This document shows, piece after piece, positions 1 through 64,000 of a stretch of DNA of 64,000 nucleotides. Each line of letters opens with the position of its first letter. Positions within the stretch are counted from its first letter, which is position 1. This stretch comes from an uncultured archaeon. Lineage in GTDB: Archaea; Thermoproteota; Nitrososphaeria; Nitrososphaerales; Gagatemarchaeaceae. The stretch lies in the NCBI GenBank assembly GCA_963817525.1, contig CAWFOU010000007.1:832001-896000 (forward strand), in the 5' to 3' direction. Made by a program: the position numbers and the translations under genes. The notes beneath the pieces are model-generated. The model was given only the letters and a program-made list of their open reading frames with translations. It was not told where the DNA came from and did not search any database.

Positions 1-120
1 GAGGGTCGGGCTCGGCCCGCATTAAGAGGCTCGGCAACGGCGGCGAGAGCCGCAGGATGAGTCGGACCGTCAGAGGCGGGCCACATAACGGTTAGAAGCA
101 CGGCGGCTGTCCTCCCCCCG

Positions 121-555
121 TTGCGCCCCGCCGACCCGCTGAGGGAGGAGAGGAGGTACGGGGAGTTCGCCTCCTTCCTCCAGGAGCTCGTCAAGGAGCT
201 AAACGACCTCTCCGAGGAGGGGGCCGCTGTCCTCGTCGAGGGCAAGAGGGACGTCGCGGCGCTCAGGGGGCTGGGGTACACGGGCCCGCTCTTCACCGTC
301 TCCATCCTCACCTCGACCGCGGCCGCGAGGGAGAAGCTCAGGAGGGAGGTGAGCGCCATGGTGATCCTGACGGACCTGGACACCGAGGGCCGCCGCCTCG
401 CATCCCGATACATCAAGTTCCTCTCCCACGAGGGCGTCTCCGCATCCCTGGCTCAGAGGAGGCGGCTGTCCAAGGCCTCGCGGGGGGCCTTCATGCACAT
501 CGAGAACCTCCGGAGGTTCAAGCTCGACGAAGCGCGGTTGCCCGACTTAAGATGA
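121..555 (+). CDS. Toprim-domain protein (RNase M5-like archaeal family)
   Basis: VLVEGKRD and ILTDLDTEGRRLA toprim motifs; TTG start. Confidence 0.8.
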   Translation: MRPADPLREERRYGEFASFLQELVKELNDLSEEGAAVLVEGKRDVAALRGLGYTGPLFTVSILTSTAAAREKLRREVSAMVILTDLDTEGRRLASRYIKFLSHEGVSASLAQRRRLSKASRGAFMHIENLRRFKLDEARLPDLR

Positions 556-632
556 GTTTAAATAAAGGCCAACTCGCGAGTGTCCAAGTTAAGCTAAACT
601 AACGTTAACAGCTAACAACGAGTTGAAATAAT

Positions 633-1910
633 CTGCCTGATTCGGCGATAGTAAAGTACCTCGTCAAACTGAGGTTCGACGTAGATGGTGTGGTTGAGAA
701 GGCGGACTTGATTGGCGCGATCTTCGGCCAGACCGAGGGCCTTTTCGGCCCCGAGATGAATCTAAACGAGCTCCAGAAGACGTGGAAAGTCGGACGCATA
801 GAGATCAATCTAGAGTCCAAGAACGACAAGACGTGGGGCGCGATCCTCATCCCTATGTCCACCGACGTGAGCACGGCAGCGCTGATCGCGGCCGCGGTGG
901 AGAGCGTCGACAAGGTCGGGCCTTGCTCCGCGAGGGTCGTCCTCGAAGGCATTGAGGACGTCAGGGCCTCAAAGAGGGCGCAGATCGCGGAGCGCGCCAA
1001 GGACATCATGAAGGAGTGGAGCTCGCGCACGCTCAGCGAGGGGGAGAACGTCCTCAAGGACGTCCAAGAGTCCACCAAGAGGGCGCGCGTGGTAAACTTC
1101 GGGGTAGAGAACCTTCCAGCCGGGCCTGGCGTCTACACCGCTGACGGGGTGTACGTCGTGGAGGGGAGGGCGGACGTGGTGCTTTTCCTCAGGGCAGGCA
1201 TCGAGAACGTGGTGGCGGTAGAGGGGACAAGCATACCCCAGGCAGTGATAGATCTCAGTAGGAAGAAGAGGATCATCGCGGTCCTAGACGGCGACAGGGG
1301 CGGAGACCTGATCGAGAAGGAGCTCGCGCAGGTCATGAAGGTAGAGAAGGTGATCAGGGCGCCAGACGGGAAGGAGGTCGAGGACCTTACCCCGATCGAG
1401 GTCCACCAGATGCTCAGGGGCGAGCTCCCAGGCCGCGGCTCGAAGGAGCCGAGGCAGGAGCGGTCAGAGCGCTACGAGAGGCGCGAGCGGCCCGAGAGGC
1501 GGGAGAGATTCGAGAGGGCTGAGAGGTCGGAGAGGGCTCCCAGGTACGAGAGATACGAGAGGGCGCCTAGGCCTGACGCAGCGCCGGCGGCCCCAGCGAC
1601 GCCGCCCGTCCCAGCCCCGGTGGTTGACAAGGTGAAGGAGGTCTTCCCCTCGATAAACGGCACCCTCGAGGCGATGCTGCTCGACGACGGCATGGGCGAG
1701 AAGGGGCGCATGCCGATAAGCGAGCTGGTGGCGAAGCTTGACGGCTCTGGGGCGAGCTACCTCGTCTTCGACGGGATAGTAACGCAGAGGCTCATCGACG
1801 CAGCCGGCAAGGCCAAGGTCAAGGGGATAATCGGGCACAGGATCGGCGAGATCAAGAACATGCCCGATGGCTTGAGCGTAGGCACATTCAGAGACCTAGC
1901 GCTCGAGTAG
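633..1910 (+). CDS. dnaG: Archaeal DnaG-type primase / exosome-associated protein
   Basis: ADLIGAIFGQTEGL, VVEGRADV and DGDRGG motifs. The conserved N-terminus (PDSAIVKYLVKLRFDVDG) extends upstream of the ORF-track start at 690 to a CTG at 633; in-frame TGA at 624-626. Confidence 0.93.
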   Translation: MPDSAIVKYLVKLRFDVDGVVEKADLIGAIFGQTEGLFGPEMNLNELQKTWKVGRIEINLESKNDKTWGAILIPMSTDVSTAALIAAAVESVDKVGPCSARVVLEGIEDVRASKRAQIAERAKDIMKEWSSRTLSEGENVLKDVQESTKRARVVNFGVENLPAGPGVYTADGVYVVEGRADVVLFLRAGIENVVAVEGTSIPQAVIDLSRKKRIIAVLDGDRGGDLIEKELAQVMKVEKVIRAPDGKEVEDLTPIEVHQMLRGELPGRGSKEPRQERSERYERRERPERRERFERAERSERAPRYERYERAPRPDAAPAAPATPPVPAPVVDKVKEVFPSINGTLEAMLLDDGMGEKGRMPISELVAKLDGSGASYLVFDGIVTQRLIDAAGKAKVKGIIGHRIGEIKNMPDGLSVGTFRDLALE

Positions 1911-1917
1911 GTCCCGC

Positions 1918-3006
1918 TTGATAGTAAGCGAGTTCATACCAAAGCAGGGACTCTGCAGGCTCACCGTAGAATCTCCGGACGACCTCTGGACCCTCCGCAG
2001 GCTCCTCGCGCCCGGCGACGTCGTCGTCACCAAGAGCTCGAGGGTCTTGAAGAGGGAGGGCGACTACACGAGGCCCGACAAAGGGGAGCGCATCAAGGTC
2101 ACCATAGCCCTCGAGGTGGAGGGGATCTCCCTCGATAGCAGCGTCGGGAGGGTCAGGATACGTGGGAGGATAGTGGAGGCGAGCGACGAGAGCGTCACCA
2201 AGACCGGCTCCCACTCGATCATCATCTCCCCCGGCCAGGAGCTCACCATCAGGAAGCAGCGCTGGACCTCCTCCGACACAAGGATACTCAACTCCTCGAC
2301 CGCCACGGAGCGCAGGTTCCTCCTCGTCGCGGTGGACAGGAGGGACGCGGGGGTGGGACTCCTCGCTGGTTCGCACCTCACCATCGTCTCCACCTTGGAG
2401 TCGGGCGCCTCCGGGAAGGGCGGGTCGAACCAGAAGGAGGTCGACATGCAGCCCTACTTCAGGAAGGTCGTCGACCTACTAAAGGCCACCTGGCGCGAGG
2501 GGGACGTCGTGGTTGTCGCGGGGCCTGGGAACACCAAGCTCCCCCTGGAGAACCTCATCAAGAAGGACCCCGACCTGAGGAAGAACGAGGTCCTGGTGGA
2601 GGGGTTCGACCTCTCGGGGTCCGATGGCGTCCGAGCCCTTGTAAAGTCCGACGGGTTCAGGAAGGTCGCCAGGGACAGCGTCCTCGTCGAGGTCCAGGAG
2701 GCCGTGGAGGAGGCCATCAGGAGGATCTCGCGGGGCGAGAGGCGGGTCGCCTACACGCTTCCCCGCGTCTCCGAGGCCGCGAGGGCCGGCGCCGTAGAGA
2801 CGTGCGTCGTCTCGGACGACGTCTTCTCTAGCAGCGTCGACGAGAACCAGCTCGTGGCGACGCTCAACCTGATCGAGGAGAAGGGAGGGAAGGTCTTCCT
2901 CTGCGACTCTTCCCTGGAGACGGGCAAACAGGTCTCCGCGCTGGGAGGGATGGTCGCGATCTTGCGCTACGACCTCTCGAACGCGCTCTCCGGCTCTAGC
3001 CGATGA
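1918..3006 (+). CDS. pelA: Pelota (aDom34) ribosome-rescue factor
   Basis: ESPDDLWTL N-terminal motif and eRF1-like domains; C-terminal LGGMVAILRY. Confidence 0.9.
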   Translation: MIVSEFIPKQGLCRLTVESPDDLWTLRRLLAPGDVVVTKSSRVLKREGDYTRPDKGERIKVTIALEVEGISLDSSVGRVRIRGRIVEASDESVTKTGSHSIIISPGQELTIRKQRWTSSDTRILNSSTATERRFLLVAVDRRDAGVGLLAGSHLTIVSTLESGASGKGGSNQKEVDMQPYFRKVVDLLKATWREGDVVVVAGPGNTKLPLENLIKKDPDLRKNEVLVEGFDLSGSDGVRALVKSDGFRKVARDSVLVEVQEAVEEAIRRISRGERRVAYTLPRVSEAARAGAVETCVVSDDVFSSSVDENQLVATLNLIEEKGGKVFLCDSSLETGKQVSALGGMVAILRYDLSNALSGSSR

Positions 3007-3331
3007 CCCCGGTGACCGCGGGTATCACGAACTCGGTGATGACTACGAGGAGCACCCCTCCGATGATGAGGTCCTTGCCGAGCCTGCGCCCAAGGTGGGT
3101 GTAGTAGAGCAGGACCCCGACGAGCAGGCAAGTGACATAGGCGACCCGGACGATGTCTATCACGGCCGTGTTGATGCTCGTCAGGACGGCGGCCGTCTCG
3201 CTCGCGAACTGGCCCGCGAACTGCTGGATGCCCGTCGCGACGTCTGGAGGCGAAGGCGAGTCCAAGATTGGGAGCCCAATCGCGGAGGCGACCGCGGGGA
3301 GCAGGAGGAGCAGGGACGGGGTCATCCCCAC
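2996..3331 (-). CDS. Small membrane protein of unknown function
   Basis: Signal-like N-terminus plus two hydrophobic helices; host-like codon usage. Confidence 0.6.
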   Translation of the reverse strand: MGMTPSLLLLLPAVASAIGLPILDSPSPPDVATGIQQFAGQFASETAAVLTSINTAVIDIVRVAYVTCLLVGVLLYYTHLGRRLGKDLIIGGVLLVVITEFVIPAVTGVIG

Positions 3332-3365
3332 AGAAGCGCGTCCGGCTATTTATTCGTCCACGCGG

Positions 3366-4667
3366 TCAGGACGGCACGAGGGCGCTGAGGTAAGGCCCCG
3401 CGATGAGGGCGAAGAGCGCGAAGAGAAGCAGGAACGTAATGCCCGTCGTAAGCCTCCGCGCGAGCATCTCGCTGATCTTCCCCCTTCCCACGCCTCTGAG
3501 GAAGATCTCGAATGCCTGCCCCCCGTCCATGATGTAGATCGGGAGGCTGTTGAAGATAGCCAGGTTGAAGTTCACGAAGAAGAGCCAGAACAGCGCGTTC
3601 GCCACAGCCGCGGTCAAGGGGCCGAGGGGAGAGGTGTAGAAGCCCGAGAGGTCGTCGGAGAACGGGACCAAGAGCTCGACGCGCTGGAAGGTAGGGATGT
3701 AGGATATGTACGCCAGCGGAGTGCTCTTGTACAACGTGGCGTACCCCGTCGCCGTGTCCTGCAGCGCAGCGTAGCTCGCCTCGTCGACGCCCAGGAACGG
3801 GTAGACCACCGTGGTGCTCTTGCCGCTCGTCTCGTTGACCGTGGTCACGGTGTAGTTGCTGAGGACTATGGGGACGACCCTTGTCGTGCCGTCGTGCCAG
3901 ATGGTCATGTTGACCTTCTCACCCACGGAGAAGCTCCCGTTGCGCAGGACGCTCAGGTCGGTGACGCTGCCGCCGTTGATTTGAGTGACAAAGTCGCCCG
4001 GCTGGATCCCTGCGAGGTAGGCCGGCGAGTGCAGCGTCGGGGAGTCGGGGACGACCCCGTAGATGGCCGCGCCCTTTGCGGCCGGCGTCATCGAGCCGAC
4101 AGTGACGATAAGCAGGAGCAAGCACACGATGCCGACGACGAAGTTTATTCCAGAGCCGGCCGCGAGGACCCTGAGCGAGTCCCTGCTCCTCGCCTTTTTG
4201 AGCTCCTTGTCGTCCACCTCCACGAACGCGCCTATGGGCAGGAACGCTAGGAGGACGACGCCTGCCGCTTTGACCCTCATCCCGACGTTGCGCGCGACTA
4301 TCCCGTGGGAGGCCTCGTGGATGAAGACCGCGACAACTATCGCGAGCCACACGCTCAGGGGGAGGTAGGGGTTGATCCCCGGGAGGAGGAAGTTGGCGAG
4401 GGGCGAGATTGTGCGGACGTTGGAGACCAGCGCCGGGCCCTGCGGCGAGAAGTAGAGGGCCCCCACCAGGAAGAACACGACGTAGAGAGCCACCCCGGCG
4501 GCAATCGGCATCAGTATGAGCATGAGCCACCCGAGGGGCCTGCTTATCCTCCATTTCCCGAGCCTGTCAAGCAGGTTGAGCCCCTTGCGCGTCCTCACCA
4601 TGAATATAATGAACCACCTTGTGATGGCCTTGTACTGCTCCTCGTCGCTTTGGGGTGGATCGGACAA
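3366..4667 (-). CDS. Site-2 protease (M50) with PDZ domain
   Basis: HEASH zinc motif, NSLPIYIMDGG motif, PDZ-like segment (SPAYLAGIQPGD). Confidence 0.92.
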   Translation of the reverse strand: MSDPPQSDEEQYKAITRWFIIFMVRTRKGLNLLDRLGKWRISRPLGWLMLILMPIAAGVALYVVFFLVGALYFSPQGPALVSNVRTISPLANFLLPGINPYLPLSVWLAIVVAVFIHEASHGIVARNVGMRVKAAGVVLLAFLPIGAFVEVDDKELKKARSRDSLRVLAAGSGINFVVGIVCLLLLIVTVGSMTPAAKGAAIYGVVPDSPTLHSPAYLAGIQPGDFVTQINGGSVTDLSVLRNGSFSVGEKVNMTIWHDGTTRVVPIVLSNYTVTTVNETSGKSTTVVYPFLGVDEASYAALQDTATGYATLYKSTPLAYISYIPTFQRVELLVPFSDDLSGFYTSPLGPLTAAVANALFWLFFVNFNLAIFNSLPIYIMDGGQAFEIFLRGVGRGKISEMLARRLTTGITFLLLFALFALIAGPYLSALVPS

Positions 4668-4747
4668 GCGGTAGCGCCTTTTTCGTCGTGCTCGACGAGA
4701 ACCCTTTAAGGTTTGACCCGATGCGACCCCGTCCGGGCTGAGATATT

Positions 4748-5716
4748 TTGGGGGTCTGCTCGAGGTGCGGCGAGGCGGCCTCGTATTACACGAGGAGGTA
4801 TTCAGGAGAGAGCCTCTGCGCGCCCTGCTTCCAAGAGTCCACCGTGGAGAAGGTCAGGCGCACCATCTCGAAGTACGGCATGCTGCGCAGGGGAGAGAGG
4901 ATGGGGGTCGCCGTCTCCGGCGGGAAGGACAGCCTCTCCCTCCTCAAGATACTGCACGAGCTCAACAAGGGCGAGGGCGAGCTGGTGGCGCTCACGGTGG
5001 ACGAGGGCGTCAAGGGGTATCGCGACGAGGCCATCGAGCACGCCCGCGCGCTCTGCGAGCAGCTGGGCGTCGAGCTCGTCCTCGTCTCCTACAGCGAGCT
5101 CTTCGGGTTCAGCCTGGACCAGGCCCTGGACTGGAAGGACGAGCGGGAAGTCTCCTCCTGCAGCATGTGCGGGGTCTTCCGCAGGAGGGCCATCGACGAG
5201 GCCGCCCTGAAGGCGAAGGTCGACGTCGTCGCCACCGCGCACAACCTGGACGACTACGTCCAGACCTTCATGATGAACCTCCTCCACGGCGACGTCGAGC
5301 GGATCGGCTGGCTCGACCCCGCCTCCCACGACGACAGCTTCCCCATCAGGAGGGTCAAGCCCCTCACCGAGGTTTACGAGGAGGAGGTCGCCCTCTACGC
5401 CTACCTCTCGAAGATCCCCTTCCAGAGCGCCAGCTGCCCCTACATGCACGAGGCCCTCAGGAGCGAGGTGCGCGACTACCTGAACGAGCTTGAGGCGGGG
5501 CACCCGGGCATGAAGAACGTGCTGCTGGCCTCCGCGCTGGACGTGACCTCGAGGCTTTCGAGGGACGCTCGCGGGGGCGGCGGGGTGGCCAAGGCGACCG
5601 TACCCTGCGAGAAGTGCGGGAAACCCTCCTCGAGGGGAGTCTGCGGCGTCTGCAGAATGACCAAGATGGTGTGGCAACACACTGGACTCTCACGCGAGCC
5701 GCCCGCCGCGCCCTAG
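4748..5716 (+). CDS. TtuA/Ncs6-family tRNA 2-thiolation protein
   Basis: SGGKDS PP-loop, CSMCGVFRR, ATAHNLDD, N- and C-terminal CxxC zinc motifs. Confidence 0.9.
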   Translation: MGVCSRCGEAASYYTRRYSGESLCAPCFQESTVEKVRRTISKYGMLRRGERMGVAVSGGKDSLSLLKILHELNKGEGELVALTVDEGVKGYRDEAIEHARALCEQLGVELVLVSYSELFGFSLDQALDWKDEREVSSCSMCGVFRRRAIDEAALKAKVDVVATAHNLDDYVQTFMMNLLHGDVERIGWLDPASHDDSFPIRRVKPLTEVYEEEVALYAYLSKIPFQSASCPYMHEALRSEVRDYLNELEAGHPGMKNVLLASALDVTSRLSRDARGGGGVAKATVPCEKCGKPSSRGVCGVCRMTKMVWQHTGLSREPPAAP

Positions 5717-6231
5717 TCAGACGGCTGGAGTCATCCTACTGTATTTTCTCTGGTAACTGTATTCGGTCATCCGTTTTACCATCTTTCCTAATATCATGTG
5801 AATTGGAATCCTGGGGCGGCGGTCTCTTCGCCTTCATCAGCCGCAACAAGCTTCTCGTAGTGCTGGCTTCCTCTCTCGTCGCGACCGAAGCCCTAGTGTC
5901 CGTGGCGACCTGGTACGGCGTGGCCGTGCTGGGAGGCCGTGAGCTGAACTGGGTCTACGGATACTCTACGTCCATCGAGGTCGGCAGGCCGATGCTCGCC
6001 CTCTTGTTTGCAGTGCTCCTGGCGGCGTTGTTGGACAGTCCGCGCCAGAGGCTGGTCGGGGTCAGCTGCCTGCTGGGCATGTCGGTCGCAGACCTGATGT
6101 ATGATTCGGTCTACATCGCCACCGGCGGAGAGCTGCTTGGGATGGCGACAGCTGCCTTCGTCGCGTGCGCAATCCCGGCCATCTTCGCGACACGGGCAAT
6201 CCAATTGTCCAGGGCGGGCACCGCGGCCTGA
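5614..6231 (+). CDS. Hypothetical membrane protein (true start probably near 5800)
   Basis: Four hydrophobic helices in the 3' part; the 5' part of the ORF overlaps the previous gene. Confidence 0.5.
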   Translation: MRETLLEGSLRRLQNDQDGVATHWTLTRAARRALVRRLESSYCIFSGNCIRSSVLPSFLISCELESWGGGLFAFISRNKLLVVLASSLVATEALVSVATWYGVAVLGGRELNWVYGYSTSIEVGRPMLALLFAVLLAALLDSPRQRLVGVSCLLGMSVADLMYDSVYIATGGELLGMATAAFVACAIPAIFATRAIQLSRAGTAA

Positions 6232-6304
6232 AGAGAGGCAGTGGCGTAGCGTGGACAAACAAGAATCGACAGGCATTTAAGAGGCGGTCGTGTTGCGGTC
6301 CTTC

Positions 6305-6620
6305 GGTGGCAGGTAGGGAAGGAAGGCTAGCCGTCTTCTCGAGACTCAAACCGGCTTTACGGAGTGCCAGTAACCGTCGGGTAAAGCCAGCTCTCCTCTT
6401 TCCTACGCGTCCGGGCGGGATGATACCACGCCGGGGCAGGCGGTCGCGAGGTGCGGGCCCCTCGAAGGAGGGGTCCTGACTCTTGATTGCCGAACTGGGT
6501 GAGGTCCGGGAGGGAGCAACCCTAAGGTGACACGGCCACGTTGCTCCGTCTACGTGAAGGACCGTTCGGTGCGCGCGATTGGGAGAGGTCGGGCTGGTGA
6601 ACGCCGGCGGGTCTGCCACC
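6305..6620 (+). ncRNA. ffs: Archaeal SRP RNA (7S RNA)
   Basis: Terminal helix GGTGGCAG(6305-12)/CTGCCACC(6613-20); Alu-type hairpins with complementary loops AGCCG/CGGCT; helix 6 with GAAG tetraloop; helix 8 motif GGGTGAGGTCCGGGAGGGAGCAACCC; TTTAAG box about 25 nt upstream. Confidence 0.92.
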
Positions 6621-6691
6621 ATAAATGAAGAAGTCCCGCCAGGGCGATGCGCGCGGTCGATGTAAGCGCAAGACGAGCTCGGGTTGATTAT

Positions 6692-6882
6692 TCAATATGC
6701 GATGAAATCCTCGACCTTGTTCAGCCGCCTGGTCGTTGGATCGACCTCCAGACCTAGGCCCTCGAGCGAATCCACCCCGAGAACTTCCGCGTCTCCTAGA
6801 TGCTGCCGGTGTCCACCGTCAGCTCTATCTCCTCGGTCGCCTTCGACCCGCTTATTCTAAGCTTCGCAAGAGTCAATCCCAT
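6692..6882 (-). pseudogene. Internally deleted retropepsin-like (clan AA) aspartyl protease remnant
   Basis: MGLTLAKLRISG..IELTVDTGSI* joined out of frame to GDAEVLGVDSLEGLGLEVDPTTRRL; the middle of the protein is missing. Confidence 0.7.
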
Positions 6883-6983
6883 GGACTGAGAGGTCGGGTC
6901 GCGTATTAAGCGTGTTCGCCACCATAAGTGGACGCAGTAGCCGGTGATGGGCGATGCCGTCTAGTTGACCGATGACAGTGTCG

Positions 6984-7427
6984 TCAAGGCAGAAGGCTTC
7001 GACTTTCGGTTGAATCCGCACCCTGATGAGCCGCGGGGTCCAATGTGCTCGAACCGCCTTGTATCGGGCGTATCCTGCTCAGCTTGCCCGCGAAGACCTT
7101 TTTGAAGAAATACGCGGTCGCGAGGTTCCCTGAGAACATCAACAAGACCGTGATCGGCTCGCTGAAAGGGATGAAGCTTTGGGGAGCGATGACACGGACC
7201 ATACTCTGAATCCCTGTGAATATTGGAATCGAATCCAACCTGAAGGTCCCCAGGACCGTGAAGACCAGGGCATATTGAATCCCGGCGAAGATCCAGACTA
7301 CCGCGGTCAATACTGACGTGAACTGGACGGGCATGAAGGGCAGCATCAAGAAACCGAGCATCGCACAGAAGAAAGTCCAATGTTTGGAGACAGGGTGAAT
7401 GGCAGCATTAGCGACGGCTCGCTTCAT
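6984..7427 (-). CDS. Hypothetical membrane protein
   Basis: Three to four hydrophobic segments; TATA-like box upstream. Confidence 0.55.
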   Translation of the reverse strand: MKRAVANAAIHPVSKHWTFFCAMLGFLMLPFMPVQFTSVLTAVVWIFAGIQYALVFTVLGTFRLDSIPIFTGIQSMVRVIAPQSFIPFSEPITVLLMFSGNLATAYFFKKVFAGKLSRIRPIQGGSSTLDPAAHQGADSTESRSLLP

Positions 7428-7575
7428 GACATCTTGCTGGAAGGATTTTCTAGCATGAAGATTTAAGCGATGTGAAGGATAGCTTCTCCCGGTACATCCC
7501 CCGGAGTTAGAACCTCAAAGAATCTTCTGGACGCGACTGCGTAAAATGCTTTAGCCGTCGCGCAATCCCAAGGGC

Positions 7576-8211
7576 ATGAGACTCGAACAGCGGAGCACCG
7601 CACTCTCCACGACAGCGGGAGCAGTAATAGTTATGGCTGTGATCATCATCGCCGGACTTGTGATCTATGCTGGGACTCGGACGAACACGCCTTCGGGCCT
7701 CTCATCAAGCGGCAGCGTCAACAGTTCGCTCACGAGCGCGCTATCAAGTTGTTCTTCTGCTGGAGTCCCCGCTTACGGGTGCTCGAGCACGGTTACCTCC
7801 GTCTCGAGTAGCTCCACCACCTCCTGCGTACCATCGGTAGCCTACACATGCGCGAGTTCATCGACTAACTCCTCTTCGTCAACATCGGCCGTCGGGGCCG
7901 CTGTAACAATCCCCAAGGGAACTGGCGCAGGGCCTTCCGCAGCACCCGGTTACTCGCCCGATACGATCACGGTCGTCATCGGCATAAACAACACAGTGAC
8001 GTGGACAAATAACGACACGGTCGACCACACGGTCGCCTCGAGCAGCGTCCCTGCCGGTGCAGCCAACTTCACGTCTCCTATGATCGCGCCGGCCGGCACT
8101 TACACTTACACCTTTACCGTATCCGGGACATACAGCTACTACTGCACCCTGCACGCTTGGATGACAGGCACGGTCATCGTGAAGGCTGCAAGCAGCGCGC
8201 CAGCGGCTTAG
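7576..8211 (+). CDS. Membrane-anchored cupredoxin (plastocyanin/azurin family) with Ser/Thr linker
   Basis: N-terminal TM; VTWTNNDTVDHTV and YYCTLHAWMTG type-1 copper ligands. Confidence 0.88.
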   Translation: MRLEQRSTALSTTAGAVIVMAVIIIAGLVIYAGTRTNTPSGLSSSGSVNSSLTSALSSCSSAGVPAYGCSSTVTSVSSSSTTSCVPSVAYTCASSSTNSSSSTSAVGAAVTIPKGTGAGPSAAPGYSPDTITVVIGINNTVTWTNNDTVDHTVASSSVPAGAANFTSPMIAPAGTYTYTFTVSGTYSYYCTLHAWMTGTVIVKAASSAPAA

Positions 8212-8372
8212 GGCTCCCACGACGACGAGCCTTACATTTTCCCTAGAGGCCGAGGAGGTGCGACTCGTCCCCTCTCCGGGGGTGACCGCGCATGGACTTC
8301 TCTCGCCAGAGACGGCGGCCCCAAGCCCGTCGAGGAATTGTCTGACTTGCTACTCACAATCCTAGAAATCGA

Positions 8373-9110
8373 TTACTTGATCGCGCCCGTTATCGCCTTC
8401 CGGTTCGTGTATCCCGCTGCTTCTACCAATAGGGCAATACCCAGAATGACGGAAGAGAGATAGAGCACATCAGCATTTGTGAACCAAGCCACGCCCGTCA
8501 GCACCTGGATGTCAGAGGCGTGTATGTCGAACTCAAAGCGATCGAAAAAGAATATTTCAAGACCCAGTGGAAGAATGGTCAGAGAGGTAATTTCAAACGC
8601 CCGAAGCACGGCAACTCTGATTCCCCTCCTTTGAAACAGGAATAGCGAGACAGCAAAAACCGCAAGCGTGAACAAGACAACCTCGGTGTCGATGAGGTAC
8701 TTCAGTGCGAGAGAGTTGGGCGAAGCAAAAAAGGGAGGTCCGCCGCCTCCGCCCAAGAATGGCGGCGGCGCTTGCCCTACTGGCGTGGCCACGGGGCCAC
8801 CACCGCCATTGGGAGCGCTCCTGCGTGCCAGGTTCGTGAAGAAAGAGGAGAGCCCCGGTATCCCTAGCTGGATTCTTGCGAAATCGTTGACCTCGCTGAC
8901 GAGGAATGAGCGCAGAGGAGTGCTACTGCCACCAGAGAGGAATCCTCTCCCTGCCGCCGCCCCGACGTGCGACGTCCACGCAAAGTAGATGTTGAGCTGT
9001 ATTGTGAGGAAAGACAGCACGCCAGCAAGAGCGAAGAACCTGACCGAGATTTTTCTGGACGAAATCAATGCGGGGGAACTCTCCCGTGGAGAGCCGGATG
9101 CCGTGGGCAA
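8373..9110 (-). CDS. Hypothetical membrane protein with Gly/Pro-rich loop
   Basis: 245-aa ORF with four TM-like segments. Confidence 0.6.
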   Translation of the reverse strand: MPTASGSPRESSPALISSRKISVRFFALAGVLSFLTIQLNIYFAWTSHVGAAAGRGFLSGGSSTPLRSFLVSEVNDFARIQLGIPGLSSFFTNLARRSAPNGGGGPVATPVGQAPPPFLGGGGGPPFFASPNSLALKYLIDTEVVLFTLAVFAVSLFLFQRRGIRVAVLRAFEITSLTILPLGLEIFFFDRFEFDIHASDIQVLTGVAWFTNADVLYLSSVILGIALLVEAAGYTNRKAITGAIK

Positions 9111-9216
9111 CGGATGCGAAGCGACTAATAAAATTTGTTCAACAATCCCCTGGCATGCTTCCTCCTTGGACTTGGGCCGCGAACGCTAATTAGTGGCGCG
9201 GTCGCCTTGGGCTTCC

Positions 9217-9372
9217 ATGCCGGGCGCGACCGACGGCGGCGGCGAAAAGAGGCTGGAATGGAAAGACTACCTCGCCCTCTTCATCGCCCTCCTCCAGACG
9301 GTGGCCCTCCCAATGGTCTTGCTGATAGTCGCTATCCTTGCGACGCTCGTGATCTTCAGGCTATTGAACTGA
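9217..9372 (+). CDS. Small (51 aa) membrane peptide
   Basis: MPGATDGGGEKRLEWKDYLALFIALLQTVALPMVLLIVAILATLVIFRLLN*; host-like codons; not in the ORF track. Confidence 0.6.
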   Translation: MPGATDGGGEKRLEWKDYLALFIALLQTVALPMVLLIVAILATLVIFRLLN

Positions 9373-10383
9373 TGAGACGGGCAGCTCGCGCTGGGTCTTC
9401 CTGGTGAAGTCGATGTCGTAGAGGCACTCGGCGAACTGGTCGGGGGCCATCTCCATGGCGGGAGGGAACACCTCGGCGCACCTCTCTGTGGCGTACGCGC
9501 ACCTGGTCCTGAACCTGCACCCCGACGGGATCGTGACAGGGCTGGGCACATCCCCCTCCAGCGGGGCCAGCAGCCTCCGCTTCGTCGGGTCGGGGAGGGG
9601 GACGGACGACAGCAGGGCCTCGGTGTAGGGGTGCCTCGGCCGGCCGAACAGCGACTCGGTCGGCCCTACCTCCACCAGCCGTCCCAGGTACATCACGCCC
9701 GTCCTCGAGCACATCTGCCTCACCACCGCGAGGTTGTGCGAGATGAATAGGTAGGTCAGCCCGAACTCCTTCTGCAGGTCCCTAAGAAGGTTGAGGATCT
9801 GCGCCTGGACCGACACGTCCAGCGACGACGTCGGCTCGTCCAAGACGAGGAACTCGGGGTTGACCGCGAGCGCCCTGGCCACGGCGATCCTCTGTCTCTG
9901 CCCCCCCGAGAACTCGTGCGGGAACCTCGAGAGATGGTCAGGGTTCAACCCGACCACGCGTATGAGCTCCGCGGCCCTCTTGTCCGCCTCATCCTTCCCG
10001 GAGACGATGTGGTGGATGTGCATGGGCTCCGTGAGGGCGGACTTCACGCTCTGCCGGGGGTCCAGCGAGGCGTACGGGTCCTGGAAGACGATCTGCATCT
10101 TGCGGCGGAAGGGCTTCAGCTTGGCACCCTTGAGCTTGCAGATGTCGGTCCCGTCGAAGAGGATCTTCCCAGCCCGAGGCTCCACGAGCCGGACGATCGT
10201 CCTGGCGAGGGTGGTCTTCCCGCATCCCGACTCGCCCACGATCCCGAGCGTCTCCCCCCTCCTGACCGTCAGGCTCACGCCGTCCACGGCCTTGACGTAG
10301 GCCTGCGTCCTTCCCAGGATCCCTCCCTTTATGGGGAACCACGTGAAGACGTCCTCCGTCCTGAGAAGCTCCGGGTCCTGCAT
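9361..10383 (-). CDS. oppF: Oligopeptide ABC transporter ATPase OppF/DppF
   Basis: GESGCGKT, FSGGQRQR, LDEPT, C-terminal Cys motif (GCRFRTRC); ATG at 10383. Confidence 0.92.
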   Translation of the reverse strand: MQDPELLRTEDVFTWFPIKGGILGRTQAYVKAVDGVSLTVRRGETLGIVGESGCGKTTLARTIVRLVEPRAGKILFDGTDICKLKGAKLKPFRRKMQIVFQDPYASLDPRQSVKSALTEPMHIHHIVSGKDEADKRAAELIRVVGLNPDHLSRFPHEFSGGQRQRIAVARALAVNPEFLVLDEPTSSLDVSVQAQILNLLRDLQKEFGLTYLFISHNLAVVRQMCSRTGVMYLGRLVEVGPTESLFGRPRHPYTEALLSSVPLPDPTKRRLLAPLEGDVPSPVTIPSGCRFRTRCAYATERCAEVFPPAMEMAPDQFAECLYDIDFTRKTQRELPVSSVQ

Positions 10384-10388
10384 CTCTC

Positions 10389-11510
10389 TCAGCCTCCGTA
10401 GAGGAAGCACTCGACGTAGTGGCCCGGCCGCGCCTCGACCAGCGGCGGCTTGGAGAGGGGGCACTTCTCGAAGGCGGACGGGCAGCGAGGATGGAAGCGG
10501 CAGCCGCTCGGCGGGTAGATGAGGTTCGGCACCGACCCCTTGATGGTGCTCAGCTCCCCCTTCACCGCGTCCGGCCGGGGTATCGCGGCGAGAAGGCCCT
10601 GGGTGTAGGGGTGAAGAGGGTTCTTGAAGAGCTCGCCGACCTCCGCGACCTCGACGATGTTCCCGGCGTACATCACGGCCACCCGGTCGCACACCTCCGC
10701 CACGACCGCTAGGTCGTGGGTGATTAGGAGGATCGACGCGTCGATCTTGGTCTTGAGCTCCGTCAGCAGCTTGAGGATCTGAGCCTGGACGGTCACATCG
10801 AGCGCGGTCGTTATCTCGTCGGCGATAAGGAGTGCCGGCCTCCTGACGAGCGCCATCGCTATCATCGCCCTCTGGCGCATCCCGCCGGACAGCTCGAAGG
10901 GATACGTCTTGAACATCCTCTCGGGCTCGGGCAGCCTGACGGTTCCCAGGATCGCGACGGCGTACGCCTTTGAGAGCCTCTTGAACTCCCCCCTGCTGAG
11001 GGCTTCGTGGGATGGAAGGGCCTCGAGCTTGTTCTTTTCCCGGCTCTCCTCCTCCGTCAGCGACCCGCCTTGCGCTGCCTTCTCGAGCGCCTCCAGCCTC
11101 GCGGCGACGACCACGGGCGTGAAGACACGCCGGTCGGTCTCTAGGATCTCTATTATCTGGGAGCCCACAGTGAGGACAGGGTTCAGGTAGGTCAGGGGGT
11201 CCTGGAAGACCATCGCCATCTCCCTGAGCCTGGCCATCCTGATTTCGCCCTGCTTCTCCGTGAGGAGGTCCTTTCCGTCCAGGAATATCTCCCCGCCGAC
11301 CACCTCCGCGTTCGGAGGTAGGAGTCCTTCTATGGACAGGGCGGTGACAGACTTGCCCGAACCGGACTCGCCCACTAGCCCGAGGACCTCTCCCCTCCTC
11401 ACGGAGAGATTCACCCCATCCAGGGCCTTCACCTGCCCCGCGAACGTTTGGAAGTTCACCTGGAGGTTCTTGACCAGGAGGATCTCCCCGCCGGAGTGCT
11501 GAGAGCTCAT
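10389..11510 (-). CDS. oppD: Oligopeptide ABC transporter ATPase OppD/DppD
   Basis: GESGSGKS, LSGGMRQR, GCRFHPRC; ATG at 11510 overlaps the oppC stop. Confidence 0.92.
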   Translation of the reverse strand: MSSQHSGGEILLVKNLQVNFQTFAGQVKALDGVNLSVRRGEVLGLVGESGSGKSVTALSIEGLLPPNAEVVGGEIFLDGKDLLTEKQGEIRMARLREMAMVFQDPLTYLNPVLTVGSQIIEILETDRRVFTPVVVAARLEALEKAAQGGSLTEEESREKNKLEALPSHEALSRGEFKRLSKAYAVAILGTVRLPEPERMFKTYPFELSGGMRQRAMIAMALVRRPALLIADEITTALDVTVQAQILKLLTELKTKIDASILLITHDLAVVAEVCDRVAVMYAGNIVEVAEVGELFKNPLHPYTQGLLAAIPRPDAVKGELSTIKGSVPNLIYPPSGCRFHPRCPSAFEKCPLSKPPLVEARPGHYVECFLYGG

Positions 11511-12427
11511 CTCCTCAGCCTCGGGTCGAGGATGTCCCTCAGGCCGTCCCCGAGGAGGTTGAAGCCGAGCGAGATGAGGAGTATCGTGAGTCCAGGGAAG
11601 ATTATGAGCCACGGCGCGGTGAAGAAGTACTGGCTCCCGAGGCTGGCCAAGTTCCCGAGCTCGGGCAGGAGGGGGCTCGGGCTGAGCCCTATGAATGTCA
11701 GCGCGGAGACCGTCAGGATGACGCTCCCGATGTCCAGGGTCGCCTGCACCATGAGCGGGTAAATCGAGTTCGGGACGATGTGCCTGAACAGGATCCTGAG
11801 CCTGCCCGCGCCTATGGACCGCAGGCTCTCGACATACGGCCTCTCCTTCTCGCTCAGCACCTGCGACCTGACGAGCCTCACATACGTCGGCCACCAGATC
11901 AGGACCACCGCGGCGGTGAGGACGGGGAGCGTCCTCCCGAAGACCACCATGAAGACTATCGCAAGGAGTATCCCCGGGACAGCCAGGAATATGTCGGTCA
12001 CACGTAGGATCGCCTCGTCGACTATCCCGCCGGCGTATGACGCTGTCGCCCCGAAGACGATGCCTATCGTGACGGCGGAGAGCACAACCTCGAGCGCGAT
12101 CTGGAGGTCGACAGGGATGGCGAGGACGATCATCTGGAGGAGGTTCCTCCCGTAGGAGTCCGTCCCCAGAGGATACTGGGTCGGGCACCTTGCGATGTTC
12201 GCGTTCCCCCAGCCGAAGAGCGGGTTGTTCCAGCAGTTCTTCAGGCTCGGGTGCGTGAGCTGCCAGAGCGCCGGGTTTACCAGGACGTGGGACAGGAGCG
12301 CGGTCGCGATGCTGCCCACGGAGAGCACCAGACCTGCGAGGACCAACGGGTTCTTACCTAAGAGGTGGAGCGCGTACCTGAGGTCGGCTGACCGCTTTAC
12401 GTCGGTGGCTGGCTCGGTTTCTGTCAT
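11507..12427 (-). CDS. oppC: Oligopeptide ABC permease OppC
   Basis: PLGTDSYGR, EAA-like loop, FNLLGDGLRDILDPR. Confidence 0.92.
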   Translation of the reverse strand: MTETEPATDVKRSADLRYALHLLGKNPLVLAGLVLSVGSIATALLSHVLVNPALWQLTHPSLKNCWNNPLFGWGNANIARCPTQYPLGTDSYGRNLLQMIVLAIPVDLQIALEVVLSAVTIGIVFGATASYAGGIVDEAILRVTDIFLAVPGILLAIVFMVVFGRTLPVLTAAVVLIWWPTYVRLVRSQVLSEKERPYVESLRSIGAGRLRILFRHIVPNSIYPLMVQATLDIGSVILTVSALTFIGLSPSPLLPELGNLASLGSQYFFTAPWLIIFPGLTILLISLGFNLLGDGLRDILDPRLRR

Positions 12428-12437
12428 GGCTCTCGGC

Positions 12438-13553
12438 TCAATAGCGGATCCGCGGGTCCAGCTTCGCGTAGATTATGTCGACGGCGAGGTTCGTCACCAC
12501 GATGATGAGCGCGGTCACGAGGACGTAGAGTTCGATGAAGTTGATGTCAAACACGTTGACCGCCTGGAGGGAGGTGTATCCGACGCCGGGAAGGTCGAAG
12601 ACAATCTCGATTACGACGACCCCTCCGAAGAGGAAGGCCGTGAGGAGACCCGCGACGGTGACGGCGGGCAGGAGGGCGTTCCTCAGGGCGTGCCTGTAGA
12701 CCACCACGCGCCCCTGGAGCCCCTTCGATTTGGCCAGCAGGATGTAGTCCTGCTTCAGGACCTCTAGCATGCTCGACCTGACTATCCTGGTGAGCGCCCC
12801 GATCGACGTTATCGAGAGGGTGATGGCCGGGAGGATCATCGCCACGAAAGAGTCCCAGGCGTAGTGCAGGTTACCCGAGACGATGCCGTCGATGATGGGC
12901 GCCCCGGTCACCGCCTTGACCGTGCCCGGGTTGTGGAAGCATATGGCGCAGCCGACGGCGAGCGCGCCACTCCCCGGGAGGAGGCCCAGGCCGCCGACGC
13001 GCACATAGAGCACGAAGATGATCAGGAGGACGTAGCCGAACCAGAACTGCGGTATCGAATAACCCCCGAGCGAGACTATGCGCGAGATGTGGTCGGGCAG
13101 CTTGTTGTTGTGGGTGGCAGAGACGATCCCCAGAGGGATGCCGATTGCGATGGTGAGTATCGCTCCCATCACGGCGAGCTGGGCCGTGAAGGGAAACCTG
13201 CTGAAGAAAACGGAGACAGTCTTCTGCCCCGTTATCGAGGGAAGGAGGGTGTAGCCCCAGTTCCCCTTCAGGACGTTGGTGAGCCAGGCTATGTACTGGG
13301 ACCAAACGGGCACCAGGCAGCTATGCTGGAGGGCCGAGAACGCCTGAAAAGAAGGGCAGGAGTTGGTCGCGACTCCGAGCGACTGGGCGAGCACGAGCTT
13401 CTGCTGGGCGTCCATCCTTGGGGTGATGTAAGGAGCGAGGGCAAAGCTGGGAGGAAGAAACCCTCGCGTGAGGTAGAACATCATGAGGCTGATTCCGAAC
13501 AGTACGAGTCCCATCAGGAGTATCCTTCTGATGGCGTACTCGTAGAGCTTCAA
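12438..13553 (-). CDS. oppB: Oligopeptide ABC permease OppB
   Basis: DYILLAKSKGL, HALRNA, DIIYAKLDPRIRY. Confidence 0.92.
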   Translation of the reverse strand: MKLYEYAIRRILLMGLVLFGISLMMFYLTRGFLPPSFALAPYITPRMDAQQKLVLAQSLGVATNSCPSFQAFSALQHSCLVPVWSQYIAWLTNVLKGNWGYTLLPSITGQKTVSVFFSRFPFTAQLAVMGAILTIAIGIPLGIVSATHNNKLPDHISRIVSLGGYSIPQFWFGYVLLIIFVLYVRVGGLGLLPGSGALAVGCAICFHNPGTVKAVTGAPIIDGIVSGNLHYAWDSFVAMILPAITLSITSIGALTRIVRSSMLEVLKQDYILLAKSKGLQGRVVVYRHALRNALLPAVTVAGLLTAFLFGGVVVIEIVFDLPGVGYTSLQAVNVFDINFIELYVLVTALIIVVTNLAVDIIYAKLDPRIRY

Positions 13554-13692
13554 TTGCTATAATCGCCGTTTTCGAATATTTGAGGATTCGCGGGAGGCCG
13601 CGGAATCCCGGGTCGCCGCGAAGAATAGGGTGGAGGGGCCGCTCAGCGCGGCCCCGAAGTTCGCCACAACTAAGCGGAGGGCCCCTCCCTCT

Positions 13693-15855
13693 CTAGTAGA
13701 GGGTGGCGAAGTACTCGGGCCCTACGCCGTTGCCTGCAGCGCTGCCTAGGCTCGTGTTCCAATACATGCCTTGGACGTTGGAGGTCATCGTCACGAAGTT
13801 GACGACGTTGAAGGTCCAAAGGTACATGACCTCCTTGTTCGAGAGCGCGTTCATCTGGTCGCTGTACTGGATGAGCGCTGGAAGGTTGTTCGAGGCGCTG
13901 GCGTTGAGGCTCTGCTGGTAGAGGGCGTTCATGGCGGGGAAGTTCATCCCCGACGTCCCTGGATAGGTGCCCGGATACGCTAGCATGTTGCCTGTGAAGT
14001 CGAGGACCCACGGGTAGTCGTCAATCCATCCGAGCGCATACATGTAGAGGTGGGTAGGCTCCGAGAACGCCTCTGTGATCATCTGCCCTGTCGGGAGAGG
14101 CTGCACCACGACGTTCAGCCCCATGTTGTAGGTGGTGCTGATGTTGTTGATGGTGCCGGCCATGTCGTTGAAGATGGCCTCGTCAGCTGTGTCTCCCGAC
14201 CCGTAGACCAGCGCGACCGTTTGGGACACCGGGCCCGCGCACACCCCGTTAGCAAACGTCTTGCATCCGAATGTGTTGTTGAAGAGTCCCGCGGGAGCTC
14301 TAGTCCCGTTGACGAAGTTGAAGGACGTGATGGGGTTTTGCATAGCCTGTATCAGGAGCTGTGCGGCTGCGTCCGGGTTGTAGCTGTAGGCCGGCGTTAT
14401 GCTAGAGTTGTAGACTCCGGCAGGGGGTAGTCCAGGCGGAACCACGTTATCGGCGACCTTGCCCAGGTTGTCGTTGTTGGAGATGAGCTCTTGGGTCATG
14501 TTGACCGCGTCCGAGAAGGCCAACCTGATCCTCTGGTCAGCGAAAGGCTGCCACGAGTAAAAGGCGCCGGTCAGCGGGCTCGAGACGTTGGTGCCGTAGG
14601 GGTCGAACAGGGTGGAGAGGAAGGGATAGGGCCCGTATAGGGATACTCCTGGGAGGCTGGACGTCAGGTTCCCAGTGCTCAGCCATGTGCTCTTCGAGGC
14701 CACGTCGTAGAGGTTCGTGCCCTCGACGTCTATCGCCATCGCCTGCCCGGGCGTCTTGGCGGCGTTCTGGAGGTCGATCTCACGGGTCGTCTGGTCCGCC
14801 ACGTACTTGAAGACGACAGTCTTGATCTGCGCCTCTATCTTCTGGCCACCAGCGAACTGGTAGGGGGCGCCCCAGTAGCTCGGGTTGGCCTGGAGCGTGA
14901 TTGTGTTCGTCGAAAGGTCATCGCCCGTCATCGTGTATGGCCCGGTTCCTGCCGTGGAGCCCTGGGTCGAGGTGTTGAGGTAAGTGCCTGCGCATCCCGA
15001 GGGGGTCGAACCTGAGTTGCAGGTCGCCGACATGTCGTCGAAGTATTCGATAGCCTTCTGCGTGAAGTTCCCGGTCAGCGTCGTATAGGGCAGCGTGTAC
15101 CCGGCGCTAGCCGCGGTCCAAAGGCCGAGGTCGTGCTGCTCCACATAGCCCGGCGCCAGCTGGTCGACGATCGGGTTGGAGAACAAGTAGGGGAACGCGG
15201 CGTTAGGGTTCTCCACGTTAACGTTGAAGGTGTACTGGCCGGTGACTTGGACGAAGTTCTGGGCCAGCCACTCGTTGACATAGGCGGTCCCATATGTCTG
15301 GGCCCCGCTGAAGAACGTGCTGAGGGACTGGTTCGAGAGCTGCTGGATGAGCCAGCTGGACTGGGTGCCGTGGCCCACCGGAGTGCTGCCGTCGAGTATC
15401 AGCGCCCTGTTGAGGTTGAACCAGACCACCGAAGAGTTAAGCTGCTCGCTGTCGGCGAAGCTTATCCCTGACCTGAGCGTGAAGGTGTACTGCGTCCCCG
15501 CGGTGTTCCCCGAGTAGCTCGATGCCAGCCATGGGATGACGCACGTGGCGCACGAGGAGTTGTACCAGAGAATAGGCTCGTAGACGTTCTGCATCACGTT
15601 GTAGTCATACGAGTAATAGGAGACCGCCGGGTCGAGATACTGCGCAGTCTCTCCCGCCTCGTACGTGATCGAGGCTGGAACGGCTCCCGATGTGGTTGCC
15701 GTGCCTGTGCCGGTCGAGGACATCGACGTCGTGGTGGAGCTCGAGCTCTTCGAGCTGAGTTCTACGGCCGCTATCGCTGCGACCACCAGGATTACCAGGA
15801 CCGCGGCTATCGTCACATTCCTCGAGATTGCATGCCTATTGGGGTTGGTTTCCAA
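13693..15855 (-). CDS. oppA: Oligopeptide ABC substrate-binding protein (family 5)
   Basis: N-terminal hydrophobic anchor plus S/T linker; LDPAVSY, GTGPY and ITLQANPSYWG motifs. Confidence 0.88.
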   Translation of the reverse strand: METNPNRHAISRNVTIAAVLVILVVAAIAAVELSSKSSSSTTTSMSSTGTGTATTSGAVPASITYEAGETAQYLDPAVSYYSYDYNVMQNVYEPILWYNSSCATCVIPWLASSYSGNTAGTQYTFTLRSGISFADSEQLNSSVVWFNLNRALILDGSTPVGHGTQSSWLIQQLSNQSLSTFFSGAQTYGTAYVNEWLAQNFVQVTGQYTFNVNVENPNAAFPYLFSNPIVDQLAPGYVEQHDLGLWTAASAGYTLPYTTLTGNFTQKAIEYFDDMSATCNSGSTPSGCAGTYLNTSTQGSTAGTGPYTMTGDDLSTNTITLQANPSYWGAPYQFAGGQKIEAQIKTVVFKYVADQTTREIDLQNAAKTPGQAMAIDVEGTNLYDVASKSTWLSTGNLTSSLPGVSLYGPYPFLSTLFDPYGTNVSSPLTGAFYSWQPFADQRIRLAFSDAVNMTQELISNNDNLGKVADNVVPPGLPPAGVYNSSITPAYSYNPDAAAQLLIQAMQNPITSFNFVNGTRAPAGLFNNTFGCKTFANGVCAGPVSQTVALVYGSGDTADEAIFNDMAGTINNISTTYNMGLNVVVQPLPTGQMITEAFSEPTHLYMYALGWIDDYPWVLDFTGNMLAYPGTYPGTSGMNFPAMNALYQQSLNASASNNLPALIQYSDQMNALSNKEVMYLWTFNVVNFVTMTSNVQGMYWNTSLGSAAGNGVGPEYFATLY

Positions 15856-15859
15856 ATAG

Positions 15860-15883
15860 AATCAGGGCTACTTAGCCCTGATT
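15860..15883. promoter_or_regulatory. Perfect 11-bp inverted repeat between the oppA TATA box and start codon (candidate operator)
   Basis: AATCAGGGCTA-CT-TAGCCCTGATT. Confidence 0.55.
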
Positions 15884-16076
15884 TTAGGCAAATCTAGTAT
15901 AAGAACGTATCCAAACGGATGCTTGTTATATTGCGCGGCTATGTTAAGTGAAAATCGGAAAGCTTCGGGCTTTACGATTGTGAGAGAGGCAATCGATCCC
16001 TGTCCTTGGTGGCAGGCAGACGGAGTGTAAGGCTGCCACCGTTTTTTTATATTGGCGAGAGACGGGCCGTGCCTAG

Positions 16077-16195
16077 GCGGGGGTCGCCTAGCCTGGTAGG
16101 GCGAAGGATAGGATTAGGGTGTCACAGCCCAATCCCCTGAGTGCTAATCCTTTGTCCGCAAGGACCCGTGGGTTCGAATCCCACTCCCCGCGCCA
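16077..16195 (+). tRNA. tRNA-Ser(GCT) with a 32-nt intron at about position 32/33 (intron 16110-16141), CCA encoded
   Basis: GCGGGGG/TCCCCGC acceptor, G discriminator, AAGGA-TTGCTAA-TCCTT anticodon arm after splicing, long variable arm, GTGGG-TTCGAAT-CCCAC T-arm; relaxed BHB. Confidence 0.88.
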
Positions 16196-16224
16196 GCCGA
16201 TACACCCAGAGGACTCGCCGGTCC

Positions 16225-17096
16225 TCATCTCGCAGACTCGCGTCTAGCGAGGCGGGCGTTCTTCCTTAGTATCGTGAATCCGATTATTCGCGTAAATCGT
16301 GGAAGGCTCCTGGCTCTCACATATATTTCGTAGCAGTCAGATTTCCTAATGTACGTCTTCTTCCCTTTGACGAGTATGCTTCCCTTCCTGGTCTTGATCC
16401 TTGGACCCGTTGTTTCCACGCCAACTCGTGCTAGGAGCGTGCGTACATATTCCAAAAGGTCCAGGTTGGTGTTAGATGCAGTGACAACTCCCTTCTCGTC
16501 GACGCATCCTTCAGAATCGAAGAAGCCCCTTAGGAAGGCAGACATGCATTTGACATCGTACTCGATCCAGGCCCTTAAGTCATGGAGAGGTCTCCTGAGG
16601 AATCTGTAGAGGAGGTAACTACTAACATCTAGCTGATAGTCGTTCGTTTTGGAATCCTTCCAATCTTGTGCCGAGGTGTCTGAAGAATGTGCGAAAGACA
16701 CCGGTTGAACTCCTGAACAAAATCGAGATCGTTTGCCTTCAGGCGAATCCTGTAGTTATAGTGGTTGAGGTTTAGCGAGCCATCTCCCGTTTGAACGCCG
16801 ATTATGTATGCTAATTCTGGACAAAATGTGGCTTTGAACCTTCGAACTCGACCAGCAGGTGAGTGTTTGCGATTCACCCAGTCGGATACGATAGATTTTG
16901 ATAGTCTCACCCCGCACTGTCGATCAATCTCCCTGATGATTTGCGAATATGTGAAGGACTTCTCGCGAAGCGATAGCACGAGGTGGTAGAGCGAGGTTTG
17001 CGATTCCAGAGTTCTGTGCTTCCTTGGGCGAGGATTGAACCGGTCTCGCTTGGCAAGGTCGTAGACGTGTAGCTTGGATGATTGTTGACTCTCCAC
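16225..17096 (-). pseudogene. Free-standing double-motif LAGLIDADG homing endonuclease, frameshifted near 16650
   Basis: ELAYIIGVQTGDGS in ORF 16629-17096 and AFLRGFFDSEGCV in ORF 16225-16701; AT-richer than flanks. Confidence 0.8.
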
Positions 17097-17199
17097 AAAG
17101 AGCTATGGATGAATGATATTTAGTCGGCCATGGTCTGGTGTGAAGGGCCGAAAAGAACCTAGCGAAGACAAATGGCGCTCCGCGCTCTGACCTTCTCTC

Positions 17200-17529
17200 C
17201 TACTCCAGCTTGCTGAAGAAGCAGGAGTGCTTGCCCGTGTGGCAGGCGGGGCCGACCTGGTCGACCACGTAGAGCAGCGTGTCGTTGTCGCAGTCCACGA
17301 GCACCCGCCTCACCTTCTGGATGTGCCCCGAGGTGTCCCCCTTCTTCCAGAGCTCGTTCCTGCTCCTGCTCCAGTAGGTCGCGAGCTTGGTCTTCATGGT
17401 GGCCTCGACAGCCTCGCGGTTGGCGTAGGCGAGCATCAGGACCTTCCCTGTCTTGGCCTCCTGGGTCACCACTGGGACGAGCCCGTTCCCCTTTGCAAAG
17501 TCGATCTCGTCGATCTTCGACGCTTTCAA
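17200..17529 (-). CDS. hisI: Phosphoribosyl-AMP cyclohydrolase
   Basis: [22 protein letters not shown] and [10 protein letters not shown]; TTG at 17529 overlaps the hisF stop. Confidence 0.93.
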
Positions 17530-18284
17530 GGTCTGACTACGACCCCTTTCGCTTCCAGATAATCTTTCACCTGCCTGACGGTGAGCTCGCGGTAGTGGAA
17601 GAGCGACGCGGCGAGCGCGGCGTCGCAACCCGCCTCGCTGAGAGCCTGGTAAAAGTGCTCGAGCGTCCCCGCCCCGCCGCTCGCTATCACGGGGACCCTC
17701 ACCCTCTGGGTGATCGCCCTCAGCAGCTCCACGTCGTACCCCGCCTTGGTGCCGTCGCGGTCGATGGAGGTGACCAGGAGCTCGCCCGCGCCCAGGTCGG
17801 CGGCCTTCTGCGCCCAGGCTACCGCGTCCACGTCGGCTGTCCTGGTGGCGGAGTGACTGAAGACCCTGTAGCCTTCCTCCGTCCTCTTCGCGTCTATCGC
17901 GACGACCACGCACTGGGAGCCGAAGACGTCGGCCAGCTTCGTGATGAGAGCGGGCCTCCTGAGGGCTGCCGTGTTCACCGCGACCTTGTCCGCCCCGCTC
18001 GCCAGGGCGAGCCTCGCGTCGGCCATGCTCCTGATCCCGCCGCCCACCGTGAAGGGGATGTCCAGGCTCGCCGCGACGCTTCTCACCAGGGAGCGCATCG
18101 TCGCCCTCTTCTCGAGGCTCGCAGTGATGTCGAGGAAGACCACCTCGTCCGCCCCCTCGTCCCTGTAGCGGGTCGAGAGCTCCACCGGGTCGCCCGCGTC
18201 CCTTAGCCCCTCGAAGTTGACCCCCTTCACGACCCTGCCCGCCTTCACGTCCAGGCAGGGGACGATGCGCTTCGCGAGGGTCAT
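17526..18284 (-). CDS. hisF: IGP synthase cyclase subunit
   Basis: [27 protein letters not shown]. Confidence 0.96.
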
Positions 18285-19012
18285 GCCCTCCCACCCTCCA
18301 GGGCTGCTCCGGTCTCCCCCAGGCGCACCCCGCCGTCGTATAGCGCTCGCCCTATGACCGCCCCGGCGGCCCCTCGCCTCTTGATCTCCCTGAGGTCATC
18401 GGCGTTCCTGATCCCCCCTGATGCGATGACCTTGAGCCTCTTCCCGGCGACGCAGAGCGCCTTGAGCGTCTTCAGGTCGGGGCCTTTCGCCATCCCGTCC
18501 TGGCCTACGGCCGTTGCCAGGAGGTTGACTACGCCCGCTGCCTCGAAGCTCTTGGCGGCCTCGAGCACGCTCACGCCTTGGCTCTTCGTCCAGCCGCTCG
18601 TCACCACCTTCCCGTCGAGATAGTCCGACGCGACCACTATCTTCTCGGCGCCGTGCTTCCGAAGGAGCGCGGCGAGCGTCTCAGGCTCCCTGTAGGCGAG
18701 CGTCCCGACTATCACCCTCTCCGCCCCCGCCTCCAGCCACGAGTCCACGGCCGCGCTAGACCTAACGCCTCCCCCCACCTCGACGGGGATCTTCGCCTTG
18801 CTCACTATGCCCAGGATGGTCTCCCGGTTCGACCCCTTCCCGAAGGCCGCGTCGAGGTCGATGATGTGCAGCCCGTCGGCGCCCTCTCGCTCCCACCTCG
18901 CGGCGACCTCCGAGGCCTTCTCCCCCCAGCTCGTCTTCATCTCCTCCTTCCCCTGCTTCAGGGTCACTACTGACCCGGAGAGGAGGTCGATCGCAGCCCA
19001 GAGTTCAAGCAA
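18281..19012 (-). CDS. hisA: ProFAR isomerase
   Basis: [27 protein letters not shown]. Confidence 0.93.
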
Positions 19013-19019
19013 AGGCGCC

Positions 19020-19616
19020 CTACCTCTTCACCGCTCGCAGGAAGTTGAGCAGTATCTTCCGGCCAGCCTGCCCCGACTTTTCCGGGTGGAACTGGGCGCC
19101 ATAGACGTTCTTCTCGCTGACTAACGCGGGAAACTCGACGCCGTAGTCCGTCGTGGCGACGACCCACTCCCCCTTGGTGGCGGGGTAGTACGAGTTGACG
19201 TAGTACACCCACGCCTGCTCTTCCAGCCCCCCGGTCAGCTCCGACTCCCTCTTCACCGTGAGCGTGTTCCAGCCTATCTGCGGGACCTTCACCCCGGAGG
19301 CGCGGAACTTCTTGACCTCGCCCGGGAAGAGCGCCAAGCCCCGCCCAGGCCCCTCCTCGCTCTTGGAGAAGAAGAGCTGGAGACCGAGGCACACCCCAAG
19401 CAGGGGCTTCCCGGAGTCGACCGCGTCGCGTATCTTCCGCATCGGAAGCACCTTGGCCGCCTGGTTGAAGCTCCCGACGCCGGGAAGGACTATGGCGTCC
19501 GCTTCCTTCAGCCCCTTCCCGTCCTTCGTGAGCGACGTCTTCGCCCCCTCCTTCTTGAAGGCCGCCTGGATGCTGAAGAGGTTGCCTGCGCCGTAGTTGA
19601 ATATCTCTATGCGCAT
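19020..19616 (-). CDS. hisH: IGP synthase glutaminase subunit
   Basis: LPGVGSF, GVCLGLQ, QFHPEKS. Confidence 0.95.
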   Translation of the reverse strand: MRIEIFNYGAGNLFSIQAAFKKEGAKTSLTKDGKGLKEADAIVLPGVGSFNQAAKVLPMRKIRDAVDSGKPLLGVCLGLQLFFSKSEEGPGRGLALFPGEVKKFRASGVKVPQIGWNTLTVKRESELTGGLEEQAWVYYVNSYYPATKGEWVVATTDYGVEFPALVSEKNVYGAQFHPEKSGQAGRKILLNFLRAVKR

Positions 19617-19625
19617 GCCCTTAGC

Positions 19626-20213
19626 TCACATCGACCCCTTCGACGAGGGAGGGCCCTTGATGTTGGCGCGCCGCGGGTCCGGCGCGGCCGCCTCCCTGAA
19701 GGCGAGCGCGAAGGCCTTGACCCCTGCCTCGAACTTGTGGTGGTCGTTGCTCCCTTCGAGGACCTTTACGTGGACAGTGGCCTCGAGAGCTTGCGCTAAG
19801 GAGCCGAAGAAGTGCTCAAGGTCCTCCTTCGGAGCATCCTCGAGCATCACCCTCTGCAGCTTCAGGTCCAGTACCGAGTACGGGCGCTTCACCAGGTCCA
19901 CCGCGGCCAGGGCGAGGGCGTCGTCCATTGGGACTATCGCGTCCCCGAACCTGCGTATCCCCACCCTGTCGCCGAGCGCCTTCGAAAGGGCCTTGCCGAG
20001 CGTGATCGCGACGTCCTCCACGATGTGGTGCTGGAGGTCTCCCGTCGCCTTCACCGTCAGGTCCAACAGGCCGTGCGTGGCCAGGGAGTGTAGCATGTGG
20101 TCGAGGAACGCGATCCCCGTCCTCGCCTCGACCTTCCCGGTCCCGTCGAGCCCGACGCGGACCGTGATGTCAGTCTCCTTCGTCTTCCTGGTGACCTCCG
20201 CTACTCTCTTCAT
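19626..20213 (-). CDS. hisB: Imidazoleglycerol-phosphate dehydratase
   Basis: RKTKETDI, FLDHML, HHIVED, NDHHKFE, PSSKG; ATG at 20213. Confidence 0.95.
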   Translation of the reverse strand: MKRVAEVTRKTKETDITVRVGLDGTGKVEARTGIAFLDHMLHSLATHGLLDLTVKATGDLQHHIVEDVAITLGKALSKALGDRVGIRRFGDAIVPMDDALALAAVDLVKRPYSVLDLKLQRVMLEDAPKEDLEHFFGSLAQALEATVHVKVLEGSNDHHKFEAGVKAFALAFREAAAPDPRRANIKGPPSSKGSM

Positions 20214-20215
20214 CG

Positions 20216-21340
20216 CTATCTGCCCCTCTCGCTTCCAGGCGGCAATAACCCTGACGGGATCTGGTTCACCGTCTCGACGACGAGGTCGGAGCCCTCCCTC
20301 TCGAAGAATGAGGCTTGGTCCCTCTGCACGGGTGACGTCTGGTAGACCCCCGCGAAAAGGAAGCCATCGAGCCCCCTCGCCCTGGCCTTTTGGACCATCA
20401 TCAGGTCCTCTGCCGAGTCCCCAACGTAGAGAAGCGTCTCCGAGGAGAGCCTCTCCTTGGCCCTGACGAGGGCCTCCGGGCTCGGCTTCCTGAGCTTGTC
20501 GTACTCCGTTCGCAGGTCCAGGTCGATGTCCGCGTCCCCGATGAAGACGGACGCCTCCTTGTCGAAGTAGCGCATGAGCCTCCCGAGGGAGTGAGCGGTC
20601 CCGACGAACGGCCTCCCGGTGATCATCGCGAGCCTCGGGCCGCCCAGCTTCTTCTGGAGAGTCTCGAGCGTCTTCCTGTCGACGAGAATCCTCTCCAGCT
20701 CGATGAGCCCCTTGGTCCGGGTGCTCGACTTGACGCCGTGGACCTTCTCGAAGAGCGACGCCCCGAAGTACAGCTCGTCGAACAAGGTCGTCATCCTCCC
20801 CTCCGGCGGCGTCCTGGGGTACTCCAGGAACTCCCGCGACCTGTCGAGCCTCCCCTTCATCGAGGGGAACTGCGACGTCAGGAAAGAGTCGACCGCCTCC
20901 TGACCCCTCTCCCTCAGGGCCGCCCCGAACCCGGCCGTGATCCTCGTCAGCGCCTCCACAGCCCCGGTGGCCTTGAGGCCGCTCCTGTCCTTCCGCTGCT
21001 CTAGGGCGACGACGGAGAAGAGCGAAAGAGCGTAGCTGGTGTCCCAGTCGCTGTTGAACCCGCCCGTCCTCCTGACCATGGAGATGAGCCTGGGGGCGAC
21101 CCTCGCAAGGCGCAGCCTCACCCCGGTCATCCCCTCGACCATCGTCTCTACGACCATCGTGATCGTCGCGTCGTAGGACTTGCGGGCGTCGATGAGCACC
21201 CCGTCGCAGTCGAAGGCCACCGCGTCCACATTGCCTAGAGCTTCCGTCGACGACCTGTTGACTGCGAGCCCTATCCTCCCGCCAGGGGGGGTTACGCGGA
21301 TGTAGCGCTCCTGGAGCGCTCCTCTGCTGCTCTGCCTCAT
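20216..21340 (-). CDS. HAD-superfamily hydrolase (candidate histidinol-phosphatase)
   Basis: FDCDGVLID, KPSP and YVGDSAED motifs; ATG at 21340 overlaps the hisD stop. Confidence 0.8.
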   Translation of the reverse strand: MRQSSRGALQERYIRVTPPGGRIGLAVNRSSTEALGNVDAVAFDCDGVLIDARKSYDATITMVVETMVEGMTGVRLRLARVAPRLISMVRRTGGFNSDWDTSYALSLFSVVALEQRKDRSGLKATGAVEALTRITAGFGAALRERGQEAVDSFLTSQFPSMKGRLDRSREFLEYPRTPPEGRMTTLFDELYFGASLFEKVHGVKSSTRTKGLIELERILVDRKTLETLQKKLGGPRLAMITGRPFVGTAHSLGRLMRYFDKEASVFIGDADIDLDLRTEYDKLRKPSPEALVRAKERLSSETLLYVGDSAEDLMMVQKARARGLDGFLFAGVYQTSPVQRDQASFFEREGSDLVVETVNQIPSGLLPPGSERGR

Positions 21341-22647
21341 CGCTCTCTGAACCTCGACTCGGCCGACAGGTAGTGGTTGGGGAGACCCTCCGCCGTCGCA
21401 AGCTCCTTGAGCGACGGGAGCAGCGCCTTCAGGCCCTGCTTGGTGCCCCCCACGACCCAGTTCACCTTCACAAAGTCCAGGGCGGAGAGCCCCGCGCGGA
21501 GGCTCGCCTCGCCCTCGGTCGGGAGCACGTGGTCGGTCCCGATGCAATAGTCGCTCGCCGCCCCGGGGGCGTAGACGCCCGTCAGTATGAGCCCGGCGTT
21601 GGAGACCGAGTCGGCCATCTCTTGGCCGTCCCCCACCATCAGCTCCAGGTGCTCGGGGGCGAGGGAGTTCACCAGCTCGATCGCGACCTCGCGGTCCTTG
21701 CAGACCGCCGCGAACCCGCGCCTCAGGCACCCCTGGACGTACTCCCTCCTCTCCAGGGTGGGTGAAATCTTCCCGACCTCCCTCCTGACGTCCCTCGCGA
21801 AGCGCTCATCCCACGTCACCAGGCCGCAGACGCTGTCCTGCCCGTGCTCGGCCTGCGCCATGAGGTCCCACGCGGCCAGGCGCGCGTCCGTCCTCCCGTC
21901 CCCGACCACTACCATCTCTGTGGGTCCCGCGAGGAAGTCGATGGGGACGTCGGCGGAGACGACCTTCTTCGCCGCGGAGACGTACAGGCCCCCCGGCCCG
22001 ACTATCTTCGAGACCCTTGGGATGCTCTCGGTCCCGTAGGCCAGGGCCGCTATCCCCTGGGCGCCCCCGACCCTGTATACCTCGTCCACGCCACAGAGCT
22101 TCGCCGCCGCCAGGATGGCGTCGCTGACAGCGCCGGTCCCCCGAGACGGGGGCGTGCAGACCACGACCCTCTTCACCCCTGCCAGCTTCGCGACCCCCGC
22201 GGTCATCAGCACGGTGCTCGCGTACGCAGCCCTCCCCCCGGGGATGTAGCACCCCACCGACTCGAGCGGGCGCGCGACGCAGCGGAGCGAGTACCCGTCG
22301 GCCACGTATGAGAACGAGAGCCTGGAGAGGAGCTGCCCCTGCGTCCTCTGGATCCTCTTCAGCGCGAAGCGCATCGCGTCAAGCAGCTTCGGGCTTATCC
22401 TCTCCGAGGCCGCCGCTATCTCCTTCTGCGTGACCTGGAGCCCGCTGGCGCGGATGGCGGCGCCCTCCAGCTCCTTGGAGTATCGGACCAGCGCCACGTC
22501 TCCCTGGGTCCTCACAGCGCCGACGATGTCCTCTGCGCCCTTGATAGCGGCTGAGAGTCCGTCCGATCTCGCCCTGATTCTTCCGGCGACCTTCTTTGCG
22601 TCCGATTTCTTTTCGACTCGAATCAGGGGGAGTAGCTCGCTACTCAT
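21337..22647 (-). CDS. hisD: Histidinol dehydrogenase
   Basis: GCYIPGG, KIVGPG, AGPTE, QAEH, APEHL, HVLPT. Confidence 0.95.
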   Translation of the reverse strand: MSSELLPLIRVEKKSDAKKVAGRIRARSDGLSAAIKGAEDIVGAVRTQGDVALVRYSKELEGAAIRASGLQVTQKEIAAASERISPKLLDAMRFALKRIQRTQGQLLSRLSFSYVADGYSLRCVARPLESVGCYIPGGRAAYASTVLMTAGVAKLAGVKRVVVCTPPSRGTGAVSDAILAAAKLCGVDEVYRVGGAQGIAALAYGTESIPRVSKIVGPGGLYVSAAKKVVSADVPIDFLAGPTEMVVVGDGRTDARLAAWDLMAQAEHGQDSVCGLVTWDERFARDVRREVGKISPTLERREYVQGCLRRGFAAVCKDREVAIELVNSLAPEHLELMVGDGQEMADSVSNAGLILTGVYAPGAASDYCIGTDHVLPTEGEASLRAGLSALDFVKVNWVVGGTKQGLKALLPSLKELATAEGLPNHYLSAESRFRER

Positions 22648-23623
22648 TCCCTTCCCCGAACTCCTCGAGGGAGAGGATGTTCTGCGGCTCGTGGATCACC
22701 AGGCCCTGGGCCAGCTTCTTCAGGGTCGGGAGCATCGCGTGCAGGTCCTTCTTGGTGATCACGGTGTTGACGTCGTACCACCCCTTCTCGGAGAGCGGGC
22801 TGACGGTGGGCCTCTTGAGGGCCGGCAGCTCCTTGAGGAGCTTGTCGAGGTTCTTCTCCTTGACGTTCACGAAGATGTGCAGCCGCTTCTGGCCCTCGAC
22901 CACGCCGCTAAGCATTATCTTGAGGTCCTTGATCTTCTCCCTCTTCCAGGGGTCCTTCATCGCGTCCCTGTTCGCGACGAGGCGCGCCGTCGACTTCATC
23001 AGCGTGCCTATCTGCTTGAGGTTGTTCTGCTCGAGCGTAGTCCCTGTCTCGGTGACGTCCACTATCATGTCGACTATCTCCGGGGGCTTGGCCTCCGTAG
23101 CGCCGAACGAGAGGTAGACCGCGGCCTTTTGGTTCTCCCCCTTGCGCCACCACGGGGTGATTATCATGGGCTCCTTCTTGCCGAAGCGCTTCTTGTACGC
23201 GGGCTGGGACTTTAGGTAGTCCGCTGTGATGTTGAGGTACTCAGCGGATATCCTGAACTCCTTCCCCTTACTCCAGAAGCTCTCCGCGAGGTCGTTGACC
23301 GTGTCGTACGGCTGTGACTTTGGGGTCGCCCCGACAAGCTTGACCCCGCCGAACTCCAGGTCCAGGATTTCCTCGACGTTCGCTCCCGTCTCCGTTATCC
23401 AGTCGATGCCCGTGATGCCCACGTCCTGGATGCCGTCGGCGATGTAGAGGGGTATCTCCTGGGGCCTGAGGACCCTGAGCTCGACGTCCGGGTCGCTGAA
23501 GCCGGGGCGGTAGCTCCTGTCCTGCCCGGAGATCTTGTAGTACGCCTTTTGGAATACGTCTATGCTCTTCTGGCCCAGGTGGCCGTTGGGTATCGTCAGC
23601 TTCAGCTTCTTGCTGCTAGGCAC
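22640..23623 (-). CDS. hisG: ATP phosphoribosyltransferase (long form)
   Basis: RPQEIP, DVGITG, GATE, DVTETGTTL and C-terminal regulatory domain. Confidence 0.95.
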   Translation of the reverse strand: MPSSKKLKLTIPNGHLGQKSIDVFQKAYYKISGQDRSYRPGFSDPDVELRVLRPQEIPLYIADGIQDVGITGIDWITETGANVEEILDLEFGGVKLVGATPKSQPYDTVNDLAESFWSKGKEFRISAEYLNITADYLKSQPAYKKRFGKKEPMIITPWWRKGENQKAAVYLSFGATEAKPPEIVDMIVDVTETGTTLEQNNLKQIGTLMKSTARLVANRDAMKDPWKREKIKDLKIMLSGVVEGQKRLHIFVNVKEKNLDKLLKELPALKRPTVSPLSEKGWYDVNTVITKKDLHAMLPTLKKLAQGLVIHEPQNILSLEEFGEGNE

Positions 23624-23695
23624 TGGGCGACCACCCTCTACCCACTACAGCGGTGGTAGAAATTCTTGAGCGTGCGGAGAATCTTTCTGGGAGCC

Positions 23696-23776
23696 TTACG
23701 CGTGGGCCGAGGAGGCTACTGATGAACAGAACCAGCTCCAACGACCGTGAACTCCAACGCCTTCCATTTGCTCCAC
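23696..23776 (-). promoter_or_regulatory. Candidate uORF/leader peptide upstream of hisG (26 aa)
   Basis: GTG start about 24 nt after a TTAAATA box; MEQMEGVGVHGRWSWFCSSVASSAHA*. Confidence 0.45.
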
Positions 23777-23849
23777 TAGATTTTTCGGGTCTGAGAATCG
23801 TATTTAAGGATTTGTAGGTCTGGATTCTGTAAAGCCTTTTGCACGATTC

Positions 23850-24149
23850 TCAGGGCAAGGTAGCTACGGAACTTGGGCAGCCAAACTGATATGAGACGTT
23901 GTGCTGGAATACCGTCCTCCCGTAATACAAGCCCTGACCGAACGCAGCACAACTTAGTGATTCCCAATTTGGATACGTTGGATAGCTAGATGAATGCAGG
24001 GCGCCATACTCAGTCGTAGGCGTATAGACCACTGGAGCGAAGACAAAAAAAACGAGAACGAGGCCGGCCACAGCGGCAAGAGCCACTCTCTTCCTCATTT
24101 CTGCCACCATTCCATGAACGCAGATTCCTTTTGTTCTTTTTGTTCCCAT
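23850..24149 (-). CDS. Small secreted or membrane-anchored hypothetical protein
   Basis: Basic residues followed by a hydrophobic N-terminal helix; AT-richer. Confidence 0.45.
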   Translation of the reverse strand: MGTKRTKGICVHGMVAEMRKRVALAAVAGLVLVFFVFAPVVYTPTTEYGALHSSSYPTYPNWESLSCAAFGQGLYYGRTVFQHNVSYQFGCPSSVATLP

Positions 24150-24177
24150 CCTCCCTTTGGTGATTGCGCCGGCGGCC

Positions 24178-24672
24178 TCAGGCGGGCTGCATCAGGGTCG
24201 AAAGCGGGACGGAGACGTCTCCCTCCACCTTGGAGATATGGACCAGGTTGCCGTCCTTCCCCTTCACCATGTGCCGGGTAGACTTTGGCGGGAGCTTCGG
24301 GCCTTTGGTCGCGGCCCTGATCACGGCATCCTTCGGGAACTGCGTCTTGCGGTCCTTGCCGAGGACCACCACCCCCTCGTCCGAGTAATCGACGAGCCAG
24401 GCCGGGACTCTGGCCGCCCCGAGCTTCTGCAGGGCGCTCAACCTGTGGACGCCGTCCAGGACCACCATCGACTTCTCGTCGACCACTATCGCCTTCCTCA
24501 CCACCCCCGTGGACTGCATCTGCCTCATGACCCTCCTCACCCTGTCATGCTCGGCCTTCTCGTGGGTCTTCAGGCCGCTTATCGGGAGCAGCGCGAAGCG
24601 GGCTGTGACCAAACGCGATCTCGTGGGCATGACGCCTTGGAGGCCGTAATAAGGCATCATCGACGCGACCAA
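24178..24672 (-). CDS. ParB/Sulfiredoxin-like N-terminal domain protein
   Basis: LKTHE, AIVVD and VLDGVHRL motifs. Confidence 0.75.
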   Translation of the reverse strand: MVASMMPYYGLQGVMPTRSRLVTARFALLPISGLKTHEKAEHDRVRRVMRQMQSTGVVRKAIVVDEKSMVVLDGVHRLSALQKLGAARVPAWLVDYSDEGVVVLGKDRKTQFPKDAVIRAATKGPKLPPKSTRHMVKGKDGNLVHISKVEGDVSVPLSTLMQPA

Positions 24673-24710
24673 TCCAAGATTTATTAGCGGCTCGGCCAGA
24701 CCGAAATTCT

Positions 24711-24818
24711 GGGCCGGTCGTCTAGCACGGTTAGGACGTCAGAGAAATCCGTCAAGCCCTTACACGGCGAAAGAGTTGGATTCCGCCACGGTCCCCAGTT
24801 CAAATCTGGGCCGGCCCA
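24711..24818 (+). tRNA. tRNA-Val(TAC) with two non-canonical introns (24741-24755 at 28/29; 24772-24789 at 44/45)
   Basis: Both introns form bulge-helix-bulge motifs (GACG/CGTC and GGCG/CGCC central helices); spliced arm TCGCC-CTTACAC-GGCGA; GGGCCGG/CCGGCCC acceptor. Confidence 0.92.
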
Positions 24819-24881
24819 CTCCTTTTCCCCAGACGACTTTCTGCGCTGAATCATTATTAGGGGCAGCACCTCGCAACAGCC

Positions 24882-27218
24882 GTGACCAACTTCCTCTTCG
24901 TCTCGATCGAGGCGCTCTCGACCGACCTAGCATGGCAGCTGACCAAGGCGGGCCACTCTGTAAAATTCTTCACGAAGAGCCAGGGCGAAAAGGACGTCGG
25001 AGACGGCTTCGTCGAGAAGGCAGACGCCTGGGAGCCTCTCAAGGACTGGGCCGAGGTCATTGTCTTTGACGACATCGGGTTCGGCGAACTGGCGCAGAGG
25101 CTAAGGGCCGAGGGAAAGGCGGTGGTCGGAGGCTCGGTCTACACGGACCGGTTGGAGAACGATAGGGAGTTCGGTCAAACAGAGCTGAGCGGCGCTGGGG
25201 TCAATACGCTGTCCAGCTGGAACTTCACGTCTTTTGACGAGGCGGTCGAGTTCGTGGAGAAGAACCCTGACAGGTATGTGATCAAGCCCAGCGGGAACGC
25301 GCAAAACGAGAAGGAGCTCCTCTACGTCGGGCAGGAGGAGGACGGCAAAGACGTGGAGCAGGTCCTGGTCCACTACAAGATGAAGTGGTCAAACAAGATC
25401 AAGGTCTTTCAGATCCAAAGATACGAGACCGGGGTAGAGGTGGGAATCGGGGCGTTCTTCAACGGCTATGACTTCGTCTACCCGATCAACATCAACTTCG
25501 AGCACAAGCGGCTCTTCCCAAAGAACATCGGGCCTTCCACTGGCGAGATGGGGTCGAGCATGTACTGGACGAAGAGCAGCCCGCTCTTCGAGAGTACCCT
25601 CCTGAAGGCGAAGGAGAGGCTCGCGGAATCGAGATACGTGGGGTACATCGACCTTAACTGCATCGCGAACGCTAGAGGCATTTTCCCGCTCGAATGGACC
25701 TGCTTCGATCTCGAGACTGAGATTCTGACTGGTGAAGGATGGAAGGGTTACGCAGACGTGAGCGTCGGTGATGAGGCTCTATCGATTAACCCTGAGACCA
25801 AGGAGCTGGCTTGGAAAACCGTGACTGGAAAGATTGTAAAGAATCACAAGGGTCGTATGATTCGAATCGGAGCGAAATCAAAATCGCACACTGCTCTCGA
25901 CGCTCTCGTGACGCCCGACCACAACCTTCTGATCGAGTATTCAGGGCGAATCAAATTCGCGAGGGCCGATGCTATCCCAATCCACGAAACCAAGGTCGTC
26001 CGAACAGGCTTATTCAAGGGAAAGACGATCGAGTCAATCGAAGTACCGGAATATGTGGAAACGCACTATCTAGGTAGGCACAAGACTGCCATGCAGATAC
26101 TTCACCCAGCAATAAAGGTAGAAGCGCACCATTTCATGTCATTCTTGGGCCTGTACCTCGCCGAAGGCTCAATGGGCGACCACATCCTATCCATATCCCA
26201 GAGTCCGGCAAATGCCAAGAGGGCGCAGATTCAGAAGGTCCTTGATTCCACCGGACTCAAGTATACCGTACAGAAGAACGGAGCGTATCAGTTTAGCTCC
26301 AAGCAATTGTGCAAGTTCTTCGAGAAGCTAGGCCTATCGCACGTCCTTGCGGGTCGAAAGTTCCTGCCAAAAGAATTCAAAGAACTTTCGCCCGACCTGC
26401 TCGAATCATTCCTCCACGGTTACGCACTGGGCGACGGGAACAGGCACACGACCAGGGGGAACCAGCTCACGTTCGGGACCAGTTCGAAGAGGCTCGCAGA
26501 TGACGTCCAGGAGTTGCTTATCAAATGCGGGAAGGTCGCCAACATCCGAGTCCAAAAGCTGAAGGGCACGACTTCGATTGGCGGATACACGAGGAACGAG
26601 GACATGTACGTCGTTTCTGTTCGGGAAAAGAAGATGGACTACTCTCTTGACAAGAGGGCGATATCGGAGGAGAGCTACGAAGGACTCGTATGGGATGTGG
26701 AAGTAGACGGATGGCATACGATGCTCGTAAGGAGAAGGGGCAAGCCTTTCTTTTCCGGAAACTGTCGCTTTGGCTACCCCACAATCAGCATCCAGATGGA
26801 GGGCGTGACGAGCGAGTGGGGCGCCTTCTTAGGCGACATCGCCCAGGGGAAGGACGCCCAGCTCAAGACGAAGAAGGGCTACCAGGTCGGAGTGGTGGTG
26901 GCCATCCCTCCGTTCCCCTTCGAGGACGACAAGGCGTTCAGGAAGTACTCGGAGGACGCCACGATTCTCTTCAGGAAGCCCAACCTTAACGGTGTCCACA
27001 TAGGCGAAGTCAAGCTCGTCGAGGGCGACTGGCACGTGGCCGGCAGGTCAGGGTATGCGCTCGTCATCACGGGCTCAGGGCCCTCCATGCTGGACGCCAT
27101 CAACTCCGCGTACCAAGCCGTGAAGAACGTCATGATCCCGAACATGTTCTACCGCGACGACATCGGGCAGCGCTGGTTCAGGGACGTGGACCTGCTGCTG
27201 AGTTGGGGCTACCTCTAA
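24882..27218 (+). CDS. purD: PurD-like phosphoribosylamine-glycine ligase (ATP-grasp) precursor containing an intein
   Basis: YVIKPSG, EHKRLF, GPSTGEMG, and PLEWT|CRFGYP split by the intein. Confidence 0.8.
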   Translation: MTNFLFVSIEALSTDLAWQLTKAGHSVKFFTKSQGEKDVGDGFVEKADAWEPLKDWAEVIVFDDIGFGELAQRLRAEGKAVVGGSVYTDRLENDREFGQTELSGAGVNTLSSWNFTSFDEAVEFVEKNPDRYVIKPSGNAQNEKELLYVGQEEDGKDVEQVLVHYKMKWSNKIKVFQIQRYETGVEVGIGAFFNGYDFVYPININFEHKRLFPKNIGPSTGEMGSSMYWTKSSPLFESTLLKAKERLAESRYVGYIDLNCIANARGIFPLEWTCFDLETEILTGEGWKGYADVSVGDEALSINPETKELAWKTVTGKIVKNHKGRMIRIGAKSKSHTALDALVTPDHNLLIEYSGRIKFARADAIPIHETKVVRTGLFKGKTIESIEVPEYVETHYLGRHKTAMQILHPAIKVEAHHFMSFLGLYLAEGSMGDHILSISQSPANAKRAQIQKVLDSTGLKYTVQKNGAYQFSSKQLCKFFEKLGLSHVLAGRKFLPKEFKELSPDLLESFLHGYALGDGNRHTTRGNQLTFGTSSKRLADDVQELLIKCGKVANIRVQKLKGTTSIGGYTRNEDMYVVSVREKKMDYSLDKRAISEESYEGLVWDVEVDGWHTMLVRRRGKPFFSGNCRFGYPTISIQMEGVTSEWGAFLGDIAQGKDAQLKTKKGYQVGVVVAIPPFPFEDDKAFRKYSEDATILFRKPNLNGVHIGEVKLVEGDWHVAGRSGYALVITGSGPSMLDAINSAYQAVKNVMIPNMFYRDDIGQRWFRDVDLLLSWGYL
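25701..26762 (+). mobile_element. Intein (354 aa) with LAGLIDADG homing endonuclease
   Basis: Starts CFDLETEILT, block B LVTPDH, LAGLIDADG motifs FLGLYLAEGS and FLHGYALGDGN, ends VWDVEV..FFSGN followed by +1 Cys; AT-richer than the exteins. Confidence 0.93.
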
Positions 27219-27297
27219 CCCCAGATTGGACGTCTGGACCTACCATACCGAGGGTTAATACGGGACTGGGGCCTCCCTAACCCAAGAGTAGATTCCA

Positions 27298-27507
27298 GTG
27301 GGAAGCGACTACCTGTGGAAGTCCGACGGCCAGCTAAACCGGGTCGCACAGGTCCGCTACGCGCGCGGCGGCGAGCTGGAGGGGATACCGGGGGTCACGG
27401 GGGTCGGAATAGGCAAGGACCACATCATAGTATACGTGTCCAGCGAGTCCGTCGTGGTGCCTGCCCAAATCGACGAAGTGCCGATAATTAAGATTCGTAG
27501 GTCATAG
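27298..27507 (+). CDS. Small hypothetical protein
   Basis: 69-aa ORF (IPGVTGVGIG..IIVYV) with upstream TTAATA box. Confidence 0.5.
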   Translation: MGSDYLWKSDGQLNRVAQVRYARGGELEGIPGVTGVGIGKDHIIVYVSSESVVVPAQIDEVPIIKIRRS

Positions 27508-27584
27508 AAGGCACAGCTACGTTTAATTAGGAATGGCGAGCCCCGAGGCTCCACTGAGGAACTTGCAGTAGTGGGTGAATATGG

Positions 27585-27953
27585 ATGAGTTATGGAAATC
27601 GAAGTGGAGGAAGGGGCGGATACGGCAGTAGCAGAGGCGGAGGCTACGGCGGATCCGGCGGAAGAAGCAGCAGCAGCAGCGGCGGCTTCGGCAGTTCCTT
27701 CAGACCAAAGCCGGTTGAGGTCGGTAAGGAGTACGACGTTACTATCTCCGACACCAGCAGGCGAGGTGAAGGCATTGCGAAGATCGACGGCTTCGTCATC
27801 TTTGTCGCAGGCGCGAAGCAGGGCCAGAGCGCAAAGATCAAGATCACCCGAGTCACTGACCGCTTCGCGACCGGTGAGGTCGTGACAGGGTCGGCCGCGG
27901 GTGGGACAGAAGCAGCTTCCGAGACAGCAGGCGAAGAGCAGCCCGAAGCGTAA
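27585..27953 (+). CDS. Single-TRAM-domain RNA-binding protein with Gly/Ser/Arg-rich N-terminus
   Basis: KPVEVGKEYDVTI..GEGIAKIDGFVIFV; GGTGA SD 6 nt before the ATG. Confidence 0.92.
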   Translation: MSYGNRSGGRGGYGSSRGGGYGGSGGRSSSSSGGFGSSFRPKPVEVGKEYDVTISDTSRRGEGIAKIDGFVIFVAGAKQGQSAKIKITRVTDRFATGEVVTGSAAGGTEAASETAGEEQPEA

Positions 27954-28234
27954 GAGCTAGGCTCTCCAAACCCATCCTGGTTGCCCATCCGGGCGCCAGG
28001 TGCCACTTTTTGTTATCCGATTTGCAGAAGTTCCACTCGCGTTTCCGTACTGAGCATCCCCTCTCCGCGACGGCACTGGAAGGCCTTAAGTGCGACATTC
28101 GAAGGGCGGGATTCATCTCCACGAAGTGATTCCCCTGTGCTGCACTCCTCCGTAGACCCTCAAGATTTTGGCCTCCCCGGGCCCCGTAGCAGCCCTGCCC
28201 GCCTCACGCTCCTCCCCGAGTCGGCGGTGGCTCG

Positions 28235-28963
28235 ATGCTGGTGACGACCGAGGCTGAGCAGACGGCGATTATCTTCGACTCTGTGACCAAGGCCTACACG
28301 ACAAAGGCCGAGTCCGTGAAGGCCCTCGACGCCATCTCCTTCCAGGTGGAGAAGGGCGGGATCGTCGCCGTGGTGGGCCCTTCGGGGAGCGGCAAGACGA
28401 CCCTCCTCAACATGGCCTCCGCGCTGGACTTTCCCACCCAGGGGACTGTGAAGGTTGCGGGCCAGGTGACGTCGGCCCTGGGGAAGGACGACCTGCAGAA
28501 GTTCAGGAACGAGACGGTCGGCGTCGTCTTCCAGCAGTTCTTCCTGATCGGCCACATGACGGTGTTCCAGAACGTGATGATCCCGCTCATCCCGAGGCAC
28601 ATCTCGTCAGCCGACAAGACGAAGATGATCCTCGACTCGATCGCCGACGTAGGCCTCGCCGACAAGGCGGGTCGGCTCCCCTCAGAGCTATCGGGGGGAG
28701 AGCTCCAGCGCGCCGCAATAGCGCGAGGGATGGTCGGCGGGGCCCCCGTGATCCTCGCCGACGAGCCCACTGGGAACCTCGACCACAAGAAGGGCACCGA
28801 GGTGATGGACATCCTTGTGGAGGAGAGCCGCGAGAGGGGCAAGACCGTGCTCATCGCGACTCACGACCTCCGGCTTCTGGACCGGGTGGACGGGATCGTA
28901 TATCTGGAGGACGGGGAGATAACCAAGGTCGAGGGGAGGCGAGTCCAAAAGAATGGCCCGTAG
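28235..28963 (+). CDS. ABC ATPase (LolD/MacB/FtsE-like)
   Basis: GPSGSGKT, LSGGELQR, LADEPTGNLD, ATHD. Confidence 0.92.
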   Translation: MLVTTEAEQTAIIFDSVTKAYTTKAESVKALDAISFQVEKGGIVAVVGPSGSGKTTLLNMASALDFPTQGTVKVAGQVTSALGKDDLQKFRNETVGVVFQQFFLIGHMTVFQNVMIPLIPRHISSADKTKMILDSIADVGLADKAGRLPSELSGGELQRAAIARGMVGGAPVILADEPTGNLDHKKGTEVMDILVEESRERGKTVLIATHDLRLLDRVDGIVYLEDGEITKVEGRRVQKNGP

Positions 28964-29471
28964 ACGCAGGCCGCTCCGCGGCGTCTCACTGGTCTTCGCG
29001 GGGTTCGTCACGATCGTGGTGCTCTCCCAGCTCTCCGCGCACTTCTTCGCCGCGGCCATCCCGAAGCACCTCCTGGCCAAGGAGGCGGCCGTGGTCTCGG
29101 GCGTCCAGCAGACCTCGACGGAGCTCGCCCTTGCCGCCGCAGCCCTGGGGCTCGTCTTCGCGGGCGCTGTCCTCCTCATCACGAGGCCGATGATCGCTGC
29201 GGACATCGACGTCTACAGGGCGGCGGGCCTCCCGTCCTCCTCCGCCTTCTTCCGCGTGCTCAGGTCTCACTCTGCGGGGCCGTTGGCCTGGGTCGCAGGC
29301 GCCGCCGCCGTGACCGCCCTGGTCGATGTCGAGTTCGGCCTCGACGCGTACTATCCCCTCGGCCTCGCGGTCTGCTTCGCCGCCCTCCTGATCGCCTGGC
29401 TGGCCATGCTAACTTCCACGTCGTTTTCACAGAGGGGGTTCGGACGCGGGTCGGGAGGTAAGGCGGGTTGA
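28953..29471 (+). CDS. Four-TM membrane protein, putative ABC permease subunit
   Basis: Overlaps the ATPase stop; four hydrophobic helices. Confidence 0.6.
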   Translation: MARRRRPLRGVSLVFAGFVTIVVLSQLSAHFFAAAIPKHLLAKEAAVVSGVQQTSTELALAAAALGLVFAGAVLLITRPMIAADIDVYRAAGLPSSSAFFRVLRSHSAGPLAWVAGAAAVTALVDVEFGLDAYYPLGLAVCFAALLIAWLAMLTSTSFSQRGFGRGSGGKAG

Positions 29472-30016
29472 AGTCGGTGTCGACCAAGGTCCAGAGCCTC
29501 CTGACGATCGAGCTCGAGTCCCACGCACCAACCGTGATAGTGAGCTGCGTCGCCATGGCCTTCGCCGGCTACCTCGCGACCTTCTTCGAGAGCGCCTCGT
29601 GGGTGGCCGCCGAGGCCGCAGGGACCACCTCGCCCTCGTTCGCGCCGTCGGCGATCCTCGTCGTGATGGCCACGCTGCCGTCCATCTTCGCCGTCCTTGG
29701 GGTCTACGCCTTGCTGGACGCCAACGAGGAGGCGCTGAGATACGAGGTCGGCGTGTTCACCAGCCAGGGGATAGACGGCGACACCGTGGTCGACGTCTGG
29801 TCTGCCCTTTACGGCTGGCTTCCCATAACCGCCTATTTCCTGGGTCTGCTGGCGTACCTCTTCTTCACTCCGGGGGTGATAGCCAACCTCCAGAACGGCC
29901 TGCCCGACATCATCAGCGGCCTCTTCTTCATCACCGGGTTCGCCACCCTCGTCATGATCCCCTACAAGCTCAACGGCGTCCTGAAGACCTCGCCGTACAC
30001 CGTTGTCAGGTCCTAG
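29468..30016 (+). CDS. Four-TM membrane protein, putative FtsX-like permease subunit
   Basis: Overlapping TTGA junction; RYEVGVFTSQG resembles the FtsX cytoplasmic loop. Confidence 0.6.
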   Translation: MKSVSTKVQSLLTIELESHAPTVIVSCVAMAFAGYLATFFESASWVAAEAAGTTSPSFAPSAILVVMATLPSIFAVLGVYALLDANEEALRYEVGVFTSQGIDGDTVVDVWSALYGWLPITAYFLGLLAYLFFTPGVIANLQNGLPDIISGLFFITGFATLVMIPYKLNGVLKTSPYTVVRS

Positions 30017-30118
30017 CCGGCGGGCCTTTTCACGACGTTTTCATTCATCAATTCCTTATATAGGGCGTCTGCGGCTTTCCTAATAGGACCAAGGTAAATC
30101 CTAGACACGTGATTTGGT

Positions 30119-31063
30119 ATATCAAGCGCTTACGCGAGAGACCCTGGAAGACAGAGACGCTTTGAGAGTGCATCGGATAGGTGCCCTCGATGCGGCAAGA
30201 CCACGATGGTGACGGACAACCCGAGAGGGGAAGTCTACTGCACCAGTTGCGGCTTCGTGGTCAAGGAGAACGTGATAGAGACCGGCCCCGAATGGCGGTC
30301 GTTCTCGAACGAGGAGAAGGACGAGAGGAGCAGGACGGGCCTTCCCACCTCGGTTGCGATACACGACATGGGCCTCGCGACCATCATCGGCGGCGAGAAC
30401 AAGGACGCGGCAGGAAGGTCGCTCTCTGGCGCCATGAAGTCGAGCGTCGAGCGGATGAGGACCTGGGACAGGAGGAGCCAGGTACACGAGTCCCAGGACA
30501 GGAACCTGAAGCAGGCGTTTAGCGAGCTGCGCAGGCTCTCCGAGAAGCTCTCCGTCTCCGAGGCGGTTACCGAGAGAGCGGCCTACATCTACAGGAAGGC
30601 CCTCGAGAGGAACCTCGTCAGGGGCAGGTCGATCACCGCGATTTTAGCCGCGTCGCTCTACGCAGCGTGCAGGGACAGGGAAGTGCCAAGGACGCTGAAG
30701 GACGTCGCGGCCGTGGGCTTCATCAAGAAGAAGGACCTTGCGAGGTCCTACAGGCTGCTACTCAAGGAGATGGACATCCAGATGCCGGTCGTCGACCCCA
30801 TGAAGTGCATGTCGAAGATCGCCTCCAGGGCGAACGTCAGCGGCAAGACCCAGAGGAGGGCAAGGGAGATCCTCCTGAGGGCTGAGCAGGCGCGCATCTC
30901 CGCCGGCAAGGACCCGATGGGGATTTCCGCCTCGGCGCTCTACGTCGCATGCATCCTCGAGGGGGAGAACATGACCCAGAGGGACATCGCGGACGCCGCT
31001 GGGGTCACCGAAGTCACGATCAGGAACCGCTACAAGGGCCTCAGGCTCGCGCTCGGAATCTAG
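30119..31063 (+). CDS. tfb: Transcription initiation factor IIB
   Basis: Zinc ribbon CPRC..CTSC, GPEWRSF, two cyclin repeats, VTEVTIRNRY. The first CxxC lies upstream of the ORF-track ATG (30206) and no in-frame ATG/GTG/TTG precedes it; ATA at 30119 is the most plausible start. Confidence 0.93.
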   Translation: MSSAYARDPGRQRRFESASDRCPRCGKTTMVTDNPRGEVYCTSCGFVVKENVIETGPEWRSFSNEEKDERSRTGLPTSVAIHDMGLATIIGGENKDAAGRSLSGAMKSSVERMRTWDRRSQVHESQDRNLKQAFSELRRLSEKLSVSEAVTERAAYIYRKALERNLVRGRSITAILAASLYAACRDREVPRTLKDVAAVGFIKKKDLARSYRLLLKEMDIQMPVVDPMKCMSKIASRANVSGKTQRRAREILLRAEQARISAGKDPMGISASALYVACILEGENMTQRDIADAAGVTEVTIRNRYKGLRLALGI

Positions 31064-31079
31064 CCGACGAGCGCCTTCC

Positions 31080-31643
31080 CTAGCTGCGGATGATGCCGGA
31101 CAGTATCCTCTCCGTCAGCCCCCAGATGACGAGGCTGCGGTGGACTATGGCAGTGAACGGGATCTGCCCCCCGCTCCTTGGGATGAGGTAGGAAGGGCGG
31201 GACGCCTCCCCGGCCAGCTCCGAAAGCGACGCCCACTCATAGGCGGCGACCTCCTTGTTCGGCTTCACCTCGGAGGACCCCACGAGCTTGAAGACCGAGG
31301 GGACGACCATGACGTCCTTCGTGTGCGCCTTGAACTCCCGCATGTATCCCAGAAAGAACGCCGCCCCGCCCGAGAGGTCGACACCGACCTCCTCCATGGC
31401 CTCCCTCCTCGCTGTCTCCTTGAAGGTCTTGTCCGATGAGCTCACCATCCCGCCCGGGAACGCGGCCTGTCCGGACCACGGGTCGTCCTTCCTCTCCGCC
31501 CTCCTGATGAGGAGGACCTCCGGGCTCGCCTGCGCGTTCCGGAGTATCACGGCGACGCTCGCGCTCTTCTTGGGGGCAAGGCGAGAGCGGGTCTCCGGAG
31601 AGAGCTTGGTCGCCAACGAGTCGAGGATGCTGGGGGTCGCCAA
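31080..31643 (-). CDS. Nudix hydrolase (CoA pyrophosphatase-like)
   Basis: DPWSGQAAFPGG..ETARREAMEEVG; IWGLT. Confidence 0.88.
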   Translation of the reverse strand: MATPSILDSLATKLSPETRSRLAPKKSASVAVILRNAQASPEVLLIRRAERKDDPWSGQAAFPGGMVSSSDKTFKETARREAMEEVGVDLSGGAAFFLGYMREFKAHTKDVMVVPSVFKLVGSSEVKPNKEVAAYEWASLSELAGEASRPSYLIPRSGGQIPFTAIVHRSLVIWGLTERILSGIIRS

Positions 31644-31699
31644 GTCAACACAATCTCCCGGGAATATTAAAATACGCTTTTCGATTCAATGCAGAGGAT

Positions 31700-32092
31700 T
31701 TGTCCGATTCTGAACTTGATAAAATTCTTGCAGATAAGGCTAAGCGATTGGTTTCCGAGAGTTCCGCGCACGGCCACGTCGTCGAGCTGACCGCGACCAA
31801 CTTCGACAAACTTGTCAACGGCCCGAAGCCGACCTTCGTCGACTTTTGGGCGGTGTGGTGCGGCCCGTGCAGGACGATGGAGCCCGTGGTCGAGCGCCTC
31901 GCGGCCAAGTTCGGGGGGTCTGTGAACTTCGCGAAGCTCAACGTCGACGAGCACCCCAGCATCGCGACCAGGTACGAGGTCCAGTCCATCCCCACCTTCA
32001 TGATATTCAAGAACGGAAGACCTGTCGACGCCGTCATAGGGACCATGCAGGAGGCCCCGCTCGAGCAGCGCATCAGGAAGGCCGCCGGGTAG
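31700..32092 (+). CDS. trxA: Thioredoxin
   Basis: DFWAVWCGPC; SIPT. Confidence 0.93.
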   Translation: MSDSELDKILADKAKRLVSESSAHGHVVELTATNFDKLVNGPKPTFVDFWAVWCGPCRTMEPVVERLAAKFGGSVNFAKLNVDEHPSIATRYEVQSIPTFMIFKNGRPVDAVIGTMQEAPLEQRIRKAAG

Positions 32093-32103
32093 CGCGCAAT
32101 AAA

Positions 32104-32859
32104 CTATCCAACGCGCGTCCCGTCCAGCAGGAAGATGTCGGCGTCTGCCACGTCGACCGAGCCCGAGGAGAGGATGGGCCCAAAGTCGAAGCCGCCCTTG
32201 GCGTTGATCGCCTGCCCCCCCACGAGGTTGTTGAAGGGCGGCATCACGATGAGCTTGCCCTCGCCCCTCTTTTTCGCAGGGTGCCCTGCCTTCTTCAGAA
32301 GGTCGGCGATGTCGTAGGAAGCGAAGAGCCAGACCGCTTCCTTGTTCCTCCCCCCGAACCTGTCCCTCATCTCGTAGCGGAAGTGAGAGTGCCCCATCAC
32401 GATCGTCCTCGAGGAGATGACCTCCTCCGACGGCCACGAGTGGCCGTGCGCGATGCCCACCTTCTTGCGCTGGCCGATGACCGTGCCTTCCACGGGGTGG
32501 AGCTTCACCCTGGACGGGAGGAGCGACCCCAGCAGCCCGTCGTGGTTCCCGGGCACCACCTCCACGGCCTGGAAGATGTCGAGGAGGGTGCCGAAGAACC
32601 AGGGGATTATCCCCCAGTCGATGTCCTGGACCTTGCCTATCGAGTGCTTGACGTCCCCGACGACTATGACGCGGTTGAGATGGTTCTTCTCCGCCATCGA
32701 GTTGATCCTGTCGAGCATCTTCTGCGAGTAGGGCGGGAGCCTGAACCCCTTGGAGGCCATCTCCTTCTCCAGCCCGAGGTGGAGGTCGGAGACCAGGAGG
32801 GTGGCGACATCTCCCTCCTTGTGGATGAGCGCCGACTCGTCAGGGACGACCTTGAGCAA
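32104..32859 (-). CDS. Calcineurin-like metallophosphoesterase
   Basis: SDLHLG, GDVKH, GNHD, HGH, GHSH. Confidence 0.9.
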   Translation of the reverse strand: MLKVVPDESALIHKEGDVATLLVSDLHLGLEKEMASKGFRLPPYSQKMLDRINSMAEKNHLNRVIVVGDVKHSIGKVQDIDWGIIPWFFGTLLDIFQAVEVVPGNHDGLLGSLLPSRVKLHPVEGTVIGQRKKVGIAHGHSWPSEEVISSRTIVMGHSHFRYEMRDRFGGRNKEAVWLFASYDIADLLKKAGHPAKKRGEGKLIVMPPFNNLVGGQAINAKGGFDFGPILSSGSVDVADADIFLLDGTRVG

Positions 32860-32903
32860 CTCTCGGCCGACGTGCCCGCCGGGACTTTAATCCTTGCACG
32901 GGC

Positions 32904-33584
32904 CTAGCCTATCAGCGGGAGAATCTCGTTCTTGACGTACCCCTTAAAGTCGGGGAGCTCGGTCCTGCTGAAGACCGTCACCACGCAGTTCCTCGTCACC
33001 CCGACCACGTACCCGTACTTCTGGGACTTTACGACGGCGTACCAGATCTTCCCGTGCGTCAGGTAGTCGTTGTAGAGGTTGGTCGCGCCGAGCCCCTCCC
33101 CGTATAGCGAGAGCTTGGAGATGTTGGGTATGTCGACGTCGTCGAAGAAGAGGATCTTCGATTCAACACCGTCTTCGTGGAACCTCTTCAGGGTCTCGGG
33201 CTGGATCCTCCCTTCCACTATCTGGCCGAGGCTCATGAAGAGGGCCTTGCTCATCTCGTTGGCGATATTGTTCGCCCTGCTCTTCTTGTCGAAGATGCTG
33301 AGGAAGAGTTTGTCCCCGAAGAGGTCGAACATGAAGGGCGCCTCGTAGGTCCTCACGATCGAGACCATCTTCCCGTGCTGCTTCACCTGGAAGACCGTGT
33401 CGAACGCGAAGGTCCCCTCGAGGGTCTCCTTGGATATGTCCAGGTCGGTGATCTCCGAGAGGAGGGTGAAGCTGTCTCCTTCGACCCTTACCTCCTGCTC
33501 GAGCTTGAAGTCCTTAAGCTTCGAGGCGACGAGCGGCAGGTTGCGCTCCTCCGCGACGACGAATACCTTAGCGGCGAGGACCAA
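32904..33584 (-). CDS. Hypothetical protein
   Basis: Host-like codon usage from the TTG at 33584; the ORF-track extension runs into the IS end. Confidence 0.7.
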   Translation of the reverse strand: MVLAAKVFVVAEERNLPLVASKLKDFKLEQEVRVEGDSFTLLSEITDLDISKETLEGTFAFDTVFQVKQHGKMVSIVRTYEAPFMFDLFGDKLFLSIFDKKSRANNIANEMSKALFMSLGQIVEGRIQPETLKRFHEDGVESKILFFDDVDIPNISKLSLYGEGLGATNLYNDYLTHGKIWYAVVKSQKYGYVVGVTRNCVVTVFSRTELPDFKGYVKNEILPLIG

Positions 33585-33627
33585 GACGCAAGGAGCCTTT
33601 CGGGCATGTTCAAAAGGTAATCGGGTT

Positions 33628-34872
33628 CTACTGCATGTTCTTCGCATTTCGCAGTTTCGAGGCATCGACTCTGAGGATTACCGGCTCCTCTTCACACCCC
33701 GGATTCCCCCTCACTGCTTCACTTGCCTCGCCTTCCTTTGATGAATGGTCGAACCTCAACCATCCTCTGCTTGAGATATTGAGCACCGCGACCACATCTC
33801 GGTCTCTCCATCTCTTGCAGCGTTCGCACCACAATTGGCGATAGTGTTCCTCATCGCTTTGGATTGGCACTTGGAGTCTCTCCCCGCATCGTGGGCAATC
33901 CATTGTGGTCCCTCTCGTCTCGCCTTTCGTAAGGATGATGACGGGTACTCCCTCCCACGCCGCCTTGTACTCAATCTGTCGTCGTAGTTCGCGGAAAGGC
34001 CACGAGTTCATCTTTCCTCTGAACGATCTTCCCTGTCGATTCCCTCTTCTGTAAAGTTTGCGAATCCCCGAAATGTCCTCCAAGACGATTCCCAGTTTGC
34101 GAATCTTTGCCTCGCTGACGACACGCTTGGAGACTAGGTTTAGGAATTGCCTCGTCCTCTCGGCCCTCCTCTTCCCATATTTCGAGGCAATCTTTCGCCT
34201 GATTCTCACATCAGGGCGCTTTAGGGAACTGATGATACTCCGAGTGTTTTCTCCAAGGCCGACTACCTCGGCCATATCATAAAAAGTCACTATCTCGGCG
34301 TTGCCTGCTGCAAGGTTTCTAAGATTCCTGTCAATTCCCATTGTCCCGAGCGGTTCCTGCTCCGTTTCGGCAACATCCTTCGAGACGCATAGGGAGAGGG
34401 ATTTCTCCGTTAAGGTAAAGGAGCGGACTCGCAAGGCAGCATTCGACAGAAGGGCTTTCGTGTGGGAATTCAGCGGAATCGATTCAAACGTCTCGGCGCC
34501 GAGATGGATCACAAGACGGCCGTTATCGATCTTGAACCCGTAGCATGAGACGAGTAACGGCTTCGAGACGTGCGGTCTCTTAGTGCGGAATCCTCTGTTG
34601 ATTGACTTGCGTCTGGCAGAGAGAATACCCGCCGCCTTGGATATGGCACACAAAGCGTAGCCTGAGAAGCCTCCATAGCGTTCCCTGAGTCGTCCGTATG
34701 AGAGAAGCGACAATTTCTTCATCGACGGCGTTTGGCGGTTGCATCCATTGGCCTCGAATTCCAACCCCTCTCGAATGCAATCGTTGGTCATCTGTCGGAA
34801 GTCTTCCATGACCGACAAAATCCCTGTGTTTGGATGATATCGTTGCTTGATTGACTTCCTTACGAGTACCAT
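33628..34872 (-). mobile_element. tnpB: IS200/IS605-family TnpB RNA-guided nuclease (no tnpA; IS1341-like)
   Basis: RuvC D (GIDRN), E (VLEDI) and D (DRDVVAVLNI); CPRC..CERC zinc finger; QIEYKAAWEG; AT-richer. Confidence 0.92.
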
Positions 34873-35015
34873 GAGGGAACACGCTGTTTTACTATTTAAT
34901 GACCAACGAGGGTTGAGTTGACACCAATATTCGCGGGACTTTCGTCGCCGAGGCGGTAACCGACCGCCCTGTTTCGGCCCTTCCTAGACCATATGCCTAA
35001 AATACCATCGAGGTT

Positions 35016-37067
35016 TTGGAAGTTTTGCACGATTTGTCCGGACCTTACGAAGAGATGTCGACAGAGCAGGAAAAGACATTCTCCCCGCCCATCAAGGAGA
35101 TAATCCTAGAGAACTTCATGAGCTACGAGTATGCCAGGATCCCGCTCAACCAGGGTCTTAACCTCATAGTCGGTCCCAACGGCGCGGGCAAGTCCTCGGT
35201 CCTCCTCGCCATCTCGGTCGCCTTCGGCCAGGCCTACACCGAGCGCTCGAGGAAGCTCAGCGACCTCATCCGGAGGGGGAAGGATATAGCCCGAGTCTCC
35301 CTCATCTTCGACAACAGGGTGAGGGAAGGGAAGAGGCCCATCCCCTATTCAAAGGCGGACACCTTCATGCTGTCCCGCTACCTCCGCAAGGACGGCTCCT
35401 ACTGGTATGAGGCAGACTACAAGGAGATCGACAAGAGCGAGGTCGTCAGGCTCCTCCGCGAGTTCGGGATAAACCCCGACAACCTCCTCATCATCATGCA
35501 CCAGGGTATGATAGAGGAGCTGGGCGCCATCTCCCAAGAGCAGCGCTTGGCGATGGTCGAGGAGGCCGTGGGCTTCCGCGAGTACAGGGAGAGGATTCTC
35601 GGCGCCGAGGCCGACCTCAACAGCATGGTCAGCGAGGAGGGCTCGCTGGTCCAGTTGATCGACAACGCGAACCAGACGATCGAGTACTGGAAGCAGATCT
35701 ACGACCGATACCTCGAGAAGAAGAGGCTCCAGGAGCACAGGATCCTCCTCGAGCGGGAACTCCTCTGGGCGCAGGAGGGGAAGCTCTCCCGTTCGCTCGC
35801 GTCTATCGGGGAGAGGCTCGAGGCCAAGCGCGAGTCCCTGGCCGACCTGAGGGATCAGCAGAAGAAGGCCGGGACCGAGGCGGAGGCCCACCGCGCCGCC
35901 CTTGGCGAGAGGCAGGTCGAGGTCAGGAAGCTGTACGGGGCGCTCATCAGGGCCGAGAGGGAGCGCGCGGGGCTAGAGTCCGCCCGCGACGCGATGAAGG
36001 GGCTCAACGAGGAGCTGCAGACGCTCAGCAGAGACCTAGACGACCTCGTCAACAGCCCCGGCGCCCAGCTCGACCTCAACAGGTCGAAGAGGATCGAGGA
36101 GTTCATCGAGTTCGCCTCGAAAAAATCGAGCGCCGACTCGGAGGAGGCAGGGCGCAAGAAGACCGACCTGGACAGGGAGGTCGCCTCGCTCCAGTCAGAG
36201 GTGGGGGGCGTCGAGGACGCGATCAGAAAGCTCACCGAGGACTACATCTCGCAGCGCGTGAGGTTCGAGGTCCTCGAGTACAGGACCAAGGTCACAGAGT
36301 CGGAGATACGGGAGCTCGAGAGGTCCGAGAGGGAGGTGAGGGGCGAGCTGGACGCGATGAAGCCCGACATGGACAAGGCGGGCGAGAGGATACTCACCCA
36401 GAGGGCACCCTACGAGGTCTCCGAGGAGCTCAAGCTCGTCTCAGCCCAGCTGCAGAAGCTCCAGGACCTCCCCGACGACGCGGAGAAGATCTACAGGGAC
36501 TACACCGGGAACCTCGAGGGGCTAAAGGGCAAGCTCCAGGAGCTCCAGGACAACAAGAAGCTCATGCTCAAGGAGCTCGAGGAGAGGAAGAAGGCGTGGA
36601 AGAACGCGGTCCAAACCCTCATCGACGAGGTCGCGCCCATCTACCAGCAGGTGCTCTCGACGGTCGGCGCCACGGGCGCGATAAGGCTCGACGATGGCGG
36701 CAGCGTGGCTGAGGCCGGGCTGCAGCTCCTGGTGGGGTTCAAGGGCGCCGAGCCTTCCATCCTCGACCCCTACACGCAGAGCGGGGGCGAGAGGTCCGTC
36801 GCACTCGTAGCCTTCATGCTCTCGCTGCAGAGCAGGATAATCTCGCCGCTGCGGGCGATGGACGAATTCGACATCCACATGGACCCGCGCAACAGGGAGG
36901 CAATCTTCAAGATGATACTCGCCCAGGGCAAGAAGAACCCCAACTCGCAGCACATCGTGATCACTCCGTCGATAATCACGGTGGCGGACAGGAGCGCCCA
37001 CGTCATCACCGTCCAGTCGGTGCACGGCTCGTCTCAGGTGAAGGAGTATTCAAGCGCCGGAAGATAG
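35016..37067 (+). CDS. Short SMC-family ATPase, Smc5/6-like (Sph/ClsN-related); start may be 35034 or 35055
   Basis: ENFMSY, GPNGAGKSS, coiled coil, QSGGERSV, PLRAMDEFDIHMD. Confidence 0.88.
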   Translation: MEVLHDLSGPYEEMSTEQEKTFSPPIKEIILENFMSYEYARIPLNQGLNLIVGPNGAGKSSVLLAISVAFGQAYTERSRKLSDLIRRGKDIARVSLIFDNRVREGKRPIPYSKADTFMLSRYLRKDGSYWYEADYKEIDKSEVVRLLREFGINPDNLLIIMHQGMIEELGAISQEQRLAMVEEAVGFREYRERILGAEADLNSMVSEEGSLVQLIDNANQTIEYWKQIYDRYLEKKRLQEHRILLERELLWAQEGKLSRSLASIGERLEAKRESLADLRDQQKKAGTEAEAHRAALGERQVEVRKLYGALIRAERERAGLESARDAMKGLNEELQTLSRDLDDLVNSPGAQLDLNRSKRIEEFIEFASKKSSADSEEAGRKKTDLDREVASLQSEVGGVEDAIRKLTEDYISQRVRFEVLEYRTKVTESEIRELERSEREVRGELDAMKPDMDKAGERILTQRAPYEVSEELKLVSAQLQKLQDLPDDAEKIYRDYTGNLEGLKGKLQELQDNKKLMLKELEERKKAWKNAVQTLIDEVAPIYQQVLSTVGATGAIRLDDGGSVAEAGLQLLVGFKGAEPSILDPYTQSGGERSVALVAFMLSLQSRIISPLRAMDEFDIHMDPRNREAIFKMILAQGKKNPNSQHIVITPSIITVADRSAHVITVQSVHGSSQVKEYSSAGR

Positions 37068-37818
37068 GGAGCGCGACAAGAAGCTCGAGGACATATTGCG
37101 CCTCATAGAGTTGTGTCGCAACATTCAGTCATCGAGCGTCAACCCCTTCGAGGTCGACATCAGGGAGAAGCTCCTGGTCCTCAAGAAGCACCTCCCGGAC
37201 TGGGGCGTCATAGACGTGATGCTCAAGGACTCGGAGGCCATGCAGCAGCTGGTCGCCATAGTCAAGCTCCAAGATCAATGGATCAAGCACAGGGCATCGG
37301 CTCTCTACATCGACCCCCTCCTCCTCGAGCTCAAGATCCAGCTGATCACCAAGGATGAGCTCGCCGAGAGCTTTGCAAAGTGCTGGCACCCGATCGCGCA
37401 GCTCGACCAGCTGACCGCGAGGGGCCTCGAGAGGGCCTTCGTCTACTGGAGGGAGCTCGTCCCCTTCAGCGAGAGGTTCAAGGACCAGTTCGGGAACTAC
37501 GGGGAGGCGGCCGGGCTGATTGGGCTGGAGGAGCTCGAGTCGCTCAGCATCTTCACCAAGGAGGAGTTTGCCTCCCGTCTCAGCTCGATCACCAAGGAGC
37601 TGGTCGAGAAGACTGACGGCAAGGAGATTGACTATCGGGGCTTCATCCAGGGCAAGGATCCCGAGGAGACCGCCCTGCGCGGATACCTGATTGCCTTCGT
37701 GGTGACCGAGGGGAGGGCGACCCTCAGGATCGACCCGCTCACCGAGCAGATATTCATCTCGGTGATCCAAGGCAAGCCCGACGACGAGACCAAGTCGGTG
37801 GCGATAGTGGTACGATGA
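37048..37818 (+). CDS. Putative kleisin (ScpA/Nse4-like)
   Basis: VNPFEVDI N-terminal ScpA-like motif, C-terminal winged-helix-like region, directly after the SMC gene; probable ATT start 6 nt after GGTGA (ORF track starts at 37096). Confidence 0.6.
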   Translation: MQAPEDRERDKKLEDILRLIELCRNIQSSSVNPFEVDIREKLLVLKKHLPDWGVIDVMLKDSEAMQQLVAIVKLQDQWIKHRASALYIDPLLLELKIQLITKDELAESFAKCWHPIAQLDQLTARGLERAFVYWRELVPFSERFKDQFGNYGEAAGLIGLEELESLSIFTKEEFASRLSSITKELVEKTDGKEIDYRGFIQGKDPEETALRGYLIAFVVTEGRATLRIDPLTEQIFISVIQGKPDDETKSVAIVVR

Positions 37819-38417
37819 GCGACATCGCGACACCGCCTCCGGCAGAAAGCCCTCAGTCCGAGGCAGCAGCCGAGAGGGCCTCCCTCGACCGCAAGACGAG
37901 GAGGGCCTTCCAGGTCCTGATACTCCAGCGCGGCAGGAACCCCGGCGTGAAGGGGTGGGAGATGCGGCGATACCTAGGCAAGGACTACAAGAAGATCCTC
38001 GAGGTCCTCTCGGACGACCTAAAGGCCCTGGGCCTCGAGGTGCACCAGGTCCCCGGCCCGGAGGGCACTGACGATTCGACGCGCTTCCTCCTCAGGTTCA
38101 GGGACCCTCCCACCCTCACAGAGGCGGAGACGGCCGGGTTCAGGATTGACGACCTAGCCGTGCTTGCCGCGACCATCGCACTCGTGAACTCGAAGCAGGG
38201 AAGGATCTCAAGGAAGGAGTTGGAGAGCTTCCTCAAGGGCAAGTTCCCCCGCTGGAGGATAGACTACTCCGTGGACAGGTACATCAAGCGCGGGTACCTC
38301 GACCAGGACGACAAGGACCTCATCCGCATAGGCTGGAGGACGAGGGCGGAGATCGACGAGAGGTCGCTGATGACCCTCATCCTCGCCCAAGGGACGAAGA
38401 CCGACGTCAAGAAATGA
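37815..38417 (+). CDS. Putative kite protein (ScpB/Nse1/Nse3-like tandem winged helix)
   Basis: ATGA overlap with the previous gene; two wHTH-like halves; IRIGWRTRAEI tail resembles kite/MAGE proteins. Confidence 0.6.
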   Translation: MSDIATPPPAESPQSEAAAERASLDRKTRRAFQVLILQRGRNPGVKGWEMRRYLGKDYKKILEVLSDDLKALGLEVHQVPGPEGTDDSTRFLLRFRDPPTLTEAETAGFRIDDLAVLAATIALVNSKQGRISRKELESFLKGKFPRWRIDYSVDRYIKRGYLDQDDKDLIRIGWRTRAEIDERSLMTLILAQGTKTDVKK

Positions 38418-38426
38418 CTGGTCGCT

Positions 38427-38723
38427 CTACTTCTTGGATTGGAGTTCCTGAACCTTCGCTTCCAAAACGGCCACACGCTGGACCATGTCAAGCTTCTTGT
38501 CCGATTCATCCAATCTCCGATTCGTGCCATCGATTCTCTGGCTCAGCTTTTGATCCAGGTTCTCAATTTTCTGGCTGAGCTTCTGGTCCAAGCTTGTGAG
38601 TTCCGAATGGACGACCCTGAACTCGGCATCCATCTTGGCGTCCAAGGCCTTGATGTCTCCCTTTAGCTCGCTGATCTGTGGAAGAAGAATCCTCTCGAGC
38701 CAGCCCGGAATCTTCTCGGCCAT
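38427..38723 (-). CDS. Small coiled-coil protein with an internal 11-aa repeat
   Basis: LDQKLSQKIEN-LDQKLSQRIDG; AT-richer. Confidence 0.65.
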   Translation of the reverse strand: MAEKIPGWLERILLPQISELKGDIKALDAKMDAEFRVVHSELTSLDQKLSQKIENLDQKLSQRIDGTNRRLDESDKKLDMVQRVAVLEAKVQELQSKK

Positions 38724-38791
38724 CTGCGTCTACCGATTAGCTCGCCGTGATATTTAACCACCGATGCCAGCGCGAAGAGGAAGACGCAATT

Positions 38792-41716
38792 TCACTGGCT
38801 TACGAAGTACCTGCGCTTGAGGGCCTCCCTCTCGCCCTCTATCACGCAGTCGATTAGGTCCATGCCCGCCTCCTTCCTCTTCTTCAGGAGCGCCGAGACC
38901 TCGGACAGCCTGATCCCCCTCCCCGCGATCAGGTAGAGCGCGTCGTCCCCGAACTCGTTCTTGATTTGCGCCGACCTCTTAAGGTTCTCGAGGACCTTCT
39001 GCGCCTTGCCGTGCATCTGGAGCCTGCTCCTCGCCTTGAGGGTCGCCCCGAAGACCGCCTCGTACGACTCCGTCGTGTACCCTATCGTGTCCTTCCTTCC
39101 GCACCGGGGGCACCTCTCCGCCCCGCCGTCCCCGACCCGCCTCAGCTCGACGTACTCCAAGCAGTTCGTGCAGGCCGCCACGAGGAAGCTCTCCCTGATC
39201 CTCGCCTCCGTCGACTGGCGGATTATCGCCCTGAGCCTCTCTGGCGAGACTATCTCCCCCCTCCTGCTCACCTCCTCCAGCCCTATCCTCGCAATAGGGG
39301 ACGGCGCCCCCTCTGGCTCGAGGACCACTATCTCGATCTCGTTCCCCTGGATCTGCGAGACGATGGCCTCCGCGGCCGCCACGTCAAAGTCGTCGTGGAA
39401 TATCACGCTGAGCGCCTCGTCGTAGACGGGCGTCCCCCTGAGGGCCTCCATCAGCCCGGAGATAGAGACGCTCGCAAAGTCGGCCTCCTTGGCTATCGCG
39501 CCACACTTCTTCGCCACGTGGATCAGGCGGCGCTTGAATATCCCCGACCTCTCCACGGCGGCCCGGGCGAGCTCCTTCATGTCCTTCCCGGCGAGCTCCC
39601 GGATGACCGTCTCCACCAGCCTCGGCGACGTGTCAACCTCGAGGATTATCCTGTAGGGGTCCTGGTGGACCGCGACGGACTGCCCCATCCGCTCGGAGAT
39701 GATGTGCGCGACCACCCGGGCGAGGAGCCTGTTCACCTTGTGCCCGAAGGTCGCCTGGATCACGACGTACTTGTCCCACTTCTCTATCGTGACGAGCCTG
39801 TCTGAGGGGACCGCGAAGCCGAGCGAGGCCTGCTCCTTCACCTCGCTCAGCGAAAGCGTGATGGCCCCTACGTCCACCGGGTAGCGCTCGCGGAGGGACT
39901 CGATGACGGCCTGCTCCCCTCGCCCTCCCGCCCCGAGCGCCTCGGCGTACTCTCTCCTTATCGCCCCGACCTCGAGCGCGACGGGGAGCGGGACGGGTAT
40001 CTCGTCTCCCACCCAGCTGGGGACCGCGCCCGTCGGGTCCTCCTCGGGGGCGACGTAGACCTTGTTCCCGTAGATCTCCAGTATCTTCCAGCACCTCCCG
40101 GCCTCGACGAACTTCACACCTATCTCGCCGTACTCCGAGACGAACGCCTCGTCGAGGACCCCTATCGCCCTGTCCCCCTCGGCGACGACGATGTACTGCT
40201 TCTCGTCGGGTATCATGGAGAGGTTCTCGAAGTAGAACTCGAAGAGCGGCTTGAAGTCCTTCGCCCGCTTGACTATCCCGTCGTTCTCAGTGAAGAAGAG
40301 GAGGCGCGGGTACCTGTCGCGCATGTAAGTGAGGTAGCCCTTCAGCGTCTCGATGCTGAGCGTCGAGTAGGGGTACGTCCTCCTGAGGAGGGCGTAGATG
40401 TCCTCCAGCCTCCACGAGCTAGACTCGATCAGCAGGCCGGATATCTGGTGTATCGCAGCATCGGCCGCGTTGCGGAAGGGGAGGAGCGGCTCGAGCTCCC
40501 CCCGGAGAGACTTCCTGCACAGGACCATCGCCTCGAGCGTGTCATCCGAGTCCTGGGTGATTATCATCCCCTTTGAGATCAAGCCGATCGAGTGCCCAGC
40601 CCTCCCTATGCGCTGGATGAGCCTGGAGACCTGGCGCGGCGAGTTGTACTGGATGACGCAGTCGAGGAACCCGATGTCGATCCCCAGCTCGAGGCTGCTC
40701 GTGCAGATCACCCCTGAGAGCTTGCCCTCCCTGAGGCTCCTCTCGGTCGCCTCCCTGGTAGCCCTGGATAGGGAGCTGTGGTGTATCCCGATGGGGAGCC
40801 TCTCGTTCCAGACCCTGAACCTGTTGGCGAGGGCCTCCGCCTCGGACCTCGTGTTGGTGAATATCAGCGTCGACCTGTTCTGGTCGACCGTGTCCCGGAT
40901 CGTCCTGAGCCTGGCCGCCACCTCGGGGAAGGTGAAGATGCTCTCCGCGAGCGCGACGTCCTCGGCCTCGGGTTGGGGCCTGACCACGGAGAGCTGGAGC
41001 ATCTTCTCCACGGGGACCCTCACTATCTCACAGTCCCTCCCCTCCCCCACCAGGAACTTGCCTATGGTCTCCGGGGAGCCTATCGTGGCCGAGAGCCCGA
41101 CGAGCTGGAACTCCCTCCCCACCACGCGCCTGAGCCTCTCCAGGGCTATCGAGAGCTGGCTCCCCCTCTTGTCCTCGGCCAGCTCGTGGATCTCGTCGAC
41201 CACCACCCACCTGAGCTTCGTCAGCCCGTCCCTGATCCTCCTCCCGGTGAGGAGCGCCTGGAGGGTCTCCGGCGTGGTGATGAGTATGTCGGGCGGGACC
41301 ATGCTCTGACCTGCCCTCTCCCGGGCCCCTGTGTCGCCGTGCCTGACCCCGAGCCTGATGTCGAACCTCTTGCACCACCACTGCATCCTCTCGAGCATGT
41401 CCCTGTTGAGAGCCCTGAGCGGCGTGATGTAGAGGAGCTTGATCCCGCTCGTCCGCGCCAGGCCGTTCCTGATCATGTTGTCAAGGATGGGGAGGAAGGC
41501 CGCCTCCGTCTTGCCCGTCCCCGTCGGCGCCATGAGGAGCGCGTTGTGGCCCTCCGCGACGAGCGGGACGAGCCTCATCTGAGGGTCGGTGGGGGTGCTG
41601 AACCCCCTCTCCTCAAGGGCCTTCAGGAGCGGCGGGGAGAACAGCCTCTGGAAGACGTTGCCCTGGTCGCCACTGGGCGCCTTCTCTGTGAGACTAGCCT
41701 CAGGTGTGCCGGACAT
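38792..41716 (-). CDS. lhr: Lhr-family SF2 helicase
   Basis: APTGTGKT, PLRALNRD, DEIH, SAT, HHSSLS, QRIGRAGH, VPSWVG, C-terminal zinc finger. Confidence 0.93.
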   Translation of the reverse strand: MSGTPEASLTEKAPSGDQGNVFQRLFSPPLLKALEERGFSTPTDPQMRLVPLVAEGHNALLMAPTGTGKTEAAFLPILDNMIRNGLARTSGIKLLYITPLRALNRDMLERMQWWCKRFDIRLGVRHGDTGARERAGQSMVPPDILITTPETLQALLTGRRIRDGLTKLRWVVVDEIHELAEDKRGSQLSIALERLRRVVGREFQLVGLSATIGSPETIGKFLVGEGRDCEIVRVPVEKMLQLSVVRPQPEAEDVALAESIFTFPEVAARLRTIRDTVDQNRSTLIFTNTRSEAEALANRFRVWNERLPIGIHHSSLSRATREATERSLREGKLSGVICTSSLELGIDIGFLDCVIQYNSPRQVSRLIQRIGRAGHSIGLISKGMIITQDSDDTLEAMVLCRKSLRGELEPLLPFRNAADAAIHQISGLLIESSSWRLEDIYALLRRTYPYSTLSIETLKGYLTYMRDRYPRLLFFTENDGIVKRAKDFKPLFEFYFENLSMIPDEKQYIVVAEGDRAIGVLDEAFVSEYGEIGVKFVEAGRCWKILEIYGNKVYVAPEEDPTGAVPSWVGDEIPVPLPVALEVGAIRREYAEALGAGGRGEQAVIESLRERYPVDVGAITLSLSEVKEQASLGFAVPSDRLVTIEKWDKYVVIQATFGHKVNRLLARVVAHIISERMGQSVAVHQDPYRIILEVDTSPRLVETVIRELAGKDMKELARAAVERSGIFKRRLIHVAKKCGAIAKEADFASVSISGLMEALRGTPVYDEALSVIFHDDFDVAAAEAIVSQIQGNEIEIVVLEPEGAPSPIARIGLEEVSRRGEIVSPERLRAIIRQSTEARIRESFLVAACTNCLEYVELRRVGDGGAERCPRCGRKDTIGYTTESYEAVFGATLKARSRLQMHGKAQKVLENLKRSAQIKNEFGDDALYLIAGRGIRLSEVSALLKKRKEAGMDLIDCVIEGEREALKRRYFVSQ

Positions 41717-41766
41717 CTGCAGGTATCAACTGGCCTGTTTCCTTGGTTGCCTAACTACGTTTCGAG

Positions 41767-43464
41767 TCAGAAGGCCGCCTTCTCGCCGGGCACCATGCAG
41801 ACGGCGCCCTTGGACGAGGAGCCCACGAGCTCCGCGTACTTTGCGAAGACGCCGTGCTTGTACTTTATCGGGTGGGGCTTCCACGCCTTTCTCCGGGCGG
41901 CGAGCTCCTTGGGGGAGACCTCGACCTTGAGCGACCTCTTCGCCACGTCTATCGAGACGATGTCGCCGTTCTTCAGGAGCCCTATTGTCCCTCCCACCTG
42001 GGCCTCCGGGGCGACGTGCCCCACCATGAACCCATGCGTGGCGCCGGAGAACCTCCCGTCCGTCAGGAGCGCGACGGAGTCCTTCAGCCCCTGCCCCACC
42101 AGGGCGGCGGTGACCACGAGCATCTCGCGCATCCCTGGCCCGCCCTTGGGTCCCTCGTAGCGGACCACCACGACGTCGCCCGGCTTGATCTTCTTCTCGA
42201 TTATCGCCTGGCGCGCGTCCTCCTCCCTGTCGAAGACCTTCGCAGGCCCGCGGTGGAAGTTCCTCGTCGACCCCGCGGTCTTGAGCACCCCGCCCTCGGT
42301 GGCCAGGTTCCCCTTGAGGATGGCGAACCCGCCTGACTTCCTCACAGGGTTGGAGATGGGATGGATGACGTCCTGCCCCGTGGGGAGCTTCACGCCGCTC
42401 ATCCTCTCGGATATCGTCTCACCGGTGACCGTCCGGGCGTCGCCGTGCAGCAGGCCTGCGTCGAGGAGCTGCTTCATCACGAGCTTGACGCCGCCGACGC
42501 GGTCCACGTCAGACATCACGTACTTTCCGGCCGGACGGAGGTCCGCCAGCTCCGGGACTCCCGCCCCCAGCCTGTCAAAGTCGTCTAGAGTCAGCTTCAC
42601 GCCAGCCTCGTAGGCGATGGCGAGGAGGTGGAGGACGGCGTTGGTGCTCCCGCCCATCCCCGCGACGACCGAGATCGCGTTCTCGAACGCGTCCCTCGTC
42701 AGGACGTCGCGGGGGCGCGTGTTGCTCTCGAGCGCCTTCATCGCCGCCCATCCTGTCTCGTAAGCGACCTTCTTTCGCGTCTCGCTCGGGGCGACCGGCG
42801 CGGCGCTGTTCGGGACCGTCAGGCCTATCGCCTCCAGGGCGGAGGCCATCGTGTTGGCCGTGAACATCCCTCCGCAGGCCCCGTAGGTCGGGCAGGCGAC
42901 GCACTCGAGGTCCCTGAGCTGAGAGACGGTCATGGTCCCCCTTGAGACCTGCCCCATCGCCTCGAAGACGTCCTGGATCGTGACCTCCTTCCCGTTGAAC
43001 TCCCCGGGCGGGATGCTCCCGCCGTAGAGGTAGACACCGGGGAGGTTGACCCGCGCAAGAGCCATCGCGGAGGCGGGCTGCGTCTTGTCGCATCCCCCTA
43101 TGGTGACCAGGCCGTCGAACTGGTACCCTACGGCGCAGAGCTCTATGGAGTCCGCGATGACCTCCCGGCTGATGAGAGAGGCCTTCATCCCCTCGGTCCC
43201 CATCGCTATCGCGTCGTTGATCGCTATCGAGTTGAACTCCAGGGGCGTCCCTCCGGCGTCTCTCACGCCCTTCTTCACCTCGACCGCCAGCTCCCTGAGG
43301 TTGTAGTTGCAGGGCTGGGCCTCGATCCAGGTGTTCGCGATCCCGATTATCGGCTTGTCAAAGTCCTCGTCGGTCAGGCCGATGGCGCGCAGCATCGCCC
43401 TCTGGGGTGTCCTCTCGATGCCCGCGGTGAGCCTGGCGGGGTGTCCCTTCGCAACTTTTTGCAA
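41767..43464 (-). CDS. ilvD: Dihydroxy-acid dehydratase
   Basis: CDKTQP, CGGMFTANTM, GGSTN, GPKGGPGMREM, TDGRFSG. Confidence 0.96.
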   Translation of the reverse strand: MQKVAKGHPARLTAGIERTPQRAMLRAIGLTDEDFDKPIIGIANTWIEAQPCNYNLRELAVEVKKGVRDAGGTPLEFNSIAINDAIAMGTEGMKASLISREVIADSIELCAVGYQFDGLVTIGGCDKTQPASAMALARVNLPGVYLYGGSIPPGEFNGKEVTIQDVFEAMGQVSRGTMTVSQLRDLECVACPTYGACGGMFTANTMASALEAIGLTVPNSAAPVAPSETRKKVAYETGWAAMKALESNTRPRDVLTRDAFENAISVVAGMGGSTNAVLHLLAIAYEAGVKLTLDDFDRLGAGVPELADLRPAGKYVMSDVDRVGGVKLVMKQLLDAGLLHGDARTVTGETISERMSGVKLPTGQDVIHPISNPVRKSGGFAILKGNLATEGGVLKTAGSTRNFHRGPAKVFDREEDARQAIIEKKIKPGDVVVVRYEGPKGGPGMREMLVVTAALVGQGLKDSVALLTDGRFSGATHGFMVGHVAPEAQVGGTIGLLKNGDIVSIDVAKRSLKVEVSPKELAARRKAWKPHPIKYKHGVFAKYAELVGSSSKGAVCMVPGEKAAF

Positions 43465-43628
43465 GAAAATCCGAACGCACGCGACTCCGGAGTTTTATAA
43501 GCGTAGCCGTGCGACAGCCGAAATGAGCGGGCCTCGCCCCATCTGAGACGGTCCGGGTCGCGCCGCCCCTCCTGCAGAGCGGCATCCCAAACTTATATCA
43601 TGTAGCGCAGACGGTTGGCGCGAAACAC

Positions 43629-44630
43629 ATGGCAAGGATGTGGCACGACGACGACGTCAGTTTGGGGCCGATAAAGGGCGAGACCATCGCGGTCATCGGC
43701 TACGGCATCCAGGGCGCTGCTCAGGCGAGCAACCTGCGCGACTCCGGGCTCAAGGTGGTCGTGGGGCTCCGCGAGGGAGGGAAGAGCTGGTCCAAGGCCC
43801 AGAGCGAGGGGCACAAGGTCATGACCGTGCCCGAGGCCGTGAAGATCGCCGACATCGTCCACGTCCTGATTCCCGACATGGAGCAGGCCCGCATCTACAA
43901 GCAGGAGATCAAGCCCAACTTCCGGAAGGGCGCCGCGCTCTCTTTCTCGCACGGCGCGGCCATCCACTGGAGGTGGATAGTCCCTCCAAAGCAGTCCGAT
44001 GTGATAATGGTCGCGCCCAAGTCTCCCGGGCAGAGGGTCAGGGAGCTCTACCTCGAGAACTTCGGGACCCCGTCGCTGGTGGCAGTGGAGCAGGACTACA
44101 CCAAGAGGGCATGGGAGAGGATCCTAGGCATGGCGAAGGGGATCGGCTCGACCCGCCCGGGCATCCTCCAGACCACCTTCAAGGAGGAGGTCGAGAGCGA
44201 CTGGTTCGGCGAGCAGGTGGACCTCTGCGGAGGGGTCGAGAGCATGGTCACCAAGGCGTTCGAGACCCTCGTCGAGGCCGGCTACCAGCCCGAGATCGCC
44301 TACTTCGAGACCCTCCACGAGCTGAAGCTCATCGTCGACCTCGTCCAGAAGTACGGGATATCAGGGATGTATCGCAGGGTCAGCGAGACGGCGCGCTACG
44401 GCGGTCTCACGCGAGGGCAGAGGGCAATCGGCCCGGACGTGAAGAAGGGGATGAAGAAGGACCTGAAGGAGATCCAGGACGGGACCTTTGCCAAGGAGTG
44501 GGTGAGCGTTTACAACAAGGAGGGCCAAAAGTCCTTCCAAAAGTACATGGACAAGCTCGAGGCCCATCAGATCGAGAAGGTCGGCAAGAAGCTCCGGAAG
44601 ATGATGTGGCCCAACGACATCGTGAACTAG
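43629..44630 (+). CDS. ilvC: Ketol-acid reductoisomerase
   Basis: IGYGIQG, APKSPG, GEQVDLCGG, AYFETLHE, SETARYG. Confidence 0.96.
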   Translation: MARMWHDDDVSLGPIKGETIAVIGYGIQGAAQASNLRDSGLKVVVGLREGGKSWSKAQSEGHKVMTVPEAVKIADIVHVLIPDMEQARIYKQEIKPNFRKGAALSFSHGAAIHWRWIVPPKQSDVIMVAPKSPGQRVRELYLENFGTPSLVAVEQDYTKRAWERILGMAKGIGSTRPGILQTTFKEEVESDWFGEQVDLCGGVESMVTKAFETLVEAGYQPEIAYFETLHELKLIVDLVQKYGISGMYRRVSETARYGGLTRGQRAIGPDVKKGMKKDLKEIQDGTFAKEWVSVYNKEGQKSFQKYMDKLEAHQIEKVGKKLRKMMWPNDIVN

Positions 44631-44835
44631 GCTTCTAGGCCACAGAGCGAGGACGGCCAGGGAGTCTCCGCCCGACTGGCTCAGACGGGACGATTCTCCT
44701 TGATAGACGGATTGCACCCATGTGGGTTCAGAGCGTTAATAGTGCCTTTCAGAGTCTGAATCCAGAGGAGGGTCGACCGCCTCGAACAAGACTTCCGCCA
44801 TCGTTCTCCTCGGAGTTCTGATTTGGGTCTCAGGC

Positions 44836-45525
44836 GTGACACTGCCGCCTCGCGACGTCCGTGGCCAAGGCACAAGCTACACCCTGGGCAGCGGAAGCCA
44901 GGGCGCCTTGGAAGCGAGCACCCTCCAATGCGCGGACATCGGAGGGTCGTGGTCCAACGCGACGGTCACTTGCACGGTCAGCGGCACGGGGGCCGTCCCC
45001 CCGGGGGTTTCGTTGGAGATTGACCTCAAGGCAGGGCTGGTGATAGGGGAGGGCGCCACCTTCAACAACTCTGGCATCATCGAAGACAACGGCAGTATCA
45101 CAGTCTCCGGCACTCTGACGAACAACTTCGGCGCCATCATCACCGTATCCGGCACCCTTACGAACAACTCCGGCGGCAGCATTACCAACGACGGCGAGTT
45201 TACCAACGACTCGAGCGGCATAACAATCAACTCTGGCGCCCTCAGCAACACAGCCGGCGGCACGATTTCCAACTCCCGCGACTTCTACAACCTGGGCGCT
45301 ATCGCCAACTCCGGCGCCTTTGCGAGCAGTTGTCTCGTCCGGCTAGATGAGAGCGGGACGTTCACGAGCGTCCCGCCCGTGTCGTGCGGGAGTACTTCCG
45401 CATCCTCTCAATCGGCATCGGCCGGCCCCTCGTCGAACCACCTCGACCTTGATGCCGCACTGGTGGTCGTGGTAATCGTGGCGCTGGCCCTCGTGTTGCT
45501 GCGGGGCGGCATCAAGAAGAAGTGA
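44836..45525 (+). CDS. Surface protein with Asn/Gly/Thr beta-helix-like repeats and C-terminal TM anchor
   Basis: Repeated ITVSGTLTNN; C-terminal hydrophobic helix plus KKK; an in-frame signal-like stretch lies upstream of the called start. Confidence 0.65.
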   Translation: MTLPPRDVRGQGTSYTLGSGSQGALEASTLQCADIGGSWSNATVTCTVSGTGAVPPGVSLEIDLKAGLVIGEGATFNNSGIIEDNGSITVSGTLTNNFGAIITVSGTLTNNSGGSITNDGEFTNDSSGITINSGALSNTAGGTISNSRDFYNLGAIANSGAFASSCLVRLDESGTFTSVPPVSCGSTSASSQSASAGPSSNHLDLDAALVVVVIVALALVLLRGGIKKK

Positions 45526-45630
45526 AGGGGCTCAGGCCTGCTTCGGCCCTTTGCGAGAGCTCTTTCACCGATAGCCTCGAAAAGGCAGAGCTTTATTACG
45601 CCAAGGCCCCTCTCCCCAAGGGAGACCCAT

Positions 45631-45861
45631 TTGATATCCGCCTGCATCTTGATTAGGACGGAGAGAGGAAGGATGGAGGAGCTCGCGAAGAAGCTCAGCC
45701 AGATACCCGAGATCAAGAGGGCGTTCCCCGTCCTCGGCCGATACGACATCGTAGCCGACGTCGAGGCCGCCAACGGCAAGCAGCTCGCGCGCGCCGTGAC
45801 CAAGACCATGAGGCTCGGCGGGATCGTGTTCACCGAGACGCTCCCGGAGGTCGAGGAGTGA
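45631..45861 (+). CDS. Stand-alone Lrp/AsnC ligand-binding (RAM) domain protein
   Basis: ACILI..GRYDIVA..TETL; no HTH. Confidence 0.85.
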   Translation: MISACILIRTERGRMEELAKKLSQIPEIKRAFPVLGRYDIVADVEAANGKQLARAVTKTMRLGGIVFTETLPEVEE

Positions 45862-46089
45862 ATGGCGCTCAACGCCTGCATCCTGATCAAGACCACCCCG
45901 CTCGACGCGGAGGACGTCCTTCAGAAGACGAGGAAGATCAAGGGCGTAAGGAAGGCCTTCCTCGGCTATGGGCGATACGACATCATCGCGTTCGGCGAGG
46001 GCCCCGGCTATCCTGAGATACGCAAGATATCCGAGCTCATCAACGAGATAGGCGGGGTCCGCAGCACCGAGACCCTGGTCGAAGGCTGA
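45862..46089 (+). CDS. Stand-alone Lrp/AsnC ligand-binding (RAM) domain protein, paralogue
   Basis: ACILI..GRYDIIA..GVRSTETL. Confidence 0.85.
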   Translation: MALNACILIKTTPLDAEDVLQKTRKIKGVRKAFLGYGRYDIIAFGEGPGYPEIRKISELINEIGGVRSTETLVEG

Positions 46090-46095
46090 GCGGAC

Positions 46096-47305
46096 CTAGA
46101 CCAGCATCTCTGCGCGCAGGAGCTTCGGGTCCTGGATGACCGAGATTATCCTGTTGACGAACCTGGCGGCGTAGGCGCCGTCCAGGATCCTGTGGTCGAA
46201 GCTCAGCGATAGGAACATCACCTCTCTAGCCTCGATCTTTCCGTCCCTCACGACCGCCCTCTTCGATATCTTGTGCGTCCCTAGTATCGCCGACTCTGGG
46301 TAGTTGATTATCGGCGTCGCGAACAGAGCCCCCCACCGAGCCCTGGTTGGTGACCGTGAACGTCGACCCGTGGACGTCATCGAGGGTGAGCCCGCCTGAC
46401 CTCGCCTTGGCCGCGAGCTGCTGTATCTCGACGGCTATCTGGAAGACGTCCTTCTTGTCCGCGTCCTTCACGACCGGGACCACAAGCCCACCCTCGGTGT
46501 CTATCGCAATCCCGATGTTGAAGCTCCTCTTGAGCACTATCTCCCCGGCCTGGTCGTCTAGGGAGGCGTTGGTGTACGGGAACTCCTTCAGCGCGGGGAT
46601 CACGGCCTTGATTATCAGCGGGAGGAAGGTGAGCTTCACGCCACGATTCTCCCCCTCTGCCTTGAGGGCGTCTCTGAGCGCGACCAACTCGGTCATGTCT
46701 GCCTCGTCTACATGGGTAACCTGGGCCGTGGTGCGGATTGACTTGGACATGCGCTCGGCGACGATCTTCCGCAGGCCCCTGAGAGGAACCCTCTCCTGGT
46801 TCGCCGCCGCTGCAGGGGTAGTGGCCATTACTGTGCGCTGCGCTCCGCCAGAGGCCTTCCTCACGTCGTCCTCCGTTATCCTGCCCATCGAGCCGGGCCC
46901 ACGAACCCTCGCGATGTCGACCCCCAACTCCCGGGCGAGCCTCCGGGTCGCGGGTGTCGCCAACACCCCCTCAGCGGAGGCGGGGCCAGGCTGCTGCGTC
47001 TGGGCCTGCTGCGTGGGGGACGACGCGAGCCGAGAGGCGGTCTCTACTGGCCTGGGACTAGCCTGGTCCGCGCTCCCCGATTCTATTACCAAGATAACCT
47101 GCCCGACCTTCACGGTCTCGCCCTCTTTGGCCAGGATCCTAGTGACAGACCCTGTCCAGGGGGACGGAATCTGGACGTTGACCTTGTCGGTCATAACCTC
47201 GACGAGGGGTTGCTCCTCAATGACCTTGTCTCCCTCCTTGACGAGCCACTTCAGGATCTCTCCCTCGGCGATGCCTTCTCCTATGTCAGGTAAACGGAGA
47301 TCCAT
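46096..47305 (-). CDS. 2-oxoacid dehydrogenase E2 dihydrolipoamide acyltransferase (1-nt frameshift near 46330, probably an assembly indel)
   Basis: Lipoyl domain EVMTDKV, E3-binding ATPATRRLAREL; catalytic DHRILDG lies in the next frame after a G run. Confidence 0.88.
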
Positions 47306-47357
47306 CCCAATCAAGGTGAGTGGGATGGGTGTTTAAAAGAAGTTCATGGCTATTGCC

Positions 47358-48022
47358 ATGTTGGCGAAGGACAGTCTCACCGAAAATGGACGGCTTTCCG
47401 CCGACTCAATTAGGACGAGAGGGTACTCGACCTGGGAACAGGTTGCCGGCTATTTCGATGGAGATGGTTCTCCGAAGGTTCATGTCATGTCTTCACTATG
47501 AACGTGGAGGTTTCCTGGTCTGACAAGGATGTGGAAATATTAGAACATCTCAATGCATTCTTGCGGACCTATGGTGTCTTTGGGGTATTGGGCAAGTTTA
47601 GGACTGGTGAGAGGCTCTATTACGAGTTAAGCGTCTCAGAAGGGCATAACGCCCTCAACGCGATGAAGATGATGCTGCCTCACCTCGATAAGAAGTGGTC
47701 CCAAGTCCGAGGTGCGGTAGATTACCTGGAGAATCGGATTACTGGAGACGTATTCATTCAAATCCTCAACGAGGCTGTTCGCACGAAGAAGAGGTCGTCG
47801 AACCTGGTCACTCGCAGCATGCCCTACACGAAGAGTCAGGGCAAGAGAATGCGCGGAGATAGACCACATCTGCGATTGTTGACAAGAAACCAAGTCGTTG
47901 TCATTAGGCACCAGAAAGAAACACTTGGCATGTCTTACAGGGAGTTGGGCGAGATTTATGGGGTACACCCCTCCACGATATTCCTTTCCCTCAGGAGATA
48001 CACTTGGACCGATATCGACTAG
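47358..48022 (+). pseudogene. Free-standing single-motif LAGLIDADG endonuclease with C-terminal HTH, frameshifted near 47490
   Basis: TWEQVAGYFDGDGS in the upstream frame, continuing as VEVSWSDKD..GMSYRELGEIYGVHPSTI; AT-richer; antisense inside the E1b-E2 cluster. Confidence 0.72.
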
Positions 48023-48996
48023 TAGCTTGCAGCCTTTCTAATAGCTCTGAGCACCCTTTCGGGGGACGGCAAGTAGGTGTTCTCGAGCGCGTAGGGGAAC
48101 GGCGCGTCGAACCCGCCGAGCCTCACTATCGGGGCCTGGAGCGAGTCGATGGCTCGCTCGGCTATCTGCGCCGCGACCTCCCCGCCGAAGCCGGATATCT
48201 TGGTGGCTTCGTGCGCCACGACCACCCTCCCCGTCTTCTTCACCGAGGCGAGGACGGTCTCGATATCGAAGGGCATCAGCGTCCTCATGTCGATGAGCTC
48301 CACTGAGACGTTCTCCTTGGCGGCAAGGTCTGCGGCCGCCCTGCAAGTGTGGACCATCGCCCCCCAGGTCACCAGGGTGACTCCCGTTCCCTCCCGCAAG
48401 ACCTTCGCCTTGCCGAAGGGTATCGCAAACTCCTCCTCTGTGGGCAGCTCCTCTTTCACCGTGCGGTAGACGCGCTTCGGCTCGAGGAACATGACCGGGT
48501 CGGAGCCCCGCATCGCCGTGCGGAGGAGCCCCATCGTGTCCGTGGGCGTCGAGGGGGTCGCGACATACAGACCGGGCGTGTGGGTGAAATAAGCCTCCGT
48601 GCTCTGAGAATGGTAGAGCCCACCCTTGATGCCCCCTCCGCTGGGTGCCCTGATCACCACATGGGCGACGCAATGGCCGCCGGACCTGTATCTCAGCTTC
48701 GCCAGCTCGCTTACTATCTGGTTGAATCCGGGATAGATGAAGTCGAGAAATTGGATCTCCACTACGGGCTCGAGCCCGTTGATTGCCATGCCGATCGCGG
48801 TCCCAATGATCCCGTCCTCCGCGATAGGCGTGTCGATGACCCTCTCGGGGCCGAACTCGTTGAGCAGGCCAGCGGTCGCCCTGAAGACCCCGCCGTCCTT
48901 GCCGATGTCCTCACCGAGGAGGACGACGTTGCCGTTCCTCCGCATCTCCGTTCTTAGGGTCTCGTTCACACTCTGGACGATGTTAGAGAGCGTCAA
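48019..48996 (-). CDS. 2-oxoacid dehydrogenase E1 beta subunit
   Basis: GEDIGKDGGVFRAT, DTPIAE, EIQF, YHSQS. Confidence 0.95.
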   Translation of the reverse strand: MTLSNIVQSVNETLRTEMRRNGNVVLLGEDIGKDGGVFRATAGLLNEFGPERVIDTPIAEDGIIGTAIGMAINGLEPVVEIQFLDFIYPGFNQIVSELAKLRYRSGGHCVAHVVIRAPSGGGIKGGLYHSQSTEAYFTHTPGLYVATPSTPTDTMGLLRTAMRGSDPVMFLEPKRVYRTVKEELPTEEEFAIPFGKAKVLREGTGVTLVTWGAMVHTCRAAADLAAKENVSVELIDMRTLMPFDIETVLASVKKTGRVVVAHEATKISGFGGEVAAQIAERAIDSLQAPIVRLGGFDAPFPYALENTYLPSPERVLRAIRKAASY

Positions 48997-50114
48997 AACA
49001 TTGCACCGGGGTCCTTCTGATATCCTTCTCCTTTGCTGTCACCACCGCCGCCCTCGTCCCTCATGAACTCGTCTGCCTCCTCGCGCAGGTGCCAGGGCAT
49101 CTCCGAGTAGACGTCGGTGAAGAGAGTCGAAGGCGCGGGCGGGGGGATTGCTTCCCTATCCTTGACCACCTGCGCAATCTCCGCGTCTATCTCCTTCATG
49201 TAATTCTCGTTGTCCTTCTCGTTGAGAATCCCCTTCTTGACAAGGTAGGCGGTGAACCTCGTGATGGGGTCTCTCTTCTTCCACATCTCGACCTCCTCCG
49301 AGCTCCTGTAGACGCTCGGGTCGTCCGACGTGGAGTGGCCGCCCATCCTGTAGGTGACCGCTTCGATAAAGGTCGGGCCCCCGCCTGCGCGGGCCTTGTC
49401 GACCGCAGACTTTGTCGCCTTGTAGACCGCCAAGATGTCATTCCCATCGATCTGGACGCCCTCGAACCCGTATGCTTCAGCCTTTATCGCGATGCTCTCG
49501 GATGCGGTCTGGCGCCTCACCGGGAGGGAGATGGCGTACTGGTTGTTCTCGCAGAAGAAGACGGTTGGCGTCTTCCAGAGCCCCGCGAAGTTCATGGCCG
49601 CGTGGAACTCGCCTTGCGAAGTCGCTCCTTCTCCTAAGGAGGCCAGCGTTACTGACTTTTCACCTCTAAACTTCGCAGCGTAACCGATTCCGACGGCGTG
49701 CAGCAGCTTCGAGCCTATCGGGCTCGACAAGGAGACTATCTTCCACTTGCTGAAGCCCCAGTGCATGGGCATCGACCTCCCGTGGGCCTCGTCGGCAGAG
49801 TTCCCCATTATCTGGTCGAAGAGCACGCTCAATGGGACGCCCTTCACGAGACAGGTCCCGGGGTCCCTGTAGCTCGGGAAAGCCCAGTCGATCGGGGAGA
49901 GCGTGTACGCCATCCCGATCTGGCATGCCTCCTGCCCGGTGGACTCCATGAAGAAGCCTATGCGGCCCTGCCTCTGCAGGGACATGCCCTTCTCGTTGAA
50001 CCTCCGCACGGTGAGCATGTACCTGTGCATCTTTAGCAGATCCTCGCGGCTGAGGTCTGGTTCTAACTTAGGATTGAAGTCGCCGTCCGCCCTGATTACC
50101 TGGAGCATTTCCAC
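48993..50114 (-). CDS. 2-oxoacid dehydrogenase E1 alpha subunit (pyruvate or branched-chain)
   Basis: QRQGRIGF, GEGATSQG..NNQYAIS TPP motif, HSTSDDP. Confidence 0.95.
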   Translation of the reverse strand: MEMLQVIRADGDFNPKLEPDLSREDLLKMHRYMLTVRRFNEKGMSLQRQGRIGFFMESTGQEACQIGMAYTLSPIDWAFPSYRDPGTCLVKGVPLSVLFDQIMGNSADEAHGRSMPMHWGFSKWKIVSLSSPIGSKLLHAVGIGYAAKFRGEKSVTLASLGEGATSQGEFHAAMNFAGLWKTPTVFFCENNQYAISLPVRRQTASESIAIKAEAYGFEGVQIDGNDILAVYKATKSAVDKARAGGGPTFIEAVTYRMGGHSTSDDPSVYRSSEEVEMWKKRDPITRFTAYLVKKGILNEKDNENYMKEIDAEIAQVVKDREAIPPPAPSTLFTDVYSEMPWHLREEADEFMRDEGGGGDSKGEGYQKDPGAMF

Positions 50115-50190
50115 GCTTGGTCGAGCTCGGCTGTTTTGAGCGGTTTTTTTCCGCCAAATAAGACTTCCGAATTCCCAGTCGAGAGCTTCG

Positions 50191-51096
50191 TTAATCGTTG
50201 TGGTTGCGCTTCACGAGGGACTCTAGGAAGAGCTCCCCCGCCCTGTAGCTGGACCTCACCAGCGGCCCCGACGCGACGTACCTGAACCCGTACTCTTCCT
50301 CGCCGACGCGCTTGTAGTGGTCGAAGGTCTCCGGGGAGACGTACTCGAAGACGGGGAGGTGCCTCGCCGAGGGGCGCAGGTACTGCCCCACCGTCAGGAA
50401 GTCGACGCCGGCGTCCCGCAGGTGCATCATCGCGAGCCTCACCTCCTCCTCCTTCTCGCCCAGCCCTAGCATGATGGATGACTTTGTGAACATCGAGCGG
50501 TCGAGCTTCTTGATGCTCCTCAGGACCGAGAGGGACTGCCAGTAGCCGGCGCGCGGGTCCCTTACCCTGTCGCTCAGGAACAGGGTGGTCTCGATGTTGT
50601 GCGCGATGACGTCCGGCCTGGCCTGCACCACGGTGCTGATAGAGTCCACGTCGTTCTGGAAGTCGGGGATCAGCACTTCGACCATCATCTCGGGGTTCAT
50701 CTCCTTCGTGGCGCGTATCGTCTTGGCGAAGTGCCCGGCGCCTCCGTCGGGGAGGTCGTCCCTGTCCACCGACGTCAGCACCACATATGTCAGGCCCATC
50801 CTCGAGAGCGTGAGCGCCACGTTCTCCGGCTCGAGCGGGTCCGGCGGGTTCCCTGCGGGCTTCCCAGGGGTGACCATGCAGAACCTGCACGCCCTCGAGC
50901 AGACGTCGCCCATGAGCATCAGGGTCGCGGTGCCGCTCCCCCAGCACTCGGCGACGTTCGGGCAGTGGGCCTCCTCGCAGACGGTGTGGAGCCCGAGCTC
51001 CTTGAAGAGCCCCTTGAGCCTCTTGTAGTTCTCGCCCTCGTCCTCGACGGCTGTCGGGGGCAAGACGGTGAGCCACTCGGGCTTTGGTTCCATCAA
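50191..51096 (-). CDS. lipA: Lipoyl synthase
   Basis: CEEAHCPNVAEC, CSRACRFC, VRSSY. Confidence 0.96.
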   Translation of the reverse strand: MMEPKPEWLTVLPPTAVEDEGENYKRLKGLFKELGLHTVCEEAHCPNVAECWGSGTATLMLMGDVCSRACRFCMVTPGKPAGNPPDPLEPENVALTLSRMGLTYVVLTSVDRDDLPDGGAGHFAKTIRATKEMNPEMMVEVLIPDFQNDVDSISTVVQARPDVIAHNIETTLFLSDRVRDPRAGYWQSLSVLRSIKKLDRSMFTKSSIMLGLGEKEEEVRLAMMHLRDAGVDFLTVGQYLRPSARHLPVFEYVSPETFDHYKRVGEEEYGFRYVASGPLVRSSYRAGELFLESLVKRNHND

Positions 51097-51130
51097 CGCG
51101 AAGCAGCTGACCCCTTCCCCGGCGGAGCTT

Positions 51131-51559
51131 TTAGCTTAAGGGGGCGGCCGTGAGCTTTATCGTGCCGGCATCGGGTTGGAGGCTCCCCATGCACGCGGAG
51201 CAACCCTCGGTGTTGAACCCGGGTTCGAGCTCCACGTGGAGCGCGCACAGCGTATGGTTGTATCTCACGTAGTCGCAGACTTCGGTCATGAGCCTGAGCG
51301 CCTCCCGGCGGTCCGGCTCGTCCGAGGCCAGGAGCTCGGCCACCCTGTCGGCGGCCTTTGCGATGTTCTGGTCGACCTCCAGGTTTAGCATCACTCCCCT
51401 CGCCTTGCGCGCGTAGTTGCTCACCGACGCCTGGGTCACCCCAAGGCGGGTGGCGACCTCCTGCTGCGTGAGGTCGTAGTCCTCGGTGAGGCGCTTCGAG
51501 ACCATCGCCCTGAAGGCCGGGAGCGCGGACTTCGACACTATCTCGTAGGGGTGGATCAA
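51131..51559 (-). CDS. Archaeal XRE-like HTH transcriptional regulator with Cys/His C-terminus
   Basis: LTQQEVATRLGVTQASVSNY; C..CxxH..CxxC. Confidence 0.8.
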   Translation of the reverse strand: MIHPYEIVSKSALPAFRAMVSKRLTEDYDLTQQEVATRLGVTQASVSNYARKARGVMLNLEVDQNIAKAADRVAELLASDEPDRREALRLMTEVCDYVRYNHTLCALHVELEPGFNTEGCSACMGSLQPDAGTIKLTAAPLS

Positions 51560-51954
51560 CTGGCATTGATATTAGGCCGTTATATTTAAGTCTAAGCGCG
51601 GAGAGGGAAGGACGAACTTCGCAAGGCCAAAGACAGCGCGAAGGCCCTACGCGATGAGGCACTCCTCAACAAAGTCTTGGCCGCAGAGAAGAAGAATGTC
51701 GACGCTGACCATTCCCAAAAGGCAGTGCCGTGTCCTTTGGCTAATTCATGACAAAAGACCAAACAGATTCGTGCAGGACCGCGTTTGAGCAGTCTCCGCC
51801 TTGTCCAGGACGCCCGCTGGTAAGGACCGAACTTCTAGATAAAATCTCTAGAGGGTGCTCCGTCACTCAATCTCTAGTGGATGCAGTGCTTTGTAATATC
51901 ACGCTCCCGTGGACGCATTGTCCAGTTACGAACATCGGTCAGTAGCAAGCTAAA

Positions 51955-52008
51955 CCCCTGATGAGTCCGTGAGATTCGGACGAAACGCCCACGTTTGTTG
52001 GCGTCGGG
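51955..52008 (+). ncRNA. Type I hammerhead ribozyme 1 (predicted cleavage after C52005)
   Basis: CCC-CUGAUGA-GUCCG(UGAGAUU)CGGAC-GAA-ACGCC(loop)GGCGU-C-GGG: complete catalytic core with a GUC triplet; stem I is only 3 bp. Confidence 0.88.
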
Positions 52009-52093
52009 AAAAAATGGAAATGAACGGAAAAATTTTACACGGTTCAACGGGTTCTGCTTACCAGTATGATTTTGGTAAGGGTGGTGAAAGAGT

Positions 52094-52507
52094 ATAAGAA
52101 TCAACAATAAGAAGAAGGGGATATCGCCGCTCATTGCAACCCTCATTCTGATAGCAATTGCTATCGTTGGGGGCGGAGTGGTCTATACGCTGTTCACTAG
52201 CACAGCATCAGCAATATCAACTAACCTCCACGCAAGCGTCACGTCGGCAACTGCGTCACAATCCGCTGGGTTTACCCTGACGGTCAAGAATGACGGGACC
52301 ATCGCTTGGGCCGGAGCACCAACAATATCAGTGAACGGTGCAGTAGTAGCCACACCAGGCTGCGTTGGAGCAGGTGCATCTGGAGACAGCTACGCTTGTG
52401 CATGGGCTGGAACAATAGCTGCAGGAACAACCTATGGCATTACTGTGACTGTTGCTGGGACTAGCGGTGATTACGTTGCCTCCACATCTGTAGTAGGTAC
52501 ATCCTAG
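52094..52507 (+). CDS. Archaeal type IV pilin (probable major pilin), ATA start
   Basis: Class III signal NKKKG|ISPLIATLILIAIAIVGG upstream of the ORF-track start (52178); in-frame TGA at 52085; GGTGA 6 nt before the ATA. Confidence 0.88.
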   Translation: MRINNKKKGISPLIATLILIAIAIVGGGVVYTLFTSTASAISTNLHASVTSATASQSAGFTLTVKNDGTIAWAGAPTISVNGAVVATPGCVGAGASGDSYACAWAGTIAAGTTYGITVTVAGTSGDYVASTSVVGTS

Positions 52508-52509
52508 AA

Positions 52510-52564
52510 CCTCCTGATGAGCTGGTGGAATTCCAGCGAAATCCCGTTTTATTCGGGATAGAGG
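52510..52564 (+). ncRNA. Type I hammerhead ribozyme 2 (predicted cleavage after A52560)
   Basis: CCUC-CUGAUGA-GCUGG(UGGAAUU)CCAGC-GAA-AUCCCG(UUUUAUU)CGGGAU-A-GAGG; fills the pilin1-pilin2 spacer. Confidence 0.9.
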
Positions 52565-52567
52565 AAA

Positions 52568-53017
52568 ATGAGGAAGATGAAACGGCGCGGAGTATCGGAA
52601 GTCATAGCCACGCTGATAATGGTAGCTGTGACCATTGCCGGCTTTGGCACATACTTTGCGGTAGCGGGCGCAAACCTTCGACTGGGTGCGTCAGTGCCGA
52701 TCGACGAGTTGCAAACACAAGCGATAGCTGTGAACGAGCAGGTACAACTAGCGTATTCGACCATAGGTGCTTCGTCTGTTTCACTCTATCTTTTCAGTTA
52801 CGGGACTTCCGCAGTCACTTTCAACACAATCGTATTCGTTTGGGGAACCAATAATGTCCGTTGTACGATGAGTCAGTCTTTGGCTCCAAACATCCTCACG
52901 GAGGTAACGATAGCAGGTGGAGCTGGATCTTGTTTTGCCACTTCGGGCTTGCCATCTTCGCCAATGACTATTACAGCAATAAGTTCTGACGGTACTCTTT
53001 TCACCTGGAGAGCGTAA
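52568..53017 (+). CDS. Archaeal type IV pilin (minor)
   Basis: KRRG|VSEVIATLIMVAVTI class III signal. Confidence 0.88.
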   Translation: MRKMKRRGVSEVIATLIMVAVTIAGFGTYFAVAGANLRLGASVPIDELQTQAIAVNEQVQLAYSTIGASSVSLYLFSYGTSAVTFNTIVFVWGTNNVRCTMSQSLAPNILTEVTIAGGAGSCFATSGLPSSPMTITAISSDGTLFTWRA

Positions 53018-53020
53018 GAT

Positions 53021-56000
53021 TTGAAACTCGTCTCTAGAAATGGAAGGAATGGAAGGAAAGGTATCAGTACAGTCATAGGGACGATACTCTTTGTTGTCGT
53101 TGTTCTTTTCGTTCTTGGGCTCATCGTGTCTATCATGGCCGCGCAAGCCAACTATCAGCAAGCGGCGCTGGCGGCCTCTATCAGACAAGGACAGAGAAAC
53201 GGCGCACTTCTGCAACTAGGACCCTACAGCACAACTCCGAGTGCACAGAACGAAGGGTCGTTGAGCATAACAAACACTGGATCCACTGCGATTCAGTTTG
53301 TCCAAGTAATCTACGTCTATCACGAGACAGATAATACCGGTGTCACGGACGACGGCGTACTGAATCAGGTGGTCGCCACTTTCAACGCTGGTTCAGGAAG
53401 TTGTGTAACCGCACCCGCTTCCACGCTTGGGATTGGTGGACAGTGTGACTATACCGCGTCTGTGACTTTGCCAAATTCCGGTCCGTACGCCACTGCTGAC
53501 AACTGTGGAACTGGGACAGGATTGAACATGACCTGTCATGCTCAGAGACCCGCGATTGGGGTTGTCACCTTTCTAGGAAACGTCTACTGGTATAACTATA
53601 CAGCTTGGGCAGCCGGTCAAGCAACTGGAACTGGAACTTCCATAAGTTTCACTTCCACCACTTCGATCTCGAGTTCGAGCTCCACAACTTGCGAGGCTTA
53701 CTGCCTGTACACAGTAACGTTTACCGAGAGCGGGCTTCCGACAGGTTCACAGTGGGCGGTTACCTTTGATTCTATCACCGCCTACGCGCCGGCCCCGGAC
53801 GCAATAATATTCGTCAATGTTCCTACTGGTACCTACTTCTGGGTGGCCGGGTCTCCGGTAGCAGGACCTGCTGGTTACCAATACGTTGCATCACCAGGTT
53901 ATGGTAACATGGTGGTCTCTTCAACGGGTTCTAACAGTCAGAGCATCGTCTATTCACCACAGTATCTTTTGACGATGACTTCCAGTCCCTCAGCTGGAGG
54001 AACTGTAACGCCATCCACCGGATGGTTTAATCCGGGAACGGTCGTTGGTATATCTGAGACTCCGAACGCTGATTACATCTGGGGCGATTGGGTTGGAACC
54101 GGCAGCGGTCATTACAGTGGCACTGCAACTTCCACAACCGTACAAATGAATGCTCCTATCACAGAGACAGCCACATTCACGCCATTCACACGCTACACGA
54201 TCGCATTCTCAGAGGCAGGGCTTCCGTCCGGAACCACGTGGTCTATCACTGGTGTGAACAGCACAGTCACATCTGGACCCTCGCCTTCATCAACAACGAG
54301 TTCGATCAAGTTCATTGACATGGTGGCAGGAACGTACGTTTGGTCTGCTGCTTCTCCGATCGCTGGTGCAACCGGTGTTCAGTACGTCACGTCGGCTGGT
54401 GGGACAATAACTCTTCCAGACACTGGAACGCCAACTGGTTGCAGCAATTTCAATGCCGGAACAGAGACTTGTACAATCTCACAGATCACATACACAACCC
54501 AATACTTCTTGACGCTACAGGTTGCCTCTGGTCAATCGAGCTATGGAACAGTTCCTGCCGGCGGGTGGTATAACTCTGGGTCAACGCCCAGCGTAACTGC
54601 GACGCCATACCCTGGATACTCATTCGCCTCTTGGACTGGGTCTACGACTGCGCCCGGAGTGGCATACACAGGGACAAGTAACCCAACCCCAACTTACACA
54701 ACTCGTTCGCCCACCGGCATCCTGATGGACAACCCCGTAACAGAGACGGCGTCGTTTACAGTGAATCAGAGATACACCGTGGACTTTGTAGAGTCTGGTT
54801 TGCCATCTGGAACATGGGGTGTCTCGTATAACGGTACCCATACTTCCACGACAACCACAATCAGCCTCCTGAACAGCGTAACATGCAGCGGAGGCTGCTC
54901 GTGGTCGATTCCGACTGCCTATCTGGCTATCACTGTTGGTGGGGTAACCTATGTTGCTACTCCAAGCAGCGGAAGCATAGCTCTGCCAGCGACTGGGAAT
55001 TTGCCAGGAACAGGAACTGGTTGTTCATCAGTAAGTGGGACGACGTGCACGGTCAATATCACATACGAAAAGGCGTTCACGGTGATTTTTGCAGAGTCCG
55101 GGCTTCCGTCTAGTGCAAGTAAGGTATGCGGTGGTAATGGCAATGTGGAGTGTGAATGGAACGCTACGCTGGGTTCGATGGCGTCTTCCACGACTGCGTC
55201 TAATACAATCACTTTCTCTGATGTGGTTCCGGGTAGCTATGCTTGGGACATTGTTACACACCCCAACACTGGGACGACAGGTTGCAACTTTGATGTCTCT
55301 TGTAACATTGGAAACTTCACCGCTCAGACTTCGTCAGGAATGCAATACCAATACAACACCGAGGTTCTCAACGCTGGTGTCTACACGTATGATAACAACT
55401 CCGCTTCAAGTCCGCTCGTCATTCCCACATCTGGAACACCCGCGAACAATCCTGCACAAGGTCTTTCATGCACTGGCACAACTTGCACAATTAGTTTAGA
55501 CTTCGTTGCTCAATACGAGCTAAACGCCTGTGCCCTTCCAGCGGGTACTGGAGGTTTTGGTGGAGAGGGCGGTTCGTGTAACGATGCAGTGCCTCCTAAC
55601 AACCCCGGAGGTTATATTCAACTATCTGTCGTGAGCGGAAGCGGACCCCAGCCAACTGGGTATACTGTCACAAACAATTTGAACTCTGGTGTCTTCAATG
55701 GGGCGGTTGGTCTTTTCTTCAATGCCGGAACGGGATTGAAGCTAACAAGCATACCTCTTGCTGGCGATGTGTCCACAACTTGGACTTCCGACCCACAGGC
55801 AACGGGCGATGGCTGTTCAACACCAGACAGCGGTAGCTCGGGTTCGATAACCTTCACGATGGGAACAACCTGTATTTCTGAAGCAATGACATTCTCGGAA
55901 CCAACATTTTCGATCTCCTGTTCACCGGGGTCTGGTGGAAGTTGTTTGTCCGAGTCACATACTACAACCGTAGCAATCACACTCACCGGTTCAGGCTTCC

Positions 56001-56223
56001 CGGCTAGCACGACATACAGTTACTGTCTCAGTTCTAGCCCTACGAGTACCCTGTCGTGTGTGTTTGGCTCTGGAGACCAATTCACAACATCAAGTGGTGG
56101 TAGCATCCCAAGTGGCACGATTATGAGTGTAACTGGCGGTTCGGTTCCGAAGGGGACCTACTACCTAATCGTCTACTCGGAACGACAGTCGTTGCCGACG
56201 CACCGGTAACTTACTCAAGTTGA
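53021..56223 (+). CDS. Large pilin-like adhesin with thermopsin-type and B-repeat-like domains (1-nt indel near 56180)
   Basis: RKG|ISTVIGTILFVVV class III signal; four YTV.F.ESGLP repeats; Cys-, Thr- and Ser-rich; a better C-terminus continues in another frame to the TGA at 56221-23. Confidence 0.8.
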
Positions 56224-56233
56224 GTGACTTAAG

Positions 56234-57954
56234 ATGACAACTGTAAAACCGACCGGAAACGGGAACGCAAGGACAACTCTCAAAGAGAGTAAGATACCGA
56301 AGGAAGTCTTGGAGAGATTCAGTCTTCTTTCGCTTCAAGGTGTGGTCACAGGGACCCAGAAGCTCATGAAATCCTACCCTGTCAAGGGCGCCCAAGTCTT
56401 GATCGTCGATGATAACGGACGAGGGTTGTACCTCATCAAGGAGCCAGACGTCACGGACGAAGACAAAGAACTCTACAGACAACTCATGGGCGGTCTCTAC
56501 TACTCGCTCAAACCAATCTCCGACCTGAAGAGTCCGCTGGCATACGTTGAGAGCTATCTCAACGACGCGGTCGTAGCACTCAAGCCAGACGCCACCCAGG
56601 AGACGAAGGACGCACTTCTCTACTACATCGGAAGAGACGTGGCTGGTTACGGGATCCTGGACGTTCCTATGACAGACTCAGAAGTTGAGGAAGTGGAGTG
56701 CAACGGCTACTCTACACCGCTCCACGTCGTGCATAGGGAGTTTTCGGAATACATGAGACTTGAGAGCAACATTCACTTTCAAACCGAGAAGATAGTCGCC
56801 GACATCGTGCAGAGGCTTGCGCAGAGGGCGGGTAAGTCTGTGACCATCGCGTATCCATTCACCGACTTCATTCTTCCGGAAGGCCACCGAGGGGCTGTGA
56901 CATACGGCAACGAAATCTCACTTCCGGGTTCCACTTTCGACATCAGGAAGTTCCCACTCGAACCATTGACGATCACGGCACTCCTGAAGTATGGGACGAT
57001 CTCGCCTCTGATGGCCGCCTACGAGTGGTTGATCGACGAGCACAGAGGGTTTACCCTTCTCATAGGAACGGTCGGTAGCGGAAAGACCACGATGCTCAAC
57101 GCGCTGCTGAGTACCCTTCATCCCAGTTCGAAGATCCTCACAGTGGAGGACACGCCCGAAATCAGGATCGCTCACGAGAACTGGATTCGATTCATAACCC
57201 GTTCGGCCTATACAATCGGTGCTAGAGAGGTCGGACTGTTCGACCTCGTAAAGACCTCACTGAGATACAGGCCTGACTATCTCGTCGTCGGAGAGGTCAG
57301 AGGCGAGGAGATCCAATCCCTCGTTCAAGCTGCGGCTGTCGGTCACGGTGCCAGCACCACGATACACGCAGAGAGTCCAGAAGCCGCGCTCGTCAGGATG
57401 CGCTCTCCGCCTCTCAGTGTCGGGGAGAGCTTCCTGATGCTCATCTGGAACATCCTTCAGATGGAGCGGGTGACCATGTCGAGCGACAAGCAAGTAAGGA
57501 GGGTCATGTCGATAACCGAGGTCGTTCCAAGTGGGACTTCATTCGAACTCAAGGAACTCTTCAACTGGGACGTTTCAACCGACACGTTCTATCCCGACGA
57601 CGCCAGGGAGGTCGCTTCGCGAAGTGAGAGACTCAAGATCGTTGCTTCGATGCGAGGCTGGAGCCAAGAGGAGCTTGTCGCAGAGCTGAACTCCAGGGTA
57701 AAGTTCCTACAGAGTCTTGTGGACAATAACCTGTTCACATACAAAGAAGTCACAGACGCTCTCTTCGCGTTCTGGAGCGGTCGGAGGGCAGTAGTACAGC
57801 CCGTGAAGGAAGCGGACGAGCTGGTGATAGTCGGCGAGGGCCCGGACGTCCCGGTCGGTATGGGAAGGGTCGATGAAATGGCAACTCCGAGCAGCATGAA
57901 CAGCCCGCACCAACTGCCGTGCTCCCAGAACCTACGCCGGAGGTCGCCAAGTAA
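56234..57954 (+). CDS. Type IV pilus assembly ATPase (FlaI/VirB11-like); tail frameshift near 57880
   Basis: IRKF, GTVGSGKTT, VEDTPE, RPDYLVVGEVRG, GH..TIHA; an alternative-frame tail (..PEPTPEVAK*) ends in TAATG overlapping the next gene. Confidence 0.9.
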
Positions 57955-59817
57955 TGTCCAAGCGAGTGACGGAACCATTAGTGGTTCTCGCCGGAATAGC
58001 CCTCTTCGTCTTCGGTCTCGCACTGAGAAACGGGGTGTTTCCATCGCTGACGTCCGGAGTGTATGGAAATCTCTTCGGCGTCTCCGTCGTTTCGGTCGGC
58101 GTAGGCATAGTAACCGTCGGAATAGTAGACGCAGTAACTTTCCTAGCGTCTGGGAAATTTAGGCCGGAATCTCGCGGCTTCATGGAAAAGGTATCGCCAC
58201 CCAGCTCGATAGCAAGGCCTTTGCTCAATTCGATGTCCGGCGAAGTCTCCTCGAAAATGTCTGCGGCGGGGCTCGTAGTCAACCCACTCCTCTACGTCAC
58301 TCCGTACGTCACGTTCGCAATAATTTCGCTTACCATCACAATCCCGGTATCCTTGTTTCTCTTCCTGATGTTCCGGTTCCCACTTTTCCTCGTCATCAAC
58401 GTCTTGCCTGTGCTGATTCTCATCGCACCCACGGTCACGGTGAGCGATAGGCTTGGGAAGACAACCGCTGGTGTCGAGAGCGAGCTTCCGTACCTCGCTC
58501 TATTTGCGGCAGTGCTTCAATCCTCAGGAATTTCCCTCTATCATACGTTGGTGAAGATGAGAGAAACCGGTAAGTTCACCTGGATAGCTCTAGAGGCCGC
58601 ACTCATAGAAAAGGAGAACGTCTTCTTCGGCAAGACTGAGGCCCAAGCAATTCAGGAGCGAGCCAGGATTCATCCTAGTCAGAAATTCAAGCAATACCTT
58701 CAGGGCTACGCTTCGACCATAACGAGCGGTGGTGACGTGTCCAGATACCTCGAAGACAAGGTGAACCAGTTCTTGGGATGGAGCGAATTCAACTGGAAGA
58801 AGTATGCAAACGACAGCTCGGACATTGGCGAGGCCGTGATCTCGATCTTCTTCGTGCTGCCGATGATAATCCTCACAATGTCGTTCATCTATCCGAACGC
58901 TACCTTGAACATCGTTGAACTGATGGTCTTCCTCATCCTTCCGATGCTGAGCGGCGCGGCGTACTTCCTGATCGACAAGTCCCAACCTAAGAGTCACAAC
59001 ACCATCACCGTCAATCATTCGACTAGCCTTGGTGCTTTCTGTTGCGTCTGGGGTCTTTACAGCACTGCTCTTCCCAACGTTGTATTGGTTGGTCGTCGCC
59101 ACTTCCGTCGGCGTCTTCGCGTTCTTCGTCGGACGTTCTTCATTCACGCAGTTGCACGACATAAAGAAGATCGAGGAAGACTTGCCTCAGTTTCTCAGAG
59201 ACCTTACCGAGTACAAGAAGATAGGCTACGACATCACGAAGGCTATTCAGAAGCTTGCTGAAGAAGGCAACTATTCGAAGCAGTTTACTACCCTGATTCA
59301 GGACGTGAGCAAGCAGCTCAGCCTGGGACTGCGCATGAAGGAGGTCATAATCAAGACAAGGTCGTGGCTAACCGGCATGATGTTTGACCTGACCGCTGAC
59401 ATTGTCGAATCTGGAGGCGGAACACCGGAACTGCTCGAGATGGTCACAGACTTCACGCAGAGAATCGAGACGGTCAAGAAGGAGACGAAGTCGAACATGC
59501 GACTGTATGAGATTCTCTCAGTGGCAACACCCGTTGGTCTAACGGTGATGATCGTCCTGATTCAATTCATGCTCCAGCAGTTCGGCGGAATTGTCAGCTC
59601 AGGAGTTCATACGGGCTTCCTCAGCGAGTTCTCAAGTCCGTCATCTCAGTTCTTGGACTTGACAAAGCTTCTCATCATAGAGGCTTCGGTGGCGACTGCT
59701 TTCCTAGCGAGTAAGGCGATCGACTTCACCAACTACAGCACCTACCGGGTCTTCATGGTAGTCGTTCTCGTTGTGGCCGCGTTCGGTCTCGTGCAACTGG
59801 TGACACCAATATTCTAG
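57954..59817 (+). CDS. Type II secretion F-domain platform protein (FlaJ/TadC-like), frameshift near 59020
   Basis: Two T2SF-like halves (ESELPYL..; IEEDLPQFLRDL..ESGG) split across ORFs 57954-59261 and 59029-59817. Confidence 0.82.
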
Positions 59818-59947
59818 CCCGAGCAGACGGAAGAGCATAGGTGAGAGCAGTTGAGCGACGACTCTCGTAAAGCGAGTGCACGCCAAGGGGGGAAAGGATA
59901 ACTAGTCACGCCAGGTTCATCGGCCAGGTAGAAGGTCTTAGCAGAGC

Positions 59948-61120
59948 ATGGCTTTGCAGTCTCCCGAGCAGTTCTCCCGCGAATATTTTGATTGGTCTGA
60001 GGAGGAGTTCGCGCAAAGGTTCGTAGCGAAGATCTCCGCGGGGCGGCTCAAGCAGAACGAGTCATACATCGACCTGAAGTTGGAGAAAAAGTCCTCCACG
60101 CAGAAGGTGAAGGCGGCCTACAAGGACGCGGTCAACCTCCCGAGCCTCGTGAAGCTGCTCCCCGGGCTCGCCTCCAACCCGACCCCTGCCGATTACGTCA
60201 AATCCGTCAACGGCTTCTTCAAGGACAACAAGGGCGGCGACCTTTTCCATTGGTGGAGGAAGATGAGGGCAGGGACCAAGACCCCGCTCTTCGGCTCGGC
60301 CGACATCATCAACGTCTGCAACCTAAAGTGCGTCCACTGCTACTGGTGGACCAACAGGCAGCCGACGGCAGGTGAGCTGACCCCCGAGCAGTGGAGGGTC
60401 GTCATCCGAAACTCCTTCAAGAAGATGAGGATAGCGAACGTCACGGTCGTCGGCGGCGAGCCGATGCTGAGGAAGGACGTCGTCCAGGTCTTCTCGGAGG
60501 AGATGAGGAACAGGATGAGCGTGGTCACGAACGGCACTCACCCGATGATACACATCAACGGGCTCTACTTCGTGTCCGTCGACGGGACGGAGGAGACCCA
60601 CAACCGCATCCGCGGCCCGAACACATACGCAAAGATGAAGACGAACATCAAGAACTTCGTCGAGACGGGAGGCCACGTCGACGCCAACATGACCTTGAAC
60701 ACACTGAACTACAAGACCGTGATAGACGTCCTTCGCGAGTGGGACGACATCGTGGGTAGGATAAGCATCCAGTTCCACACGCCCTTCATCGACAACGACC
60801 CGCTGTGGCTCCCCTTCGGAGAGGAGAGGGACAAGACCATCGACAGCATCATGGAGTACAGCAGCAAGGAGAACAGGCACTTCGTGGTGAACTCGAAGGA
60901 GCAGTTCGACCTCATGCGCGGCAACTGGGGGTCCATGTGCCCCAACTGGATGATTCTGCCACTGGACTATCGGGGCAACATCAAGACGCCGTGTTGCATG
61001 GGGAGCGCAAACGAAGCCGCGCTGCAGCCGCACTGCGACCAGTGCGGGCTCGCGCCCTACTCGGGCATCCTCGCAGGGCTCTTCCCGACAGAGCAAGCGC
61101 AAGTCCTGCGGAATAGTTGA
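59948..61120 (+). CDS. Radical SAM protein
   Basis: CNLKCVHC, GGEP, TNG, SVDG..H..IRG, C-terminal Cys cluster. Confidence 0.88.
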   Translation: MALQSPEQFSREYFDWSEEEFAQRFVAKISAGRLKQNESYIDLKLEKKSSTQKVKAAYKDAVNLPSLVKLLPGLASNPTPADYVKSVNGFFKDNKGGDLFHWWRKMRAGTKTPLFGSADIINVCNLKCVHCYWWTNRQPTAGELTPEQWRVVIRNSFKKMRIANVTVVGGEPMLRKDVVQVFSEEMRNRMSVVTNGTHPMIHINGLYFVSVDGTEETHNRIRGPNTYAKMKTNIKNFVETGGHVDANMTLNTLNYKTVIDVLREWDDIVGRISIQFHTPFIDNDPLWLPFGEERDKTIDSIMEYSSKENRHFVVNSKEQFDLMRGNWGSMCPNWMILPLDYRGNIKTPCCMGSANEAALQPHCDQCGLAPYSGILAGLFPTEQAQVLRNS

Positions 61121-61193
61121 GCGGCTGCAATCGCCGTAATTCCCAATGCCAAACAACCACCCTTAAATATAAGTGAGGGTCAGAAGGGGTTTA

Positions 61194-61277
61194 ATGCAAC
61201 GCATCAGCACGGTCGGTTCGAGTCCAGCATGCTTTTCGCTCGACAATATCACGGTTGCGTTGTTAGTTTTAGTCTAG
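61194..61277 (+). promoter_or_regulatory. Ile/Leu/Val-rich leader peptide (uORF) of the ilvB-ilvN-leuA operon
   Basis: ATG about 24 nt after a TTAAATAT box; MQRISTVGSSPACFSLDNITVALLVLV*. Confidence 0.7.
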
Positions 61278-61344
61278 AGCCTCGCTCCGGGGTTTCGCGC
61301 ATGCGAGGCATTGGTTACGGTTTCAATATTGGTGAATCCATAGA

Positions 61345-63069
61345 ATGACAGAAAAGATGTCGGGCGCACGTGCCACAGTGGAGGCTCTCGAGCGGGAGAA
61401 GGTAGAGTACATCTTCGGGATGCCGGGCGGCGCGAACCTCCCGCTCTACGACGCCCTATGGGATTCCAAGATCAAGCACGTCCTCGTCCGGCACGAGCAG
61501 CTGGCGGCCCACATGGCGGACGCCTATGGCAGGGTCTCGAGAAAGGCGGGGGTGTGCTCCGCCACTTCCGGGCCTGGCGCGACCAACCTGATAACGGGGA
61601 TAGCCACCGCCTACGCCGATTCCTCCCCGGTGGTGGCGATTACGGGCCAGGTACCGAAGGCGATGACGGGCAGGAACGCCTTCCAGGAGACCGACATCAT
61701 CGGCATCGCCACGCCCGTGACAAAGTACACGCTGCAGCCGCTCTCTGCGCAGGAGGTCCCGTTCGCGGTCAAGGAGGCGTTCTACCTCGCGACCACGGGC
61801 AGGCCTGGCCCCGTGCTCCTGGACCTCCCCAAGGACGTGCAGCAGGAGGAGGCGGAGATGACCTTCCCGGACAGCGTCACCGTGAGGGCTTACAGGCCGA
61901 GTGCGCCCGTCGACGCCCAGGACGTCGAGCGCGCGGCCGCCATGATACTAAAGGCCGAGAGGCCGATATTCTGGGGAGGCGGAGGGGTGAGGATCGCAGA
62001 CGCCGCGCAGCCGTTCGCGGCCCTCGCGGAGCTGCTGATGGCGCCGGTCATCACGACGCTCCAGGGGAAGGGAGACTTCCCGGAGGACCATCCTCTCTCG
62101 CTCGGCCCCATCGGGATGCACGGCCGAGCCGAGGCCAACAAGCTGGTCTCCGAGTGCGACCTGCTCGTCGCGGTCGGCGTCAGGTTCTCGGACAGGTCCA
62201 CGGGGAACTTCGGGGAGTTCGCCCCGGGCGCGAAGATAATCCACATCGACGCGGACCCCACCGAGTTCAACAAGAACAGGGCCGTCGACCTCTCGATACT
62301 GGGAGACGCCAACGTGGTCCTCGGGATGCTCTTCGACGCGGTCGCGAAGAAGATAGCAAAGAGCAAGGACCCGACCAACAACCCGTGGCTCAAGCGGGTC
62401 AACGCGGTCCGAGAGGAGATGAAGGGCATCCCCGCCTACAAGGACTCGTACGCGGACCTTTCGGGCCCGAAGATCGTCAAGAGGCTCCGCGACATCCTCC
62501 CGCCGGAGGCGATACTCACCACGGGGGTCGGAAGGCACCAGATGTGGTGCGAGATCCACTACAAGGTCCTCAGGCCGAGGACTTGGATAACCTCGACCGG
62601 GCTGGGGACGATGGGCTTCGGCCTTCCCGCGGCCGTGGGGGCCAGGTTCGCCAACCCGAACGTGCCGGTGGTGGACTTCGACGGCGACGGCAGCTTCGTC
62701 ATGACCGAGCAGGCCCTGGCGACAGCGGTCGAGGAGAGGCTCCCGATAATCTCGGTGATCCTCAACGACAGGAGCCTCGGGATGGTCGAGCAGTGGCAGA
62801 GGCTCATGTACAACAGGCGCTACATCGGCATCAAGTTCCCCAACACGCCCGACTTTGTGAAGCTCGCGGAGGCATACGGCGCACACGGAAAGACCGTGGG
62901 CTCGCTCGACGAGTTCGCAAAGGCGATGCGCGAGGGGCTGACAATCGAAGGGCCGACGGTCATCGAGGTGCCCGTCTCGCCTGAGGAGGACGTCTTCCCG
63001 TTCCTGCCCCCGGGCAAGGGGATCAAGGACACGGTCTACGGCTCCTCGAAGGAGATGGCCGTCTTTTGA
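61345..63069 (+). CDS. ilvB: Acetolactate synthase large subunit
   Basis: FGMPGGA, RHEQ, TSGPGATN, GTMGFGLP, GDGS TPP motif. Confidence 0.96.
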   Translation: MTEKMSGARATVEALEREKVEYIFGMPGGANLPLYDALWDSKIKHVLVRHEQLAAHMADAYGRVSRKAGVCSATSGPGATNLITGIATAYADSSPVVAITGQVPKAMTGRNAFQETDIIGIATPVTKYTLQPLSAQEVPFAVKEAFYLATTGRPGPVLLDLPKDVQQEEAEMTFPDSVTVRAYRPSAPVDAQDVERAAAMILKAERPIFWGGGGVRIADAAQPFAALAELLMAPVITTLQGKGDFPEDHPLSLGPIGMHGRAEANKLVSECDLLVAVGVRFSDRSTGNFGEFAPGAKIIHIDADPTEFNKNRAVDLSILGDANVVLGMLFDAVAKKIAKSKDPTNNPWLKRVNAVREEMKGIPAYKDSYADLSGPKIVKRLRDILPPEAILTTGVGRHQMWCEIHYKVLRPRTWITSTGLGTMGFGLPAAVGARFANPNVPVVDFDGDGSFVMTEQALATAVEERLPIISVILNDRSLGMVEQWQRLMYNRRYIGIKFPNTPDFVKLAEAYGAHGKTVGSLDEFAKAMREGLTIEGPTVIEVPVSPEEDVFPFLPPGKGIKDTVYGSSKEMAVF

Positions 63070-63551
63070 CCAGGACGTCGAAGGTCCTCTCGACCCTCGT
63101 GGAGAACAAGCCCGGGACGCTCTTCAGGGTCATCCACCTGGTGAGGCTCATGCGCCTCAACATCGAGGGGCTCACCCTCGGAGTGACCAACGGCGGCGCA
63201 GACTGCAGGATGACGATGACGCTGAGCGGGGACGACGCCGCCGTGGAGCACGTGGCGAAGCAGCTCATGAAGGTCATAGACATCCTCGAGGCTCACACCT
63301 ACGGGCCGGAGGAGGTCACTGCGAGGGAGCTGGCCCTGGTGAAGATCAACACGGACAAGATCTCCGTGGCCGAGATACAGAGGAACACGGCCTGCCGGAT
63401 AGTCGACTCCTCCAAGCACTCCGTCGTGGCCGAGATAGTCGGCTCGGCGAAGCAGATCGACGAGTTCGTGGAGAGGCTCGGAGAGTCCAACGTCCTCGAC
63501 ATCGCCAGGACCGGTGTCGCGGCGCTCCCGAAGGAGACGACGTCGCGATGA
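63066..63551 (+). CDS. ilvN: Acetolactate synthase regulatory (ACT) subunit
   Basis: LVENKPGTL, RELALVKI, DIARTG. Confidence 0.9.
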   Translation: MTRTSKVLSTLVENKPGTLFRVIHLVRLMRLNIEGLTLGVTNGGADCRMTMTLSGDDAAVEHVAKQLMKVIDILEAHTYGPEEVTARELALVKINTDKISVAEIQRNTACRIVDSSKHSVVAEIVGSAKQIDEFVERLGESNVLDIARTGVAALPKETTSR

Positions 63552-64000
63552 CCGAGAGGATAATCCGCGTCCTCGACACCACGCTCCGGGACGGGGAGCA
63601 GACGCCCGGGGTATCGCTCACTCCTGACGAGAAGCTGGAGATAGCGGTGGCGCTGGACAGGCTAGGGGTCGATGTCATCGAGGCGGGCTTCCCGATCACC
63701 TCCAAGGGCGAGCAGGAAGGGGTCAGAAGGATCGCGAGGGCGGGCCTCAAAGCCGAGATATCGGGGCTCGCGAGGGCGGACAAGGTCGACATCGACACGG
63801 CGGTCAACTGCGGCGTGAAGGGAGTCCACGTCTTCCTAGGCTCGTCGGACATCCACCTCCAGCACAAGCTCCACATGACGAGGGAGCAGATGGTGAAGCA
63901 GTCGGCCGACATGGTGAGGTACGCGAAGAGCTTCGGGGTCAAAGTCGAGTTCTCGGCCGAGGACGCGACGCGGACCGAGATCCCGTTCTTCAAGGAGGTC
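63548..64000 (+). CDS. leuA: LeuA-family synthase (2-isopropylmalate or citramalate synthase), truncated by the window end
   Basis: DTTLRDGEQTPG, IEAGFP, FSAEDATR; ATGA overlap with ilvN. Confidence 0.85.
   Translation, partial: MTERIIRVLDTTLRDGEQTPGVSLTPDEKLEIAVALDRLGVDVIEAGFPITSKGEQEGVRRIARAGLKAEISGLARADKVDIDTAVNCGVKGVHVFLGSSDIHLQHKLHMTREQMVKQSADMVRYAKSFGVKVEFSAEDATRTEIPFFKEV

Follow-up and report, generated by a model that had tools for sequence, protein, structure and literature searches.

Two type I hammerhead motifs, designated HH_up and HH_down, flank the first pilin gene of what is, judged by its gene content, an archaeal type IV pilus operon. The best reading of the evidence, to which we give a probability of roughly 0.6, is that they are active ribozymes that process the mRNA of this operon. 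The DNA analyzed (“the window”) is a 64,000-nucleotide stretch from an uncultured archaeon of the Gagatemarchaeaceae (GenBank assembly GCA_963817525.1, contig CAWFOU010000007.1, positions 832,001 to 896,000), and all positions are numbered from its first nucleotide.

Hammerhead motifs and the pilus operon

The original prediction claimed two complete type I hammerhead cores on the + strand, and all of its sequence details were borne out in the window (Table 1). By inspection, the invariant core (C3 U4 G5 A6 N7 G8 A9 and G12 A13 A14) is complete in both motifs, and both have the G10.1-C11.1 and A15.1-U16.1 closing pairs and a nucleotide other than G at position 17. Reading both copies also confirmed that stems I, II and III differ in sequence yet remain paired, and that loop II (UGRRAUU) and an A-rich 3′ tail are shared. 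HH_up was said to lie 88 nt ahead of the pilin frame and HH_down to fill the spacer after its stop, both correctly: 88 nt separate the predicted HH_up cut from the likely start of the pilin 1 frame at 52094, and HH_down occupies the 60-nt spacer between the pilin 1 stop (52505-07) and the next ATG (52568). This ATG, that of pilin 2, lies 7 nt past the predicted HH_down cut, and the 3′ strand of HH_down stem I (GAGG) is also the pilin 2 ribosome-binding site.

Both pilins match the archaellin/type IV pilin N-terminal model TIGR02537 (cut-off 20), pilin 1 with 32.5 bits and pilin 2 with 26.5 bits, in keeping with a class III signal peptide followed by a hydrophobic N-terminal helix; their respective matches to UpsA and UpsB are weak. 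Downstream of the in-frame TGA at 52085, no ATG, GTG or TTG occurs in the pilin 1 frame ahead of the signal peptide. The 1062-aa protein downstream is probably an adhesin or minor pilin. The assembly ATPase matches the BasE and FlaI models below their cut-offs and has an Arg-rich tail that overlaps the next ORF, and PF00482 is found in both overlapping ORFs of the membrane platform gene (2.4e-9). Of the “major pilin gene” originally predicted, the identity as an archaeal type IV pilin that opens a pilus operon is supported (TIGR02537, T2SSE, T2SSF), while “major” was an assumption. By Pfam, no phage genes were found near the ribozymes; the genes identified there are those of the pilus and those for an HTH and a radical SAM protein. 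The whole operon lies in a low-GC island, for which the window offers no tRNA or integration signal (0 tRNAs). Nine sequencing runs are listed as containing the locus, all of DNA.

Table 1. Positions of the hammerhead motifs, their parts and the surrounding features in the window.
Feature	Position	Strand	Details
Second segment absent from L199	about 51595-51820	+	gap-tolerant pairwise alignment
Strain-specific segment, ~125 nt	about 51937-52062	+	carries HH_up and start of 27-codon ORF; absent from L199 (gap-tolerant pairwise alignment)
HH_up	51955-52008	+	type I hammerhead; structural descriptor match; covariance model R1, 85.3 bits
HH_up stem I	51955-57 / 52006-08	+	CCC / GGG, 3 bp
HH_up core C3-A9	51958-64	+	CTGATGA
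HH_up stem II hairpin	51965-81	+	GTCCG / CGGAC, loop TGAGATT
HH_up G12A13A14	51982-84	+	GAA
HH_up stem III hairpin	51985-52004	+	ACGCC / GGCGT, loop CACGUUUGUU
HH_up C17	52005	+	predicted cut 52005/52006
27-codon ORF	52014-52097	+	ATG 8 nt past HH_up predicted cut
Pilin 1	52094-52507	+	137 aa if start is ATA 52094; N-terminus INNKKKG/ISPLIATLILIAIAIVGG
HH_down	52510-52564	+	type I hammerhead; structural descriptor and covariance model R1 match
HH_down stem I	52510-13 / 52561-64	+	CCTC / GAGG, 4 bp
HH_down core	52514-20	+	CTGATGA
HH_down stem II hairpin	52521-37	+	GCTGG / CCAGC, loop TGGAATT
HH_down GAA	52538-40	+	
HH_down stem III hairpin	52541-59	+	ATCCCG / CGGGAT, loop UUUUAUU
HH_down A17	52560	+	predicted cut 52560/52561
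Pilin 2	52568-53017	+	149 aa; N-terminus MRKMKRRG/VSEVIATLIMVAV
1062-aa protein	53021-56209	+	N-terminus pilin-like; Pilin_N 20.6 bits (below 25.2 cut-off); Flg_new_2 repeats
Pilus assembly ATPase, T2SSE, FlaI/BasE-like	56234-58162	+	PF00437 1.1e-31
T2SSF-type membrane platform gene	57954-59817	+	overlapping ORFs 57954-59261 and 59029-59817
Low-GC island	about 51500-60000		GC 0.49-0.54 vs genome 0.61; contains whole pilus operon

Chance origin of the two motifs is excluded. A strict structural descriptor, requiring the canonical core, a minimum of 4 bp in stems II and III and a minimum of 3 bp in stem I, was applied to both strands of the 2.82 Mb genome and returned exactly two matches, HH_up and HH_down; it returned none in the reversed genome and none in each of 10 block shuffles. 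A looser descriptor added three matches in the genome, whose cores are non-canonical or whose loops are very long; we regard these as noise. The loose word CTGATGA-N10-40-GAAA occurs three times in the window against 0.76 expected, which is weak when taken alone (5 of 100 shuffles reach three). A repeat finder independently paired HH_up with HH_down as its top direct-repeat family (D1).

For each motif in isolation, the minimum-energy fold is the three-way hammerhead junction. This remains the minimum-energy fold for HH_down within a 121-nt context; in a 111-nt context, the core of HH_up has a competing pairing with 51933-38. Stem I of HH_down could be extended through an internal loop, the bases concerned being coding. 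No conserved pseudoknot or stem I bulge that might serve a contact between stem I and loop II was seen by eye. Because no such contact was found and stem I is only 3 bp (HH_up) or 4 bp (HH_down), the rate of cleavage could be low.

The Rfam hammerhead models, with which the prediction was to be checked, did not reach threshold. At gathering score, no Rfam family matched anywhere in the window. In E-value mode the best match was Hammerhead_3 to HH_up, a partial alignment with 21.1 bits where 48.5 are required, and HH_down was matched by no hammerhead family. The same search on 15 loci containing 16 members of the family described below gave no matches at E ≤0.1, so that a whole set of archaeal hammerheads is missed by current Rfam models. 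Due to these sub-threshold scores, assignment of the motifs as hammerheads rests on the defining features given above and on comparative evidence. A 2026 preprint, as far as its available text goes, describes another hammerhead-like cluster missed by all six Rfam models.

Relatives and covariation

To collect relatives, a covariance model (R1) was built from HH_up and HH_down. Note that one of its stem III columns is flawed, arising from a gap misplaced when MAFFT aligned the two copies. In a sample of 150 further genomes of the window's order, 14 contained clear relatives (E of 2e-7 or better). Five weaker matches from this set (E 0.02-0.8; L048-L052) and one at L036:2782 were dropped, having no core by eye. 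Within the genus of the window, none of 22 other species representatives gave a match at E ≤0.1. A strict loop pattern searched in 41 relatives matched the window's own genome only; it was too narrow, because the loop of the closest orthologous locus (L199, below) reads UGAGAUC. Among 80 matches listed for a motif pattern in named records, 15 are titled as Thaumarchaeota, Nitrososphaeria, Nitrosopumilales, Nitrosopumilaceae, Nitrosotalea or Bathyarchaeota MAGs, and the remainder are bacterial, many of them Legionella. The covariance model matched 87 sites in these 80 listed loci.

Covariation was evaluated using 28 archaeal copies: the two in the window, 14 from order-mates and 12 from named archaeal records. 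Standard pairs make up 99.4% of the 349 pair cells, and changes on both sides are seen in 10 of 13 pairs, in an alignment that was fitted to the model, whose sequences are related and for which 12 of the 28 rows were collected with a pattern that prescribes the core and the stem II closing pairs. The covariation score was 0.545 versus 0.176 for shuffles, and all 500 shuffles fell short of the observed values. When partner columns were slid by one to three positions, pairing fell to 23-46%.

The core words in these copies are CUGACGA (13), CUGAUGA (7), CUGAAGA (5), UUGAUAA (2) and UUGAUGA (1); position 7 is a known variable position of the hammerhead core. Positions 3 and 8 are C-G in 25 copies, U-A in two and U-G in one. 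According to a survey of hammerheads (Perreault et al. 2011, PMC3088659), U3-A8 occurs naturally as a compensatory form of the C3-G8 tertiary pair and is of proven activity. A change from C3-G8 to U3-A8 would make little sense in an RNA that does not fold as a hammerhead.

We regard it as highly probable that HH_up and HH_down are real hammerheads. This assignment is well supported by the homologues, by covariation in the stems and by the covariation of positions 3 and 8. Both motifs belong to a compact subfamily that is recurrent in Nitrososphaeria-type archaea, having a stem I of 3-6 bp and a 5-bp stem II capped by UGARAYU. Many members have a U-rich stem III loop.

The locus in other strains and the genes beside the relatives

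L199, a metagenome contig, has the same neighbours as the window, a diverged pilin 1 allele, HH_down and pilin 2. The covariance model finds HH_down in this contig, not HH_up. The start region of pilin 1 is also present in L199, which lacks two segments of the window (Table 1), one of them containing HH_up and the first 49 nt of the 27-codon ORF. Neither segment has another copy in the window's genome. The prediction that cores would be conserved at orthologous loci thus held in part: the HH_down core is intact in L199, and HH_up is absent there. Bracketing of the pilin gene by two ribozymes is not conserved (L199 has HH_down only and neither motif occurs in the 22 congeneric genomes) and is a strain-level feature. 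Because HH_up is missing from L199, and both motifs from the congeners, excision of the pilin 1 mRNA at both ends is not required for pilus function. A pilin 1 protein query gave N-terminal matches only, at 23-53% identity, in 20 of the 22 congeners, and the 32 loci obtained with this query contained no hammerhead outside the window's own genome. An ATPase query in metagenome contigs gave 144 pattern matches, none of which was confirmed.

Compared with L199 and with a 20-kb contig of run X6, HH_down has four differences. Three alter loop II (UGGAAUU to UGAGAUC) and the fourth, at 52546, affects the pair that closes the stem III loop. No change touches the core, stems I and II or the outer five pairs of stem III. 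For all four changes to fall within the 16 lenient positions of the 55 in HH_down, a hand estimate gives about 0.007. This pattern points to visible constraint on HH_down. Short contigs from other runs (single contigs of low depth) leave the window sequence exactly at 52012 and 52510, which hints that pilin alleles may have been exchanged between conserved ribozyme borders.

Each of the 16 order-level copies precedes an ORF and points in the same direction as it. The distance from cut to start ranges from 7 nt (HH_down, L035, L039 and L047) to about 110 nt. The downstream genes are mostly for secreted or membrane proteins and include secreted, surface and provirus structural genes. In one arrangement, seen at 12 loci or more, the ribozyme occupies the spacer after the upstream gene and precedes an orthologous secreted coiled-coil protein of ~223 aa; the named members of this set are titled Nitrosopumilaceae, Nitrosopumilales, Nitrosotalea or Thaumarchaeota. 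Other downstream genes encode a DsbD_TM protein and small zinc-ribbon-like proteins. The hammerhead of L043 precedes a phage tail tube gene (PF18906), and the same gene comes next in L041, L045 and L081. No other pilin-associated copy is present among the relatives listed.

These neighbours bear on the first alternative, in which active hammerheads would be carried as passengers on mobile or viral DNA and have no role in pilus expression, having arrived with a horizontally acquired pilus island or in small inserted cassettes. We consider this unlikely, though it is the alternative to be taken most seriously. The low GC content of the island, the lack of the motif in all 22 congeners, the position of HH_up within a strain-specific segment of ~125 nt and the tail tube genes beside family members are all consistent with it, as are metagenome contigs in which three hammerheads lie ~500 nt apart around small ORFs in a prophage-like manner. 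Prokaryotic hammerheads have also been linked to phages, as stated in the available portion of a 2017 review (PMC6155905). Passengers would not readily account for a core and stems of HH_down that stay intact across strains with differing pilin alleles, nor for inserted segments without a second copy in the genome. Moreover, one family member keeps the same intergenic site before an orthologous cellular gene at at least 12 loci, and this fixed position argues for selection on function.

Proposed processing of the pilus mRNA and known systems

The motifs and their family, together with the covariation and the neighbouring genes, lead us to infer the following course of cleavage, the transcript ends that it would leave and an effect on subunit stoichiometry. 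The pilus operon would be transcribed as one RNA, in which HH_down would cut after A52560. The pilin 1 mRNA would then end in a 2′,3′-cyclic phosphate, with the hairpins of stems II and III closing its 3′ end, and the downstream mRNA would acquire a 5′-OH only 7 nt ahead of the pilin 2 AUG. The same cut would free the GAGG ribosome-binding site from stem I. In this strain, HH_up would additionally cut after C52005, shortening the long leader to 88 nt. Overall, pilin 1 would obtain a separate mRNA of about 555 nt, whose stability and translation could be uncoupled from those of the minor pilins and the assembly machinery. The originally proposed processing of the pilin gene out of its operon is plausible in these terms.

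A further step is conceivable, although we think it very improbable. The excised 555-nt message might be circularized into an exonuclease-proof circular mRNA that is translated from an internal GGUGGUGA ribosome-binding site. Ends consisting of a 5′-OH and a 2′,3′-cyclic phosphate are joined by the archaeal RtcB ligase, and since these are the ends that would be released, the pilin 1 message could be circularized. With CCUC facing GGGA, a stem I of 3 bp would still be possible at the hybrid junction. Such a circle cannot be essential, because L199 has one hammerhead only. If it were formed, it would be a cellular, protein-coding counterpart of the circular RNAs made by hammerheads.

Cleavage could instead serve as a translational gate rather than as a stability device. 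Stem I would mask the ribosome-binding site (GAGG, or GGG with the A-run and AUG), and cleavage would create a near-leaderless 5′-OH mRNA open to initiation by the archaeal ribosome. Such a role would suit the distances from cut to AUG, which are 7 nt for HH_down, 8 nt for HH_up and 7 nt for L035, L039 and L047. A 2026 NAR paper (PMC13725137) reports that cleavage by a ribozyme can allow translation to begin in RNA viruses and that self-cleavage in the 5′ UTR is sufficient for cap-independent translation in fungal and plant systems. In a halovirus, according to the available part of the 2011 survey (PMC3088659), a hammerhead lies 13 nt before a start codon and the mapped 5′ end is within 3 nt of the cut. 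Most family members, however, have a separate GGAGGUGA-type site 8-20 nt past stem I that is left unmasked, and a stem I of 3-4 bp is a weak mask. We consider the gate rather doubtful on these grounds, more so than the passenger explanation.

It is very unlikely that the motifs are non-catalytic structured RNA or DNA elements (protein-binding sites, bookends for recombination of pilin cassettes or U-run terminators): the short stem I, the sub-threshold Rfam scores, the U-rich stem III loops of many members (oligo-U runs are archaeal termination signals) and the divergence of contigs from other runs at the hammerhead borders 52012 and 52510 would fit such elements, but conservation of the exact catalytic nucleotides together with the U3-A8 covariation is hard to explain without catalysis, and the stem sequences vary freely while pairing is kept.

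Processing of mRNA by active hammerheads, the preferred reading, has been proposed before. Multiple hammerheads flank single genes in prophages, where processing into gene-length mRNAs was suggested by Perreault et al. 2011, and the available part of that survey (PMC3088659) also reports at least three archaeal representatives and a Legionella gene directly downstream of a hammerhead. As described there, the prophage clusters resemble the present locus in that hammerheads on the same strand enclose a single gene or a few adjacent genes, in having canonical cores and U3-A8 variants, and in the proposed role of cutting the transcript. They differ in that the present copies are found in an archaeal chromosome, within an operon for a cell-surface pilus and with no recognizable prophage, and in that both are type I with a very short stem I. 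The “HHphage” ribozyme of haloviruses HF1 and HF2 and the ribozyme before Legionella ardA likewise lie few to 13 nt ahead of a start codon, and for HHphage the mapped 5′ end coincides with the cut. HHphage is a viral, high-salt ribozyme with a variant core, and ardA is bacterial, whereas the copies described here have canonical cores and belong to a host operon of the Nitrososphaeria type (same source, PMC3088659).

The role of prokaryotic hammerheads is still called an open question in the review by de la Pena (2017, PMC6155905). Among the papers searched, judged by title or abstract, we found nothing on this host lineage, the pilus operon context or the conserved cellular position in genomes of the ammonia-oxidizer type, although supplements of the 2011 surveys may list some of the loci. 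Judged against the accessible part of that survey (PMC3088659), the claim of novelty survives for the pilus operon and host context, which appear to be new, and fails for hammerheads that flank genes or precede start codons. The motif, its type and its arrangement were already known; the present location appears new. Whereas most known prokaryotic hammerheads flank small prophage ORFs of unknown function, the function of the gene flanked here is obvious, as is the need of pilin 1 for high and separately tuned expression. Since the position before the ~223-aa secreted protein is fixed at 12 or more loci in a group with cultured ammonia oxidizers, a host function for prokaryotic hammerheads becomes directly testable.

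The motifs share the catalytic core and the three-helix junction with the Rfam families RF00163, RF00008, RF02276 and RF03152, and loop II (UGAaAU) resembles the RF00008 consensus. They are set apart from these families by scores far below gathering and by a misfit in circular permutation or stem I length.

A functional parallel is found in bacterial fimbrial operons, whose mRNAs are processed endonucleolytically (e.g., papBA by RNase E). The cut separates the mRNA of the major subunit, which outlives the neighbouring cistrons and so sets the stoichiometry of the subunits. In the pilus operon, a subunit mRNA would be cut from neighbouring cistrons in the same way. The cutter of papBA is a protein RNase, whereas here it would be the RNA itself.

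Start codon of pilin 1 and reading frames of the pilus operon

The stretch from an in-frame TGA to the class III signal peptide of pilin 1 (KKKG/ISPLIATL) contains no ATG, GTG or TTG, so that only an ATA and an ATC are left as candidate starts (see table). The ATA is preceded, 6 nt upstream, by GGTGGTGA. Canonical starts are likewise missing from the orthologue in L199 (a metagenome contig carrying the closest orthologous pilus locus) and from a 20-kb contig of sequencing run X6. Because these agree, the missing start is not an assembly slip, and a non-canonical start codon seems likely from the sequences compared.

Further downstream, the pilus ATPase ORF exceeds the usual length by ∼120 codons, its extra part being an Arg-rich tail that extends into the following ORF, and the T2SSF platform gene appears as two ORFs that overlap. 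Both features could reflect frameshifts, gene decay or assembly errors.

Sequence features of the pilus operon (window positions, forward strand)
Feature	Position	Remark
TATA-like word TTATATTTAAG and near-palindrome TCTAGATAAAATCTCTAGA	51575-51595 and 51833-51854	
CAUCGG	51933-51938	can pair with CUGAUG of the HH_up core (region 51933-51964)
Positions concerned in matches to X4/X5 contigs	52012, 52272, 52510	hammerhead borders at 52012 and 52510
Start region of pilin 1	52085-52130	in-frame TGA at 52085-52087
Candidate starts of pilin 1	ATA 52094, ATC 52100	
Pilus ATPase and T2SSF platform ORFs together	56234-59817	
T2SSF platform ORFs	57954-59261 and 59029-59817	one T2SSF domain in each

Leader, stem III loops and hammerhead borders

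The AT-rich, TATA-like word, common to the window and L199, lies in the interval separating the pilus operon from a divergent HTH gene; the near-palindrome has a partial counterpart in L199. Either may act as a promoter or operator. In the leader, pairing of CAUCGG with the core of HH_up (the hammerhead upstream of pilin 1) belongs to the minimum-energy fold of the 111-nt context and is therefore a possible inhibitory alternative structure.

Many archaeal members of alignment A5 have U-rich stem III loops (UUUUAUU, AAUUUUUUU, CCCUUUUUU, UUUUUU), and these U-runs could double as archaeal termination signals within the ribozyme.

Short contigs from sequencing runs X4 and X5 match the window up to a hammerhead border and carry unlike sequence beyond it. 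In one of them is a copy resembling HH_up whose stem III loop differs and whose stem I has 5 bp. These contigs, which are at low depth, hint at exchange of pilin alleles or cassettes between conserved ribozymes.

Related hammerheads in other gene contexts

At L034, L040, L060, L062, L069, L072, L082, L087, L092, L101, L121 and L133, a hammerhead occupies a fixed site in an intergenic spacer, with a small Cys-rich gene on one side and, on the other, the gene for a secreted coiled-coil protein that is orthologous across these loci. This protein has ∼223 amino acids (GFAWADTG...IKATDAIKNDP...), and Pfam and NCBIfam gave no name for it. Named members bear the titles Nitrosopumilaceae, Nitrosopumilales, Nitrosotalea or Thaumarchaeota.

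At four other loci (L041, L043, L045 and L081), a family member with a stem I of 4-6 bp lies 16-30 nt upstream of a phage tail tube gene (PF18906 match at 2.1e-25 in L043). These loci are probably proviral, from a Nitrososphaeria-type host. The high-GC metagenome contigs L206, L174/L202 and L182/L191 carry three same-strand hammerheads flanking single small ORFs, mostly spaced by ∼480-660 nt. This is the prophage-like arrangement described by Perreault et al. 2011 (PMC3088659).

Follow-up and report, generated by a model that had tools for sequence, protein, structure and literature searches.

A predicted leader peptide with a leucine-, valine-, and isoleucine-rich tail precedes the ilvB operon in an archaeal order

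We analyzed a 64,000-nucleotide stretch (the window) of the genome of an uncultured soil archaeon of the Gagatemarchaeaceae and found that its acetolactate synthase gene ilvB is preceded by a short open reading frame (uORF1) ending in a run of Ile, Leu, and Val (ILV) codons. Based on its sequence and on comparison with related genomes, uORF1 probably encodes a ribosome-read ILV sensor that controls the ilvB operon, a reading to which we assign a probability of about three in four. An earlier note on this DNA had proposed a leader peptide that senses branched-chain amino acids (BCAA), and the comparative evidence from across the archaeal order supports that proposal. The TATA box, the 27-codon uORF, the codons for ITVALLVLV, the hairpin, and the GGTGA Shine-Dalgarno (SD) motif that it described each lie where it had placed them (Table 1). 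The operon, which it had given as ilvB-ilvN-leuA, does contain these genes but is longer: Pfam assignments extend it to six genes, ilvB-ilvN-leuA-leuC-leuD-leuB, with leuC, leuD, and leuB past the window end. The ATG of uORF1 is at 61194-96 and its TAG stop at 61275-77, and the frame is contained in a listed, GTG-started frame at 61173..61277. The 3' end of the 16S rRNA of this genome, GGATCACCTCCTTAG, confirms which motifs count as SD-like.

Table 1. Features of the ilvB leader and of the adjoining genes, in window coordinates.
Feature	Positions	Strand	Basis
TATA box TTAAATATAA of the leader promoter	61163..61172	+	Sequence; same place in close relatives
uORF1, predicted leader peptide, 27 codons plus TAG, MQRISTVGSSPACFSLDNITVALLVLV	61194..61277	+	Sequence and conservation
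Putative sensor codons ATC ACG GTT GCG TTG TTA GTT TTA GTC (I T V A L L V L V)	61248..61274	+	Codon rarity; ILV across loci
P1 5' arm GCAACGCA, partner 61256-61263	61196..61203	+	MFE folds
P1 3' arm TGCGTTGT, within Val-Ala-Leu codons	61256..61263	+	MFE folds, covariation
P2 5' arm GCCTCGC, contains CCUC, the anti-SD core	61279..61285	+	Sequence, fold
P2 3' arm GCGAGGC, SD-like (GAGG)	61303..61309	+	Sequence, comparison over 42 loci
uORF2, hypothetical candidate relay ORF, 15 codons, MRGIGYGFNIGESIE	61301..61348	+	Sequence
SD GGTGA of ilvB, 9 nt before ATG	61331..61335	+	Sequence; complementary to 16S 3' end
ilvB, acetolactate synthase large subunit, 574 aa	61345..63069	+	Three TPP_enzyme domains (Pfam)
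ilvN, acetolactate synthase small subunit	63066..63551	+	ALS_ss_C and ACT domains (Pfam)
leuA, continues beyond the window end	63548..64000	+	Pfam, ORF map

The ILV tail of uORF1 is not a chance occurrence. Seven of its final nine codons specify I, L, or V, and the codons TTA, TTG, and GTT are indeed uncommon, as had been noted: over 876 long ORFs, TTA and TTG account for 0.8% and 5.8% of Leu codons and GTT for 8.9% of Val codons, and the genome has one gene for tRNA-Leu(UAA). Genome-wide, 4 of 9453 ATG-initiated ORFs of 15 to 40 codons have a tail with at least 7 I/L/V among the last ten residues. A TATA-like motif at -36..-18 precedes 52 of those short ORFs, and uORF1 alone among them (1/52) has an ILV-rich tail. 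The ilvC, ilvD, and ilvE genes have no uORF in their upstream regions, and the starts of ilvC and ilvD, which lie in the same window, adjoin their own TATA boxes. Screening the 52 TATA-preceded short ORFs revealed no convincing second cognate-codon leader in the genome. A weak candidate for another such leader, at C1:13364-13453, came from the same screen.

ILV-rich uORFs are conserved before ilvB, as the earlier note's reading would lead one to expect. An ATG-initiated uORF whose ten C-terminal residues include 5 or more ILV is present in 23 of 26 close relatives. The same design precedes ilvB at 15 of the 17 loci sampled in 16 other families of the order, and family f2, in which the uORFs have 17 to 19 codons, adds 4 of 5 further genomes. 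Clear examples occur in 14 of the 16 families sampled beyond the window's own, counts that overstate independence because the loci are related; a clear ILV tail is absent from families f3 and f4 and from loci L005, L023, and L100. We also scored each locus jointly for three properties: an ORF 12 codons or longer, 6 or more ILV among its ten final residues, and a hairpin of -8 kcal/mol or lower that starts no more than 8 nt from the stop. This combination is present at 31 of 43 loci on the forward strand and at 0 of 43 in the reverse complement, and dinucleotide shuffles yielded a mean of 0.35 per 43 loci, with a maximum of 2 in 20 rounds. Overall, the uORF, its ILV tail, the TATA spacing, and a hairpin adjoining the stop persist across the order, through complete change of the nucleotide sequence. 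Some of the genomes that bear the element are small and complete, and they may belong to cultured lineages.

The bias is confined to one frame and to the end of the peptide. Over 42 loci, the ILV fraction of the tail is 0.66 in frame versus 0.17 and 0.25 in the other frames, and it is 0.245 in the ten codons that precede the tail. Counting back from the stop, positions -2, -3, -4, and -5 are I, L, or V at 41, 40, 34, and 34 of the 42 loci, respectively, and position -1 at only 25. Tail residues are mainly Leu, Val, and Ile, and Phe is outside the eight commonest even though T makes up 39% of the bases. The predicted peptides range from 14 to ∼37 residues and have unlike N-terminal parts and similar tails. 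A conserved, hydrophobic C terminus could also belong to a small peptide that is coexpressed with ilvB and has a function of its own, yet we consider this very improbable. Based on general knowledge, the hydrophobic run of 7 to 10 residues is too short for a membrane span; moreover, L, V, I, and A make up nearly the whole tail and F, M, and W are scarce in it, the N-terminal portions lack conservation, and the peptide occurs a single time per genome, nowhere but in front of ilvB.

The promoter architecture suggests that uORF1 is the first element of the transcript. In the window, 31 nt separate the TATA box from the uORF1 ATG, and the motif has the same position in close relatives. A strict W-rich 8-mer is present at 21 of 43 loci, and in 15 of these 21 it lies 30 to 31 nt before the uORF start. 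Archaeal TATA boxes are centered near -26/-27 relative to the transcription start, and the spacing of 30 to 31 nt fits a leaderless transcript, with transcription predicted to begin ∼30 nt past the TATA box, at or beside the uORF1 AUG. If the start is at or beside the AUG, a ribosome could load on the 5' end of the RNA during transcription. A scan of the leader for sigma-70 promoters returned no match, and sigma-70 models do not apply to archaea. A genome-wide histogram of TATA-to-start distances showed no peak, strict motifs being too few in this genome of 61% GC.

The only RNA evidence is a metatranscriptome contig from a relative, assembled from a library that may hold DNA, in which 203 of 213 bases (∼95%) are identical to the window (depth, 4.65). 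It spans 61215 to 61427 and joins the 3' part of uORF1, the rest of the leader, and ilvB. All four differences inside uORF1 (AAT>AAC, ACG>ACA, TTA>CTA, and TAG>TAA) are synonymous or preserve the stop. This was the one RNA run that held part of the stretch (share, 0.13), as contigs without transcript ends.

Folding of the leader places two helices, P1 and P2, in and just beyond uORF1. P2 is a 7-bp hairpin with a 5' arm that begins 2 nt past the uORF1 stop, and at 25 of 25 close loci the beginning of the hairpin falls between -3 and +4 nt relative to the uORF stop (mean z, -2.0). Hairpins were found at 42 of 42 loci, in quite different sequences. P1 also has an alternative register in the MFE folds, 61194-61200 with 61254-61260, that includes the AUG. 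Relative to shuffles, the fold is no better for the uORF part (mean z, -0.64) or for the whole leader (z, +0.88). MAFFT plus RNAalifold on 24 leaders predicted 0 pairs because the hairpin arms were misaligned by MAFFT, and a covariance model was used instead. Covariation in P1 is modest, with 84% of alignment cells paired and two-sided changes in 3 of 9 pairs. When P1 and P2 are taken together, 85% of cells are paired versus 30 to 47% with partners slid, and changes affect both partners in 7 of 17 pairs.

This covariation, like the near invariance of the GCGAGG arm among close relatives, would also suit a structured RNA leader (P1 plus P2) that is bound by a protein or small molecule and in which the reading frame is incidental. 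We judge such a leader improbable, since the ILV bias is frame specific and the distance from the start codon to the TATA box is kept. In addition, uORF stops vary among TAG, TAA, and TGA but remain stops, lengths differ between loci by whole codons, and the helix sequences are wholly different between families while the tail stays ILV. Rfam leader families likewise gave no relevant match at E values up to 10 in 60900-61600, with only chance-level hits.

A covariance model, R1, matched once in this genome, before ilvB, and once each in 15 of 22 genomes of the same genus, always before ilvB. R1 was built from one clade and is too narrow: it had no match in the 150 other genomes of a class sample and matched 0 of 18 outside the genus, and because protein-anchored inspection found the leader design in those same R1-negative families, its blanks are not evidence of absence.

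Across loci, the stop-adjoining hairpin keeps one polarity: in its 3' arm, G outnumbers C at 40 of 42 loci and an SD-like 4-mer is present at 34 of 42, versus 3 of 42 for the 5' arm, which is C rich at 39 of 42. Four f2 genomes have a weak hairpin (-4.8 to -9.0 kcal/mol) that, judged by eye, has no G-rich 3' arm. The pattern is compatible with a translational output through masking of an SD, as opposed to factor-dependent termination or an effect on mRNA stability, and we put this forward only tentatively, as one possible model.

One route by which such masking might act is a second frame, uORF2, that would relay ribosomes to ilvB. Its ATG lies at the junction of the P2 loop and 3' arm, with GGGG 8 nt upstream of it; the TGA that ends the frame overlaps the ilvB ATG (ATGA). 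An ORF with the same -44/+4 geometry occurs in the window and in five clade relatives (6 of 7 evaluated), and 28 of 40 loci have an ORF ending at the ilvB start, versus 17.7 ± 3.0 in shuffles. The SD-like arm lies 3 to 11 nt before an in-frame ilvB start at 6 of 40 loci, and at 16 of 40 it stands at that distance from a short ORF that ends where ilvB begins. It serves neither kind of start at 18 of 40, including the window, where the SD of ilvB is 21 nt past P2 and outside the hairpin. In equilibrium folding, a ribosome-sized mask did not consistently make the ilvB SD or AUG more accessible (means, 0.43 to 0.45 at 19 loci). For the relay start, accessibilities with the ribosome mask were compared as 0.32 versus 0.33 to 0.35 (7 clade loci), and unmasking is not predicted. 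Another frame, a 39-amino-acid ORF at 61229-61348, is not kept by eye in L005 and L015, and its 5' part was therefore treated as incidental.

The same sensor could instead have a transcriptional output, in which a termination factor acts on RNA polymerase at P2 or at RNA near the stop after the ribosome leaves and a waiting ribosome blocks that site, allowing read-through. The archaeal CPSF73-like protein FttA/aCPSF1 is a candidate factor, by analogy with Rho at the Escherichia coli tna leader. The hairpin adjoining the stop at every close locus resembles the Rho entry site at the tnaC stop, and the C-rich 5' arm, the position of the window's ilvB SD outside P2, and the lack of support from folding for SD unmasking all point the same way. 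We nevertheless regard this output as unlikely. As the earlier note had observed, there is no classical U-tailed terminator: the region 60900-61600 has 0 terminator-like sites (0.5 expected), P2 is followed by ATTGGTTACGGTTTCAATATT with a longest T run of 3, and by eye no relative has a U-tract or a T run of 5 or more between P2 and ilvB. Downstream of genes in this genome, runs of T4 or longer show only a weak enrichment (9.8% versus 5.1%). With no U-tract and no Rfam leader match, the note's caution that the mechanism may differ from the bacterial one was well placed. Folds with ribosome masks also revealed no consistent antiterminator/terminator-like switch. P1 and P2 are separate helices; only in some close relatives can the end of the uORF be seen, by eye, to pair alternatively with the P2 loop.

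From the conserved anatomy and its statistics we infer that uORF1 is translated, that ribosomes stall near its end, and that stalling has an output downstream. In the mechanism that we propose, the leaderless leader peptide would inform the six-gene operon of how much charged tRNA for Leu, Val, and Ile is available. When BCAA are plentiful, a ribosome would pass the rare Leu, Val, and Ile codons, terminate at the UAG, and depart, and P2 would fold. When charged tRNA is scarce, the ribosome would pause on the last ILV codons and keep P2 open. Given the sizes of ribosome footprints, an A site on the last two codons would put the leading edge over 3 to 7 bases of the 7-base P2 5' arm, and only a ribosome on the last two to three codons would reach P2. 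The open hairpin would be the ON state, with the G-rich, SD-like 3' arm (GAGG) and the neighboring start codon freed. For some families this may mean direct access of ribosomes to ilvB; in this clade, access may lead through the 15-codon relay frame, the stop of which overlaps the ilvB AUG.

Several bacterial systems share parts of this design. Enterobacteria have BCAA attenuators at ivbL before ilvBN, at ilvL before ilvGMEDA, and at leuL. Like these, the archaeal leader combines a short uORF, a run of cognate Ile, Leu, and Val codons, some of them rare, a position before acetolactate synthase and leucine genes, and a hairpin that follows. It differs in having no GC hairpin plus U-tract, no clear antiterminator/terminator alternative, and no Rfam match, and in its archaeal TATA promoter, predicted leaderless start, and stop-adjoining hairpin with an SD-like 3' arm. 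In the translational attenuators of ermC and cat and in the tna system (TnaC/Rho), the nascent peptide serves to detect a drug or free tryptophan. There, as in our proposal, access to an adjacent RNA element depends on where the ribosome sits at the end of a leader ORF, although the signal proposed here is tRNA charging at cognate codons. An attenuator at ilvBNC of Corynebacterium glutamicum was reportedly described by Morbach in 2000. The C. glutamicum ilvBNC leader peptide is described as ILV rich, translated without a ribosome-binding site, and part of a three-hairpin transcription attenuator (PMC11857589); an ILV-rich leader peptide before ilvB, predicted here also to lack a ribosome-binding site, is shared, whereas no terminator is seen here. 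[quoted passage not shown] That system, too, has a leaderless sORF as first cistron (predicted here), cognate codons near the end, and stalled-ribosome translational control without a terminator, and the archaeal leader likewise lacks one. The domain and the amino acid are different, however, and in the window the ilvB SD lies outside the hairpin and unmasking is not predicted.

Attenuation by leader peptides, which requires ribosomes to follow RNA polymerase, is known from textbooks as a bacterial mechanism, and the literature that we searched contained no archaeal precedent for leader-peptide amino acid attenuation. The element marks small genes that are unannotated and have been overlooked by gene callers. 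The absence of a terminator and the fixed polarity of the SD-like hairpin mean that this leader could show a regulatory use of leaderless translation in archaea. Somewhat doubtful for now is the broader idea that in Nitrososphaerota, small-genome members included, ribosome-read leader peptides are old, general, and terminator free, with the ribosome holding open a hairpin that masks an SD and so licensing entry to ilvB directly or through a relay frame. If that idea is true, the ilvB leader would be the first described cis-acting amino acid attenuator in Archaea, with a variant mechanism of its own.

The candidate branched-chain amino acid (BCAA) leader peptide is encoded by a short upstream open reading frame (uORF) preceding ilvB in a 2.82-Mb source genome of 61% GC. 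The closest ilvB loci belong to Nitrososphaerota/Thaumarchaeota MAGs, including "Candidatus Gagatemarchaeum stordalenia" (IlvB identity, 80%). The coordinates and codons given in the earlier note were all exact when checked against the sequence. Its ilvB-ilvN-leuA gene order stands for those three genes, but the operon is longer, continuing into leuC-leuD-leuB, and is tightly packed. A DDE transposase ORF (DDE_Tnp_IS240; locus L066:4769-5785, minus strand, equal to source genome C7:900268-901284) lies directly 3' of leuB, between the operon and ilvE.

Features of the ilvB leader (leader on the plus strand; P2, predicted hairpin at the uORF stop)
Feature	Position	Remark
Radical-SAM gene, end	61120	Upstream neighbor; leader occupies the gap to ilvB
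TATA box, TTAAATATAA	61163-72	Sequence
uORF ATG	61194	31 nt downstream of the TATA box, counted from its first T
uORF, 27 sense codons, peptide MQRISTVGSSPACFSLDNITVALLVLV	Starts 61194	Sequence
uORF stop, TAG	61275-77	
P2, 7 bp, GCCTCGC/GCGAGGC	61279-85/61303-09	Loop of 17 nt
AT-rich stretch, 21 bases	Between P2 and GGTGA	
GGTGA upstream of ilvB	61331-35	
ilvB ATG	61345	
Candidate relay ORF	ATG 61301 to TGA 61348	ATGA overlap with ilvB; GGGG 8 nt upstream

Codons of the uORF tail that had been described as uncommon in neighboring genes are scarce genome-wide (TTA, 0.8% of Leu codons; TTG, 5.8% of Leu; GTT, 8.9% of Val), and tRNA-Leu(UAA) is encoded by one gene copy. At least seven Ile, Leu, or Val (ILV) residues among the last ten occur in 4 of 9453 ATG-initiated ORFs of 15 to 40 codons in this genome; among the 52 such short ORFs that follow a TATA-like motif at suitable spacing, the ilvB uORF is alone in having this tail. 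A second TATA-preceded short ORF (C1:13364-13453, plus strand) closes with the Leu/Val-rich segment …RRLLVLLLKE (6 of its final 10 residues), with no long ORF within 269 nt downstream. Elsewhere in the window, the divergently transcribed ilvD (43464, minus strand) and ilvC (43629, plus strand) each start ∼35 to 37 nt downstream of their own TATA-like box with no uORF upstream, so the long leader is particular to the ilvB-leu operon.

Conservation of ILV-rich uORFs in related genomes, which the earlier note had put forward as a check, was evident at two depths. We fetched 64 ilvB loci, 26 of them close, Nitrososphaerota-type loci with upstream sequence, and 23 of these 26 carry an ATG-initiated uORF with at least five ILV residues among the last ten (e.g., MQSGNATTPEVLAKVALIVLL, MAGSNAATTVILQLRALLLLA, MDGSAAEIEFVPVPVIASLLLLILA, and MSRTTSIAQNIILIVLGLLVVLV). 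The exceptions are a uORF beginning with TTG (L011), one with a weaker tail (L005; 3/10 ILV), and L023 (contig CAWAOY010000022.1), whose frame is broken (MQRISTAFRVRHVSRSTTRRLHS) while its nucleotides still align with the clade; its ilvB match is weaker than expected from its 70% identity, and assembly indels may account for the break. Inspection anchored on IlvB in 17 further genomes, which represent 16 other families within the order, recovered a short ILV-tailed frame with a hairpin at its stop in 15 of 17 loci, with no clear ILV-tailed leader in two families (f3 and f4). Among further genomes of family f2 (∼1.4 to 1.8 Mb, several complete), whose members we guess, on the basis of genome size and abundance, to be ammonia oxidizers, the leader is present in 4 of 5. 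Three Thermoproteales-type MAG loci share a 14-codon uORF ∼108 to 159 nt upstream of ilvB (MSLLCPVQVTEGRI in L029 and L030, MSLLCPIKKSRRVR in L056; conserved surrounding stretch, GATCGGGATGAGTCTTCTCTG) that has no ILV-rich end and perhaps represents a distinct leader element.

Requiring jointly an ORF of 12 or more codons, six or more ILV residues among the final ten, and a hairpin (−8 kcal/mol or lower) that begins no more than 8 nt from the stop identified 31/43 forward-strand loci, compared with 0/43 reverse complements and a mean of 0.35/43 (maximum, 2) across 20 rounds of dinucleotide shuffling; relatedness among the loci makes these counts look more independent than they are, though nucleotide sequences are unalike between families. 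The tail signal is specific to the reading frame, with an ILV fraction of 0.66; over the same 30 bases the two alternative frames give 0.17 and 0.25, and the ten codons preceding the tail give 0.245. Counting back from the stop in 42 loci, ILV residues occupy position −2 in 41, −3 in 40, −4 in 34, and −5 in 34. The tail is dominated by Leu at 0.36, Val at 0.21, and Ile at 0.08, and Phe falls outside the eight commonest tail residues despite T making up 39% of bases. Stops differ between loci (TAG, TAA, and TGA), lengths vary by whole codons, and N-terminal parts are not conserved. A strict TATA 8-mer occurs in 21 of 43 loci, 30 to 31 nt upstream of the uORF start in 15 of those. A metatranscriptome contig from a relative (203/213 positions identical; ∼95%) spans 61215-61427, joining the uORF end, leader, and ilvB, and differs from the window at four uORF sites, each change being synonymous or stop preserving; this is weak evidence, being one contig at a depth of 4.65 from a library possibly containing DNA.

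P2 is the robust structural feature of the leader. A hairpin occupies this site in 42/42 loci examined, with quite different sequences, and in 25/25 close loci P2 begins between −3 and +4 nt relative to the stop-codon end (mean z, −2.0). G outnumbers C in its 3' arm in 40/42 loci, and that arm contains a Shine-Dalgarno (SD)-like 4-mer in 34/42 (5' arm, 3/42), with a complementary, anti-SD-like word in the 5' arm in 23/42. Because the 16S rRNA of the source genome ends in GGATCACCTCCTTAG, both GGTGA and GAGG can pair with it. In the other recurring predicted helix, P1, the opening uORF codons pair with the beginning of the ILV run (in the window, 61196-203 and 61256-263), with modest covariation and no energy excess (mean z, −0.64). 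P1 encloses an inner hairpin within the uORF (TCGAG/CTCGA, 61218-61222/61239-61243), in an ∼18-nt stretch of the 27-codon clade that is absent from the 21-codon clade. A one-clade covariance model, too narrow to detect leaders of other families, matched the source genome exactly once, at the ilvB leader; of 22 genomes in the same genus, 15 gave a single match each.

Taken from sequence comparison, the sensor half, an apparently leaderless uORF ending in Leu, Val, and Ile codons, is well supported. Because the leading edge of a ribosome reaches ∼12 to 13 nt beyond the first A-site base (bacterial toeprints and archaeal footprints), one positioned on the last two or three ILV codons, or on the stop, would have to open P2. 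As the earlier note had remarked, there is no classical U-tailed terminator: we found no U-tract by terminator scan of the window leader or inspection of relatives' leaders, which makes a bacterial-type intrinsic terminator unlikely. The SD-like 3' arm of P2 points to translational control of the kind described for mycobacterial poly-Cys leaderless sORFs (10.1101/834739). That arm lies 3 to 11 nt upstream of an in-frame ilvB start in 6/40 loci and upstream of a short frame ending −6 to +12 nt from the ilvB start in 16/40, and such putative relay frames occur in 28/40 loci versus 17.7 ± 3.0 in 200 shuffles (maximum, 24). In the clade of the window, an ORF with the −44/+4 geometry of the hypothetical 15-codon relay ORF occurs in 6 of the 7 loci evaluated. 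In family f2, a conserved motif (TTAAAATTATGGRGA; L095 to L098) starts a 7-codon frame ∼20 to 30 nt upstream of ilvB that ends 0 to 1 nt before the ilvB ATG in three genomes and continues in frame into ilvB in L098; ATGGCGAGA at the equivalent place in L099 is likewise in frame, and the 7-codon frame may act as a relay ORF or supply a different start. Against a translational output, the 3' arm serves neither kind of start in 18/40 loci, including the window, the GGTGA motif itself confounds the calling of GTG and TTG starts, and ribosome-masked equilibrium folding predicted no accessibility gain for the ilvB SD/AUG or the relay start. Factor-dependent termination or an effect on mRNA stability would fit about as well.

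The enterobacterial leaders of BCAA operons, ivbL, ilvL, and leuL, have a similar sensor, but their defining terminator is absent from the archaeal leader. In layout it is closest to actinobacterial leaderless sORF attenuators. We found no paper on such an element in archaea in openly accessible full-text literature. The observation of an archaeal ilvB leader is confirmed, and its reading as a BCAA-sensing leader peptide is supported as far as comparative genomics allows; the element deserves experimental follow-up.
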